A stretch of DNA of 63,307 bases, counting the filler, from Lenisia limosa (lineage: Eukaryota; Protista; Breviatea), in NCBI GenBank assembly GCA_001655205.1. It is 17 parts of 17 records of this genome, joined end to end, with 100 filler letters (N's around TTAATTAATTAA, not from the genome) between each part and the next. Parts side by side here need not be neighbours in the genome. Positions count along the whole stretch, not along the records: positions 52,901 to 56,597 come from LPNZ01001044.1; 16 more parts are not named here. One strand, 5' to 3'. Of this stretch, positions 1 to 63,307 are shown in pieces. A program made the position numbers and the translations under genes. The first letter of the stretch is position 1. Each line of letters starts with the position of its first letter. Below the pieces are notes generated by a model that saw only the letters and a list, made by a program, of their open reading frames with translations, made no database searches and was not told the DNA's origin.

Positions 1-53
1 TATTTACCTCCACAGATCCCCCAATATCATATTATATTTTAACTCCGCAGATC

Positions 54-1456
54 CCCCGAGTAGTCCGCGATACTCTCTTCACATGCCTTATCCGAGACAA
101 CGAATCTCGCTACCTTGACCTGCACAACGCCCCTGTGGAGGACCTGCTTGCTGCGGCCTCGCCAAATGTCATCAGAGTGCGGGGGGGGGGGGNNNNNNNN
201 NNNNNNNNNNNNNNNNNNNNNNNNNNNNNNNNNNNNNNNNNNNNNNNNNNNNNNNNNNNNNNNNNNNNNNNNNNNNNNNNNNNNNNNNNNNNNNNNNNNN
301 NNNNNNNNNNNNNNNNNNNNNNNNNNNNNNNNNNNNNNNNNNGATCCTTTTGAAGCCCTGTTTTTTTTTTTGTTTGTTTTTTGAAGATAATACTATATCG
401 TCAAACAACCCAAAGTAGTATTTTCCATCTACTGTTGTCATTATTAATTTACAACTGTTGAAAATCCCAATTGATTGGTTTACAGAAAGATGGTGCAGTT
501 TAATCGGCCATTAGTTAGTAATTAATTACACTAGCACTATTGACCACACAATATACAGTGACCGGGATAAGTCATACTATGTGTCTTTTTACATGAGACC
601 CTTGCCAAAGGATAAGCTTGCCCCCAATTCACGCACCCATGTTATATAATATTGGAGTAAAGCTGGTTTATATAGCCGAAATTGGTAAAACAAGATATTA
701 AAACCGACAATTACGAGAAAACTCTACCAAAAATAAATCAAACAAACTAAAAAAAGAAAAAACTGAGAAAAATAACGATAAAACTAATTATTTAGGATCT
801 ACTACCCGAAATTCTGCACCAACTCACAACTGTCATGGCTCAGCACTACAAACTCTGGAAATGGGCCTCACAGGACTTGTGGGGGGGGGNNNNNNNNNNT
901 TGTTAAATTGTATTCTTTTGTTTGATGAGATGGGGATTAGTTTGAATTATTATTTTTTTTTACATTTGAAAACCCGAACTGGAAATCCAAAAAAACAAGG
1001 TCTGGGTTAGGTGTGTTCAGTTTTGGGGTTCATTTGGCTGAATGGGAAAAAAAAACAGTTTAAACTATTGTGACCTAGGTTTATAGCCCAAATGAACTTT
1101 TTTTTTTTTTTTTTTTTNNNNNNNNNNNNNNNNNNNNNNNNNNNNNNNNNNNNNNNNNNNNNNNNNNNCTTCTTTTTGCTCTTCTTGTAGAGATGAGATT
1201 CTTATCATTATTTTTACTCTTATTTTCTCAGCCCTGAAGACCCTGAGTTACCCCATGATACAGAGACAAACCCTTCAGAAGCTGTGCGCAAGGTTCTTCC
1301 TCTTCTTATCAAGGTTGGCCAACTGTTTGGTTTGTTAACAATGTATTAACAATGTGAGGAAGGTTGCTTCCCTCATCAAAAAGGTGGATAATTGTTTTAG
1401 GGATGGCTGTTTTTCTGATTTATTCAAAAACTACATGCACACGTACAAGGATTAGA
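54..1456 (+). CDS. 3' part of a spliced hypothetical gene
   Basis: GT-AG-bounded open exons: IPRVVRDTLFTCLIRDNESRYLDLHNAPVEDLLAAASPNVIR, PEDPELPHDTETNPSEAVRKVLPLLIK, VASLIKKVDNCFRDGCFSDLFKNYMHTYKD*. No family recognised; intervening gaps. Confidence 0.4.
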
Positions 1457-4410
1457 TTCATGAATAAGGACAGAAGTCCCTGTCATACACATGATATGGT
1501 CATCTAGACAATAGAAACAATACTACATATGATTATGATTATTCTGATTTGGACTTCGAAAGGTTACAAATAAAGACTGGATTCTCGTTAAATCGTCAAA
1601 AATTGTCGATATTTTCCTGGTCATTTTGGTACCGGAATGACCTAATTCTGATCCTTTAGGACCTGGTAAGCTGTAGATCTCTGATATGGGCCGAAATCCA
1701 GAGCCACCTTGGCCTGGTCTTGTCATCTTCATCCATCAACCACCTCAACCACGTGCCCTTCCTCTCCATCGTCAANNNNNNNNNNNNNNNNNNNNNNNNN
1801 NNNNNNNNNNNNNNNNNNNTTAATTAATTAANNNNNNNNNNNNNNNNNNNNNNNNNNNNNNNNNNNNNNNNNNNNCTGATAAGTGAGAGTGTCGGATTGA
1901 ATCGACACAATGATATTCTAAGGCAGAAGTTAATTTTTGGAATAAGTGAAGCAATCTATGTTTTTGCTTTATTGATATGATGAAACAAGTGGAAAACAAA
2001 TATCCTTGATGACCCTACCCTCTCCATACATATGCTAAGCCAATTTGGCTGTCGGTAATGGTCTGTTCCACCCAGCTGCTTCCAAAGGACTTCATTCGGA
2101 TGATCTACACTGTTAAAGGATTATTATCAAGAAATTTAAGCATTAGGAAGATATGACAACCTTTTAAACTGACAGCATACTTATACAAGACTATGGAATG
2201 ACCCCCCCCCCNNNNNNNNNNNNNNNNNNNNNNNNNNNNNNNNNNNNNNNNNNNNNNNNNNNNNNNNNNNNNNNNNNNNNNNNNNNNNNNNNNNNNNNNN
2301 NCTGATTTCACCAAAGCTACCTAAATGAAGTTATGTTTTGTTGAGAAAGCTGAAAAATTGTTCAGAGTATTTTTGTCAATTCTTCATAAATATTTGTATT
2401 AAAGCACAAGACCTACTTGGTACACCATTCCACGGGTGCGGGATGCCATGTTCAGCTTCACTTGGTTGGAACGTGTGGCCCTATGTTGGTCAGGACAGGA
2501 CTATGGCCAGACACTCTCACAAGAAAATGACATAATTATTAGAATTTGTAACTGGGGAGTTAGACCGGTAAAATATCAATGTAGAGAGGTTTTATTGATA
2601 AATTGATCCGTCCTTTTGAGCATGGGCCTGAGGCAATATGAATGCTCGCCGCCCTACTTGAATCCGACAGCGGGTGTAGAGGAAGAGGATGGGCCGTAAG
2701 GCAGTCTAAACCGGCTGATTCCTTCGGTTTTACAACTCTCAATAAACTAAACTGTCAAAAAGACCAAGGCGATATCAAGGAACTAATACACGTGGATATG
2801 GAAATATGAAATGCTAACAAGAAGGAAGTAGCACTTCCACTAACCGGTTCATTTGAATTCAGCTGGATGTGGTCTCGACAAAGGAAAACTCCCACCTCGG
2901 CCTCCTCTAACACAGCATTCTGCGGGTTGAGTTGTGCCAGAAAAATTAGTTATATATTCTACATACCCAAGCATGAAGACTAAGGACGCCGTCCATCTCA
3001 TCCCATTTGATTCAAGTAGCAGCACAAGGCACACTATAATGTAGTGCCATAGAAAACCTCACCCAAGCCCAGAAAAATGGAAGAATATTCTCATGATGAT
3101 AAAATCATCAGACTGATCCCAGCAGACTGAGAAAGGGACAGACACCACGAGGAGCAGCAGAAGGTGCCAGGGCAGCAGGAGGGATATTTGGGGTCCCATT
3201 GCAACCAGGGCGAATTGCGACCCCTCCAATGAGGAGCCTGGAATCACTGAGGGGGCAGGGACCTGCAAGGGACAATGAGTTCTGCGTCGAATAAATAAAC
3301 GAGGATTGGGGAGAAGTAATAGATACGCCTCGGTCAGTATTTGGTTATGCTGATATGCTTCATGCTCTTGTCTGGTTCTTGTAGTTGTTTGGTGTATTAT
3401 GGTTGGTTTTTCTCAGTTCTCAATTTCCAATTTTCCAAATTTCTCGAGTTCAAGAATCACGCCACGCGAACGCCACACGCTGCCTTATGATTTTAAGGCT
3501 TTTAAACTTATTGTATACCTACACCTTTATGACATACCTTCTATCGTACTTGCAGGCTGCTTGTAGGTATTTCTCAATCATTGCTCAATCATTGCTCATT
3601 GATCAATCATTATTTATTGTCTAATCCAAGTACTCAATTTTAATCCAGTTTTTCAATATTCAATTCTCTGGATTTACAGGAAATGATATGATATTTTCTA
3701 TGTGAAATAGAACCAAGAACCAACTTAATTGTACACACAAAGAACTCCGCAAATATAAATGAATCAACAAAATTACCTTGATAACACCCAAAAAAACCCC
3801 TTCCAAAACAAGTAAGTTCGTGGTCTTCGGATCTAAAGAGCTAAAGAATGTCATCCTCGTCCTCGGGGTCAACACCATCCACAACCCCCGTGCCGGCAGC
3901 AATGGTCATGCCCTTGATCTGTCGCAGGAGCTGATNNNNNNNNNNNNNNNNNNNNNNNNNNNNNNNNNNNNNNNNNNNNNNNNNNNNNNNNNNNNNNNNN
4001 NNNNNNNNNNNNNNNNNNNNNNNNNNNNNNNNNNNNNNNNNNNGTCTCGGTTTTGGAAGGCTATTGGAATGTGAAAAGATTGTTGAGATACCAGGGTTGA
4101 AGCGTTCTTTTGTCACCTCCCCCATTTAGCACCCCATTTCGCATTGGTGGAATATACCGTATAAACTTAATAATGTTCAACCCCTCCCCTCTCAAGCCCA
4201 CCTGTCACGAACTTCTGAGCCAGTGCGCCTTCTCGGGACATAATGAACCCATTGTCGGCCCTGGACAGATGAAGGAAGAAAAAGCAGAAGAAACAACTCT
4301 TCTGGTTGAACATGGGAGCAATCTGAAAAGATTGAAACGAAAAAAACAAAGCCTCTGTGTTGATAATACTCCGGTGTAGAATATTTGTTTTAAAAAGAGT
4401 CACTATGCCC

Positions 4411-4552
4411 TGCCATAGAGGCACGCAGAAAGCTGTCTACACAGAGTTGTAAGGCAAATGATTGGGTGAATAATATTATACTATCCAATATCTCTCTTAG
4501 CGTGGGTGTGGACGGCTTCGGCCATACTACCTTATTTTTATTTCCCATAGCA
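4411..4552 (+). repeat. Repeat family 1 copy (~140-bp MITE-like element)
   Basis: Shares core GGCACGCAGAAAGCTG..CAGAGTTGTAAGGCAAATGATTGGGTGAAT..GTGGACGGCTTCGGCCA with about 10 other copies; ends CTTATTTTTATTTCCCATAGCA. Confidence 0.9.
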
Positions 4553-4790
4553 ATATATCTTACCTTCCCCCCCCCCCCCCNNNNNNNNNNNNNNNNNNNN
4601 NNNNNNNNNNNNNNNNNNNNNNNNTTAATTAATTAANNNNNNNNNNNNNNNNNNNNNNNNNNNNNNNNNNNNNNNNNNNNTTTTATTTGTTGTTCTTGTT
4701 TTTATTATGTTTTTTTTTTGTTTTTTTTTGTTTTTTTGGAGGGGGGATTCAATCCTTACAATTGGGATCACATTTTAGTTCACGGATTCA

Positions 4791-5652
4791 TTGAAAAAGC
4801 CACAGACCGTCCGCTCTGAAACTCAACCCACCCAACTGCGCCCACGAAGAAGCCCTCTCATGATCGGCAAGCCATCCACACCCCCTTCCGCCCCCAAAGC
4901 AAGAGGAATTAACCCCCCTGTTCCCAGAAAAACTGTTTCTCCCTCCATTTCCACTACTGAAAGTCCTCCGCCAACCCCTACTGCTCAAAAGCCAGCTGCA
5001 ACACAATTCCCATTATCCCAGGCAAACAACTGGAAACAACCGGTGAACGTCGATAAAGCGCCGAGACTGGCAAGGAGAAAGGAGCAGCGTCAACAGCAGA
5101 TAGAGAGCCTGAAGAGGAGTGAGAGGGAAGAGAAGGAGCGGAAGCAAAGAGACAAAGAAGCTAAACAAGACCTATACCCTCCTGTACCTCGGCGAAGAGC
5201 TTTGGAAGAAAAAAGTCCGCTACGGAGGAGCACGGAATATCGAAGCCCTCCGTCGCGATATCCAAAAAACACCTACGCTACTCCCGCTGTACCGCCTCGC
5301 GAAAAAAGCCCTCGTAGAAGCGGCGAAACTGAGTTCAAATACAAGGTTCGTCTTGACCAAAACAGTGATATACCGACTTTATCCAATCCACCTCCACCAC
5401 ACCCATCGCTCCACTCCGGCATACCCCCGCAAAAACAGCCTCCTCCTCCCCCCGGTTCTGTCGCCGCACAGTACTTTACGCAGCCAAAACCAAGGACGTT
5501 CCCGCCCGGACTCTTTGGGGCAGGCAACTCCCTTATGGGACCTCCTCCTCTCAACCCCCAAGTACCCCAGGTTCCCACAAACCCCGTCATCCCGTCGCCC
5601 GATTACCAGGTAATTCAGCGGCATTATCGTCCAACATTCCAGGACGCTCAGC
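4791..5652 (+). CDS. Proline/arginine-rich low-complexity protein (large exon, partial)
   Basis: About 860 nt open frame, GC-richer than flanks, with PxxP and poly-Pro tracts and a charged coiled segment; truncated by a gap. Confidence 0.65.
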
Positions 5653-5964
5653 NNNNNNNNNNNNNNNNNNNNNNNNNNNNNNNNNNNNNNNNNNNNNNNN
5701 NNNNNNNNNNNNNNNNNNNNNNNNNNNNNNNNNNNNNNNNNNNNNNNNNNNNNNNNNNNNNNNNNNNNNNNNNNNNNNNNNNNNNTATTTAAAATTAAAA
5801 ATGAACTTCTTTATTAATGTACTTCTCTTATTCCTCTAGATTCCCCCCAAGTGATAGGCCTAAGCCCCACTCCAAATAATGCCATTCCACCTGGTCAGTG
5901 TGGCAATATGAGGAATCCGGCTGAATCTTGAAGGGTCTCTTAAGGGCCAAGCGAACGGTCTTGA

Positions 5965-6147
5965 CACATTCATATCGTATATCATGTCGAAATATCTGGC
6001 TGTTCATCACGTTTATTTGTTTATTATTAATTAATTCACACAGATCTCTAACCTTTATGGTCTTAGATGTAAATTGAATTAATTAATAATAAACCAATAA
6101 CTTGATAAACAGCCAGACATTTCGACATGGTATACGATATGAATGTG
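5965..6147. mobile_element. Foldback/hairpin element with ~75-bp inverted arms
   Basis: Left arm CACATTCATATCGTATATCATGTCGAAATATCTGGCTGTT...TTAATTAATTCA is the near-perfect reverse complement of the right arm ending GATATGAATGTG; ~30-bp spacer. Confidence 0.85.
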
Positions 6148-6629
6148 AAATTCGAATTACTGTTATATCTCTATTGTTGAATATACTACTTTGATTTCTC
6201 ATTTCCTGAAAGGTCACCAGTGATATACTATCACAAGTGTGGTCATATATTTTACATTATTTGCATTAATTATATTCAGTTGCCCCCCAACACCCCAGCC
6301 AAAATCCAAATCCAAATATATTTCCTCCTGGTATGTGGGTCTCGATTCTGCATATGGATCACATTTGGGTTTACTGACAGCAATTTGTTGACCATATATT
6401 TTCTGACAAAACAGGTCCATACCGTTAGACGTCTATTTTTATTCCTAGTTCTGTATGTTTTTTCTGTTTCTAGATGTTGTTTTCATGGTTGTAAATTGAT
6501 TGAAGGTTGTAGTGCCACATGCTATTTCTGTGTTTGCCACAACTAAATTTCACTACCGTCCCACTCTGAATACAAGTCCAACAACTCCCCATACTATAAA
6601 GATTGCTAATATTCCAAATACCAACACTT

Positions 6630-7055
6630 GGAGAAGTTCAACAAAGTGCAAGCACCAGAAAAAAAGAGAATTACTGCATCACCAGCTATAAATAAGAAAA
6701 CACTGTAACCACCAGCGAAAGAAAATTACACTGCATCAGAAGGAAATAGGACAAAACAGGTCCGTGTTGGATTCTATATTTAGATGATTCTCCAAATATC
6801 AACAAGAGAAGTTTAACGAACTGCAAGCACCCGCTATAAATAAGAGAATTACTTGTCCATACCGTCACCCTAATCAGGATATTGGATTATCATGTTGATT
6901 CACCCAATCATGCCTTATAACTCTGTGCACAGCATACAATACTTAATGTACACTGGAGTATGATCATAGAAATTCTGTGGTAAAAAAAAAGGTAATTAGA
7001 GCTTCACTAGCTGGGAATAAGAGAATTAAACTGCATCACCAGCTTATTAAATAGA
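6630..7055. repeat. Degenerate ~30-bp direct repeats
   Basis: Units resembling AAGAGAATTA(A)CTGCATCACCAGCTATAAAT at about 6630, 6665, 6695, 6721, 6805 and 7017. Confidence 0.6.
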
Positions 7056-7124
7056 AGAAGAAATAGTACCATGGAAACAGCATCAAAACAAGCTAAGTAG
7101 ACCATAAAACTATCTGATAGATAG

Positions 7125-7238
7125 CTATTTTTTAGCCCAGATGAGGATATTTCGCGGTGAAATGATGGGGTTGAAGATTGGGAAAGCTCCCACTTGCCCG
7201 TTTTGGCAGTTTTCGGATAAGTACAGGAATCGATCGGC
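7125..7238 (-). CDS. METTL25/RRNAD1-like methyltransferase, C-terminal end (partial)
   Basis: ADRFLYLSENCQNGQVGAFPIFNPIISPRNILIWAKK* matches the family's terminal motif DR.LYL.E...P.F.P..SPRN..L.A.K. Confidence 0.75.
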   Translation of the reverse strand, partial: ADRFLYLSENCQNGQVGAFPIFNPIISPRNILIWAKK

Positions 7239-7898
7239 NNNNNNNNNNNNNNNNNNNNNNNNNNNNNNNNNNNNNNNNNNNNTTAATTAATTAANNNNNN
7301 NNNNNNNNNNNNNNNNNNNNNNNNNNNNNNNNNNNNNNCAAAAGAGGAGAGTGGGGGTGCAGTACTCACCCCCTATATTGTGTGTGTGTGGGGGGGGTTA
7401 AAGTCTTACTCTCTGATAACAGACACCATATTATTTTCTCTCTTCATCTTTTGGAAATAACATCATAATGTTTCATTTCGTAGATTCCCTCGGCCACTTC
7501 AGAGCCAACTATCAGTCCTGTTGAGGAGGTCTAGCCTCTCCTCTCTCTCTGTTCAATAAGATGTGTATTTCTCAAAAGTTGTTTAGTAGTAGTGTGTATT
7601 TTTTAGTAGTGGAGTATATTTGCTTTGTAATGTTTGTTTATATCGAATATGTTTTGTTCTGTTGTATATGTCAGAGGGGTGTTTATGACGTGGACTGGAG
7701 TTCCCATTGAATTTCTATGAGGTTGGTTCAATGGTTTGTCTAATCCATCTTCCAAAAGTGAATATCATTTTGAAATAGTAATCTCAAGTCACTAATTTGA
7801 GAAATGTAAAAGAAAAAAACAACCAAACGCATGTTGATTGAAACCAAACCCATTGCAATTGTTTAGTCCAGGGTCCTGGGGTCGTATTACGACCATAG

Positions 7899-8026
7899 CA
7901 CAACGGCGTATTGACTTGTGAAAACGTTGGAATTCCCATGTTTTACATGGAAATCCCATATAATTTTCTGGAAATTTGAAGATTTATGAACAACACAAGG
8001 GAAACCCAAATCGATGCGCCGTTGTG
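7899..8026. mobile_element. CACTA/CMC-type MITE (CACAA termini)
   Basis: Ends CACAACGGCG... and ...CGCCGTTGTG, 2-bp flanking duplication AG; interior related to 14905-15051. Confidence 0.8.
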
Positions 8027-9966
8027 AGGAGTGTTTCACATGAATGAACTGAAATGTGGTCATCCATTTTCCCATAACCCTTCCAATCAAACAACGTCAA
8101 AGACGCCGACTTGTCTACTCCGGCCAAAACCAAAGAAGTATCTGAAGTTGGGCATGGACATGGTAAGTAAACAAGTACTTGTTATCACTTTCTCAATCAA
8201 GAGCATATCAACCCTTATATATTGTAGTGCTTTACTTCTATCAACCTTACTATCTGGTTGGAACCTGTCTGCAAATATGCAATGCGATGCAACCAAAACT
8301 ACCCCTCAAATGAACCTCGATGTAGACGAAACTGCACTGGTTCAATCGATGGGTATCTTATTCTTATGCAGTATTTTTAAAACCATGGCCAAAGCCGAAT
8401 ACAAAATTAAGGTCAGTAGTGTACCGTATTAATTCCGGTGTTCAGATTGACCCAAATGCCAACCAGTGTTCCTGTCAAGAGTCTCGATGGCGAAATGGAT
8501 CCTGAACTCTGGTGACACCCCTGAAGAAGTTGAAAAGAATGATACTAGAGGTGACTTTGCTCAGTCTAATGCAATGTGTCAATGATCGAAAAATCTGCTA
8601 AGGGAATGTTTGTTTGCTTCAAAAAGTGCAACTACACACCCAAACCTAGTTGCTTATTCCTAACATTTCCAATGATAATTAAGCCTTCACCTTGGACATT
8701 TTAGGTGCTCAGTCGCTCTTCAAATGACGTTCTCCACACTATTCTGAAATTGGCTCCTGTAGATACCCAAAAATAGTGAGTTGATTTCCTCAGTTTTGTA
8801 ATGCCAAGTCAACTTTTCCAGTAAATATCAATGATTTTCAAGGATTTATCGAGCAATTTAGTCTTTTTTTCGATCCAAGTGAAGCCCTATTTACCGCATC
8901 TCATGTAGACTATTATATTTGTTTTCCAAAATATCTCACGTTTCACCATCAGATAGAATTGAAAATATGTGCATCTCCACAAAAAATAACCCTAGAGTAC
9001 AATACATACAAACTGACACCATGGAAGCTTTCACCAGATCTAAAATGTCAACTCTGTTTATCTCATAGAAAAGTATAATCCTGATCGCTAATAAAGGCAT
9101 ACCCGTCCCTATCCTCCCTGAGACTCATTGTTTTTTTTCAAAACAATCACAAACCCAGCATACCAGTAATCTATCCTCATTCAAAACCATTATCTATCTG
9201 ATAACTATGTACCATATACATGTACAGGGACTAGGATAAGTCTTGGCTGATTTGCTATGTGACTTCACAAGGAAAATTGGTCAACTCTTATCCATGTCAC
9301 TATATATCATATGCATACTAGCAAATCGATTGAGACTTATCCTCGTCACAATACAATCACAACCTGGACACTGTATAAAATCATAGCCCCAAAATACCAG
9401 TATTTATCCTCAGGGCGCAGGACCTGGATTGAGCCATCCGGGAATATCGACGTTTCCATGCCTTGGGCTAGGGGAGGGGGGTAAAATTGGAAATTGTATG
9501 AAATAACAAAATGCCCAAAATCAACTCTGTTGGTTGTCAAAAATGAAAAAGTATGAAACAACAAAAGAAAATATAAAAAAACGGGAGGAATTGCCGATTT
9601 CATGCCTTAGGTTGGGGAGGGGAAATGGTCAGATTAGGGATTATTATTATAAAAAAATAATAAAATGATGAAGTGTTATGATCCAGGAATTGAGGATCAA
9701 AACTTTTCTTGGTCACTGTGTATAGACAGCCAGCGATTCCATANNNNNNNNNNNNNNNNNNNNNNNNNNNNNNNNNNNNNNNNNNNNTTAATTAATTAAN
9801 NNNNNNNNNNNNNNNNNNNNNNNNNNNNNNNNNNNNNNNNNNNAACTGAAGCAGTGAAACATATATATTATATGATATATACAATACTATATCCTTATGC
9901 ATATGATATACTATAGTATGATATCAAATAAAAAAAATGAGATTGTCATGGTTTTTGACGGCTTAC

Positions 9967-12262
9967 AGTAGGGTTTTGTCTGTTGAGCTGATACACTGAT
10001 GAGAAGAGCTTGAAAGCCTGTTGGAACCTGGTCTCCTCCTCTGCAAACAATCAATTCTCAGAAGCTGGTTCGGGAATAATCAAGTTACTCAGGGACAAGC
10101 AACTTGAGCATTCCGTGTATTGAACTGTACAAAGCACCCCTCCCACCGTCCTCGCGAAGTGCCTGTCTGTTTAGCAGCAGAAGAGCCTTGCCACACATGG
10201 CACCTTCATTTGTCGGCTCCTTGGAGGAGGGGGTTACAACATTGGAACTTTTCCAAATCAATACTGAATAAAGGTATCAATCCCAGGCCGAAAAGGGGGG
10301 ATGGGGTATTTGGGGTGAAAAATCCAATTCACTAACATTTATATATCAATTTTTGACACATACCTTCTGGAGGGCCACATCAAAGTGCTCTCGAGCCTTG
10401 GTTCCTTCATCAAGACGAGACAGGCAAATGCTGATGTGTGAGTACGGCCTAAACAAAGACCAAAGTATGACATGAAACCTCTTTCCATGGGTTAAAAAAT
10501 GTGTCACAACTCATTCATACAAATTACGTACGATATGCACAGCTTTTGTTGACTCAATCGAAGCCCCAATACCCGAGAGCGACATGAACGTCTGCCGAGC
10601 AGTTTTCATGCTTGGTGATGGCACGCTGGAAGAACTTCATTGCCGAGCGGTGGTTATCTCGACGCATCGCAATGACTCCCTGGGGGTGGGGTAAGAGACG
10701 TAATGCAATGACTCCCTGGGGGTGGGGTAAGAGACGTAAAGCTGGAGCTGTGCAATGATTGAATGAGTAAACATATTCGGGAAGAAGCTTTGTCTTAAGG
10801 AGATCAAACACGATGAGTGACTTGACAAAGTGCTCACATAGATGTGATTTGAAAGAAGCAGCCACCAACCTTGCCAAAGAGGCCCATCAGAAGGTCAGGC
10901 TTGACCCTCAACGCAGTATCGAATTTCTCGAACGCCGCATCAAGCTCCTTCTGTGCAATGTTTAGGAATCCTGGGGGGGGGGGGNNNNNNNNNNNNNNNN
11001 NNNNNNNNNNNNNNNNNNNNNNNNNNNNNNNNNNNNNNNNNNNNNNNNNNNNNNNNNNNNNNNNNNNNNNNNNNNNNNNNNNNNNNNNNNNNNNNNNNNN
11101 NNNNNNAAGCCTGGTTCTCGAACCCCTTAAAGCTGTTTGTCAAAGAGTCTGCGTTTCGAATGTGGGCCTGGGACTGAAGAGGGTAAGTAAGGAGTTTTTC
11201 AAAAAAACTTTCCTTGAACGTTGAAAAAACGACAATAACAAAAGAGCAAGAGGCTAAGGCTTAATTCGGTTGACTACATGTTCTAAAACTGGTTGATGTA
11301 AGGGGGGAACATCTATACTTCGTGCCAAACGTTTCCAAGAAATTTTAACCCAAAACAATTTATAAAAAAGACAAACAAAGAACACTAATCCAACCTTTTC
11401 AATAAGAGAGGCTTGAACCTCATCCGATCTCATAACCATGGCGTTTTCTGGGAGGTCAGCAATCCAAACAAAACTTAAGATTGAGATACATATAATGTAG
11501 AATCCCCAAACGTGAGTAGTGGATGGCGAGAGAAAGCATGGCTTGGGCACGCTCGTTCTTAACTTCCTTCCTATCACGATACACACACAGCGCTTCGTAC
11601 ACATCTAGGTATCGTTAGGCCCTGGCTTTGGGACGTAATTGATTGTATCGCAAAATAACAATAAACTGTGGATGGGAAAGAGTGTCACCTAAAACCCCCA
11701 GTTAGGTTTTAATCAGAGATGTGGTCAGAATTAGGAATGGGTAACCTTTATTCATAAGAGAGAAGTTCAACAAGTCACATGGTCCTTTGGATATCATGAA
11801 AACATTGACTCCAACAATTAATAACAATTTAAAACAAATTTTTATGATCCAGTTTGCAATATATATCGAAAGAATCAACCAAATAGCGTGTCAAACACAA
11901 GTTTCAAAAAAAATGGCAATAACAGAAAGTCCTATGCACCCACCTTCTGAAACCGCTTTTTCCATCATTTCTTCATAGGCTTTGACCAGCCCCTTCTTTA
12001 AATAGAAATCCTAGGAAGTAAGGCCCACTATAGTGCATAAAGAGCCCTACAGCGATCTTTCTCCATTCCTGGAGCTTGACTCCTTCCTCCAAGAACATAG
12101 AGAGGAAGGTAGGGAGCGCATCTTCGCTAATTTCTTCTTCTGTAAGCTTCAACTCATCCTAAAGCGTGTTAGGGTGTACTGGGAGAGGCAACAACCTACT
12201 TTCTTCAGATGAATCACAACGGATTCCATTTCTTCCACTTCTTCTGCTGGAGCTGTGCCCAT
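9967..12262 (-). CDS. CTR9: RNA polymerase II-associated PAF1 complex TPR subunit, 5' part
   Basis: Spliced exons align in order to the CTR9 N-terminus: MGTAPAEE..., DELKLTEEEISEDALPTFLSMFLEEGVKLQEWRKIA, DFYLKKGLVKAYEEMMEKA, ...AAFEKFDTALRVKPDLLMGLFGK, GVIAMRRDNHRSAMKFFQRAITKHENCSADVHVAL, ...KAREHFDVALQK, GAMCGKALLLLN, QQAFKLFSSVYQLNRQNPT. The gene runs off the scaffold end. Confidence 0.85.
10669..10739. repeat. 36-bp tandem duplication spanning a CTR9 3' splice site
   Basis: GCAATGACTCCCTGGGGGTGGGGTAAGAGACGTAA x2, period 36. Confidence 0.95.
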
Positions 12263-13343
12263 TTTGACAGAGCAAAGACCCTCTGGGCACCCTTTTGAAA
12301 ACTCCTTTCGAAGGTCTTAAGTCAAGTATTGTTTAAAAAATACCTTTAAATTGGACTATATAGACTGATTAGGGATTCAGGGGGAAAAGGAAAACGAAAA
12401 TCAAATTTTGAATTTAAACTGGACTATTCTGGGGATTAAAAGTATAACTCATATCCCGGCGGCATTGTATTTAAATAAAATTTTATCAAAGGAACACTTG
12501 AAAACTTGCCAGAGAAAGCCAGAAAGCACAGTTACTTCTAAATACACATATTGGTAGGATTTTAAGAATGTAAATTCCATTGCAAGTTTGTATGTGACCC
12601 ATATCTTTCCACTGAATACGTCTTCTGCTGCCTCCACCCTTTCATTCAACGTAAGAAGGGTAAATAACGGGCATTTGACCGGGTTTTTCCTTCCTTCAGT
12701 TCTCACATTTAAGGATGGGTCGAGCTCAGGCGAAGGCAGCCAAACAGCTTATCTCCACGCTGTCCAATCAGGTATTTACCGGTTATAAAATTAGAACGGT
12801 TAGAAATCGAATGTTTCGGGGTTTGGTTGCGTTTGCAGTTCTTGGTAGTTGTGGTGCCTACTTGATGCATGTGCCCGTTTGACCCCTTGTCACGAACATT
12901 TTTGATGAATTTCTTTCGTTTCCCTCTTGGCTTTCTCATTTCCCTCATTTTTTGACCATTTACTGCTTATTTTGATTTTCAATTTTGAGCCCTTCTGTTG
13001 TGAACACGTAAGATGCATGCCTCCCGAGTTTCAGCTTACCACTTAAGTTTACAACATCCATATTATCATATTTACTTGGTGTTTGTGATTGTAGATTTGC
13101 TTCCATTTTTTGAATTCATTTTTGGTGGTTATCTTTCATTTTGATTGTTTTTTCTTCTTTCTTCTTTTTTTTTTTAATCTTGGTAAACTGACGCATTTTT
13201 GTTCCCATGCCTTTCTTGCATTATATACATATGANNNNNNNNNNNNNNNNNNNNNNNNNNNNNNNNNNNNNNNNNNNNNNNNNNNNNNNNNNNNNNNNNN
13301 NNNNNNNNNNNNNNNNNNNNNNNNNNNNNNNNNNNNNNNNNNN

Positions 13344-13615
13344 TCGTCAATCGGGCCAATCTTTGCCGCTTTCGGCCCCCAGGTATGACTACTTTCGGGC
13401 AATGCCATTACCTTGGCTGGAGATGACTGCCTGCTGTTATAGATTGTGATCCCAGGATTAACTTTCCTTCTGTTACCTATCTATTATGAAACGCTGGCCA
13501 AATATCGCCTCCCACTATTGACCGTACAGCCGCAATGGGTGCGATTTGCTCAGTTCCCGGAGTTCAATGACATTTGGAGCACCTACAAAGCCACAGCCGC
13601 GACATGGACTGTCGT
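13344..13615 (+). CDS. Hypothetical protein exons
   Basis: SSIGPIFAAFGPQ|gtatga..ag|IVIPGLTFLLLPIYYETLAKYRLPLLTVQPQWVRFAQFPEFNDIWSTYKATAATW; splice phases compatible; family unknown. Confidence 0.4.
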
Positions 13616-13711
13616 ATGCATGGGAGGGAGATTTAAAGACATGGGCTGTCGTATGCATGGGAGGAGGATCTAAAGACATGGGCTGTCGTATGCATGGGAG
13701 GAGGATCTAAA
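13601..13711. repeat. 37-bp tandem repeat x3
   Basis: GACATGG(A/G)CTGTCGTATGCATGGGAGGAGGATCTAAA at 13601, 13638 and 13675. Confidence 0.95.
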
Positions 13712-14234
13712 GATGTGACGACAACTTATTGGATTAGTTTTGTTTTACATCAATTTATTAAAGAGATGGTGTGTGCTTAAATCTTCTCACACCCCCTCAA
13801 AATAATATAATTTTTTTTATCCCCCCCCCCCCCCNNNNNNNNNNNNNNNNNNNNNNNNNNNNNNNNNNNNNNNNNNNNNNNNNNNNNNNNNNNNNNNNNN
13901 NNNNNNNNNNNNNNNNNNNNNNNNNNNNNNNNNNNNNNNNNNNNNNNNNNNNNNNNNNNNNNNNNNNNNNNNNNNNNNNNNNNNNNNNNNNNNNNNNNNN
14001 NNNNNNNNNNNNNNNNNNNNNNNNNNNNNNNNNNNNNNNNNNNNNNNNNNNNNNTCTGAGGTATTAATAACTCTATTTGAGATCATACTCTGTTTGATAA
14101 ACATATATTACTCTATTTAGAATCCTCAGAGGCTTTTTACTGGAGGTAGTGCAGATCAGAGAGCATATGATATACAATCTAATAAGATATACAATATTAT
14201 TATCAATAATGAAGTATGCTTATCATCATTTTAG

Positions 14235-14583
14235 GTCCGCACCACAGTACCGGTACCCGAGGGTCTCGGCCTCCCTCCGGACCCCCATTACAAACAGGAG
14301 AACCCGGTTAGAGGGACATTTATAATATTTGTTGGAGTTATGCTATTTGAGTTTGTTGTGTAAAAACCTATTCAGTTTCCATAATTGCTGACGATAACGC
14401 GTCCCAGGGAGTTAGCCTCTTGAGTCGCACCATTCAAATGTTCTCGTACCTTTGCTATGTTCTGGACCAGGACACTGACTCGGATGCTAGTGCTGAGGTT
14501 GGTGTGGGTATCCAAAGTAAACCACCCATCGATTTTCAGTTGAAACTGTTAAGAAGTTACAAGGGTTGGAGACATATATGCGT
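14235..14583 (+). CDS. Hypothetical protein, internal exons
   Basis: Three phase-compatible GT-AG exons: VRTTVPVPEGLGLPPDPHYKQENP, VSIIADDNASQGVSLLSRTIQMFSYLCYVLDQDTDSDASAE, LKLLRSYKGWRHIC. Confidence 0.55.
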
Positions 14584-14683
14584 NNNNNNNNNNNNNNNNN
14601 NNNNNNNNNNNNNNNNNNNNNNNNNNNTTAATTAATTAANNNNNNNNNNNNNNNNNNNNNNNNNNNNNNNNNNNNNNNNNNNN

Positions 14684-15616
14684 CAGGCTCGTCTCGGATC
14701 CGGAGACGCTGGAGCCGAAGACATCAAAGTATGCTTCTCTTCCAACAAACTCCCTTGATGCATAAATCTCCCCTGTATTGCTTCCCCAGTTGATTTTGTT
14801 GACTTTGTAGAATCACAACTTCTTCTCCTCCACGAACTTCTCGAAGCTCCTCAAAAAGCAAGTCAACGCTCCCCTTGGTATGTTGCCGGGTGAGGGTGTC
14901 GTATCACTACGGCGCATCAACTTAGGATTCCCTTATACGTTTGGGAATCCCATAAATTTCTTCAAATTTCCATGAAATTTCTTGGGATTCCCATGTAAAT
15001 TATGGGAATACCAACGTTTTCACAAGAATCCCAAGTCGATGCGCCGTAGTGATGCTTTTTATATACATTCATACTCCATCTCCCATTTTGCCCTGCTTTT
15101 GGAGCCATGAATGGTTAGAATCCCCATGGACTCCAGTCCCAAAATAAGAATTTTTACTCCATGATAAATACCCATTTCGCTGCTCTTTGTTAGCCCTAAA
15201 CTCCTTGCCTCTTACGTTAGTACGAACTTGTTTTTGCCACTATTATTTTCCTTGTTATGTTCCAGGCTTTGCCCCCGAAGTTGCCGGAGAGCTGGACACT
15301 AGCCACTTTGACCCTGAGTTTACCAGTCAAAATCCTAATGATTCTGACGATGAGCCTCTTGATAACAGTCAAAATGTAAGGGGGGGGGGGGTAANNNNNN
15401 NNNNNNNNNNNNNNNNNNNNNNNNNNNNNNNNNNNNNNNNNNNNNNNNNNNNNNNNNNNNNNNNNNNNNNTTACTATTTTGCACTATCAACTTAACCCTT
15501 TCTGAAAAACATGAGATTGATCCAAATACCAATTGTGAGTGTATTTACTGTTTTAGGACGAGTTCCAAGACTTCGACTTTGTTGATGAGTCGCTGTTGGA
15601 ACAGAATGAGGCTTAA
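14684..15616 (+). CDS. AGC-family Ser/Thr kinase (Akt/SGK/S6K/PKC-like), C-terminal tail
   Basis: RLGSGDAGAEDIK / NHNFFSSTNFSKLLKKQVNAPL / GFAPEVAGELDTSHFDPEFT... / DEFQDFDFVDESLLEQNEA*: the AGC C-terminal domain with turn region and hydrophobic motif. Confidence 0.88.
14905..15051. mobile_element. CACTA-type MITE in the AGC kinase intron
   Basis: TIRs CACTACGGCGCATC(A/G)ACTT at both ends; 2-bp flanking duplication AT. Confidence 0.88.
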
Positions 15617-15935
15617 AGTACTGGGGGTATGTATTTCTGTTTTCTGTATTTCTATTGTTGTTTCTGGAAATAGACTGATTTTATTTATTAACACAGAGGT
15701 TATAACTTCGACTTCTTTGTAATTACTTAGTGTTTCAACCCCATTTAAATAACTCAAAATTCATCCCCAAACATATTACACCCCAATGAAACGCACTAAA
15801 GTTTACAAAAGAAGACTAAGGGTCACAATTGCGAAAGAAGCAACAATAACACTAAATTCGTGAGGGCCTAAACAAAAGGGAATTACGTCTTTATACTGCA
15901 GCTCGAAGGGTACAAGTAATAATATATCATATAAT

Positions 15936-16038
15936 GAGAAATAAAAAAATGAATGTATCTGACCGAAATCGCTTAGTATATATTATATTTGCCTAACAAA
16001 TTTGTGAACACAGCCTTCTGCGTGCCTCCCCAGCATAC
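15936..16038 (-). repeat. Repeat family 1 copy (internally deleted)
   Basis: On +: AAATAAAAAAATG..TATCTGACCGAA..CACAGCCTTCTGCGTGCCTCCCCAGCATAC. Confidence 0.85.
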
Positions 16039-16160
16039 AGGGAAAAAAAAAAAAAAAAAANNNNNNNNNNNNNNNNNNNNNNNNNNNNNNNNNNNNNNNN
16101 NNNNTTAATTAATTAANNNNNNNNNNNNNNNNNNNNNNNNNNNNNNNNNNNNNNNNNNNN

Positions 16161-17607
16161 AAGAACATTCTTGACGATTTTAGGCTTTCCAAATTGACGT
16201 CAATGTAGACCTCGAAATGAGATCTGAGGGTTTGCTTTGTGGATGATTACAAAGCTATTTGATTGAGAGCTTGAATGTCAGACTGAGACAGTATTTCACA
16301 ATAACTAATTGCACGTTGACAAAGTTGCCAACGTCATATTTACGAAAAGGAAATAACTGTTTCAGGTGACGTTGGTCTCTATTTTCGCGACGAAGAGGTC
16401 ATTGTCATCGCAGAGGCCACCAGCAGAGATGTGCTTGTAGGACTCTCGCATGACAATTGACATTACAGATTGATGGAATACATCCGGTCATGATATCTCT
16501 CATAGTCAACGACAAATCGGTTGGTTTGGGCAAATAGGGGGTGCGTAATTGAAACGTCTTAACTGGGCAGGTTTTCCTGTACCACTTTGGCGAGCGAACT
16601 AAGATTGCCATCAAGAATGACTTCAAGTTGAGGCTCAACCATTCCGATGCTACCAAGACGGTTGCGTTCTCTTTCCAGTTCGCACGCACCTTATATATAA
16701 GGCTCATTGTAAAACAATGTAATTCGCAAACAATAATTATACCACACTTATGTAACTGTACTTAAAGCGCGATAGAACGTGACTGCTTCAAACATCACAT
16801 TTATAACTTTTAAAGGGCGTCAGTAGGTGATGGCAAGTATGACATCTTCCCCGCCAAGGCCAGCACCAACTTCAGCGTAGAAGCCACTTTCATGTTGGCA
16901 ATTCAGAGTGATTGAACCATAAGTTTCGTAAACATATCTCATTGTTTTAGGTTGACATATTATGGTCTCGGCAATACTCGGGTTGAAGCTCGAGTAGGCC
17001 AAAAGATACAGTGTATTCTTCGTGGTCTTACTCCATTTGTCTTGATTTGTGTTTTATCCGAATTTAATTTGATATGATCTCAGTCCAACAGAGGTTGTTC
17101 CTTTGTTTTCACTTTCCAGGAGATTGAAGGCTTTACAGCTGGTGATAGCCTTAGCCTCAAGTTTGACAGTGACGACCTTGAGGTAATCGTGTTCAAACTC
17201 TATAACTACGCTTATGTGGAACTTTGAAGTCTCCTAACATTGCAGTGTGGTGACACATGGGAGAGCCCGTGTCACAAGGACAACGGAGGGTGCGGCACTG
17301 AGCCTTTCAACGAGTGCAAGCCAGTCGGCTGCTCGCAGGAGGTTGTCTGTGCACGCTGCCCCAACGGCATGGACCAGGACGGCAACTGCAAGGTCGGGTG
17401 GGGACGGAGGGGAGGATTTGGGGATTGGCTGTTCTTTGTGCCTTATCATTCGTTCAGGAAACTGTCAAGTCCCAATCAACATCTGAAGTGGAAGAAGCGG
17501 ACAACATAAAGGTGTACATGGCCGTTGGTGGAGTAGCCACCGCCTTCGTCGGAGTCACTGCCCTCGTTGTTGCAAAAAAGAAGAAGAAACAGCCCCTGTC
17601 GTTATAG
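16161..17607 (+). CDS. Type I membrane protein with EGF-like domain (5' partial)
   Basis: Late exons CGDTWESPCHKDNGGCGTEPFNECKPVGCSQEVVCARCPNGMDQDGNCK (Cys-rich, EGF-like NGGC motif), then a TM segment VYMAVGGVATAFVGVTALVVA and basic tail KKKKKQPLSL*. Upstream exons are open but unassigned. Confidence 0.7.
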
Positions 17608-17787
17608 TGTATATAAGAAATTGAGCAAGGAATATTCATATTGGACCCAATTGAAGAGTGATTCGAGATACATCATTATAAACTACACCTAAGACAAAGA
17701 AGATAAAGGGAACAACTAGTGGAATAAAATAAGACACAAAAACACAAAAACTAAACTATTGGACTAACATATGATATGTCAAAGCAG

Positions 17788-20438
17788 CTAAACAGAGGGT
17801 TTAGCTCGAGGCTCAATTTCGAGAGAACGGGCGTAAGCGTCATTTTCCGGAATAAGCGCTGCCGGCACATCGGTAGAGAGGAACGTTTCAACTCGATCCA
17901 CAAGGGTGAACCTGAAGAATCAGAACCTAGGAGCCGTGGATATTATGAAGATCGAAATGTGAAATTCAACCACCTATTTCAAAAAAGAAAGCCATGAATA
18001 TATTTCAAAAAAGAAAGCCATGAATAGCCTCGCAGACTTCTCACTGAAACGACCACCATGCATGCGCCATTTCTTCCATTTCTTGTTGTTGGTGGCTTCA
18101 TTGGGGTCCATCAGGCTCCTGGAGACACATCACTCTTTACTTTGGATATAGATATCAGAGACTTTGCAAAAATACAAAAAAAAAAACAAAAAAAAAACAG
18201 TCCACACCAACACGTTTTTGGGAGATATTGGATTTATATAATACGGATTCACCCAATCATCTGACTAGATAGCAACATGCATATTGGCCCCCTTACAGAT
18301 CGTGTTCCTGTTCCCTCCATTGTGAGACGCTCTCGTTCTGGAAGAACATGATCTCGGATATGATAGAGGTGACGAGGTACTGCCTTCTCATGTTAACCCA
18401 TCCGTTGTCGCAGAAAGCAGGGTTGCCTGAAGAACGGTTACGAAAATTAAGGTACATGTGTAGAAAACTTGATCGAGCTCATTATTATCAAGTTGAACAG
18501 AGACAGATACCCCCTGTTGAAGGAAGCAAACCTTCGAGAGTGAACGTCAGATCGGAGAGATAGACACCAAGCATGGGAATGCAGGGGCGGGGTGTGGAGT
18601 GAATGGTCCGACGGTAGACCTGAAACTGTGACACCAAACAAAACATTCAATCAGGCAGTCCTATCAGAAAAAAAAAGAAAAAAAAAAGAAGTTTAATGAG
18701 TACTAAGTATTGCTGTTCATGGGTCAACAGGAATGCAAACCTTGTAAGAAGAGAGGGGGGAAAGACATTCGTTGATGGTAGTGAACTTGCGCATCCACCT
18801 TGAGGCCACTAAAGGATCAGTTTAATTCCGCAAATGTGCTTGTGAAAAATTGAGGGAAGAAATAACACCTTCAGCATTCTCACCTAGACCCCAAGTTTTC
18901 TTGAGTCTCGAGACAGCTGACGTACTAAGTCCAGAAATGATCTCCATGACACCATTGAAGTTACCCAGCTTGAAGAGGGTTGAGGCAATCTATATCAGGG
19001 GTTAGAGACTTGCAAATTAAGAAAATAACAGATTCCCGACAATTGCGGAAAAGGAGAAAGAATCCTTGCGTACATGAATAGCGTGCTCAACGACAACTGA
19101 TCTTTCCTTGGGGGTGGGGAAGGTCAGAACAACAGCCTGGATGTAGCCTGACACGTTGTTGAAGTGGGCAATCATTGCCATAACATTAGGACTCACAACT
19201 AAATAATTAGAGAAGGGAACACGACAAAAGCAATTGCATGACTTGTCCCCAACCATCATTGTTCTTCTTCATCCATCCTTGCGTGACAAGTTCCAGAGGT
19301 CTGATCTTGCTGAACAGCTCCTCTTCAATCAGTGTCATCTGTTCCGCCATGTATTCGGCAGGAATTTTCAGGAACGTTGCAGCGGAATTGTCAAGGGTTT
19401 CAATGCTGCTTAGGGGGTCCACGATAGGAACCTGCGGTGTAAATAGAACCCTATGAAGTATATTTGCTCTCTCTCTCACACACACACACACAAAAAAAAA
19501 AACAAGCTGCGAACATTTTTCTCTCATACAAGTATCATATTGATTGCAGTTACTCACGGGTTTGGTGGTGTCCTTGACCTCCATTACGGCCCAGACAATA
19601 CTGTCATCCTCCTTCTTCTTACGGCGCTTCTTGCTGGTCTGGGCGTTTACTGGCTCCTCCACTACACTGTCAGAACGGCGAGACAAAAGGCACAAGATGA
19701 ACTACACGGTGCGTATTGTTGTCTGTATCCTCATGTGTCGATTAAGATCCGCTCACAGAGAGTTGCCTCCATTGCAGCGTCGTCAGCAACAGGCAGAGTG
19801 TCAACATCGTCATTGAAGTGGGCAATACATCTATTAAAGGAGGCTTCGAGTTCAGCTGCTTCTCGTTGCTGAATAATGAGGTGCCAGGGTATCAATAAAC
19901 AAAACAAAAGCAAGACGTTCAAGAAATGGCGGAGTATATTGAGAGTTTCAGCCACTACGGTCTAAAGTATACCATGTTGAGGTTGGGAAGAACGTCTTGA
20001 CAGAAGTCCAAAAGAAGAGATCGCATTTCGGCGTTGGGAACTCCTGAGAGTGTGAAAAGAACACAGAAGTGAAAAAAAAAAAGGGGGGGGGGGAANNNNN
20101 NNNNNNNNNNNNNNNNNNNNNNNNNNNNNNNNNNNNNNNNNNNNNNNNNNNNNNNNNNNNNNNNNNNNNNNNNNNNNNNNNNNNNNNNNNNNNNNNNNNN
20201 NNNNNNNNNNNNNNNNNNNNNNNNNNNNNNNNNNNNNNNNNNNNNNNNNNNNNNNNNNNNNNNNNNNNNNNNNNNNNNNNNNNNNNNNNNNNNNNNNNNN
20301 NNNNNNAAAAGCAAAAAGCCCCCCTAAAATAGCATCCCTTTTTGTGATCATATCGTAGACAGCACCACATCATTCAGCCTTGAAAGAAGGGAAGAAACAC
20401 TCACCAGGGGTCTGAATGGTGCGGTCCAAGGCTTCAAC
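17788..20438 (-). CDS. Ras guanine-nucleotide exchange factor (CDC25 domain), 5' partial
   Basis: Exons give PAEYMAEQMTLIEEELFSKIRPLELVTQGW, SPNVMAMIAHFNNVSGY..ERSVVVEHAIH, GNFNGVMEIISGLSTSAVSRLKKTW, PCIPMLGVYLSDLTF..EGNP..VNMRR, YARSLEIEPR: canonical RasGEF motifs in order. Confidence 0.92.
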
Positions 20439-21440
20439 NNNNNNNNNNNNNNNNNNNNNNNNNNNNNNNNNNNNNNNNNNNNTTAATTAATTAANNNNNN
20501 NNNNNNNNNNNNNNNNNNNNNNNNNNNNNNNNNNNNNNTCATTAAAAAGCAAAGAATAATTTTTATTTTATAGGGTTTAGCCGATCCTGCATATGATAAA
20601 AACCAAGCACATTTGGAGTTAGTCCTTACCTGTCTTTCCGCTTTTTCAAAAAATATTTCGTTGCATATTCGCTACAAACGTCAACAATGATTCAGTTATT
20701 AAAACGAACTTGACAAAAAATGAAAAGGAGTCAAAAGAGCTTTGTTCCCAAAGGAAGATAAATTTTTGATAGAGTATCGATCCATATTTCAGAAACAAAA
20801 TGAAACACAGAAGAATAAAGAAGCTCTAGTGTAAGACAAATATATATGATACATTTCTGCCTATTGCAGATGGCAATTATTATATATTTACAATAAAAAG
20901 GAGAAATACCAACCTTCCGGATGGCATCTTCAGGAGATGTGAAGAACGGATGTACTAAATCATGAGAATTTCAACATCCCAAAAACCAAAGAAAAGTTAA
21001 AAAATCATTTATTATGAAAGAAAAATATCTATGATATTCAAATCAACTTTTTTTGGCCAATTTGGAGAGTGATACATTTTGTTTTTGTCAAGAGGAGAAT
21101 CTATAAAATATCCATATGTACATATGATATATATTCTGCAACCTCTTTTATCCCTCTCAACATTATTCTTCGTCACCCTACCCTCTCCTCTTCCCTCTTA
21201 TCCTCCTTTCCCTATCAATCTATGACCTCGAGGTTGATTCAAATGAAGGGCTTAAACTGAAATTTTTGACAAGATATAATTAAAAATTAAACTTGTCTAG
21301 ACTAGGAACGAATTCCTCTCAGATTAGTGGATTAACGGAAGCGTTTATCCATTCCACATCCATCTCAACCATAGGACACCCCCCCCCTCTTTCCTCTTCT
21401 CTCTCTCTCACTCTTTTTTTATGTACATAATACATAACCA

Positions 21441-24380
21441 TCAAAACTTAGAGCCCTTCGTCCATCTTTGGTTCTTCCTTGAACCTTCTATGTCTACCGT
21501 CCTTCTCACCATATCAGTCGCGGCACAATGACGGAAGCAATGGCCTGTTCTCGAGATCCTCATCTCCCTGGTATGCTTGGCCATAATCTTATCGACGTTT
21601 CCAATTGAGGGGCTGGGCGTTCTCCCATGTAAACACCAGATCATTCTTTTTCTTGCCCTTAACAAGCCCTTTGATCTCCTTTGTCAGCTGGAAAGTGCAA
21701 TCGTCGTGCCTGTCTCACAGTTCTTCGTTACTGGTAGGAAGAGTGTCCTCTCCTTCTCCTTGAACTGTTTTGCCTTTGGGTATCTCAACCACTCCTCCTT
21801 CTCTTCTAACACTATTGTAGTCTCAGGCAGAAAGCCGCCCTTACGACACATATTCTCCCACATCGGTACGCTATCTTCATGACCCCGCTCTTTCAATCAA
21901 CCCGTTCTTCTCCTTTGTGGGTATGGGGATAACCTTCCTCTTTTGGGGCATTACCATCCTCTTCGTTCTTGCTGCTCCTTCCACCAGCATCCTGAAACCA
22001 AACATTTCCAACTTCTCTACTGTGTAACTGTCTCTGGTTCCCAGCATCTCACATCCTTGCGATTGTGCCTCTTAGCAGTATCATATGTTTTAGAGGTAGA
22101 GAATCTCACCTTCTTCGCCCTGGAAATATGAAGCTGTATCCGTATCAGGTTATTCTTATTATTGTTTTTGACTCCCCTTTCTTTCTTTCTTTTTTTGTTT
22201 TTATACTCATCCATTTCCAATAACGAGGCTAGGCTCAACCTGTCATCTCCTTCCCTCAAGTTCTCCTTCTCTGCTAGCCGCGTCAGCCGACACATTGTCG
22301 AGGGTGTTGATGTAGGCAACGTACACTCGATTATTCCTCCGAATGCATCTTCGGATTCCGTCCTATTCCATCAACATATTTACAAGTATACCTGAACCAA
22401 TCGATTAACTCCCTGTTTCCACTCATTGAGCCTCCCTTCCTCCAACATGACATCACATTTTTGTTGTACCAGAATTGACTTGTAGATCTGGCGTCCACAT
22501 CTCCATACCAATCTGAGAGTTATTCCTGCAGTTACACAAATCAAAAAAGAGGTAAGCTCCTTCGTTACAACGCTCTCATCCATTCTTTTGCCAGCGGATT
22601 GTGCACTCCAATTCCTCCTTCTGAGGCATCCGGAACAGTGCCGAATCTACATCGTTAGACTACCTCAATTGACATAACACCGTTCCCACCTTCATCAGTA
22701 AATCTTTCCGGCATAGCTAGAGGCACCAATGTGTCCCAATGTGGGTCATTAAGTACTCCTCTCCATAGCTCCAACCCTTGGCGTGTCACGCTGTCGATCT
22801 TAACCTTTGCAGTGCCAATCTTTGAGCTCCTTGGCATCATTCTGGGAGGATGAGTCCAGAATGTGCCTAACCTTCCCATTCCCTTTCGACGCCATCCCAA
22901 TAGGATTGCAGTTGAAATCCTTTAGGAAGGCGTCACAGGGTCTCCTCAGCTTCACAATACCCTCCTCCTCTAGGCCCTTGTAGATGGTGGTTATCACCTC
23001 CACATTTCTTTCTGTGAAATTCCTCCTCTTTTCTTTCCTCTCATACTTATTACCCACCAAAAACACTACTCCCAGCTCCAGAATACTCTCTACCCTACTA
23101 CTGTAATCCTCATATCCGCTATCCGGAGTAATTCCAGGTAGCGATCAGTATCCCAGGATTGTTCCGGCTTATCTCCTGCCCGCTTAGGTTCGCATTCTGC
23201 TTGATACGATCATATTTTGCATCCATCTCCTCCCAAGCCTTCTCCACAGCTCTCTTGAACTCTTCTTCGGCCTTTCTCCCTTCTTCTTCCACCCAAATAC
23301 CCCTCTGAACTTCATCCAGGCGCCAACCTTTCTGCTCCAAATACGTGGAGCCAAGTGTCCTACTAGCCCTTCATTTCTCCTCCTCTCCTCATTGTCATTG
23401 TCTTCCTTTCCTTTGTCCAGATCATCACCCCTGGAATGTTATTTATTCGCCTTGAATTATTCCTACTAATGAAATAGTTTCATCCAGTGTTTTAAAACAA
23501 TCATTCATCTAAGCAATCTTTGAACAATCCTTCGCTGGATGGGCACCCTTGTATTTACTGCAAAAATGCCCAAACATGCATTGTCGGCGTACTTGCAAGC
23601 TCCTGTGAGATTGAATTGGTGGCACGCCCCGCTTCTCCTTGTCCTCTTCTGATACCGACGCACGCCAACGCTACCGCCTGGCGCGCCGTGAACTTCATTT
23701 GGGTGATCCTTCCTGATGTCCCTCAGGTTGTCATTAATCCTCTTCAAGGAATCCATGACCACCGGGTGGGCCTCCTCAATCTCCGTTTTTGGCACAACGT
23801 TGCAGACTCCTGCCGCTGCCACGTAATCCTCCGTTTTCTTCTTCTTCTCCTTAGCTGAGAGAAGTTAGAAAATTCGTAACGACTCATCCAAGCCAGGTTT
23901 GAAAACGATAATAGGAAATATTGAAACAGATCACCTCAAAGCTTACCATTATTCGACTTCTTGTTGTCTCTTCCCCTCCTGCAGATGCTTGATGAAGCTA
24001 CTCATCATGCCCTCGCCGTCCTCCTCACTGCTCAATTCCAGGATCTCCACTGGGCGCTTCTTCTTCGGTATTTTTTGGTATGCCTCGCCTTCCTCTTCAT
24101 AACCCTCTGATTCTTTTGTCTTCTCTCGATACTTCCTTCTTTGGCCTCCTCTTCCTTCTCCTCTTTCTTCTTCTTCTTCCTTACTTCTTCTTCCTTACTT
24201 CTTCCTTCTTCTTCTCTTCTTTCTTCTTTGCTTCTTTAGCTGCCTTCACTGCGATCTCTTCCTCCATCTTATCTCCCATTCTCTCCCATTCTCTCCTTTC
24301 TTTTTCTCTCTTCCTCCCCCTTTTCTCTCCTTCAATAATGTCATGGATAAAACGGATTTCATCCCCCTCCGGGTCCTAAA
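21441..24380 (-). mobile_element. Decayed tyrosine-recombinase retrotransposon (Ngaro/DIRS-like): gag-RT/RNaseH-YR
   Basis: Gag zinc knuckles CHQFNLTGAC..C..GHFC..HPAKDC (one frameshift); RT N-terminus NPIGMASKGNGKVRHILDSS..ND; RNase H VPDASEGGIG, KELTSF and NTLDNVSADAASR; recombinase LRYPKAKQ and GHCFRHCAAT..QRW. Many stops and frameshifts. Confidence 0.88.
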
Positions 24381-24468
24381 TATATCTTTATGCTGGTCGA
24401 ACATAGTCCTAACACTAATATAGGAGGAGGTAATAATTTGATGTCTAGAGAAATCATTCATATATGTA

Positions 24469-25124
24469 TAGTCAAAGCTCCGGACATCATTCAAAATTCC
24501 CGGACACATCAAAACTCNNNNNNNNNNNNNNNNNNNNNNNNNNNNNNNNNNNNNNNNNNNNNNNNNNNNNNNNNNNNNNNNNNNNNNNNNNNNNNNNNNN
24601 NNNNNNNNNNNNNNNNNNNNNNNNNNNNNNNNNNNNNNNNNNNNNNNNNNNNNNNNNNNNNNNNNNNNNNNNNNNNNNNNNNNNNNNNNNNNNNNNNNNN
24701 NNNNNNNAATAAAAGGCCACATTCAAGAAATAAATGGCAACTATCCGGGAAAGTTTACCCTTGTAGGCAGTGCTATTTTGAGCAATTTTCTCTCAAAATT
24801 CACCATTACATAGCCAAAGTAAAGTGGAACCCGGAAGCAAATACTCCGAGGGGTGCAAATTTTTGTTTCTTAACACTTAAAGAGGGTAAGAAAAAAATCC
24901 TGTGAAAAGGCAAAAAGGGGACCCCCGGGAGACCAAATTCACGGATTTTTGACGTTTGCTCAAAATTGAAAAAAAAAGTTAGGGAACATTAGGAGGACCA
25001 TTTCTCTTGTATCTGTCGAAACATATTTCAAAAAACACGTGCAATGGCCTATACAAGGCATTAACTTCAAGCTGTCCGGGAGTTTTGATGTGTCCGGGAA
25101 TTTTGAATGGTGTTTTTTTCACTA
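24469..25124. mobile_element. pogo/Tc1-like non-autonomous TIR element (family 3), ~650 bp
   Basis: TA|TAGTCAAAGCTCCGGACATCATTCAAAAT..GGACACATCAAAACTC at left and the inverted counterpart at right; interior matches 42719-43967 and 62702-63307. Confidence 0.88.
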
Positions 25125-25860
25125 CATAATTTCCCGATCTCCAAAATAATTATCAAAATCCTAAACTAAGGCGGACTTGTGAACGGCAGGAAACCTGAAA
25201 CACCCATGAACAATAATAAAAAATTACTGGTGTGACACATTGAAGCACTATTCTTTGAAGAATCAAGAGGAATGACGGTTTTTTTTTTTATCTTCTTTTT
25301 CTTCTGAAAAACAAGAAAAAAGGAAAATAGAAAAAGAAAAAATAGAAAGGAAAACAAAAAGGAAAAAGAAAAGAGAAAAGAAAAGGAAAAGAAAAGAGAG
25401 AACGCATTATCAAGTGATAATTAGGAAAACGTTGAAAGGAAAAGGTCTTTGATGTAGTTAGGGGTTTTAGGGAGAAGAAAGAAAGAATGTATGTAAAAGA
25501 AAAGGAGCTCATAGAGATTGACTTCCAGATAATTACACCTTGTGATTCTTTATAGTAACAAAAAAAGACTGAATTTCTCGATTAATCCTCGATATTTGAC
25601 TGGCTTTTTAGCCCTAATTACACCCACCATCAAAGTATGCGTTGAACCAGTCTTTTGAGATTTGCGGCATATCAGACTTCAAAAAACGCTGCTGAAAATC
25701 CTAGAATGTGACTGGGGACATAAAGCGCGACGTGATCTTCTACGACATCGTACTCAATAGTGTCGGTTTAGAACAAAAATGGCAACTTTTGAGATTATTG
25801 ATGGAATAGTAGAAGATCCTGATGGGCTCATGTTTATAACAACTTGTATATATAGCAATG

Positions 25861-26005
25861 AGAAATTAAAAAATAGGGACGTATCTTGCCGGAGCCGTCC
25901 ACACGATCACGCTTATAAGAGATACTGGATTATAGTATAATTAATTCACTCAATCATTTGCCTTACAACTGAGCACACAGCTTTCTGCGTGCCTCCCCAG
26001 CATAC
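25861..26005 (-). repeat. Repeat family 1 copy
   Basis: On +: GCCGTCCACACGATCACGCTTATAAGAGATACTGG...CTTTCTGCGTGCCTCCCCAGCATAC. A further partial copy lies at 26200-26262. Confidence 0.9.
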
Positions 26006-26593
26006 ATTTATGTATGTAACTATACAACGTAAAGCTATACAGTATTGTTTCTTATTATATGCAGATTTTTCCATCAAGGAGTACCAACTTTCCAATCCAA
26101 GTCTCCCATCCCAGCGTAGATATGCTCCATTCGAATCTTCATATACCTGAGAGAAATATAAGAGGGAACATTGAGACTACAACACTGATAGAGAGTATAA
26201 CATTGATTCACCAATTATTTGCTTGACAACTCTGTGCACACAGTTTTCTGCGTGCCTCCGAGTATATTGTTATTGACTTGAAAAGGAAGTTCGTTAATTA
26301 GAACATCAAGTTTTTAAGTAGCTATATTAAAAATAGATTCGTATATAAATATCAGAAAATCAATATTTCACTCATATGAAGCTCTGAAAAACATCCGTCA
26401 AGAAAGTTGAAAACACCTCCCTACTCAATATGCCCTGAAACTAAATCTGCTGCATAGTGCTGTCCTGGAAAAATGATAGAATAACTAAATAAAAATACAA
26501 GAAGAGTAACATAGAATAATGAGAAAATAACTAAATAATATGAAAGAACTGAATGTTCAAGGAAGCTCAATGCCATATCAATAGGTATTATCA

Positions 26594-26680
26594 CGGTCCC
26601 AAAAAGAGACTGAATTTCTCCATAAATCCTCGATAAATATCGATATTTAACGATCTTTTTCGGACCGTAGGGAAGCCCTA
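26594..26680. mobile_element. hAT-like mini-MITE (family 4) copy
   Basis: Reverse-complement match to 42539-42636; ends GGGAAGCCCTA. Related fragments at about 1560-1630, 25552-25617 and 50222-50250. Confidence 0.75.
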
Positions 26681-28439
26681 GGTACAATACATGCAATATG
26701 TTTCATATAATGGGTCCGCACAACGAAGGAAAGTCTCAAAAAGCACAATTTGGACCATTACCTCTGTGGAGAGCCTCCAGTAGCAGATCAAAGTATCGAG
26801 GTGGCTGGAAAGTAAATCGTATGCAATAGCTTCCTCGAAACAAAAAACAAAACTGGCCTACTGTTTGGACCTCAGAAAATGTTTGTTACTGTTCCATTGG
26901 TAAATAAATATGTATAGGTGGAGGCACATGAGTGTGGGCACCCACATGAGTGTGGGCACTTTTTCATTTTTNNNNNNNNNNNNNNNNNNNNNNNNNNNNN
27001 NNNNNNNNNNNNNNNTTAATTAATTAANNNNNNNNNNNNNNNNNNNNNNNNNNNNNNNNNNNNNNNNNNNNTTCATGAGACAAAACAAAGGTGTCTGACC
27101 AATATATGTATAGAACAGTTCTAAACGGTTTAGTAAACAGTTATAAGGATATGATCATTTCACCAATTTTCGATCTTGCAACTTGCTCAACGATCCAGCT
27201 ACTGCACCCGTCAAACATCACGCCGCTTTCACACAGTCGGCATAATTCCTCCGGTAGCCCACAGCCCCAGCCGTCTCTCCAGCGAAATCAGATATACCCC
27301 CAGCTCAGGTTGGAGGGATGGATGTGTATATATATGTACTTGCTGGCTTACTCACGGTTTATTAGAGGTATAATTGCGGCGGTTACAAACTTGAGTGAAT
27401 TCTTCCGGGACTGAAAGGGAGATTTTGGGGGTTCAGAGTGGATTCATCAGTCAATGTCTCGACGTTTTGTTGTTATGCTTTTCGAACAACTAAATTTGGC
27501 TGACCCCTCTAGAACTGACTTCCAAAATGAACGCATGTCAACTACCCACCCATCTTTCACTCCAGTATGATTGAAATTGAGGGTATTTGCTGAATATTCA
27601 GTGCAGAATATAATATTTCTCATTTCTATACATCGTGTGATATACTTCTCTCCTATCGTGTTGATAAGTTGCACTTTGTTCAAATTATGTTTTCAGAAAG
27701 TACAGCAGCAGCTGCAGCAAAACAAATATGTGCGACAGGTATAAGGGCCCTGAGTTAGGGGTGTTGATGATTGTTTATTTTTTTGCAGAGTAGGATAATA
27801 TGGATAGCGGTTTAATTTACAAGGAAGAAGAACGCCCTTTAGTAAACATGAAAAAACAGGCAAATTTACAGAAAACTACTTGTAGATATGAAATCTTGTT
27901 TCGTTAGTGGAAACCACTTGAATCCAGGAATAGCAAGCACGTACCAGATTGGTGCAATTACCGACAGGGTGAATGATACTATACTCAATTTCTCGTGTAA
28001 TTGTGATGTTTTTATTGATCATTCAACATATCAACTCATTATTGCACCGTACAAAACAATCTGGTACTGTTTCTAGAGGAACTCACCATTTCACTGTACA
28101 ATACTCATTTTTTTAGATATAATATTACCGGTATATATACATGTATAATGTATATCGGATATATGACGATAATTTCCTTGAATAACATAGATTTCGCAGT
28201 CCGACACTCCTCAAACAATTCCGCCCCATATTCAGCAGAGAATTCAGATGCACCAGCAAAGTACAANNNNNNNNNNNNNNNNNNNNNNNNNNNNNNNNNN
28301 NNNNNNNNNNTTAATTAATTAANNNNNNNNNNNNNNNNNNNNNNNNNNNNNNNNNNNNNNNNNNNNAATACTTGTACTGCTTTTCTGAATTGTACTGTCT
28401 CATAAAGCGATGGTTTCTCCATAAATATTCCAATACCTG

Positions 28440-28775
28440 ATGGGCAAGATGGGTGTCCGTGCACGTTGCAAGTCCTAGTGTGTTCTTATGCAGTCCGCTG
28501 ACATCCTGGGGGAGGGGAGGTTAGATGGGATTATTACCCTGTCAGTTAAGGATTATCTCAAGGAAGTGTGAGAGAAGTGGGTGGAAGGGGGGAGTAAACG
28601 AAGGAAATGTCGACAAAGAATGGAACCAACATGGTATATAAGGTGCTGCAAATGGAACCCCCCCCCACTTTAGGAGCCCAGGCCACAGCCATTTCCAGGC
28701 CGGTTTCCTCGATTCCTGCGTGCTTTCTCTCCTGAACTGAACCGTGGTCGGGTTTTTTGGGAGGTGGCTGCTGTG
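28440..28775 (-). CDS. Hypothetical protein exons
   Basis: ccccacag|QPPPKKPDHGSVQERKHAGIEETGLEMAVAWAPK|gtgggg..ccccag|DVSGLHKNTLGLATCTDTHLAHQ|gt; phases compatible. Confidence 0.5.
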
Positions 28776-28850
28776 GGGAGTAAATTTGTAAAGTATATGA
28801 AACAAAAAAAAAAAGGGCCCAAAATCAACTCTGTTGGCTGACAACACGTC
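28775..28850 (-). repeat. Repeat family 2 copy (intronic, abuts a predicted acceptor)
   Basis: GTGTTGTCAGCCAACAGAGTTGATTTTGGGCCC(T)nGTTTCATA..TTTACTCCCCACAG on -. Homologues at about 9472, 30020, 46295, 49075, 49881, 50399, 56885 and 57315. Confidence 0.88.
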
Positions 28851-29353
28851 GGATATTTCGAATTTATTAATTGCCCCCCCTCCAAAAAGCTTCCATTCGT
28901 TTAGACCTATTACCCAATAACAAACGGTCAAGTTATCGTATATATGATATGTACATATGATGTATTTAGTATATCAATACACTCTATGATGTATAGCTAA
29001 TATACAAAAAAATATATACTATATTATAATATGCATACACACCTCTTCAAGGGGAGAGTATATTATTCTGACGCTTGCAACTAGTTGCCATAATTGGCAA
29101 TTTGTTTTTTCGAAGCAATTAAGTGCCAAATAATTGAAAATAATTGCGTAAGAAGTTGTCATCTTTTGTAGAAAATCATATTATATATTTTGAAATAAAG
29201 CAAATTATTGAGTGGCTGTTGGAAACTGTAAAAAAATAGACAAGGTATTAACAGTATTCATTTCGCATTTATTTGTCTCAAAAAAAATACTGAAAAATAT
29301 ACTGCCCAGACAAAAATACTGAATTCTCTTTTTCACGCAACTAATTATATTTT

Positions 29354-29545
29354 TCAATTATCATCATCATCATCATCATCACCACCACCACCATCATCAT
29401 CATAATCATCATAATCATCATCATAATCATCATCATCATCATCATCACCCTCAACATCATCACCACCAACCGGAGCTGCGTTATTATGTCCGCTATCGGC
29501 AATGACCGTTAAGCACCGTACGCGGTTAGTGGCTCGAATACTCCG
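29354..29545 (-). CDS. C-terminal exon with Asp-rich tail (possibly after a WD40 repeat)
   Basis: RSIRATNRVRCLTVIADSGHNNAAPVGGDDVEGDDDDDDDYDDDYDDYDDGGGGDDDDDDDN* is open from the scaffold edge to TGA. The R..CL.V motif is only weakly reminiscent of MAK11/PAK1IP1. Confidence 0.55.
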   Translation of the reverse strand, partial: RSIRATNRVRCLTVIADSGHNNAAPVGGDDVEGDDDDDDDYDDDYDDYDDDGGGGDDDDDDDN

Positions 29546-29904
29546 NNNNNNNNNNNNNNNNNNNNNNNNNNNNNNNNNNNNNNNNNNNNTTAATTAATTA
29601 ANNNNNNNNNNNNNNNNNNNNNNNNNNNNNNNNNNNNNNNNNNNNTATTTGAGGAATAATACACAAATATATACTCTGAAACAGAACAAGAGCCAAACCA
29701 CGAAAACAACAAATTTACTGTGGAGGGTAGGAAGGATCAAAAATATTGAGGGCTATTATCACATTAAAGTGTGCAAACCTTGGCAAATTCGAGTTTCGGG
29801 ATAGGGAGGATCTTGTCACTTCCATCGTGGAAGCATGGTGGTTTACTAAGAGGTTAATTTAAACAATAAAGCAACGTAATTATGCTACTGTTTGGTAGTG
29901 AGAG

Positions 29905-30110
29905 GTGAAATAAAAATCGGATATATCGGACCAAAGCAATCCATACTATCACGCTTGATATTGATCCACCCAATAATTTGCCTTACAACTTGTGGACAAC
30001 ACAAGGGAGTAATATGGAAAATTCGATGAAACAACCTCCCTCCCCTCCCTCCCCAGATCAACTCTGCTGACTAAGCATTTGTGAATCACAGGAGGGTTGA
30101 AAATAAAATG
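29905..30110 (-). repeat. Adjacent family 1 (29905-30000) and family 2 (30020-30110) copies
   Basis: CACCCAATAATTTGCCTTACAAC (family 1) next to ATCAACTCTGCTGAC..GAGGGTTGAAAAT (family 2, with a G4-type expansion). Confidence 0.7.
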
Positions 30111-33100
30111 CAGCACCAGATCCCCCAGCGTACACAGGGGTGAGTTGGCCCTCCGTTGACTCGAGAGACACGGCGTCAAGCTCGTCAAACTGACTTTGCA
30201 TTTGCTACAGTGTAAGTTGGCTTTTACAGTAAAGTCTCTTGAAACTACGATCATAGAGATCCGGCGGTTGAACTACACACAAAGAAAACATCCACAGTTG
30301 GCTTTAGTTGTGAAGCGATAAAATTTGCAGATATCTAACCTCTTGCCCCCTCCCCCCTCTCTTTCCTCCCATCCTAAAGAACTTCCTGCCGGATTTCTCC
30401 CCTTACTTGAAGAGAGGACAATTGACTTTCCCTAAAACAGTTATTCAGCCAGAGATAAGAAAGCTCGTTTTGCGGTATACAGCCCAAGAGCATTGGTTAT
30501 AGAGTAATATATCATATACACGTATTTTCTTATTATCAATTTTTTTTTAAAAAAATATAAACAAACGAGAAAAGGGAAAAGTTGTCCACACCCAAAAATA
30601 CTCGGTTTGAAATAATATTCAATATTGCTTCAGTCATAAAGAAGTCAATGAAATGCCAACAAAACAGCCGAACCCACTCATTGGTTAGGTTTTCACTCTC
30701 GGTACTTTTTCGCCCTCGTTTTGAAGGCCTACAAAGTGACCTTCAGAAAAAGCACCAAATGACATATTATGAGATTGAAAGGATTGATTCGACTTCAATT
30801 ATAGTGGGTGGTGGTTAGCAAAAATTAAATTCCTCCTTCAAATTATTTGTGATTCGTGAATATTGTAGAATAAGGAGAGAAGCCATTGAAAGCCCATAAC
30901 TATTGTTTTCTTCTTCATGCCCGCAGACTTTTCAACCACAAGGGACACAGGGATGATTTCCTCCGTGCAATTGGAGGCGGCGTCGGAGGGAGTTTGTTCG
31001 AGGGGTGAGGGGCTGAAATATGGTTATAATTGAAGAGGTAGAAGGGGTGAGGGGAATGTGACTATAAATCAGGAAATGAAGAGNNNNNNNNNNNNNNNNN
31101 NNNNNNNNNNNNNNNNNNNNNNNNNNNTTAATTAATTAANNNNNNNNNNNNNNNNNNNNNNNNNNNNNNNNNNNNNNNNNNNNCTATGTTATTTTTTTCA
31201 AAGAAAGGCGCGGACAGGTTTGATGATTGATCCTGATGATCTTCATATCCGACTCTTCTCCGTTTTGCTCCCGCCCGCCCGCTCTCTCCTGTGACATTGT
31301 ATGTAAATTGTAGTACAGTGTTTTCCCGGGAAGCCCAAGGGATTTACTCCAGTACCTGGCAAAAGTAAGGACCACCCCCCGATCCATTCATCGGATTGCA
31401 ACTACTGCATTGTTATGTTTCATCTTTTTTTGTTTACATTAACAATATATTCTTTTTACTATTGAAATATCGCCACTAATTCTCCACTTCCCCGTTCTTC
31501 CCCATATCCAATCATATTCTCTGTTACATTTGACCATTTGACGGGCTTTTTCTTTCTGCAAATGCACTTTACTATTACTGGCTTTTATATTTATTCATCC
31601 CCTTATCACCTTATTATTCAGAATTACACCCCTCTTCCCGCGGATCGACGCCCTTTCATACTCTGTCAAGTTTCTAGATTGCTACGGTTGGGGGTTTTTC
31701 TCCAAAAGATCTCGTCAATTTGGTAACAAACATATCTAATGATCTTCATGTTCCTGCAGCAAATATCGATAAAATTTGCAAAAAAAAATACTTGAAACTA
31801 TAGCTTTTCTGCCGTTTAGAGACCCAGTACTCTTATTTACGTAGTAGCAAGTGTCGCCGCACTAAAGGCAGGCGACACTAAAGGCAGGCGAGAATGTATA
31901 CCGCAAAACTCAAGCATGAATTCCTTGTGGATTCTGACGGTTCGTTAATTTGGTGTATCATGTAACAATGAAAGTTTATAAGGCAGCATCATATGTTTCA
32001 GATTTCAATTTGGAGTATTCTGTGGCCCTGCTTTCAATGCGGACCAAGAATGCAACAGTGAGTGTGGAATTTGTGATGTTTATTAAATTGTAATGAGTAC
32101 AATAAGCCAATAAGATGATATATATACCTTTAGCCAAAATAGGTATCTACTGTGTAAGTGGATCTTAAGCTTCCCTATGGAAAGGTAGGATTAGAGGCAA
32201 GCATCATCACATAGCTTGTGTGGACTGCTTTCACATATGTCTTCCTATCTCATGACTTGATTCCGCAATCGGACACTGCAGTCCCATTTGATCATTTTAG
32301 ATATCCTTTCTTGTTATGTCGTTGATCATCTTCCTGTGTTTTATCGTCATTCCCCTACTTGCCTGGTCAAACCTCCCCCAACAAGATCATTTGCTAAAGT
32401 TGGGGGGTGGGGGCTAATCGATTAAATAATGCCAACTCTTCAAATGGTAACATACATATTTTTTCATTGCTAAAATCGCAGGGATCTATGGGATGTTTTC
32501 TACGAAGACGCAAACGGTTACGCAGTACTAACTCTTGCCCTGCTGGTTGCTTTGGTGGGTATAGAATAAAAAATGACTTTTTGTACTCTATCATACTATG
32601 TTGTATTATTAGCTATTTCCGATAGGAGGAAGCTTAATATATGGGTGTTACTAAAATCAAAGAGAATATCACTTTGGTGGTCCCCAAACAGTTGTCAATC
32701 AGGTGTTTCCTCAAGTACCCATTTTACTCTATAGATCGGCCTCAAAACGGCGGAATTATCATCTTTAACATTGAGCCGCAACTATGTAGGCTTTAGGTTG
32801 TGATAGGTATCAAAATTAAAGATAAGCATACTATATACAGTTTCCTTCAACTGGTATTTATCCTCGTCAAATTGACAAATTAATTGTCCAGGCTCTTCTT
32901 GTTTCAGGAAACATGACTGCATCACAAACCATCCTTCCGAGGTCTAACGTCTTTACCTTAGTTATGTGCCAAGTTGTCAGATCATCCTTGATTGTAAGTG
33001 GCCTTGGCATGTTTGCCTTGCTTTCTTGTTTATAGTCTGACTATTTAATTTCTGTCAATACTCAGGAATATACAAGTGTGAGTTTTGAAGAAGTCTTAAT

Positions 33101-33429
33101 ATTGAACAATGATAAGAATCATAAATAAGGCAATATGAACTTGAGTAACGGTGGCTAGCTTTTCAAAGCTGCAACCCATCTTACATACAATAATCCTTAA
33201 TGTCTTTGGCAAAACACATATTTTTCTTATTAGGATAATTTGCTATTGGATTTGAGTTACCAGTGTAGTTGACATTTATTATGATGTCATCTACAATTGG
33301 ACCAGAGACCCGGTATTCAACTTCTCTCTTCGTGATCGAAACGATATTTTCTAGTGGGTTGGTAGCAAATGGATAGGTTACATCCTTTTTAAAGCTGACT
33401 GAAGGAGGCTATTTTTATTTATATTTAGT

Positions 33430-36400
33430 GATGGTTTCGTGCGGTCCTTTCATTTTCTCGGCGCTTTTCACATCCTTGCTTTGGATTATGTTTTTGGCAG
33501 TCAAAGTAAGCAAGGCTAATTGGTTACGATGTATCCCTTTTTTCAATGCTTATCTGTGGTTTTTTGAAGTGAAATTTCTGTTTCATTTGAAAAACATGGT
33601 TGATAAAAATTGACAGGTTTAATTTCGAGTACCCATCATTTTTGATCGTATTATATACGTTTTTATCCCAATAAAGGCCTTGACTGTACAGATTTCTGAA
33701 GGAGCCCCAGTTGCTACCCCCATTATCGTCTTTTTGGCTCTTGCCACGGCCGGCTGCCTGATGGAAATTGTTACGAACTCCACAATGTATAAACTTGTCT
33801 GCAGTCGCGTGCTTATCACTAGTGAAATGAATCGAATGGGTATGTGGTTTTGAATGGCGTTGTATACTGCCCAAGTTGAACCGTGTATTAATTATACATT
33901 ACTGTATGACCTCAGTATTAATTTTCTGCCCATTTTTAATTGTTTTCACTCCCCGTAGATGAAATTTCCTCGGCAATGATGCCTCGATACGCAACCGAAC
34001 TTCTGCAACAAGGGGCACCGTTGTCAGCGGTTACAACAAACCTTCCTTCGATTACTGTCTTATTTGCAAATGTGAGTTAAGCGTTTATACCACTCATTAT
34101 CTGATATATTGATATATACATATAGTATACCATGTATATATATTATATTATAATATATCATATGATATGTACTTATTATGTACGTATATGTATATCGATA
34201 TAGAAATCTTAAACTGTGCACTTAGGTCATATTTCTTCATTTTTTAAAAAATTTGTGTTCCGTATGATATCAACACACAGGGGGCAGGGCTTAATAGAAT
34301 GACATGGTATACTTTTCATTAGTTTGACTCTAAAGATGAAGCTCTCAGATGAGTTGGCAAGTTTCTCTAATTTGAACGGAGTAAGTGGTCTTCATGGTAA
34401 AGGTACCATTCCTTTTATTATGATTTGTGCTATGCTATTGGTAATTTAACAAAGTTTCTCTTGGTGTATAATATTACTATACCTTAAGTTTGACGACTTT
34501 AACAGCCAGATGTACCTTTTAACCTTTTGTTTCAGCTGATTGCGTGTCTCTCGTGGTTTGCACAAGCTACTGATACACTGTGTAAACAGCACTCATGGTG
34601 AGATGGAGGGTTGGGTATATGTATGGAGATGAATGCGCTTGTTATTTGTCGTCATCATATCTTCACATTATTTGTAACAACTCACAAATTCACATTCACT
34701 GTTTATTTATAATACATAATACCATGCTGATCTTAGTCACTCTTTAGTTACAAACTTGAGCAAGTGGAGGAAACCATTTTAATTGTCGGAGGCCTTCCCG
34801 GCGACTCAATACAAATACCAAATCCCTCCCAACAAGTGAGAGGAATTTCTGTTTCGCTATACACACTGGAGAATGAGCAGATTATTTGATGTTGATGCAG
34901 GCCTCCAGACAATTTCATCAGTATAGATGTTCTTCAAATAAAGAGAATAGTATACAGACTATACTACCATAAGAATTGACCGCCTTAGCCAGTTACAGTC
35001 GGAGGGCCTTCAGGTTGTGTTGCTATTATTCAAATAGGTGAGCTTAGCGTTACTGGTGTTCATTTAAGAACTACATGCATATAGTATATTATACAAACTT
35101 ATGATATTTTGTACACTGATGAATAATTTTCCTTTGCGTTTTAAGTGCTGCAAGTATTGTTATTGTATCCCTAAAAACCTTAGGTATTGAGTTAATTGAG
35201 GAGTCGTCGTCGTACCCCCATGTGACATTGAATCTAGGAGCCCACTCAGGGCCTGTTGTTGCAGGAGTATTGGGTACGCGGCAAATATTATGTCTTTACT
35301 TTTTAGTGAGGGGAGTTTTTTCATGGATTTACATTCAGGTTCAACAACGCTCCACTGGTGTATGGTGGGGACCACTTTAAATACGGCAGCTAGGGTCGCA
35401 GCCAAAGCTTCCCAAAACCAGCTGCTAATTAGTTCAACTACACATAGTCTTGTTGCTTCTGCAATGGTGGGTATTATTGTCTTGATAAATATTATGAATC
35501 GTTTCTATATCAATATGTTGTTACCTTAAACTCTGATGTTTGAGTTGTACGTTTATTGGCTAATGCTGAAATTAATGATGAACACCGCAAATCTTTTGAA
35601 TCTTTCTGTGTAGCTCTCACAGTCACCTGGAGACGACCGCTCTGATCTCTCTAACTCTTTCTCACATTCCCCCTTCCTGGTTTGTACCAAGTTAATCATA
35701 TTTCCAAATATTATTTTCTTCTTCAACAAACCCTCATCTTTCAGAACAAGTCCTATGCGACTACGATTCCATCCCCCCATCTAGCTGCCAACACCCCTCC
35801 CAACCTTCAGACCCCTTCGCCTCTGTATACCTCAGACGGTTTGAATAATGTGATCATGTTGCCCTATGATTTCAAATGCTGTCAAAAGGTGATAATGGCG
35901 GACGATTTATCATAATAATTGAGATGGGAAATAGGACATCTGCTAAGATATTCTTCCCAACTATTCACAATAGAGACGACAGTCTCTGCTTTCTTTGTTA
36001 TCTCTTCTACTGCGTAATAATGATTTTGAGTCTCCTCAACTAATTATATTTCTGTTTTCACTAATCCAAGAGTACCCGAATGACCACTGTGACCGAAAGG
36101 ATTTCTCATCACCGATGTTCCAGACATCTCCAAGGTAACTATTAATCCTAGAATTCTTTGTATTTGGACGCTGTTCCTATTTGATTTTATAGGGATACAG
36201 GACGTAGACAATGTTGATTAATATCATTATTTCTCAATTTGTGAAATCAATTGTATTCTGATAATGTTATCACACTTGTATCTGCCAAGGTTACCTGTTT
36301 TTTGAGGCATTTTAGGAACAAAGAGCCCCCTACAACTGCTGAAGGCTTCAACACTGTCATACTGGTTGGGAGGGGGGGTAACTGTCAAATTATCAAAAGA

Positions 36401-39400
36401 GAAAAGAGAGAACCGAAGGTCATTTTGTGTTTTTATTGTCCAAACTTGCACATTCTATACATTCGATTTGAACCCGAAATAAAAGGCCTCACCTTACCAG
36501 CCGGCCGAATCCCAAAAGTCACTCCACCCGCCTCGCTCATCATCAAACACCAGCCTGCTGAGTGTCGGAAGTGGCCAGCATCTTCCAAAGTCGATTTCTG
36601 GCTCAGTGGCCCACGTTATCCGTTCAGATGGTCTGTCTTAATATTGTTATCAGTTGTTATTGTTATTACTCTTTAATATCATATTAAAAGAGTGATATCA
36701 CGGATATCGGTAATCACTACAGCCTCTGACGCCTACATTCCTCAGATGTCGAGTACACATCTTCCGCAGCTTGTGAGATCCCCTTCTGTGGTAGGGCTGC
36801 TATCCCTATCATTATCTCAAGAAATTATCCCTGATAAGACGATTTTAGGAGGCTAATAGTTATTAGTATTTTTGTGCTACATGCCTTTCACGATTGAGAA
36901 TTCAATGAGGTTTTAGTCAAATATTGGTGCTTTCATCGGTGTGCCCAGATAAAATTTTATTTTTTGAATCAATAGACCCCAAGAGCCACCCCCATGCCCC
37001 CAATTCGATCGTCATCAATTCGCCGCGTATTGAGCAGTGGAATGTCTTTCACCGCTGGCAAGCTGCATACTTCAAGAGCGGCTGAGGAGCATCCCTGGAC
37101 CTGTGTCAGTGAAGGCTCAATAGCCGCCAAAGGGCTTGGAATGGTGAGTGGATGACAATCTTGGTATTGTTCGTGGAGCATAATTGTACTTAATCCCAAA
37201 GGTTGTCGCGTTTTTATTACTATTCTTTGTCATGGATGTAGCTGGCCGTGTGGAGTGTTCGGCCTGTTGTCTCAACAGTCACTATCACAAATGAAACGCT
37301 GGTGACAGATACTGAAATCTACTTTGAAAAAGACGCCAATTTAGAGGACGATACAAGCCCCGCTATAGCTGCGACTATTCTTGAGGAGAGTGAAGAAGAA
37401 GATGATTCTGTCATTGAAGATGGTCGCTCCGGAGTTGTCTTCCCAAGTTGGTCAGATGCGTCATTACCTGTCTTTGGATCATCCAATCTGGTTTCAAAAA
37501 TGCCTTGTCAATTTGAGGGGGATTTTTTGAGTGCGCGAAGTGTAGTGTCAGGTCGATCAATGACTATCGACACTACCAACTCCAAAATGAAGCGGCTCAA
37601 GTTTGTGCCTCGCGCAGCACAGACGATTAATGATTTAACTAACGTTCGAATTGCACCCTTCCTTTTGAAGTTTGTCCCAATAACCCTGAAAGAACACGAC
37701 ATTGGTGACATTTATGGCTCCGATGCATTTGTAAGAGGCGAGAAAGGTGGTGTACTCATTGAGTTATAAACATCTATTTATATGAATGTAAAAGTGTGCA
37801 CTATATTTGGAGTGGATAGTGTTCGTCCATAGCTTTTATACTATAATGCATATCTATATTATTTGAATAAAAACAACATATAATTAGTACCGCTTTCTAA
37901 ATGTGGGTTTTTTAACAATTACCCGCCTTCTGCTCTTATCGACCCATCTTTTGTCAATGGAAGTGAACCTAAGTATCTAATTTTACCAGAGCTGCGGAAC
38001 TGAAAGAAGTAATATGTCTGTTCAGTCTACTCAATCTCAACGTAGGACTTCAACGCAACTCAGACCAATGGTAGGGCCAGAGCTTCTGTAAAAACCAAGC
38101 AATATTTAACATCAATGCTTGGTTCCTCTTTTGTTAATTATTTTCGTGATTTTGGGTCTTTTGGTCAACAGGCCTCAAAATTTTAACTCTCATTGGCATT
38201 TAGGTTGCTTTAGACCCGAAACTCTCTGTCATATTATCCATTGATAAATAGTGATATCGTGTGATCACCCTTCAGTCATCAGCATCCTCAAGACGAGTCC
38301 CTGCATCTCTTTTCAAAGCCAACAAACCTACAACAACAAGTGAGCTCCAATTCCATTGTAGATGGAAGAATAAATTGAATAGTTAAATAATCTTTAACTT
38401 TCAAACAAAAGTTCAAAAAAGACATCAGTAATATTAGTAACTTCTGAAGGGATTCTAAACAGGCTCAACCCTTAGTTACCTCATCTCGTAGGTAATCGGC
38501 ACAAACGTTCTGAATCTTGGCTCTCTGCATCCACATTCGATAAAGAATTTGTTTTCAACTTCCGAACAAGCTCATTGGTATGTACAGCATCTGCTCGTTT
38601 TTTTGAACATTTTGATAAGTTTCATGATCTGATTCGAATGGACTATTCTGTTTCCAATGAACAATATGCCTAACATTTGCCTAGATTGTGGACCGGCTTG
38701 TCTACCTCATATGTGTCGTTATGATGGTCGTGGTTTTTGCGTTTTCCAATGAAAACAATCATTCATCTGTAAGCTGAAATATACACCATTATATTTCGAT
38801 TGGCTCGTAGTTTTACCTCAACTAAATATATTTAACAAATACACAAAACTGAGAATTTAACTATTTTACTACCATCTGACCGTATTGAACGGATGGAAGA
38901 TCATCTTTTGTGCCTTAGCTTGACTACCATAAGATTTGAAGCTATTAGTCATCAATATCATTTGAATATCGTATTTAATCTCCTATGGTCTATACCCTGC
39001 TAATTATTTCCAATCAAAAGCCATCACCAAGTCAGTTTACTTGACAATTGGTAGTCATGTCCACAGGTCCAACTTGCTAGCATTGCTTTCTGTCTGGTCT
39101 TTGGCGCAATCTACACTGTACTGACTTTTTTTGATCCTCACTCAACGTTGGTTTTAATAGTTGCATCCTGGGTCTTAAAATATGAATCAGCTTTTATACC
39201 AAACCCAAACACTGATACTTACATATCTACTCTCATTTTGCAGTAACTTGGTCAGTGCAATTAATTAAACAGTGTACATATTTTGGTAACCATATTTCGC
39301 ATCTCATATCAATTTAGCTTTGCGAAAGTTATCCAGGCGCTCTTTTGGCTCTGCCTCACGTTACGAACAATCCCATCAAGCAATCTAACTTCTGGTGAAG

Positions 39401-40793
39401 AGTAAGCAATTATTTGGGAGTTAGTTTATAGCCCATTTTTGACGACATACCAGTGGCTAAATGAATGATACCATAAAATTGTATCTTTCAAGATAGTTAT
39501 CTGAAGTTTCTTCTGAAATACCCAATGGAATTTCTTCAAGACTAATGACTACAATAGCAGTTCAGACAAGTACATTGACATCATCATGCTTGACTTCGCT
39601 GGAGTTTCCATTGCCAACCATATGACGTTTCCACTAATGTACGTCATTCAAAGAAGTACCCCATACATATGTATATACATGTACGTATTAAATGTCAGAA
39701 TGAAGCAGCAAAGAAATATGTATCTTAATCAGGAAATTCTTTGATATTTTCCCCTCTTTATTATTAACACTTCATTGTACTGTTTGTCATGGCTGGGGCG
39801 AAGTCACATCGCAAATGTTGATTAGATAGCTATCTCATATATTCAGAGTCGGCATTCTTCTCTTCCGATGTGTCATAGAACTAGCAGCTGGGCTATTCTT
39901 CAAACTGGGGGCGATTGATCTTATTCTGAGAGTATGTTCTGTGCTTTACTTGAACCTGAAAGCTAACAGTCTAATTTTCGGCTAATATGTGATATTGAAT
40001 TTGATGTCGACGATTCATTCTGCTTGAATAAGATCTTGCAAGTAGCAATTTATAGAGTTACCACGCACAGTGCCCTTTTGAAATTACTGACAGCTAAGGT
40101 GGGTATCCTATGCTGCCAGATTCTCGCCTGCATATTCGTGGCGTATCATCGTGAAAACCAAATGAGGCATTCCTTTCTGGCTGAAGTGGGGGAGGGTAGA
40201 ATTTAATGCATTTCTTATCTTTTTTGAAAAGCTGAACAGTTTTCGTATTTCCTGAACATTAATTTCGTTAAATCTGCAACAATTTACTGAAACGTTTCTA
40301 TTCCCTGACGACTATTTAGAAAGCCATTCTCTCTCAAAAATTACTCTCAAAGCGTGAGTTGGATTTCATTTTATGGAAAGGATTATTAGAATGACAGCTG
40401 TGGTTTCTTTCCCCTCATTATTGACAGGGTTTTTGACTCAGCTAATTCCAAGGCATTTTGTGGAGCCAATGTTGAAGAAGCCGCAAGTTTTCGAAAACCT
40501 CAAAAGCAACATTTCTGTTGTTCAGGTTGGTGTATTACCCCCACAACACTGGGATGCTTTTTTATTGTCTGGTTTTCTCCTCCAGATGATCTCTCCTTGT
40601 GTAGTTGTTATCATTCGGTCAATGTTCTTACAATATCCACAATTCATGGTGTTAATTTTCTTTCAAATTAATGCATTTTGTGGCACTTTTTATTCTTGTC
40701 AACCTTTTAGTCGGATATTGTTGGATTCACTGCAATGTCAAAGAACACTGATCCAAAAAGAGTTTTTACCGCCCTCAATCAAATATTTTCAAG
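33430..40793 (+). CDS. Membrane class III nucleotidyl cyclase with two cyclase domains (TM-C1-TM-C2), guanylyl-type; 3' truncated
   Basis: C1: SAMMPRYATELLQQG..ITVLFAN, TDTLCKQHSCYKLEQVEETILIVGGLP, LNLGAHSGPVVAGVLG, HWCMVGTTLNTAARVAAK..QLLISSTT, EGSIAAKGLGMLAVW. Then hydrophobic exons, AYHRENQMRHSFL, and C2: FLTQLIPRHFVEPML..ISVVQ/SDIVGFTAMSKNTDPKRVFTALNQIFS. Further 5' exons may start near 31620. Confidence 0.85.
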
Positions 40794-40924
40794 GTAAATC
40801 ACTTGACTGATTCTGTTTATGCATGNNNNNNNNNNNNNNNNNNNNNNNNNNNNNNNNNNNNNNNNNNNNTTAATTAATTAANNNNNNNNNNNNNNNNNNN
40901 NNNNNNNNNNNNNNNNNNNNNNNN

Positions 40925-42163
40925 NGTATCATCTTTGTCAACGATAAGGTTCGTCTGAATCCTTGGGCTATGGCCAAACATTTCGTTGGATCCCAAGATG
41001 AACTCTTCACTGTTGGTCTTTTTTCTCCCGTTCGTACAGCACTGTATAGTTGTGTGCTCAACACTCTCTCACTCATCGACTACATCACCACCGCCAAGTC
41101 TGATGACGTCACTACCGCCAAGTCCGGCTGGGTCTCAGTTCGGAACTATTACGATGATCTCGACGCCAAGGAGTTTGAGCAGTTCGACAAGGACCCTGAT
41201 CACCGTCTTCCTTGGGACTCTTCCGTTGTTGTTCCATCTCCTGTATGTGGGTTCATAAATACAATGGTGATATTATGAGTTTTTTTAAAAAAATGTTTTT
41301 TTTTTTTGACATCATACCAAATCATATCATATGATATTATAATATAATAGGCCACTGAAACTATTGATATTGATCAAAAAAAAATTGTTATGAAGTTCTA
41401 TTGATTACCCATTCGTGTGTCTATATTCATGATTCTAGTATTTTGACGNNNNNNNNNNGATGAGTTTTTTTAAAAAAATGTTTTTTTTTTGACATCATAC
41501 CAAATCATATCATATGATATAATAATATAATAGGCTACTGAAACTACTGATATTGATCAAAAATAAATTGAGAATTTCAGTTTTGGACAGATATGAAGTT
41601 CTATTGATTACCCATTCGTGTGTCTATATTCATGATTCTAGTATTTTGACGCCATTGACACCACTGAGGCTGAAAAAAAAACCCAAAAGAACAAACATTG
41701 AGTCCATGTCTCTCAATGAAAGGGCAGCATTGATTAACGAAGCAGCCAGGAAGGTTAGATTGGATCGTGTTGTAGAATATTAAAAAAAAAAACTGAATAT
41801 ACACCGATTGTTTAGATAATAATAAATTTAAATGATTTCTTTTCCATTTGAAAATGATTTCATTTATCCAATAATAATAATTGTAGGAGTTCACTAAAAA
41901 GCGCAATCGCCAGCGAGAGGCTACAGCTACTGCCGTCAGGACTGTCCACGCCCGCCAAGCCACCCAGGTAGGGTTAGAGCATGACCGTAATTTAGTTTTC
42001 TGGGACTGTTTAACGTATGTATTCCTATTCAAGTTTGTATTTTTGTTTTGATAGGTAACACAAATTACTAANNNNNNNNNNGGTGTTAATAACTCCACAG
42101 GCAAAAAAAGCTACTGCCAAGCGCCGTATCCCAGCTGGTCAAGCTGCTGCCAAAAAGGCCTAA
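40925..42163 (+). CDS. Hypothetical protein with basic Ala/Lys-rich C-terminus (5' partial)
   Basis: Exons ..YYDDLDAKEFEQFDKDPDHRLPWDSSVVVPSP, ..IESMSLNERAALINEAARK, EFTKKRNRQREATATAVRTVHARQATQ, AKKATAKRRIPAGQAAAKKA*; the last three exons are phase-compatible. Confidence 0.55.
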
Positions 42164-42538
42164 TTCCATTGTTTTTCGTGATTTATTATTTGATCTGGTA
42201 TTGGTATTGTTGTAAGTTGTGTTACTATTTCTGGTATTTGTGCTCAATTTGGTCTCTTTGTTCAAATGCATACATATGTAAATGTATAGGCCAAAATCTT
42301 TTCTTTTTTTTTACTAATAAGACTGCTCTTATCGTTGTACTATGGCTAATGTGTTTAGTCTTGTGGTGATACAAAAATAAGAAAAGACGAACAGTTAAAA
42401 AACAACAACAATAACAAAAAAAAGTAAACCAAAAAAGGGTTTGTTTTTTTAAAAGAAAGCTTGTCCGGAGTTTTGATGTGCCCAATTCATTTTGAATGTT
42501 GGCCGGCACTTTGATGACCCACATATATGTATTATGTA

Positions 42539-42636
42539 TGGGCTTCCCTGCGGTCAGAAAACGACGGGTAAAAATCGATATTTATCGAGGATTTCTCGAG
42601 AAATTCAGTCTTTTTTGTGACCAAAGGCAAGCCCTG
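42539..42636. mobile_element. hAT-like mini-MITE (family 4), 98 bp
   Basis: TIRs TGGGCTTCCCTGCGGTCAGAAAA and (rc) CAGGGCTTGCCTTTGGTCACAAAA; 8-bp flanks ATTATGTA / ATTATGTT (7 of 8 identical). Confidence 0.78.
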
Positions 42637-42718
42637 ATTATGTTTTAAAGATGATGAGCTCCAAACAGCTAGAGATACATGTATATGTAAAATGTGAATG
42701 TAAAAAATATATATTGTA

Positions 42719-43967
42719 TAGTCGAAGCTCCGGACATCATTCAAAATCTCCGGACACATCAAAACTCCCGGATAAAAGTACAATAAACTTCATTTTCATG
42801 TTACTTTCGATAGTAATTTCAGTCATAATCACAGGATTGATTGAATGCGGTTTTTATATATTCTTGGCTCAAGCCCAACTTAAGTCACTTGGCTACCCGT
42901 TTGCGGCCATTAAACTGCCAAAAATAACCAAAACCGTTACAATCGGCCACATTCAAGGAATAAATGGCATCCGGGAAAGTTTGACCTTGTAGAAAGCACT
43001 NNNNNNNNNNTGAATATACACCGACTGTTAAGATAATAATAAATTTAAATGATTTCTTTTCCATTTGAAAATTATGTCATTTATCCAATAATAATAATTG
43101 TAGGAGTTCACTAAAAAGCGCAATCGCCAGTGAGAGGCTACAGCTACTGCCGTCAGGACTGTCCACGCCCGCCAAGCCACCCCACAGGTAGGGTTAGAGC
43201 ATGACCGTAATTTAGTTTTCTGGGACTGTTGAACGTATGTATTCCTATTCAAGTTTGTATTTTTGTTTTGATAGGTAACAAATTACTAATTTTCGAACGT
43301 GTTAATAACTCCACAGGCAAAAAAAAAACTACTGCCAAGCGCCGTACCCCAGCTGGTCAAGCTGCAGCCAAGAAGGCCTAATTCCATTGTTTTTCGTGAT
43401 TTATTATTTGATCTGGTATTGGTATTGTTGTAAGTTGTGTTACTCTATAATATATGGTATTTTTGCTCAATTTGGTCTCTTTGTTCAAATGCATACATAT
43501 GTAAATGTATAGGCCAAAATCTTTTCTTGTTTTATTAATAAGACTGCTCTTATCGTTGTACTATGGCTAATGTGTTTAGTCTTGTGGTGATACAANNNNN
43601 NNNNNAGAACATTTTTCTCTCAAAATTCACCATTACATAGCCAAAGCAAGGGGAAATCCATAACCAATTACTCCGAGGGGTACAATTTTTTGTTTCTTAA
43701 CACTAAAAGAGGGATAGATTAAGAAAAAAATCCCGTGAAAAGGCAAAAGGGGCCACCCAAGACCAAATTCACGGATTTTTGACACTTGCTTAAAATTGAA
43801 AAAAAAAGTTGGGGAACATTAAGAGGTCATTTTTTCTATATATCTGTCGAACCAGTTTTGTATTAAGCACTACCGTTGACCCATACAAGAGGTCAACTTC
43901 AAGCTGTCCGGGAGTTTTGATGTGTACGGTGAATTTTGAATGCTGTCCGGAGCTTTGAGGACCCATA
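42719..43967. mobile_element. Family 3 pogo-like element, split by an interposed contig (43011-43595); solo end at 42460-42522
   Basis: Left TIR at 42719; the interior stops at the N gap at 43000 and resumes at 43607, within a few bases of where it stopped relative to the 62702 copy; right TIR at about 43900-43967. Confidence 0.85.
43011..43595. repeat. Near-identical duplicate of 41790-42385 (probable allelic haplotig)
   Basis: Same exons and introns with small indels, bounded by 10-11-N gaps. 41270-41450 versus 41460-41660 shows the same pattern. Confidence 0.8.
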
Positions 43968-44029
43968 GTATAGTATATATGTACATGAGCCCCCCCCCCC
44001 CNNNNNNNNNNACTTTGATGACCCACCTA

Positions 44030-46520
44030 GTATATATTATCGATATTTCACTGGCGTTTGTTTCTTGAGGAAGCCCTGGCTGAGACGGCCCCCCTCCCAC
44101 TGGCAAAGAAGCAAGCTGTGAGCTCAGAAAAGCGATAGTTTCGGCCCACGCAGCAGGGGTGTCTGGTAACTCCATCTTCTCAGTGAGTGTCGCAACGTAT
44201 CGCACAGCAGCCTGCAGGAATGAGGGAAATTGTACCAAGATTCTGGGAATAAAGGAAGTGCAATTTTAGGGATTGGGAAGGGGGGGGGGGGCAAAGATTT
44301 TGTCAAAATCAAGATTGAACCCGGAAAAGAACACTGCTTTGGTCACCAGCTCCTTGGCTTACCCGAATGCTCATATTTCTGAACCGTGTAGCAGCCAGCG
44401 CAAGATGAATATCTGCATCTTCCTCGTTAACATCTTCCTCGTTGCTGCTTGATTCGATCTTAAAAATGTTAGGGAAAATCAAATCATATCAGCCTTCGCT
44501 GTGATAAATTGACATTAGAAAACTCAGTGAATATTGACAATGTAAAATATGGAACATCCATTAAAATGTGACACTCAATAAAAAATACCCCCAAAAGACC
44601 ACCCCTCTCCAAATTGAAGTGATTTTTTGCTTGATGGGTCGACTCTACCATCCACTCCCTAGCCAACATCTTCCTCAATGTCTTTCTCAGACTCAGCTTC
44701 CGTGCGGATATTGTCCGTTTTAAAGGACAGGTAAGTGGGGCTATTAGACTGTCGAAGGGAGTCAACGCCAAGGTCTTCGCCGCGGGTCTGTGCCTAAATA
44801 GGAAATGATGAGGGGGGGGGGCAACTATACACGAGGGTTTTCAAGAAAAAAAAACTACCTCAGCGTACTTTATGTGAAAAAACAACGCAACAGCTATACA
44901 TTCAAATTCTTTTTCAAAAAGTGTACAGAGAAGAAAAAAAAGCAGCAGTCCATCAATATTATATCTAATCCCTAGTTTCACTTTATCTTTTTGTTTATGG
45001 TAGATTCCTGTATCCTTTAAGAGTATCTTATCCTATACACGTGTGAAACTCTAAATAACGGGGGTACAAACCTGCGATTGCATCATCATTCTAATCTTTC
45101 TCTTTTTCTCGGCTTCTTGTTCTTCTCTGAGTCGGAGCTCCTTTTGTCGCTCGTCTTCTTCAGACTGATGCGTTATATGACATCTGGCGATCCTACCTCA
45201 GATTCACTGCCGCTTTCAGAGTCACTCCAATTGCCCCAACCTGAAGGACCTACAGTTTTTTATTACCAAAAAAAGACAGATACCCATGAAATACTGTTAT
45301 CAACCCTTTTTGACACCAAGTTGGAATCTCCTGTACATCAAGTGGGAGTATTGCATTTGGGTTTTCCAATGCTATGGGTTTTGAAATAACACATTCAAAT
45401 AAACACACCAGGATTAAAAACAGATTTTAAAACCAATGTGAAAGTTACCTTAATGTTATACCACGAAACGTGTCAAAAAAAAGAGTAGTCTACAATCCTC
45501 CTCCTCCCCACTTGAGACAGGATTAGCATGAGCAAGGTGAACAGGGCTCCCGAACCCAAGGGTGTCTACAGGTTTGGCAGGAGAGCTGAGCGTTGGAGGG
45601 GTCGAAAGTGAAGGTGTTGGAACCGGCTTTAACGGGAACTAAACTCTTAAAAATACACACTGCTAAATCAATCTTATGAACAATGGAAGTATTTTTTGAT
45701 ATGAGAGAAATTTTGTTTATATACAGCATTATATATAGTGGTTTTTTTTGGAACCTGTTGAACNNNNNNNNNNNNNNNNNNNNNNNNNNNNNNNNNNNNN
45801 NNNNNNNNNNNNNNNNNNNNNNNNNNNNTCTTTGGACTTTAGAGACTTCACCATTTTCGCCTTGATTGTCAAAATAACCAACCAACACTATAGCAATTCC
45901 ACACAATGCCAGATGAACTTAAAAATAGTGTAAAGTGTATTATTATTCGACATAGGCGACACCCCGCTCGACCTGAACAATGTCATCACGAGAGAGCCGC
46001 ATAAAGGAAAGACTGGGACACCCCGCGTGGGCGTATGCATATGCTGAGCAGTGTGTGAGGGACCTAATATGTGAGAAAAAGTATGTAAATTTCGGGAATG
46101 TAAAGAGAGTATTTAAAGAAATAATAACCTGTAAATATTGTTGCCATTTGAGATGTCAATAGTGCCTTGTTTTTATTTTTTTCGTTTTTCTTTGTGTGTG
46201 CGTGTGTTTGTGTGAATAATGTGAAGGAGACAGGGGGGGGGGGGGGNNNNNNNNNNCGCAGAGTAGTCTTAAGTCCTGAGCCGAGTTGGACCTGAGATGG
46301 GGGTAAAGTTGGACAATTTATGAAACAACAAAGCCCAAAATCAACTCTGTTGGCTGGTAACACACACTATCTGTAAAAAAATTAGAATAGAGCCCCCCCC
46401 CCTCTGAAAATTAACGATGAAATGAGAGAGAATAACAACAGAACCTACCCTTTGAAGACATAGGAACCTCCATGTAGCTTCAAGAAAGCTGAAATACGGT
46501 GACCGGAAGGTTATTGAGCG
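44030..46520 (-). CDS. Multi-exon hypothetical protein with acidic/charged low-complexity regions
   Basis: Exons GPSGWGNWSDSESGSESE, SEEDERQKELRLREEQEAEKKRKIRMMMQSQ, AQTRGEDLGVDSLRQ..., IESSSNEEDVNEEDADIHLALAATRFRNMSIR, AAVRYVATLTEKMELPDTPAAWAETIAFLSSQL; GT-AG bounded. Confidence 0.6.
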
Positions 46521-46545
46521 GGAGACACAAAGAAGAAATTTATGT

Positions 46546-46655
46546 GAAGCCGTCCACACCATGACGCTTATAAGAGATATTGGATTATAGAATAATATTA
46601 ATTCACCCAATCATTTGCCTTACAGCTCTGTGGCTTTCTGCGTGCCTCCCCAGCA
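46546..46655 (-). repeat. Repeat family 1 copy
   Basis: On +: GAAGCCGTCCACACCATGACGCTTATAAGAGAT...GCTTTCTGCGTGCCTCCCCAGCA. Confidence 0.9.
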
Positions 46656-48566
46656 ACCATATTATTAGAATATATCAGATGAAAAAGAAGCGAGTATGTA
46701 TTCTGTTTTCATGGTATCCTTTTTATTTATTTTTCGTTTCCCAATATTATAAATCATATTATTTCTTGTCCAAAAAACAAAGACAATAGAGTCCAACCTT
46801 TTTCAAAGAAGGAGACCCAAAGCTCGTCAGGATCAGTCGAATGGGCACATAGCAGCTGGCCTGAGCGCTAATATGTAATAGGGAGAGGTGACACATGGGT
46901 GGATAAGTGGGGATAAGAATAATGATACAAACAATAAAATAATAATAATTGGGAAGGTAGACACACTTCGTCAACATCAGCATGTTCAACAAATAATCAA
47001 AAAAAGGAAAAGATCAACATCCACACCTCCTTCTCTCCAAAACCTTTTTACATTTGCTAGTCTTTCGAACTTGAGACTGTGTTGGTGGTTTTTAATTTCC
47101 TTACAATAGCCACAAAAAACTCCACCAGGTACAGCTGCGCAGCCGGGACGACCTCTGTTGTTTTGTCGACTGGCCTCTTTTTTTTTTCTGATTTTTCACG
47201 AACGAACATGTCTGGGTATTAACTAGGTGTTGAGGAACTTGGCGTTCTCCTCCACAGGAGGTTCGGCGTGTAGTATTCGTTTTATATCATTCACAGACCG
47301 ACTATGCCAAGGACAAAAAGACCAACGCCAAGGCCACGAGAGGCAGGAAACACCACCGACAAGGTATGAGGTAATAATGAATGTATATTAACCCAAACGC
47401 TTAATAACTCGACTTTCCAATGAAAGATTCATTCGCACTGCCTAAGTCATATCAGCAACGCAATTAAAACAGGCTGCATGAAATGAGTTAAACTATAATG
47501 GACAGGGTGTAATTAAAGAGTTCACGTCGGTTCCATGAAACCCGATATCGAAGGTTTCTGGGTACTCACGTATAGGTTTTTTAAAAAAGTTGGTGATGCC
47601 ACAGGATGGCTGTTTGTGACGCAAATGGCTGGAAGACAGTCTGATATCATCGTTTTACTTTTGCTCACTGTGGTATGAGGAACACTGATGAAAGAAACAG
47701 ATCTGATTTCTTTCTATAAATATTTTGACTGAGAAACGTGTTCAGTTTCACGCTCTACTCTTAATTGGTTTTCATAGGTTTCAACTGGCATTACGCGAGG
47801 GCGAGGTGACTGCACACCCAACATTCCAACAAGACGCCACGTTTGCAGCTCATTTGAATGATTGCTTCCAGGGGCAATCATCACAGCAGCGCTGAAGCGG
47901 GCTTTTCCCCCACACAACAACCATCCTCAATTGATTATAATTATTAAGCTATCATATGCGTACCTCGCCATTGATGACCCAATCACCGACAACGTGAAAA
48001 CAGATGACAGCATGAATGTTGAACCAGTAGCGGGTGTTATTATTTCGTTCTAGTCCGGTAAATTCATGAGGAGTTGGAAGAATTGGCAGGACGCACGAAA
48101 CATTCTACTTGGCAACACCGAGCCAAACTAAGTAGAATGGGAAAAGACCCAGTTGTCTAATGTATAGATTTGTTTTCTATCACCCTGCCATATATCAGGT
48201 TTATGGAACATGGCATCATGAGGCAAGTCCCCTCATTTAAATCGTAATCGTTTTCGAAAGCACATTTATGCGTGGACATTACACAAATAACCATCTTTCA
48301 ATAACAATAGATAACATGATGTTGAATTAAAAAAGGAAGTCAGAATACAAGTACACAAAGATCATCAAGGTGATACGACATATCTTTTGCAGTAAAATAC
48401 TGATTTAGGTACAAAAAACAAAAAACAAAAAAAAAACAGTAAATGTGTGGATAAATTCTCAGTGGTAATATTCTCTTGATCTTTAACGGATCTGAGTGAA
48501 ACCTTCATTATTATACAGAGCTGAGAGATCTACAACACCACGCTTTAGATCTTGCACGCACCCTAC

Positions 48567-48667
48567 CTGGTCAACGGGCAAATAGTCGTCAAACCAAACC
48601 GCTCGCGTGGCGCCATTGAGATACATCTGAGCCACGTGCTTTCCGTTGGGGTTGTGTGAGGGAAACT
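48567..48667 (-). CDS. Calpain catalytic-domain exon (calpain-7/PalB-like)
   Basis: ccag|(E)FPSHNPNGKHVAQMYLNGATRAVWFDDYLPVDQ|gtaggg matches the NP.GKY...L.LNG..R.V..DD.LPVD segment of non-classical calpains. Other exons not identified. Confidence 0.62.
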
Positions 48668-49769
48668 CTGGACAGTAAGATGGTACATCTATGTATTAGT
48701 GTGTGTCCACCAAAGATAAAAGAAATTCCTGAGTGAACCAAAAAAATAAAAGAAAAGAAATTCCTGAGTGAACCAAAAAAAAAGAACAAAAATAATATTA
48801 ATGAAGAAGGGGTTACGAAAGAACAACTATATCAAAGGGTATGGATTGTGTGTGTAGAAATCCTGTATTCAATCTAGGAGCTCATAAGTATTAATACTAC
48901 AATTCTGGGTGGGAGGTGATGTGTTGGATTGGTGCTTGAAGATTTAAACAGTTAAAAACTTTGGGTAACTTTTTCTCCATGATCCTAGTTTCAATCGAGA
49001 CTGTCTTTATGAATTGAGACTTTATTTTTTAAAAAAGTTCTTTCACACTCCGCCCCCCTCGTAGTTCCCTCGTTTTACCCCCGAGTGGCCTGGTCTTTGT
49101 TTTGTTGTTCTTCACCTCTGTGTAACAAGCGATTTGGGGCTTTTTTTTATTTTGTTTTATAAATTATCCAATTTTACCCCCCCCCCCTATATTTTGTTAA
49201 CACATCTTTACAACCAAGATCGTTACATTCAAGCACTACAGCTTTGTCCCTTCAAATTAGAAGTAGCTCTGTGAAGACTACATCCAGTCGCTGCTGGTCG
49301 CCTCAGTCCCCGACAATAACGACGGGCTCGAGACTATCTCGGCAGACTGCACAGAGATTGGAGTTCGCAATCTTCCGGTCTTCGACACCGGTGTTTCCAG
49401 CACCAATCCCCCTAGAAAATTGTTTGTGGTGTTTTCGGTAAAAACCAAAAGTAACTGAACTAGCTGATCACCCTGATCTCGTCACCTATTCTTAGATCTT
49501 TTAACTTTTTTCTGTCTTGGGTTGCTCAACGTTATTAAGTTCAATGTTGCCCTCAATATGGAAAATATGGCAATTGAAAAATGTTATCTTTTCCCGAAGA
49601 TGGTGTTAATGAACGCTTTTTTTTATATTAAACATGTAAGATCCCATTAACAATGCCACTCAAACATCTTTCATATCAACTTTGTAAAAGTTTTCAAACG
49701 TAATCCCCGCAATAAAATGGCCGAAATCAAGAATGTCAACGTATGGTTATCAATATAAGGATAAGGACA

Positions 49770-51242
49770 TGCCAACTTGAAGTGTTGAGGGGGAACATAG
49801 CTCGAGAAATCAAGGGCCTCTTGAAACGAAGCTCCCAATGGGCGCAGATGATAAGAGAGCAGAGGAAGGAACAATCTAGGGGGGGGGGGGNNNNNNNNNN
49901 NNNNNNNNNNNNNNNNNNNNNNNNNNNNNNNNNNNNNNNNNNNNNNNNNNNNNNNNNNNNNNNNNNNNNNNNNNNNNNNNNNNNNNNNNNNNNNNNNNTA
50001 CCTAGAAACACGAGGGTTGAAAACAACTAAACAAAGCCCAAGCCAGTTGCTTCTGCAAGCACCACATCTCCACGTGGGTGGGGTGAGAAAAAATAACATC
50101 TATATTCATCTAAAAACAGCAAGATCTCAACTCCATTTACAGGAGAGGTGCCGAGAATAGAAGCCCGCACTAAGGCCTTCACTGCGGTAGAAAATGATCG
50201 GAAAACAACCACAATACTTCAATGATTTATCGAGAAATTCAGTATTTTTTCGAACCGAAGTGAAGCATTACCCCCATTTCTAACCATCGACTTTGCCTTG
50301 AAGCACCGACAACGGTGATGGGAAGTTGTTAGAGAGGATTTTGGGGCGAAGGGGGCAGATTTGATGCGGACGGCGCCATACACATCCAGCCTGATTCTTT
50401 AGAATGGGGGGGGGGGTATTCTATGAAACAAAAATAAAGAAGCCCAAAATCAACTCTGCAGCAAGAGTTGAAAACAACAAAACAAACAAAGCCAAGGCCA
50501 GTCGCCTCTGCATCACCACCGCATCCCATCACTCCAGGGGTGTAAAATTGGATAATTAACGAAACACACAAAACCCAGAATTAACACTGCACACCATGGA
50601 GGGGGTTAGGACGAGGGGCTTGTCGTTCAAGGGTTGGTCAAACCCAGTCGGGCCCTTTGAGGGCCAAATGGCTAAGGTAATCCCGTTGACAACTCCTGTG
50701 GGGAGTGAGAATGCACCTACACCACCTAGCTTATGATATAACAAACCATATGTGAGCACAGAGTTTTAAGGCAAATGATTAGGTGAATTAATATTATATG
50801 CGTGATGGTGTGGTGGACGGCTTCGGTCAGATTCAATGATATATTTCTCAACTCTCATACAAAACAATTGGAGATATTTTGAATCTGAGACCTTGAATCC
50901 CCCTCACCCGTTTTAGTAAGGAAGCCAGCCTCTTCGCGGTCGCGAGGGAGAATCGGAGGGGAAGGTCCCAACATTTCACTCGCACTGCAACATTAACACT
51001 GGCCATTGAACGGACTAAAGATTCACTAACACTGTCATTTTAATACTGACCACTATAGGATAAGCACTGGCACTACTTTTGAATAATGAATATCAATGGG
51101 GTAGTATGGTTATTTGTTTGATTATTTTGTATCCAGAAAATATTGATTTATTTAACGGTCCGTCACCTTGGCGTTGAGATTTGAAACGACGGTGTGGATG
51201 GCGAGTGGGGGTTCACGGAGGGTGGATGAGGCTGAAGGGATT
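49770..51242 (-). CDS. Multi-exon hypothetical protein
   Basis: Consecutive phase-compatible exons 51167-51242, 50908-50984, ~50597-50697, ~50290-50396 and ~50140-50190 (ESLQPHPPSV.., ASEMLGPSPPILPRDREEAGFLTKT, GVVNGITLAIW.., NQAGCVWRR.., VKALVRASILGTSP). Confidence 0.55.
50399..50597 (-). repeat. Predicted intron composed almost entirely of family 2 sequence (about 1.4 tandem units)
   Basis: Partial unit GCAGTGTTAATTCTGGG..AATTATCCAATTTTACACCCC, then a full unit GCAGAGGCGACTGGCCTTGGCTTTG..GCAGAGTTGATTTTGGGC..CCCCCCCCATTCTAAAG. Confidence 0.75.
50752..50835 (+). repeat. Repeat family 1 partial copy
   Basis: GCACAGAGTTTTAAGGCAAATGATTAGGTGAATT..GTGGACGGCTTCGGTCAGA. Confidence 0.85.
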
Positions 51243-51384
51243 CTACATCAAATAAAAAACAAGGTTGTTTCTGGCCGAAGCAGTCACCATTAGATATAGA
51301 ATTATAGTATAGCATTATTAATTCACCCAACCATTTGCTTTACAACTCTGTGTAAACAGCTGTCTTCGTGCCTCCATAGCATAC
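51243..51384 (-). repeat. Repeat family 1 full copy whose end forms a predicted 3' splice site
   Basis: On -: GTATGCTATGGAGGCACG...CAACCTTGTTTTTTATTTGATGTAG, immediately followed by predicted exon 51167-51242. Another copy begins at 51528-51557 and is cut by the scaffold end. Confidence 0.85.
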
Positions 51385-52241
51385 ATATGATAAAGGTAAT
51401 CATCACATTGTATGATATGTATAATAATAATGCGCAGTCTGTACACATATACTAGTATATAGAATATCAAACAGCTACATAAAAACATACGATAGAAACA
51501 AGGAAAAGGGAATTATATTAGCAATAAGAAATAAAAAATAAGGTTGTATCTGGCCGANNNNNNNNNNNNNNNNNNNNNNNNNNNNNNNNNNNNNNNNNNN
51601 NTTAATTAATTAANNNNNNNNNNNNNNNNNNNNNNNNNNNNNNNNNNNNNNNNNNNNCTTCTTCACGAGAGTAAAAGCAAATACGTAGCTCCTTTCATCG
51701 GTATATTAGGCTTGATAGACGAAAGGAAAACATCTGATGATAATGACAGCTAACTGAAAAAAGATTCAGGATTAAAAAAAAACACTAAAATTGAAAAAAA
51801 AAAAATTTTGAAAAGGAGGGAGGAAAGAGAACTGAACTACGTGCCGCCCCCACCCCTTATTAATTTTAATTTCCGTTCGCAGTCAATTCGGAGTTGCCTG
51901 TTTTCTACTCCTATGTATTTATTTCTTCCCTATATCCCTGCTGTTTAAATGTTTATTATGTCTTGATCGAAAACATAAAGGTGCATGCATCCATTTTCAA
52001 GTATCATGACCCAGTACATCAAGTTCAGAGTGTAGCATTACACATGTTTGTGATAGAAAAGCTCATGGTTTCAGGAGGAAATGAATTTTGAAGATAGAAG
52101 TAAAATGAATTTCGTCTCGCCAACAACTCATTTTGGTCTTAAACCATAGTAAAGTAGACATACCATTTACATACTACCGAGGATCAAAATACAATAGAAA
52201 CACAAAAACTAGAAAAAAATTTCCACATAAAGCACCCGATG

Positions 52242-52593
52242 TCAATGGAGGGATTTGAGAAGCTGGTGCACTCGTTTGAGTCGGATGTCGAGGACGTCCT
52301 TGGACACAATGTTGTCGTCAAGATTCAGATACTCGTAGCACATTTCGTCAATATCAAGGTTGCCTAAAAAGTCACGGAAACTCAAATACCCAATTACTGA
52401 TACTCTCACAGCTGCACATCAATGAAAAAAAAAGAAGTTCAAAATCAAAATGAATAGTAATGCTGTAACCCTCACTCAAGCTTCCTCCTCAGGCTCAATT
52501 CAGAAATTGCCCACCTTGGGTCACAAGGACCCCCCACCTCGAGTGACAAGAACCAAAGAGTGAGACGCTGCCTCAATAAACGGCTCCTTAGCT
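52242..52593 (-). CDS. 3' end of a hypothetical gene
   Basis: AKEPFIEAASHSLVLVTR|G NLDIDEMCYEYLNLDDNIVSKDVLDIRLKRVHQLLKSLH* with phase-compatible splicing. Confidence 0.5.
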
Positions 52594-52595
52594 CT

Positions 52596-52685
52596 GCAAT
52601 GTAAGGTCATGGGTGTTTGCAATGTAAGGTCATGGGTGTTTGCAATGTAAGGTCATGAGTGTTTGCAATGTAAGGCCATAGGTGT
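52596..52685. repeat. 23-bp tandem repeat, about 4 copies, at an intron 3' end
   Basis: GCAATGTAAGGTCATG(G/A)GTGTTT repeated. Confidence 0.92.
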
Positions 52686-53269
52686 GCATACGGTTAAGTG
52701 TGTAGAAAAATGTAAACAGAGTCAACTACGGAAGACAAAACAAATGATTGTGAACCCCAAATAAATAAGGTGGAAAATGGTCAAAGGGGGGGGGGGGGGG
52801 NNNNNNNNNNNNNNNNNNNNNNNNNNNNNNNNNNNNNNNNNNNNTTAATTAATTAANNNNNNNNNNNNNNNNNNNNNNNNNNNNNNNNNNNNNNNNNNNN
52901 TAAAGCAAAGGAAATATTGAAAAGACTATTTGCGTAACGGTACTAATCACGAACTAGATAATCTGAAACTCCAAACAAAAAAACAAACAAAATAAAGCAG
53001 CAGCAAAAAACAAACCTTGAGGACACCTTGTCGTCAAAGAGGTTCTTAATGTTCAGTTTGATGATCAGGAAAATGCCAAGGGGGATACCTGCTCTGTTAG
53101 ATATACTATGTATGCTATCTAAATAGATAGCTGAACATCATCACTCCTATAAGAGAAATTGGAAAGAGACAAGGAAGAAATGATGATAATAATAAAAAGT
53201 GACATAGCAAGGACAAATTTCGCTGTGGTCCGTGTATCTGAGTGCAAAATAAAAAAATCAAGCCATTGA

Positions 53270-53960
53270 CTGTACGTGGAGATAGGGTATTACTTTGGCT
53301 TTTGAACTGTCTGAGTGGAATCTGTGAAAACAACTTGTCAAATATTTTAAAGGCCAAATTAGTCACAAATATAGGGCCAATAGATTTCGGGAGTGTCGCC
53401 AAATTAAAGGACTCGGTGGAGGAGGAGCAGGACTTCCGCCCCAAGACTCTAAGCACGCATCTTGGTTAGGGGTCACGGAAAACTATATTTATGTAATGTT
53501 CTATAGGTACAATGTGTGACAGCTCTGACTTTCTCTTATTTTCATCATTTCACATAATACATATGTATAAGTTGTATAGTATCTGTGTTATTTTATAAAT
53601 AGTATGCTGACCCTGTTTTAGGTGAAAACGACGTTTCATATGACCTTCAAGTCGAGCCGGAGGGAAAGCTGACGTTCTTTTCCCGCATGAACTTTTCCGC
53701 TGTAGACAATTTGGACAGGCTGCTTTAGACCCTCAAAGTTTGTTTAACAAACGGAATTCGTGTCATCTCAATTGGAATGGACGGGCACAAAAGCCATTAC
53801 CGTACGATCGAGGCGTATTGTTCATCAAAACTCTGGACGTTTCTGCGAGAGGTTGGGAACAACACCCGCCGTTCGTGGTCTCAATCTGTCCTGTCATCGC
53901 CACCACTTGACCCTCAATTCAAGGATGCTGCTTACGGAGATGGGCCTCAGACAGTTGGTA
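53270..53960 (+). CDS. Hypothetical protein exons
   Basis: GT-AG-bounded open segments DFGSVAKLKDSVEEEQDFRPKTLSTHL, GENDVSYDLQVEPEGKLTFFSRMNFSA, PLPYDRGVLFIKTLDVSAR; family unknown. Confidence 0.35.
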
Positions 53961-54432
53961 AAGTTCTGGCACATTTAACGTTGAGATTTGAGCTCTTATT
54001 GTTTTAAAAATATCATAAATCGAATAAAAACATGGCGTGGTTTTACTAACCTATATCATATTCAAGTCAATCAATGTCACAAATGTTGCTGAATTCCAGC
54101 CTCAAGAGAGGGTTCCAATTGTTGCAACACACCATTTCAATATGGACTTGAATGTTGGCTTTTCTGACTAGGGATCAAAAAGGGGATCAATTCGGGCTCA
54201 TAGCCGACGGCGCACTTTCCGTGACCGAGACAAGCAGAACTATACGGGCGTGTATAATTAATCACGCATTTCAAACAGTTGATTTTTTTATTGTTTAGTC
54301 TGTTAGAAAAAAATATTTTACTGTGATTCCTAACACTTTCATTTTGACTCCGCGGCAAAAAAAAAAGAAGATAAGAATAGATACAGGAGACTCAAATATT
54401 TAACTTTGTCGTAATCCCCCCTTGCTACTCAC

Positions 54433-56400
54433 CAAGGACATATACGATCAAGCCTATCAAGGCTACAGGAAGCCACTTGAGATGAACTGACGCATAGCAG
54501 CGAATACTGGGATCTGAGGCATCAGTAAGGGGGGGGGGGACTGAACAGAGGCTACGATATACTGTGACAATGGTAAGTTTTTGACCGAATTTCAATATAA
54601 TATTCCAAGGAAAGTTTTTGTAGTACTTAGCACTCCCCGTCCAGCCTCACGAGCGTCAAGGGTGAACACGCCATGGCCCTGGTCGGTGCAGTCAAAGTAC
54701 TGGAGTACGGAATATGCCGCTGGGAGGTATATTACAACCGTCATGATCGTCAGCGTCCGAACAAGCGCATTTCTAAGGAGGGGGATTGGTGTAAAAATGA
54801 CAAGTTTAGGAAACAAAACACAAAATCAATTCCATTGGGTTAAACAAAAAAAAAAACAAANNNNNNNNNNNNNNNNNNNNNNNNNNNNNNNNNNNNNNNN
54901 NNNNNNNNNNNNNNNNNNNNNNNNNNNNNNNNNNNNNNNNNNNNNNNAATTACGAAACAAATTAGTGAAAGAAGGAATATGATCCTCATTTCTATGATAC
55001 GCCGCATATCATGAAAGGGCAAGAATTATATGATTACATTACGCTGCTTCATGAAGAATAAAATAGTCTCATATTTTATAGTCATAATAGCATCATTTTT
55101 TGATAATTATTAGGTAGTCATCTCTTTGATCATTATACTTCCCACAAGACCAGCCAACTTCAGAGCTTCATCCCAGGTCTTTGTTCCCGTGAGGGTGTGA
55201 AGCTGGTTTTTCATCAGAATTCTGCCAAGGAAGTAGAGGCAGATCACGACAAGGGCAATAATAAATGGAAGCAGAAGCTGGAGATTTGAGTCAGTGACAA
55301 AGGAGCTGGGGGTATTGTGAGACAAATAATGAAGGGCATCTCGAAGATCAATTATAAATATTCCACTGTTACTTATTACCTGAGAAAAAAATTAATAAGA
55401 TGACTAACCTTGATAACGAGGGTGGCGAAGAACGAGAGTGAATGGTGAATGGTGCACTCTGGGGCAGAGAGCTACGGAATAACAAGGAAGATAATTCAAT
55501 ATCTTTCGTAAATGGACTTCGTAATCTTTCAAGCTATTGGTAAGTGGAGGTGAGGGAGGGGTTCACAGAGTTATTTAGGTTGTATTTATATATGATCTCT
55601 TTAAAAAACATCACACCTGTACGTTAAAGTTGAGAATGCTGAGAGAATTGAGAATGAAAGCTACTTCAGTTGGCCAATTCAGGTCGAACTTGCCATATAA
55701 GGCAGCTGCCTAAAGCGGGTAAGGCTAATAAATTGTATCATATCTTCCAATAGTATGATGAGAAATGTAAAAATGTAATGATTCACCGACACTGTCAGTG
55801 ATACCTATTGATGGATTCTCGCGTGGTACCAACGTACCAAAGAGAGGGGAAATAAAACAAGGTATCTGGTCAAAGCCGTCCACATCATCACGCTTATAAG
55901 AGATACTGGATTATAGTATATTACTATTAATTTACCCAATCATTTGCCTAAAACTCTGTGCACAGTTATCTGCCAGCATACCTGGAGGAAAAGGAAGAGG
56001 ATGCGAACAGAGCTCCATCTGTACAGTAATAATAATAAAAATAAATAATAATAATAATAACTACATGGTAGATAGTACACTGTTTGCAGTATATAAAAAC
56101 TATCATCAGACTCAAAACTATCATCACAAATGTCTTAGGCAGTTTGAAAACCCAAAATTTCTTGAAAAAGAACAATACCATCTAATGGCAACAAAATTTA
56201 ATATCATCTTCTATCCTATGTTATGATCTCATTAGTTGTGTTATTTTAGATGCACCATGAAAGCGACGCAAGCCATTCGAACCTGTTGTTCAACGAGGGG
56301 TTCACAGACGACACGAAGACCACCAGGGACATAATAATCACCAAGATTACCCCGAGAGGAAGCAGTAAGTTGGCCACTAGACGCTTGAGGAAAAACTCAA
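54433..56400 (-). CDS. Polytopic (7TM-like) membrane protein of a widespread protist type, partial
   Basis: LLLPLGVILVIIMSLVVFVSSVNPSLNNR/WSSVRILFLFLQ/AAALYGKFDLNWPTEVAFILNSLSILNFN/LSAPECT../..LLPFIIALVVICLYFLG../NALVRTLTIMTVVIYLPAAYSVLQYFDCTDQGHGVFTLDA/HPSIRCYASVHLKWLPVALIGLIVYVLG: the WP..FNFN..PEC and F.C..L...PSI.C..H pattern; junction phases compatible where checked. Confidence 0.75.
55846..55981 (-). repeat. Repeat family 1 copy whose terminus forms a predicted 5' splice site
   Basis: On -: exon ..TTCCTCCAG|GTATGCTGGCAGATAACTGTGCACAGAGTTTTAGGCAAATGATTGGG..; the element starts exactly at the GT. Confidence 0.88.
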
Positions 56401-57431
56401 CTTAAAATGGGGACATATTTTAATGAAGGCCAATTCTTCAGACTAAAAACTCGAAAATTAAAAACACATTGCAAGAAAAGATGAATTGCACAGATCCCTT
56501 GGGCTGGAAAACTGGAAAAGAGCAAGATGAGAAAACCAAGAAAACATCGTATTATTATATAGTAGGACATATAGGTGTGTATGTGTGAATGTTTGGGNNN
56601 NNNNNNNNNNNNNNNNNNNNNNNNNNNNNNNNNNNNNNNNNTTAATTAATTAANNNNNNNNNNNNNNNNNNNNNNNNNNNNNNNNNNNNNNNNNNNNAGC
56701 AATTGCAAATGGTTCAGTCTCAGTTCGCCTGCCACCCCAACTAGCATCAAACCCTTCCTGCAATCTTCTTCTTGGTTCTCTTCCAAAATGCCGTGAGTGA
56801 TGATGATGTTGATATTGGGGATGTTGACGATGATGTTTCAGTTCCGTGCTTCTGCAAATCTTTTCCTTTATGTTCACCCCCACCCCCCAATGCTTTGTTT
56901 TGTTGTTCTCAACCCTCGTGTGTTGTCAGCCAACAGAGGCTTTCTTGTTTCATAAATTTCTCAATTTCGAGCGGTGGTGGGACTCTTCAAAGGCTGGCTA
57001 GGACTTGATTTTGTTTTTGTGTTTTTGTCATCTGGCTTTTGTCTAGCGTTGGTTGCTCATGTTTGTTTTTGCTTGTTTTTTTGTTTTTTTGCAGTTTTAG
57101 ATTATTCNNNNNNNNNNNNNNNNNNNNNNNNNNNNNNNNNNNNNNNNNNNNNNNNNNNNNNNNNNNNNNNNNNNNNNNNNNNNNNNNNNNNNNNNNNNNN
57201 NNNNNNNNNNNNNNNNNNNNNNNNNNNNNNNNNNNNNNNNNNNNNNNNNNNNNNGACCAATCAACGTCAAAGTGGGGTCAAAGGACATTTTGATGAAGAA
57301 ACTGAGAGAAAGAGGCAAATTTGTTGTTTTCACCTCGTGTTGCTGCCAATAGCGTTAATTTTGGGCTTTTTTTTGTTGTTTCGTAATTTTCTTATTCCCC
57401 CCTTCTCCTCTAAATTAGTAACCCCCCATAG

Positions 57432-57812
57432 ACTGCGTGCTGCTGCGATTTTGGCCTCAAGGACCCCCAGCGAATCACCCCCATCGATACAATTCCCGTC
57501 CAAGTGGAGGTTAGCGGCGCACTGAAAAGGCATTCTGTTGATGATGGTGATGATGAATGTGTTGTCGATAAATATTGATAAATGATTGTTTTGAGAAAGG
57601 TGATTAATGGTTGTTTTTAGACACATAATCATATCGTTTAGCAATGTGATAATACACATCCATCATATATTTCGGATAATGGGAATACTAATTGGTTTCA
57701 GATTTTGTACCAACCACCCAAAGGCGAGTGGCGTCTTCGCGTTATTTCGACGGATATTGAAGTGACTCGAAACCGCTCGGAAGCCAACGAGACCGTGGAC
57801 GTGTCCGTGGTG
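57432..57812 (+). CDS. Exons resembling the Sec23/24-type beta-sandwich region of vWA proteins (circularly permuted Ras-like)
   Basis: TACCCDFGLKDPQRITPIDTIPVQVE/ILYQPPKGEWRLRVISTDIEVTRNRSEANETVDVSV; phase 0-0 join; the Q.EI.Y...G...LRV.S....T..R..A pattern is recalled from memory, not searched. Confidence 0.4.
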
Positions 57813-58055
57813 GGCGGTGGCTGTAGACGGCTTCAGCTTGATACAACCTTGTTTGATTTACCATCTGTATATATTATACATATAATATGTACATGGTATA
57901 CAGTGTAGATATGATATACTCTATATTCACAATATGAAGTAGGTGAGACTGCTTTNNNNNNNNNNNNNNNNNNNNNNNNNNNNNNNNNNNNNNNNNNNNT
58001 TAATTAATTAANNNNNNNNNNNNNNNNNNNNNNNNNNNNNNNNNNNNNNNNNNNN

Positions 58056-58887
58056 ACATGATTAAAACCGCGAACAAAAAGGAGGCTTTTCTTTCAATTT
58101 TTGAGCCAATACGCTTTCGCATTTTTTTGCAATTTATACAGGGTTTTATTCATAAGAATGGGCAGGTGTATCAACATAAATGCACAATACCACCTTCATG
58201 GTACTTCAATTTTTCATGCGAAATACATTAAAAACACTGATTATGGGCCTAGAATTGTCCCTGCGATAAAGTGAAGACGTTCTTACACAATCAGATTTGA
58301 TTTTTTTCCACCCTTGAGTAACCTTGAGGCATTTAAATAGAGAATATGAGACAAATTGGGCAAAAAATGAGCGTAAATTATGATAGAAGATGTTAATAAA
58401 TCAAGCGAATTTGACTCTTACCTTATGTGCTGTTCCAGAACGGTAAATGGATTGTTGACGCAGCATATACTTTAATCAGACATCTATTTCGTCCATTGGC
58501 TCCATTATAGAGACTGAACAAGGACAATCCTTGAAAAAACCGTTACAAAAGTTGACTTAAACTCAAACCACTACATTTTCTCCAAAAATGGACTTCAGAT
58601 TCGAATTCTCCTTAAAAATCTGCGTTTCTAGTGTGGGGCACTTTAATAGGCATATTTTCGCGTCAAGGGAACTGGTGATCCCGGCCGTGTTCCTGATCAA
58701 AAGATCTTTTTTTTCGATTTTTTTATCTCCTCTTTTTTCTTTTTGCTCAAAATTCTTTGTTTTGATGTTATTGATAGTCTAGTACTCAAAACTGCCGATT
58801 TTCACACCAAAAAGGGTGTTATTGAAGCGATTTATGTCGGTTTTTGGCTTGTTCGCGATTTTAATCATGTTCGCGGTTGTAAACACC
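58056..58887. mobile_element. Non-autonomous TIR element, at least 830 bp (left end cut by the scaffold edge)
   Basis: ACATGATTAAAACCGCGAACAA at 58056 is the inverted match of TTGTTCGCGATTTTAATCATGT at ~58848-58870; the right end continues TCGCGGTTGTAAACACC; AT-rich interior with no convincing ORF. Confidence 0.75.
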
Positions 58888-59249
58888 AACCTATAATTTA
58901 TAACTAACACAAAGCAAACTCATCTGCATAGAGAGAGCAACAACGCAGAGCGTGGATGACACCGTAATCCTTTCCCAGAACCACCTGCTTCATCTTTAAG
59001 CAGGCAGGTAATCCAAAACGGGATCGCTACTTAAGGTGGTACTATCATGGATGTTCCTGAACCGAATTGTAAGTTCTTTCATGTTCCCCTTTTCCTCCTA
59101 ACATGATCATTCCCCTTTTCCTCCTAACATGATCAGAAAGAGATCAAGAAAACCCCCAACCCAGTTCTGCCTACCCTTTCTCTTGCTGATCCTATTACCC
59201 AGAAGACACCTCCTTCAATCGTTACTCAACTAGAAATGCCGCCGTCGAG

Positions 59250-60185
59250 TCTTCTGTTAAGAAAGATCTCCGCACCCAACTTCCGTCAAAGACTTCACCT
59301 TGCCGCTCTCCCTCCCACCAAAAATGATGGAGAGTTTTTGTTTTTTGAAATGTTTTTTGAACATGTTTACATTTTGTTTTAATTGTTATCCCCTCAAAGG
59401 ACCAAAAGACACTGCATCGACACGCTCTCTGCTTGTCTCTCCGTATTTCTTCGTGTAAATCTGAATTTGCTTTCATTGTATCAAAACCTCGTGTTTTATT
59501 CAGATAATCAACTGTTTTAGACACATTGTAATTCAATAACTATTGATGGTTCACATATTTAGCTCCATTATAACGTTCCACAATTCAGCATTATCCATGA
59601 CGGTACACATCCATTTGAAAACGACGCTCAAATCAAACTCATCATGGACGGTGAATGTAAAAGCCAGCATCACAAACAAGAGCAAAACCGCTCATGCTCA
59701 AAACAGTCATGGTCTGATCAAAACTACCGAACACCTGGTGATTCGCACCCTGTACCGAGTCATGTGGGACAAATTGCTGAGAAAGGGTGACGGAACAGAA
59801 GCGACATTCCGCCATAAAGAAGGATCACTACCACTAAACAAGCACTGGAAGGAGAAGACAAGGAAGACCGTACCACGCTCTAAGTCTTCGGATACACCTA
59901 TCAAGCTTGCAATCAAGAACAAAAGGACAATCAAAGACTTATCAACTTTGAAAGGAAGAAGTAAGAATGGCTCACTCCTATTTGTTTGGCCAAACGAACG
60001 TCCGGTGACAACCGCGAGTTTTTGAACGTCAGCTCCAAACTGACCTTACCAGGTTAGGAGAAGAGAAAGGTTACACAGGGCACTCATTTCACCGTGGGAA
60101 AGCTGATCATATCCTACGAACTACTGGCAGACTGGCCAAAGTCAAGAAGGATGGCAGATGGACAAGCGATGCCTACTTATGTTAA
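59250..60185 (+). pseudogene. Decayed tyrosine recombinase (DIRS/Ngaro/Crypton type)
   Basis: ..KLLRKGDGT (Arg box), LPLNKHWK, SLLFVWPNERPVTTASF, frameshift, ERQLQTDLTRLGEEKGYTGHSFHRGKAD..GRLAKVKKDGRWTSDAYLC*. Confidence 0.82.
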
Positions 60186-60344
60186 AAATTGGCTTCAGTC
60201 CTAATACATGTATCTGCTGTTGGATTATACGCTATATGGGTTGGGTTGGGCGTTTCAAACCCCCTTTTTTACAGAAAACCTCTAAACCCATTGTCGACAC
60301 TCTTCACGATATTGCCCACAATGGTCGCTGGTACACGTAATACC

Positions 60345-60925
60345 AGTGCTAGGAAGCGTGCCGCTTCCACCTTGACAAGAAGAGAGCTGAGGACGTCGAT
60401 TCCGACATCGACCTAGGAGGAGTTCGCATTTACCCCGATCCCCAAAAGAGCAGGTTTGCTTCTTAGGACATATTTACGGGTATTATTGTGTTATAAAACC
60501 CTCTTGATTCTGGTCATGTGACATTTTTAATTATGAAAGAGGTTATCCTGCTTCCAAGAGGAGTCATACAATGATGAATGCGATTTAAGCTTAACCAACC
60601 AATTTATGTTCTCTCATTGGTTTAGAAAGCGTCGAGAAGGCTGCTCCTTCTCAGCAGCAACAGCAACCTCCTGCTCCCGCCAGCGACTCCGCCTTGGCCC
60701 TCATCAAGGAGTTAAAGGTTTGCCTACATTTTCAGATAAAGACTAGGAGATGATGTTTCAAGCATTGTAACCAATGCAATAGTGCCGAAATCATTCTCAC
60801 CTTTCGGAACAACTCCGAGCTCCGTGCGGTCTTAACTGTACAAGTCCTCTGACACTTCATCCTCGGGAAATCAGCTCTTGACTTGCGTTCCAGCAGGCGA
60901 ACTTAAGCGTGCCAACGAGGTCATC
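60345..60925 (+). CDS. Hypothetical protein exons
   Basis: EACRFHLDKKRAEDVDSDIDL; ESVEKAAPSQQQQQPPAPASDSALALIKELK|gt; GC-richer than flanks; model incomplete. Confidence 0.35.
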
Positions 60926-61959
60926 TAGCCTATCCTGTAAGGTATCACATATTTGATTAAAAGACATGAATAAGGTTGATATGTTCATCAATCTGTTTAT
61001 TTTAATATAAAGGAAGAACTTCCTTATAAGGAAGGTATGTTTCTAAGATGATTAGTGTGGATTACCCAAAATTTTTATTTTCAAGAAATTGTGTAAGCAT
61101 CCTTGAATCACTTAACAATCGTTAAGCTTTGAAAAAAGGAGAGAAAAGAATGTTGATATTGTCTAACTTATCACATTAGTTACATATATTTGGGCACTCT
61201 TTTTAAGATCTTTGAAAAATGCGTCAATACTGAAAAGATGCTTGTAAAGAATAAGCTGCTCTTTACAAGAGCAGTTTAGCTGGTAAAACCTAAACACCAT
61301 ATTAAACATCTTCTTGGCTTTGCTTCACTTGATAAGGATGTAGGAAAAGTTTTGGCCATTTTCTTAAAATATGAAATTTCCTATTTTCAGTCGGGTTTAC
61401 ATATGTTTGCTCATATTCCTTCGGCCCACTATGCCTCGTTCGTTCCTCGGGACCTCCTTAAAACAACCGCGAGGGAACAGATGGCATAACATAGACTTCC
61501 AGTGAGAAAAGAAAAAGTACATTTTAAGGAAAATCACATTGTGGACATTTTTAAGGAGAATATAAACTGGGAATTATGATACATAAATTCTATTTTTTAA
61601 AAAACAGTACATTTATATTTTTGCATTTATGGTCTCTAGTTTCTGCCTCTTTAAAACGAAATTGTAAATCAGGTGCTACTCTGTTAAATTCCCTATCAAA
61701 ACGAGTTGCTGAAAGGCCGAAATTGCATAATGTTCTCATTGTTTTGCCTTCTGTTATCTTACAAGAATGAATTGGCCTGTATTTCTAAGCTACTCTGTTG
61801 CTCCTCTGACAAACAGCAGGTGATTTTATTTCGGTTTTTTTTTGCTATAACATTCATGATGAACCAGATTGAAGTAGTCTTCCCATATGGATGGAAGAAC
61901 TTTTAGAGTATTACTAGTATAACTTTTGTTTCAAAACATGTTACTAGAAACAGTTTGTA

Positions 61960-62420
61960 GTATTATATCCAAGTCAGGCTAGACGTCTTCTTTCACCTCG
62001 AAGCGCACCAGTTATTGTAAAAGACAGACGGTTTTTTATGGGAGAATCGTCTTTCATTAATATTCGTCTTTATGTATAACATGCGGCCTGAAGAACTCTG
62101 TAGCGAATTGTCATTACCTTGGAGCAACCGGGGATGAGGAGGGGAGCCTTGTTGGTGAGGAACTAACATTACCCTTCATGACACCGAATGTCATCCGCTC
62201 AACTGTTTGGAGAACGAGAGGTGTGGGATGGGAGGATGTAGACTTGGATGTGATAAGCACGCAGCTGCTCCAAGGCGAACGCTAGGAAAACGTTACATTT
62301 TGTGATGAGGCTTCTTTTGACAGGGAATCCACCTGTTCTTGTTTTGATAATTTTTCAAAATTGGTATTACGGCGTTTAATACGCTTTATTGCCTATCCAT
62401 CCTGCTTCGCCTTTGAAGAG
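61960..62420 (-). pseudogene. Decayed DDE_1 (pogo/Tc5/Fot1-like) transposase
   Basis: FALEQLRAYHIQVYILPSHTS, frameshift, VLQTVERMTFGVMK (compare LP.HTSH.LQPLD..FG..K); downstream RVLQAA and SFTITG; upstream GEAGWIG. Confidence 0.7.
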
Positions 62421-62701
62421 AATTGGCCAGAGCCCATTTTTGCGTGCTACTGTTTGTAATATCTCTCATTTTTGTTGGATCCTAAAAAAGAGAAATATTA
62501 GAGAATGACTTTGGAGATAGCTGGTACTCACGGATGATTGCCTCGTTTGAAACTGCGATGAGGTAGTAATCGATGAGATCAGTCCCAAAATCGTTTACTC
62601 TCTCAGTTTTCAATAATCACTTTTCGGCCAAAATCGATGATTTTTCTTTCAAAACAAAACGCTCGGAGAAACACACAAAACAAAAAAATAACTTCAACAT
62701 A

Positions 62702-63307
62702 TAGTCAAAGCTCCGGACATCATTCAAAATCTCCGGACACATCAAAACTCCCGGACAGCTTGAATTTTCCCTATAAAAGTACTATAAACTTCATTTTCAT
62801 GTTATTTTCGAAAGAAATTTCAGTCATAATCACAGGATTGAATGCGGTTTTTACATATTCTTGGCTCAAAACCAATTTAAGTCACTTGGCTACTCGTTTA
62901 CGGCCCTTAAACTGCCAAAAATAACCAAAACCGTTATAATCGGCCACATTCAAGGAATAAATGGCAACTATCCGGGAAAGTTTGACCTTGTAGAAAGCAC
63001 TATTTTGAACATTTTTCTCTCAAAATTCACCATTACATAGCCAAAGCAAGGGGGAATCCATAACCAATTACTCCGAGGGGTACAATATTTTGTTTCTTAA
63101 CACTAAAAGAGGGATAGATTTAGAAAAAAATCCCGTGAAAAGGCAAAAGGGGCCACCCCCGGGAGATCAAATTCACGGATTTTTGACACTTGCTCAAAAT
63201 TGAAAAAAAAATGTTGGGGAACATTAAGAGGTCATTTTCTCTATATAATATCTGTCGAACCAGTTTTGTATTAAACACTACCGTTGACCCATACAAGGGG
63301 TCAACTT
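62702..63307. mobile_element. Family 3 pogo-like element, cut by the window end
   Basis: TA|TAGTCAAAGCTCCGGACATCATTCAAAATCTCCGGACACATCAAAACTCCCGGACAGCTTGAA followed by the same interior as the other two copies. Confidence 0.9.

Follow-up and report, generated by a model that had tools for sequence, protein, structure and literature searches.

Introners are intron-generating transposons, described in Micromonas, Aureococcus, dinoflagellates and about 200 other species (Gozashti et al. 2022, PMC9860276; 2025, PMC12130899). At present they are the leading candidate for where new spliceosomal introns come from; one further family would be incremental. The screens that recover them keep intron families that are similar up to both boundaries and remove insertions into pre-existing introns (PMC9860276, PMC12130899); about 72% of the introner families in this literature are unclassified as to transposon class. 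In a type found in Chrysochromulina sp. (Fig. 2C, PMC9860276), the element inserts in an exon and brings the GT; a 4-bp target-site duplication at the end of the element supplies the AG (PMC9860276).

Here we describe a repeat from Lenisia limosa in a window of 63,307 nucleotides, the whole stretch of DNA presented for analysis, joined from parts of the assembly GCA_001655205.1. The analysis covers window positions 52901-56597, from scaffold LPNZ01001044.1, with an N gap at 54871-54947. An initial annotation had proposed positions 55846-55981 as a candidate introner-like transposon carrying a donor at one end and an acceptor-like tract at the other. The reading that we favour, and hold to be fairly probable, is that an abundant mobile repeat was inserted in sense at the 5' junction of an older phase-0 intron, with its own GTATGC replacing the donor.

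Results

The host gene and its predicted intron

The host gene is read from the minus strand. An 843-nt poly(A) RNA contig from RNA run X2, which belongs to the same study as DNA run X1, aligns to it on that strand in six blocks (55696-55617, 55471-55409, 55277-55159, 54772-54651, 54513-54433 and 53088-53011). The five introns joining these blocks are all GT..AG on the minus strand, with lengths of 145, 131, 386, 137 and 1,344 nt, and all five of these RNA-confirmed introns are downstream of the one bearing the element. The spliced sequence is a single open frame encoding a multi-pass membrane segment. When a 40-residue host exon was used as a query, two exon-sized products, P0004 and P0005, were returned at about 50% identity, both from one ENA metagenome assembly. 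Their contigs, from a related organism and here called L001 and L002, provided the comparisons that follow. The host exons are too short for Pfam, and the family (DUF7630, a Cys-rich, ephrin-receptor-like ectodomain, with a multi-pass region) is named only via the paralogue on L001. In the Atlas, the DUF7630 host gene family is commonest in haptophytes and other protists.

Upstream of the RNA contig, the reading frame can be continued only via three exons: 55709-55617, 56018-55982 and one ending at 56283. The first of these is a 93-nt exon (55617-55709, minus; AAALYGKFDLNWP...NFNVQ), which the RNA contig covers over 55617-55696 before splicing onward, and whose homologous exons in L001 and L002 are equally long. 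The second is a predicted 37-nt exon, (R)WSSVRILFLFLQ (55982-56018, minus), upstream of the element and outside RNA coverage, which aligns to ARWAALRILVAFIQ in L001. It ends ...CTCCAG in phase 0 and, as the initial annotation had stated, the bases that directly follow it are the minus-strand start of the element, GTATGCTGGCA; read-through into the element meets a stop after 13 codons. Between the two exons is the predicted intron, 272 nt long, of phase 0 and GT..AG (55710-55981, minus), supported by frame continuity and by a position held in common with the L001 intron 9231-9387 and with the L002 intron that ends at base 103. Only with splicing from 55981 to 55710 do the upstream exons stay in frame.

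No RNA read or contig crosses the junction 55982|55709, and we infer use of the 55981 donor rather than observe it, because the transcript contig stops at 55696, 13 bases before the acceptor, and the X2 contigs give no coverage over 55697-55861 or 56001-56597. Even so, the reading frame, the stop met in frame on read-through and a paralogue alignment free of gaps suggest that this donor, recognised as such in the initial annotation, is used. Other donors of the host gene are weakly constrained (GTGTGA, GTTAGT, GTTGGC).

A short, non-coding and highly repeated element

The repeat copy, of what we call family 1, occupies 55846-55981 on the minus strand, as judged from depth and from homologous copies in L001. 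Read in the donor orientation, it begins GTATGC, runs through a core ending ...CCAGATACC and closes with a T/C-rich tail. Its 5' and 3' limits are provisional, placed from two copies with intact 5' ends and from alignment break points; the element is about 120-136 nt long. Run X1 contains 98% of the sampled words of the scaffold. In this run the summed word depth is 53,336 in the bin 55877-56000, against 35 in the single-copy flank (about 1,500x), and 4,529 in the bin 55753-55876. Contigs aligned to the piece number 1,176 (51 at >=99% identity, 286 at 95-99% and 839 at 90-95%), a part of which, in a share that is not known, belongs to an A-rich low-complexity stretch at 52901-53024 and not to the element. 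The repeated nature of the interval is thereby borne out.

Copies differ in how much of the element they hold. Many contig alignments extend from 55862/55863 to 55905-55920, which places the most abundant core in 59 nt at 55862-55920 (minus); its copy number is of the order of a thousand or higher. At 55948 the X1 depth is only about 4,400, far below the core, and the 5' third of the element is therefore common to fewer copies: perhaps a hundred or more, at >=90% identity, include the donor-side third. A few X2 RNA contigs contain other copies of the element. Overall, a handful of 180,449 RNA contigs contain the element, compared with up to about 1,000 of 195,906 DNA contigs, a depletion that agrees with copies being intronic or intergenic.

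The 5' terminus, GTATGCTGGCA, occupies 55971-55981 (minus). Its first two bases form the predicted 5' splice site, and the exon ends in phase 0 at 55982. An inverted-repeat partner, TGACCAGATACC, is found at 55861-55872 (minus). The short imperfect terminal inverted repeats that had been proposed can be aligned (GGTATGCTGGCA against GGTAT-CTGGTCA, 10/12 matches with one gap), but the match is weak and not significant by itself, as 217 of 2,000 shuffles equal or exceed it (p about 0.1). The motif CAGATAC near the 3' side is kept in four copies, including all three on L001. Outside the 3' repeat, at 55846-55860 (minus), is a polypyrimidine-like tail, CCTTGTTTTATTTCCCC, whose equivalent in an L001 copy is CCTTATTTTATTTCTC; the tail is conserved in the L001 copies 11948-12068 and 14136-13980, and CCTTRTTTTATTTCYC follows CAGATAC in three of the four aligned copies. 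Other genomic copies continue beyond 55862 with an A-rich run on the plus strand, that is, a T-rich tail in the donor orientation. Because this conserved pyrimidine tail is element sequence, the inverted repeat is not strictly terminal. The tail side also includes a branch-point-like TTGAC. The pyrimidine tract that the initial annotation had seen at this end is therefore present in more than one copy, but in the copy at 55846-55981 it reaches no AG. Folding of the whole element was no better than that of shuffles.

Several comparisons bear on the nature of the element. Its longest open frame had no match among 5.8 billion proteins, and exact-pattern scans of JGI metagenome contigs gave none. 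In IMG/VR a 19-base match to the element pattern was rejected as a chance match in a GC-rich phage recombinase gene, and there was no other match there. A SINE derived from an RNA gene was rejected as well, as the element matched nothing in the Rfam and tRNA comparison and its T-rich tail is at the end opposite to that of a poly(A) retroposon. A Tc1/mariner-type TA duplication was discarded, since copies remain alike past the 3' inverted repeat. The only candidate target-site duplication is a 4-base direct repeat, GGTA, at 55982-55979 and 55838-55835, around a 144-nt segment, which could equally be the old donor; no comparable direct repeat was seen in the flanks of the L001 copies. The element is short, non-coding and present in high copy number, as MITEs are, and it is most likely a non-autonomous DNA transposon.

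Related copies and a second repeat family

Four related copies or fragments were found beyond 55846-55981, three on L001 and one weak fragment within 52901-56597. One of those on L001 (minus; 14136-13980 as the nhmmer span, which includes exon flank; start at 14123) has kept its 5' end intact and begins GTATGCGG. Another, at L001 11948-12068 (plus), is without the 5' half and is located in an intron interior, and a third (L001 13344-13225, minus) is between two convergent genes. The fourth is a degenerate fragment of 29-31 bases at 53133-53163 (minus), in sense orientation inside the 1,344-nt intron, with 86% identity over 29 nt and an nhmmer E of 0.012; its local alignment scores 21, where shuffles average 14.8 and reach at most 23, and it may belong to a larger remnant at 53110-53219. 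Sense orientation is common to all four intronic copies or fragments, and the two sense copies in intron interiors (L001 11948-12068 and window 53133-53163) are without an intact GTATGC end. Alignment of the copies places the start of the family at GTATGC(T)GG, with unrelated upstream flanks. As two copies in unrelated genes share GTATGC while their upstream flanks differ, GTATGC belongs to the element; the pyrimidine tail is element sequence as well.

The L001 copy at 14123 stands directly after an apparent exon end, ...HYFYDSL|GTATGCGG, in a different gene. The exon structure of this minus-strand gene was predicted from open frames and codon statistics alone, and no homologues of it were found in Pfam, PDB or the Atlas. 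With codon statistics derived from 1.4 kb of confident exons, the downstream frame ...LITTQILPVSTPV... scores about 15 bits better than the alternative, which points to an intron at or near the 14123 GT that extends about 46 nt past the element. By the same margin, the copy was rejected as a complete intron ending at its own ...ATATATAGACAG.

A second repeat family was observed at acceptors. It occupies the final 60-140 nt of many introns, its end coinciding exactly with the acceptor AG, and has a consensus of ...CAGAAGCGACTGGCCTGG ... GCCAACAGAGTTGATTTTGG ... CATAAATTTTCCAATTTTACTCC, then a C-run and the AG. At least nine copies, spread over three or more genes, are present in L001 and L002. 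A model built exclusively from those copies matches window positions 54778-54859 (minus; E = 1.9e-6), which come within 5 nt of the acceptor of the 386-nt intron. In the relative, many introns begin with GT followed by a G-run. The second family raises the prior that repeats carrying splice signals shape introns in this lineage.

The intron appears to be older than the insertion

When the predicted proteins of the host gene and of the L001 gene are aligned, they are 37% identical across 225 aa, and the junction region is free of gaps. In each gene a phase-0 intron separates ...F(L/I)Q from the three residues that precede LYG; the exon after it measures exactly 93 nt in each, and a further shared phase-0 intron comes next. 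The acceptor position is identical in L002 (...ACTCCCCCAG|ISGLYG). A scan for the element found nothing related in the intron of L001 (157 nt) or in that of L002. Being paralogues, or genes of a related organism, the L001 and L002 genes do not amount to orthologous empty sites. A search for an empty-site orthologue gave no match with the 74-aa exon frame, and a profile of the exon family returned only P0004 and P0005. The element copy in the host gene is 90-99% similar to hundreds of genomic copies. Because paralogues at 37% protein identity share the intron and the element copies are 90-99% alike, the intron would predate the insertion. A conserved intron independent of the repeat had been named beforehand as an observation that would speak against an introner, and that is what L001 and L002 present.

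The element makes up the first 136 of the 272 intron bases. The remaining 136 nt (55710-55845, minus) are single copy, with a depth of 35, and unrelated to the element; we read them as the old intron. The possibility that this 3' half is a decayed second copy was rejected, as global and local alignments to the element were no better than shuffles. Directly after the element tail is a G|GTACGT (55838-55832), whose donor-like GTACGT, at 55837-55832, is 128 nt from the acceptor, a length close to the 131-145 nt of the other short introns of the gene. We infer that an old intron beginning GTACGT received an insertion of about 144 nt exactly at its junction. In summary, the comparisons with L001 and L002 indicate that the intron is older than the insertion and that the element did not create the intron in the host gene.

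Discussion

In the sequence of events that we propose, the element would have inserted in sense exactly at the 5' junction of an existing phase-0 intron, roughly doubling it from about 128-136 nt to 272 nt. Its GTATGC would then serve as the new 5' splice site, and splicing would still rely on the original acceptor and probably on the original branch point. Both 5'-intact copies examined are placed on a predicted 5' splice junction, which suggests either a junction-targeted insertion, directed to AG|GT-like sites, or strong filtering by selection. In the latter case, a sense copy whose donor is intact would be retained in a gene only where that donor can stand in for the authentic one.

A different history would be that of a true introner event, where insertion into a continuous exon made the intron and recruited an AG 136 nt downstream. 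The donor, the branch-point-like motif and the pyrimidine tract are in the correct order and in sense orientation, and known introner families may bring a 5' site and co-opt a 3' site. We nevertheless regard this history as very improbable at the host locus, since three paralogous genes have the intron in the same position and phase, two of them without the element; the protein alignment shows no residue loss, though 136 nt of exon would have been intronised; and element similarity stops short of the 3' boundary. It is also unlikely, although a good deal less so, that the element is an ordinary intronic transposon unrelated to splicing, whose end is at the donor by chance. Introns of this lineage are rich in short repeats, other copies are found in intron interiors or between genes, and the donors are so weakly constrained that many GTs would be usable. 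On the other hand, a random intronic insertion hits the junction about once in 130, and for this reason two of two intact 5' ends at exon junctions, the second being the only other 5'-intact copy reached, are unlikely by chance; nor would a neutral passenger be expected to have a layout from GT end to pyrimidine tail with every intronic copy in sense. The link between the GTATGC end and the donor looks real.

Two further explanations can be given next to no credence. The assembly could have joined two unrelated loci within the repeat, leaving the exons on either side unconnected; the element has about a thousand copies, and both run X1 Logan contigs break within it (55900 and 55891), with an overlap of just 10 bases. 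However, the two sides encode adjacent parts of a protein, and the join across the element is considered sound because its flanking sequences are colinear with one L001 exon pair. Finally, there might be no mobile element, the splice-signal motifs of the lineage recurring at intron ends by convergence, as the relative's introns do have recurrent ends (a G-run after the GT; a T-rich stretch and a C-run before the AG). This would scarcely account for an internal core, 55862-55920, that is more abundant than the ends, for copies in intron interiors and between genes (for example L001 13344-13225), or for identities of 85-99% over 60-130 nt, far above what motif convergence would give.

Our favoured reading, an older intron whose donor was replaced by that of a mobile repeat, concerns the host locus. 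A broader proposal, that modular transposons carrying splice signals build or remodel introns genome-wide in this lineage, with family 1, bearing a donor and a pyrimidine tract, inserting preferentially at AG|GT-like sites including existing donors and the second family ending at acceptors, is tentative and, in our judgement, rather doubtful. If it were true, many introns, including whole-intron copies elsewhere, would be introner-derived, and the targeting of donor junctions would be an insertion mode without description in the introner literature compared here. The host locus, on our favoured reading, would illustrate how introns can be reshaped by a splice-competent transposon that did not create them. 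It also carries a warning: that a repeat end falls on a splice site is insufficient to call an introner.

Family 1 resembles introners in being short, non-autonomous, high-copy, in sense in genes, AT-richer than exons and depleted in mature RNA, and in carrying a terminal splice signal. It differs from them at the host locus, where the element forms just the 5' half of an intron whose position is older, and where the 3' boundary is unreached. With respect to the boundary distance applied to introners (about 5 exonic or 10 intronic bases), similarity begins at intron base 1 on the 5' side and stops outside that distance on the 3' side; the L001 copy at 14123 follows the same pattern. Introner families are also expected to include at least four similar introns in different paralogy groups, and here two 5'-intact copies at intron starts were reached, in the host gene and in the minus-strand gene of L001; a newly created intron, a further mark of introners, is not what the host locus presents. 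The initial proposal of "an introner or splice-site-donating" family is accordingly kept in its second part, with GTATGC at exon ends in two copies, and given up in its first part at this locus.

Among the described systems, the Chrysochromulina sp. type is alike in that the GT comes from the element and the AG from outside. In contrast to that type, the AG at the host locus is 136 nt away, at the end of the older intron, and no clear duplication is seen. The [D1,2] stwintrons of Hypoxylaceae (PMC12403724, PMC9024468) are similar in having an intron-like unit at the donor of an older intron, and here too a second donor-like sequence, GTACGT, follows. Unlike in stwintrons, the family 1 unit is before G1, not between G1 and T2, and it ends without AG. 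A [D1,2] stwintron was rejected, as the segment before GTACGT ends ...CTCTTTG; with no AG at the end of the unit, two-step splicing cannot rebuild the outer donor. The common case of MITE insertion into existing introns (PMC9860276, PMC12130899) agrees in that the repeat is one part of the intron, the rest is unique and the paralogue introns are without the repeat, whereas family 1 is exactly on the exon-intron junction and would replace the donor in both 5'-intact copies. In conclusion, judged by its position and its copies, the element would behave like the introner types that bring their own 5' splice site, and at the host locus it would represent a secondary insertion into an older intron.

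A second repeat family at acceptors

A second repeat family makes up intron 3' ends and runs precisely to the acceptor AG, with the end layout ...TTTTCCAATTTTACTCC followed by a C-run and then AG. In the window gene, the minus-strand multi-pass membrane-protein gene, a copy lies within a 386-nt intron (window 54778-54859, minus strand), and a model from which this copy was withheld still recovered it (E = 1.9e-6). L001 and L002, two contigs from a relative that carry paralogues of this gene, hold further copies (L001 14338-14197, 12375-12483, 9962-10084 and 14685-14623; L002 1077-1231, 2127-2268, 679-790 and 3744-3810), spread over several unrelated genes. We regard this family as a candidate introner-like family carrying an acceptor. 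A DNA contig of run X1 spans the window N gap at 54871-54947 with just 35 bases, among them GTCGCTTCTG, which matches the second-family motif CAGAAGCGAC when reverse-complemented.

Two more palindromic MITE-like families were observed inside introns of the relative, one at L001 10567-10675 and 11832-11919 and L002 419-518, the other at L001 8099-8181 and 13642-13724 and L002 2484-2567. The terminal repeats of the two families are GGGCTTCCC.../...GGGAAGCCC and GGGATAAGTCTTGAC.../...GTCAAGACTTATCCC, respectively. At its end, contig L002 has a tandem array (5185-5473) whose period is about 63 nt.

Introns missing from the paralogues

Two minus-strand introns of the window gene, both single copy, are missing from paralogues: the 264-nt intron (window 56019-56282) is not in L001, and the 1,344-nt intron (window 53089-54432) is in neither contig, L001 and L002 both being uninterrupted through ...GIP... 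at its site. Both junctions of the longer intron have GGT, leaving the RNA joint ambiguous by 3 bases; inside it are two small RNA contigs and GC-richer, ORF-like sequence (window 53600-54250). This longer intron may have been gained recently.

Tails and possible derivatives of the element

The next intron opens with an A-rich low-complexity stretch (window 52901-53024), T-rich on the gene strand, whose summed DNA depth is 25,706. Since contigs link this stretch directly with the core of the element, the high-copy repeat of about 135 bases in the same gene, most copies elsewhere seem to have longer (TTTG)n-like tails.

The 20-base string GTATGCTGACCCTGTTTTAG, on the plus strand at window 53602-53621, antisense to the host gene in its long intron, resembles the element's two ends joined with the body missing; a deletion derivative and an excision footprint are possible readings, and so is coincidence. 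A 60-nt plus-strand intron of a paralogue (L001 8878-8937) starts with GTATGCTTTCCTGGCA and ends with CCATAGCAAAATAATTGTTTTAG, resembling the element's two ends, and may be a whole-intron miniature derivative, though too little sequence is shared for a score.

Intron ends with G-runs and C-runs

Many introns start with GT and a G-run, such as GTGGGGGAGTGGGGG (L001 10218, 10550, 11291 and 12326), and end with a C-run before AG, such as CACTCCCCCAG (L001 10815, 11145 and 12476; L002 1-103); an intron of the window gene (window 54514-54650) belongs here too. The two ends consequently resemble inverted repeats. They could be splice signals specific to this lineage, or a further intron-forming element may have them as its termini.
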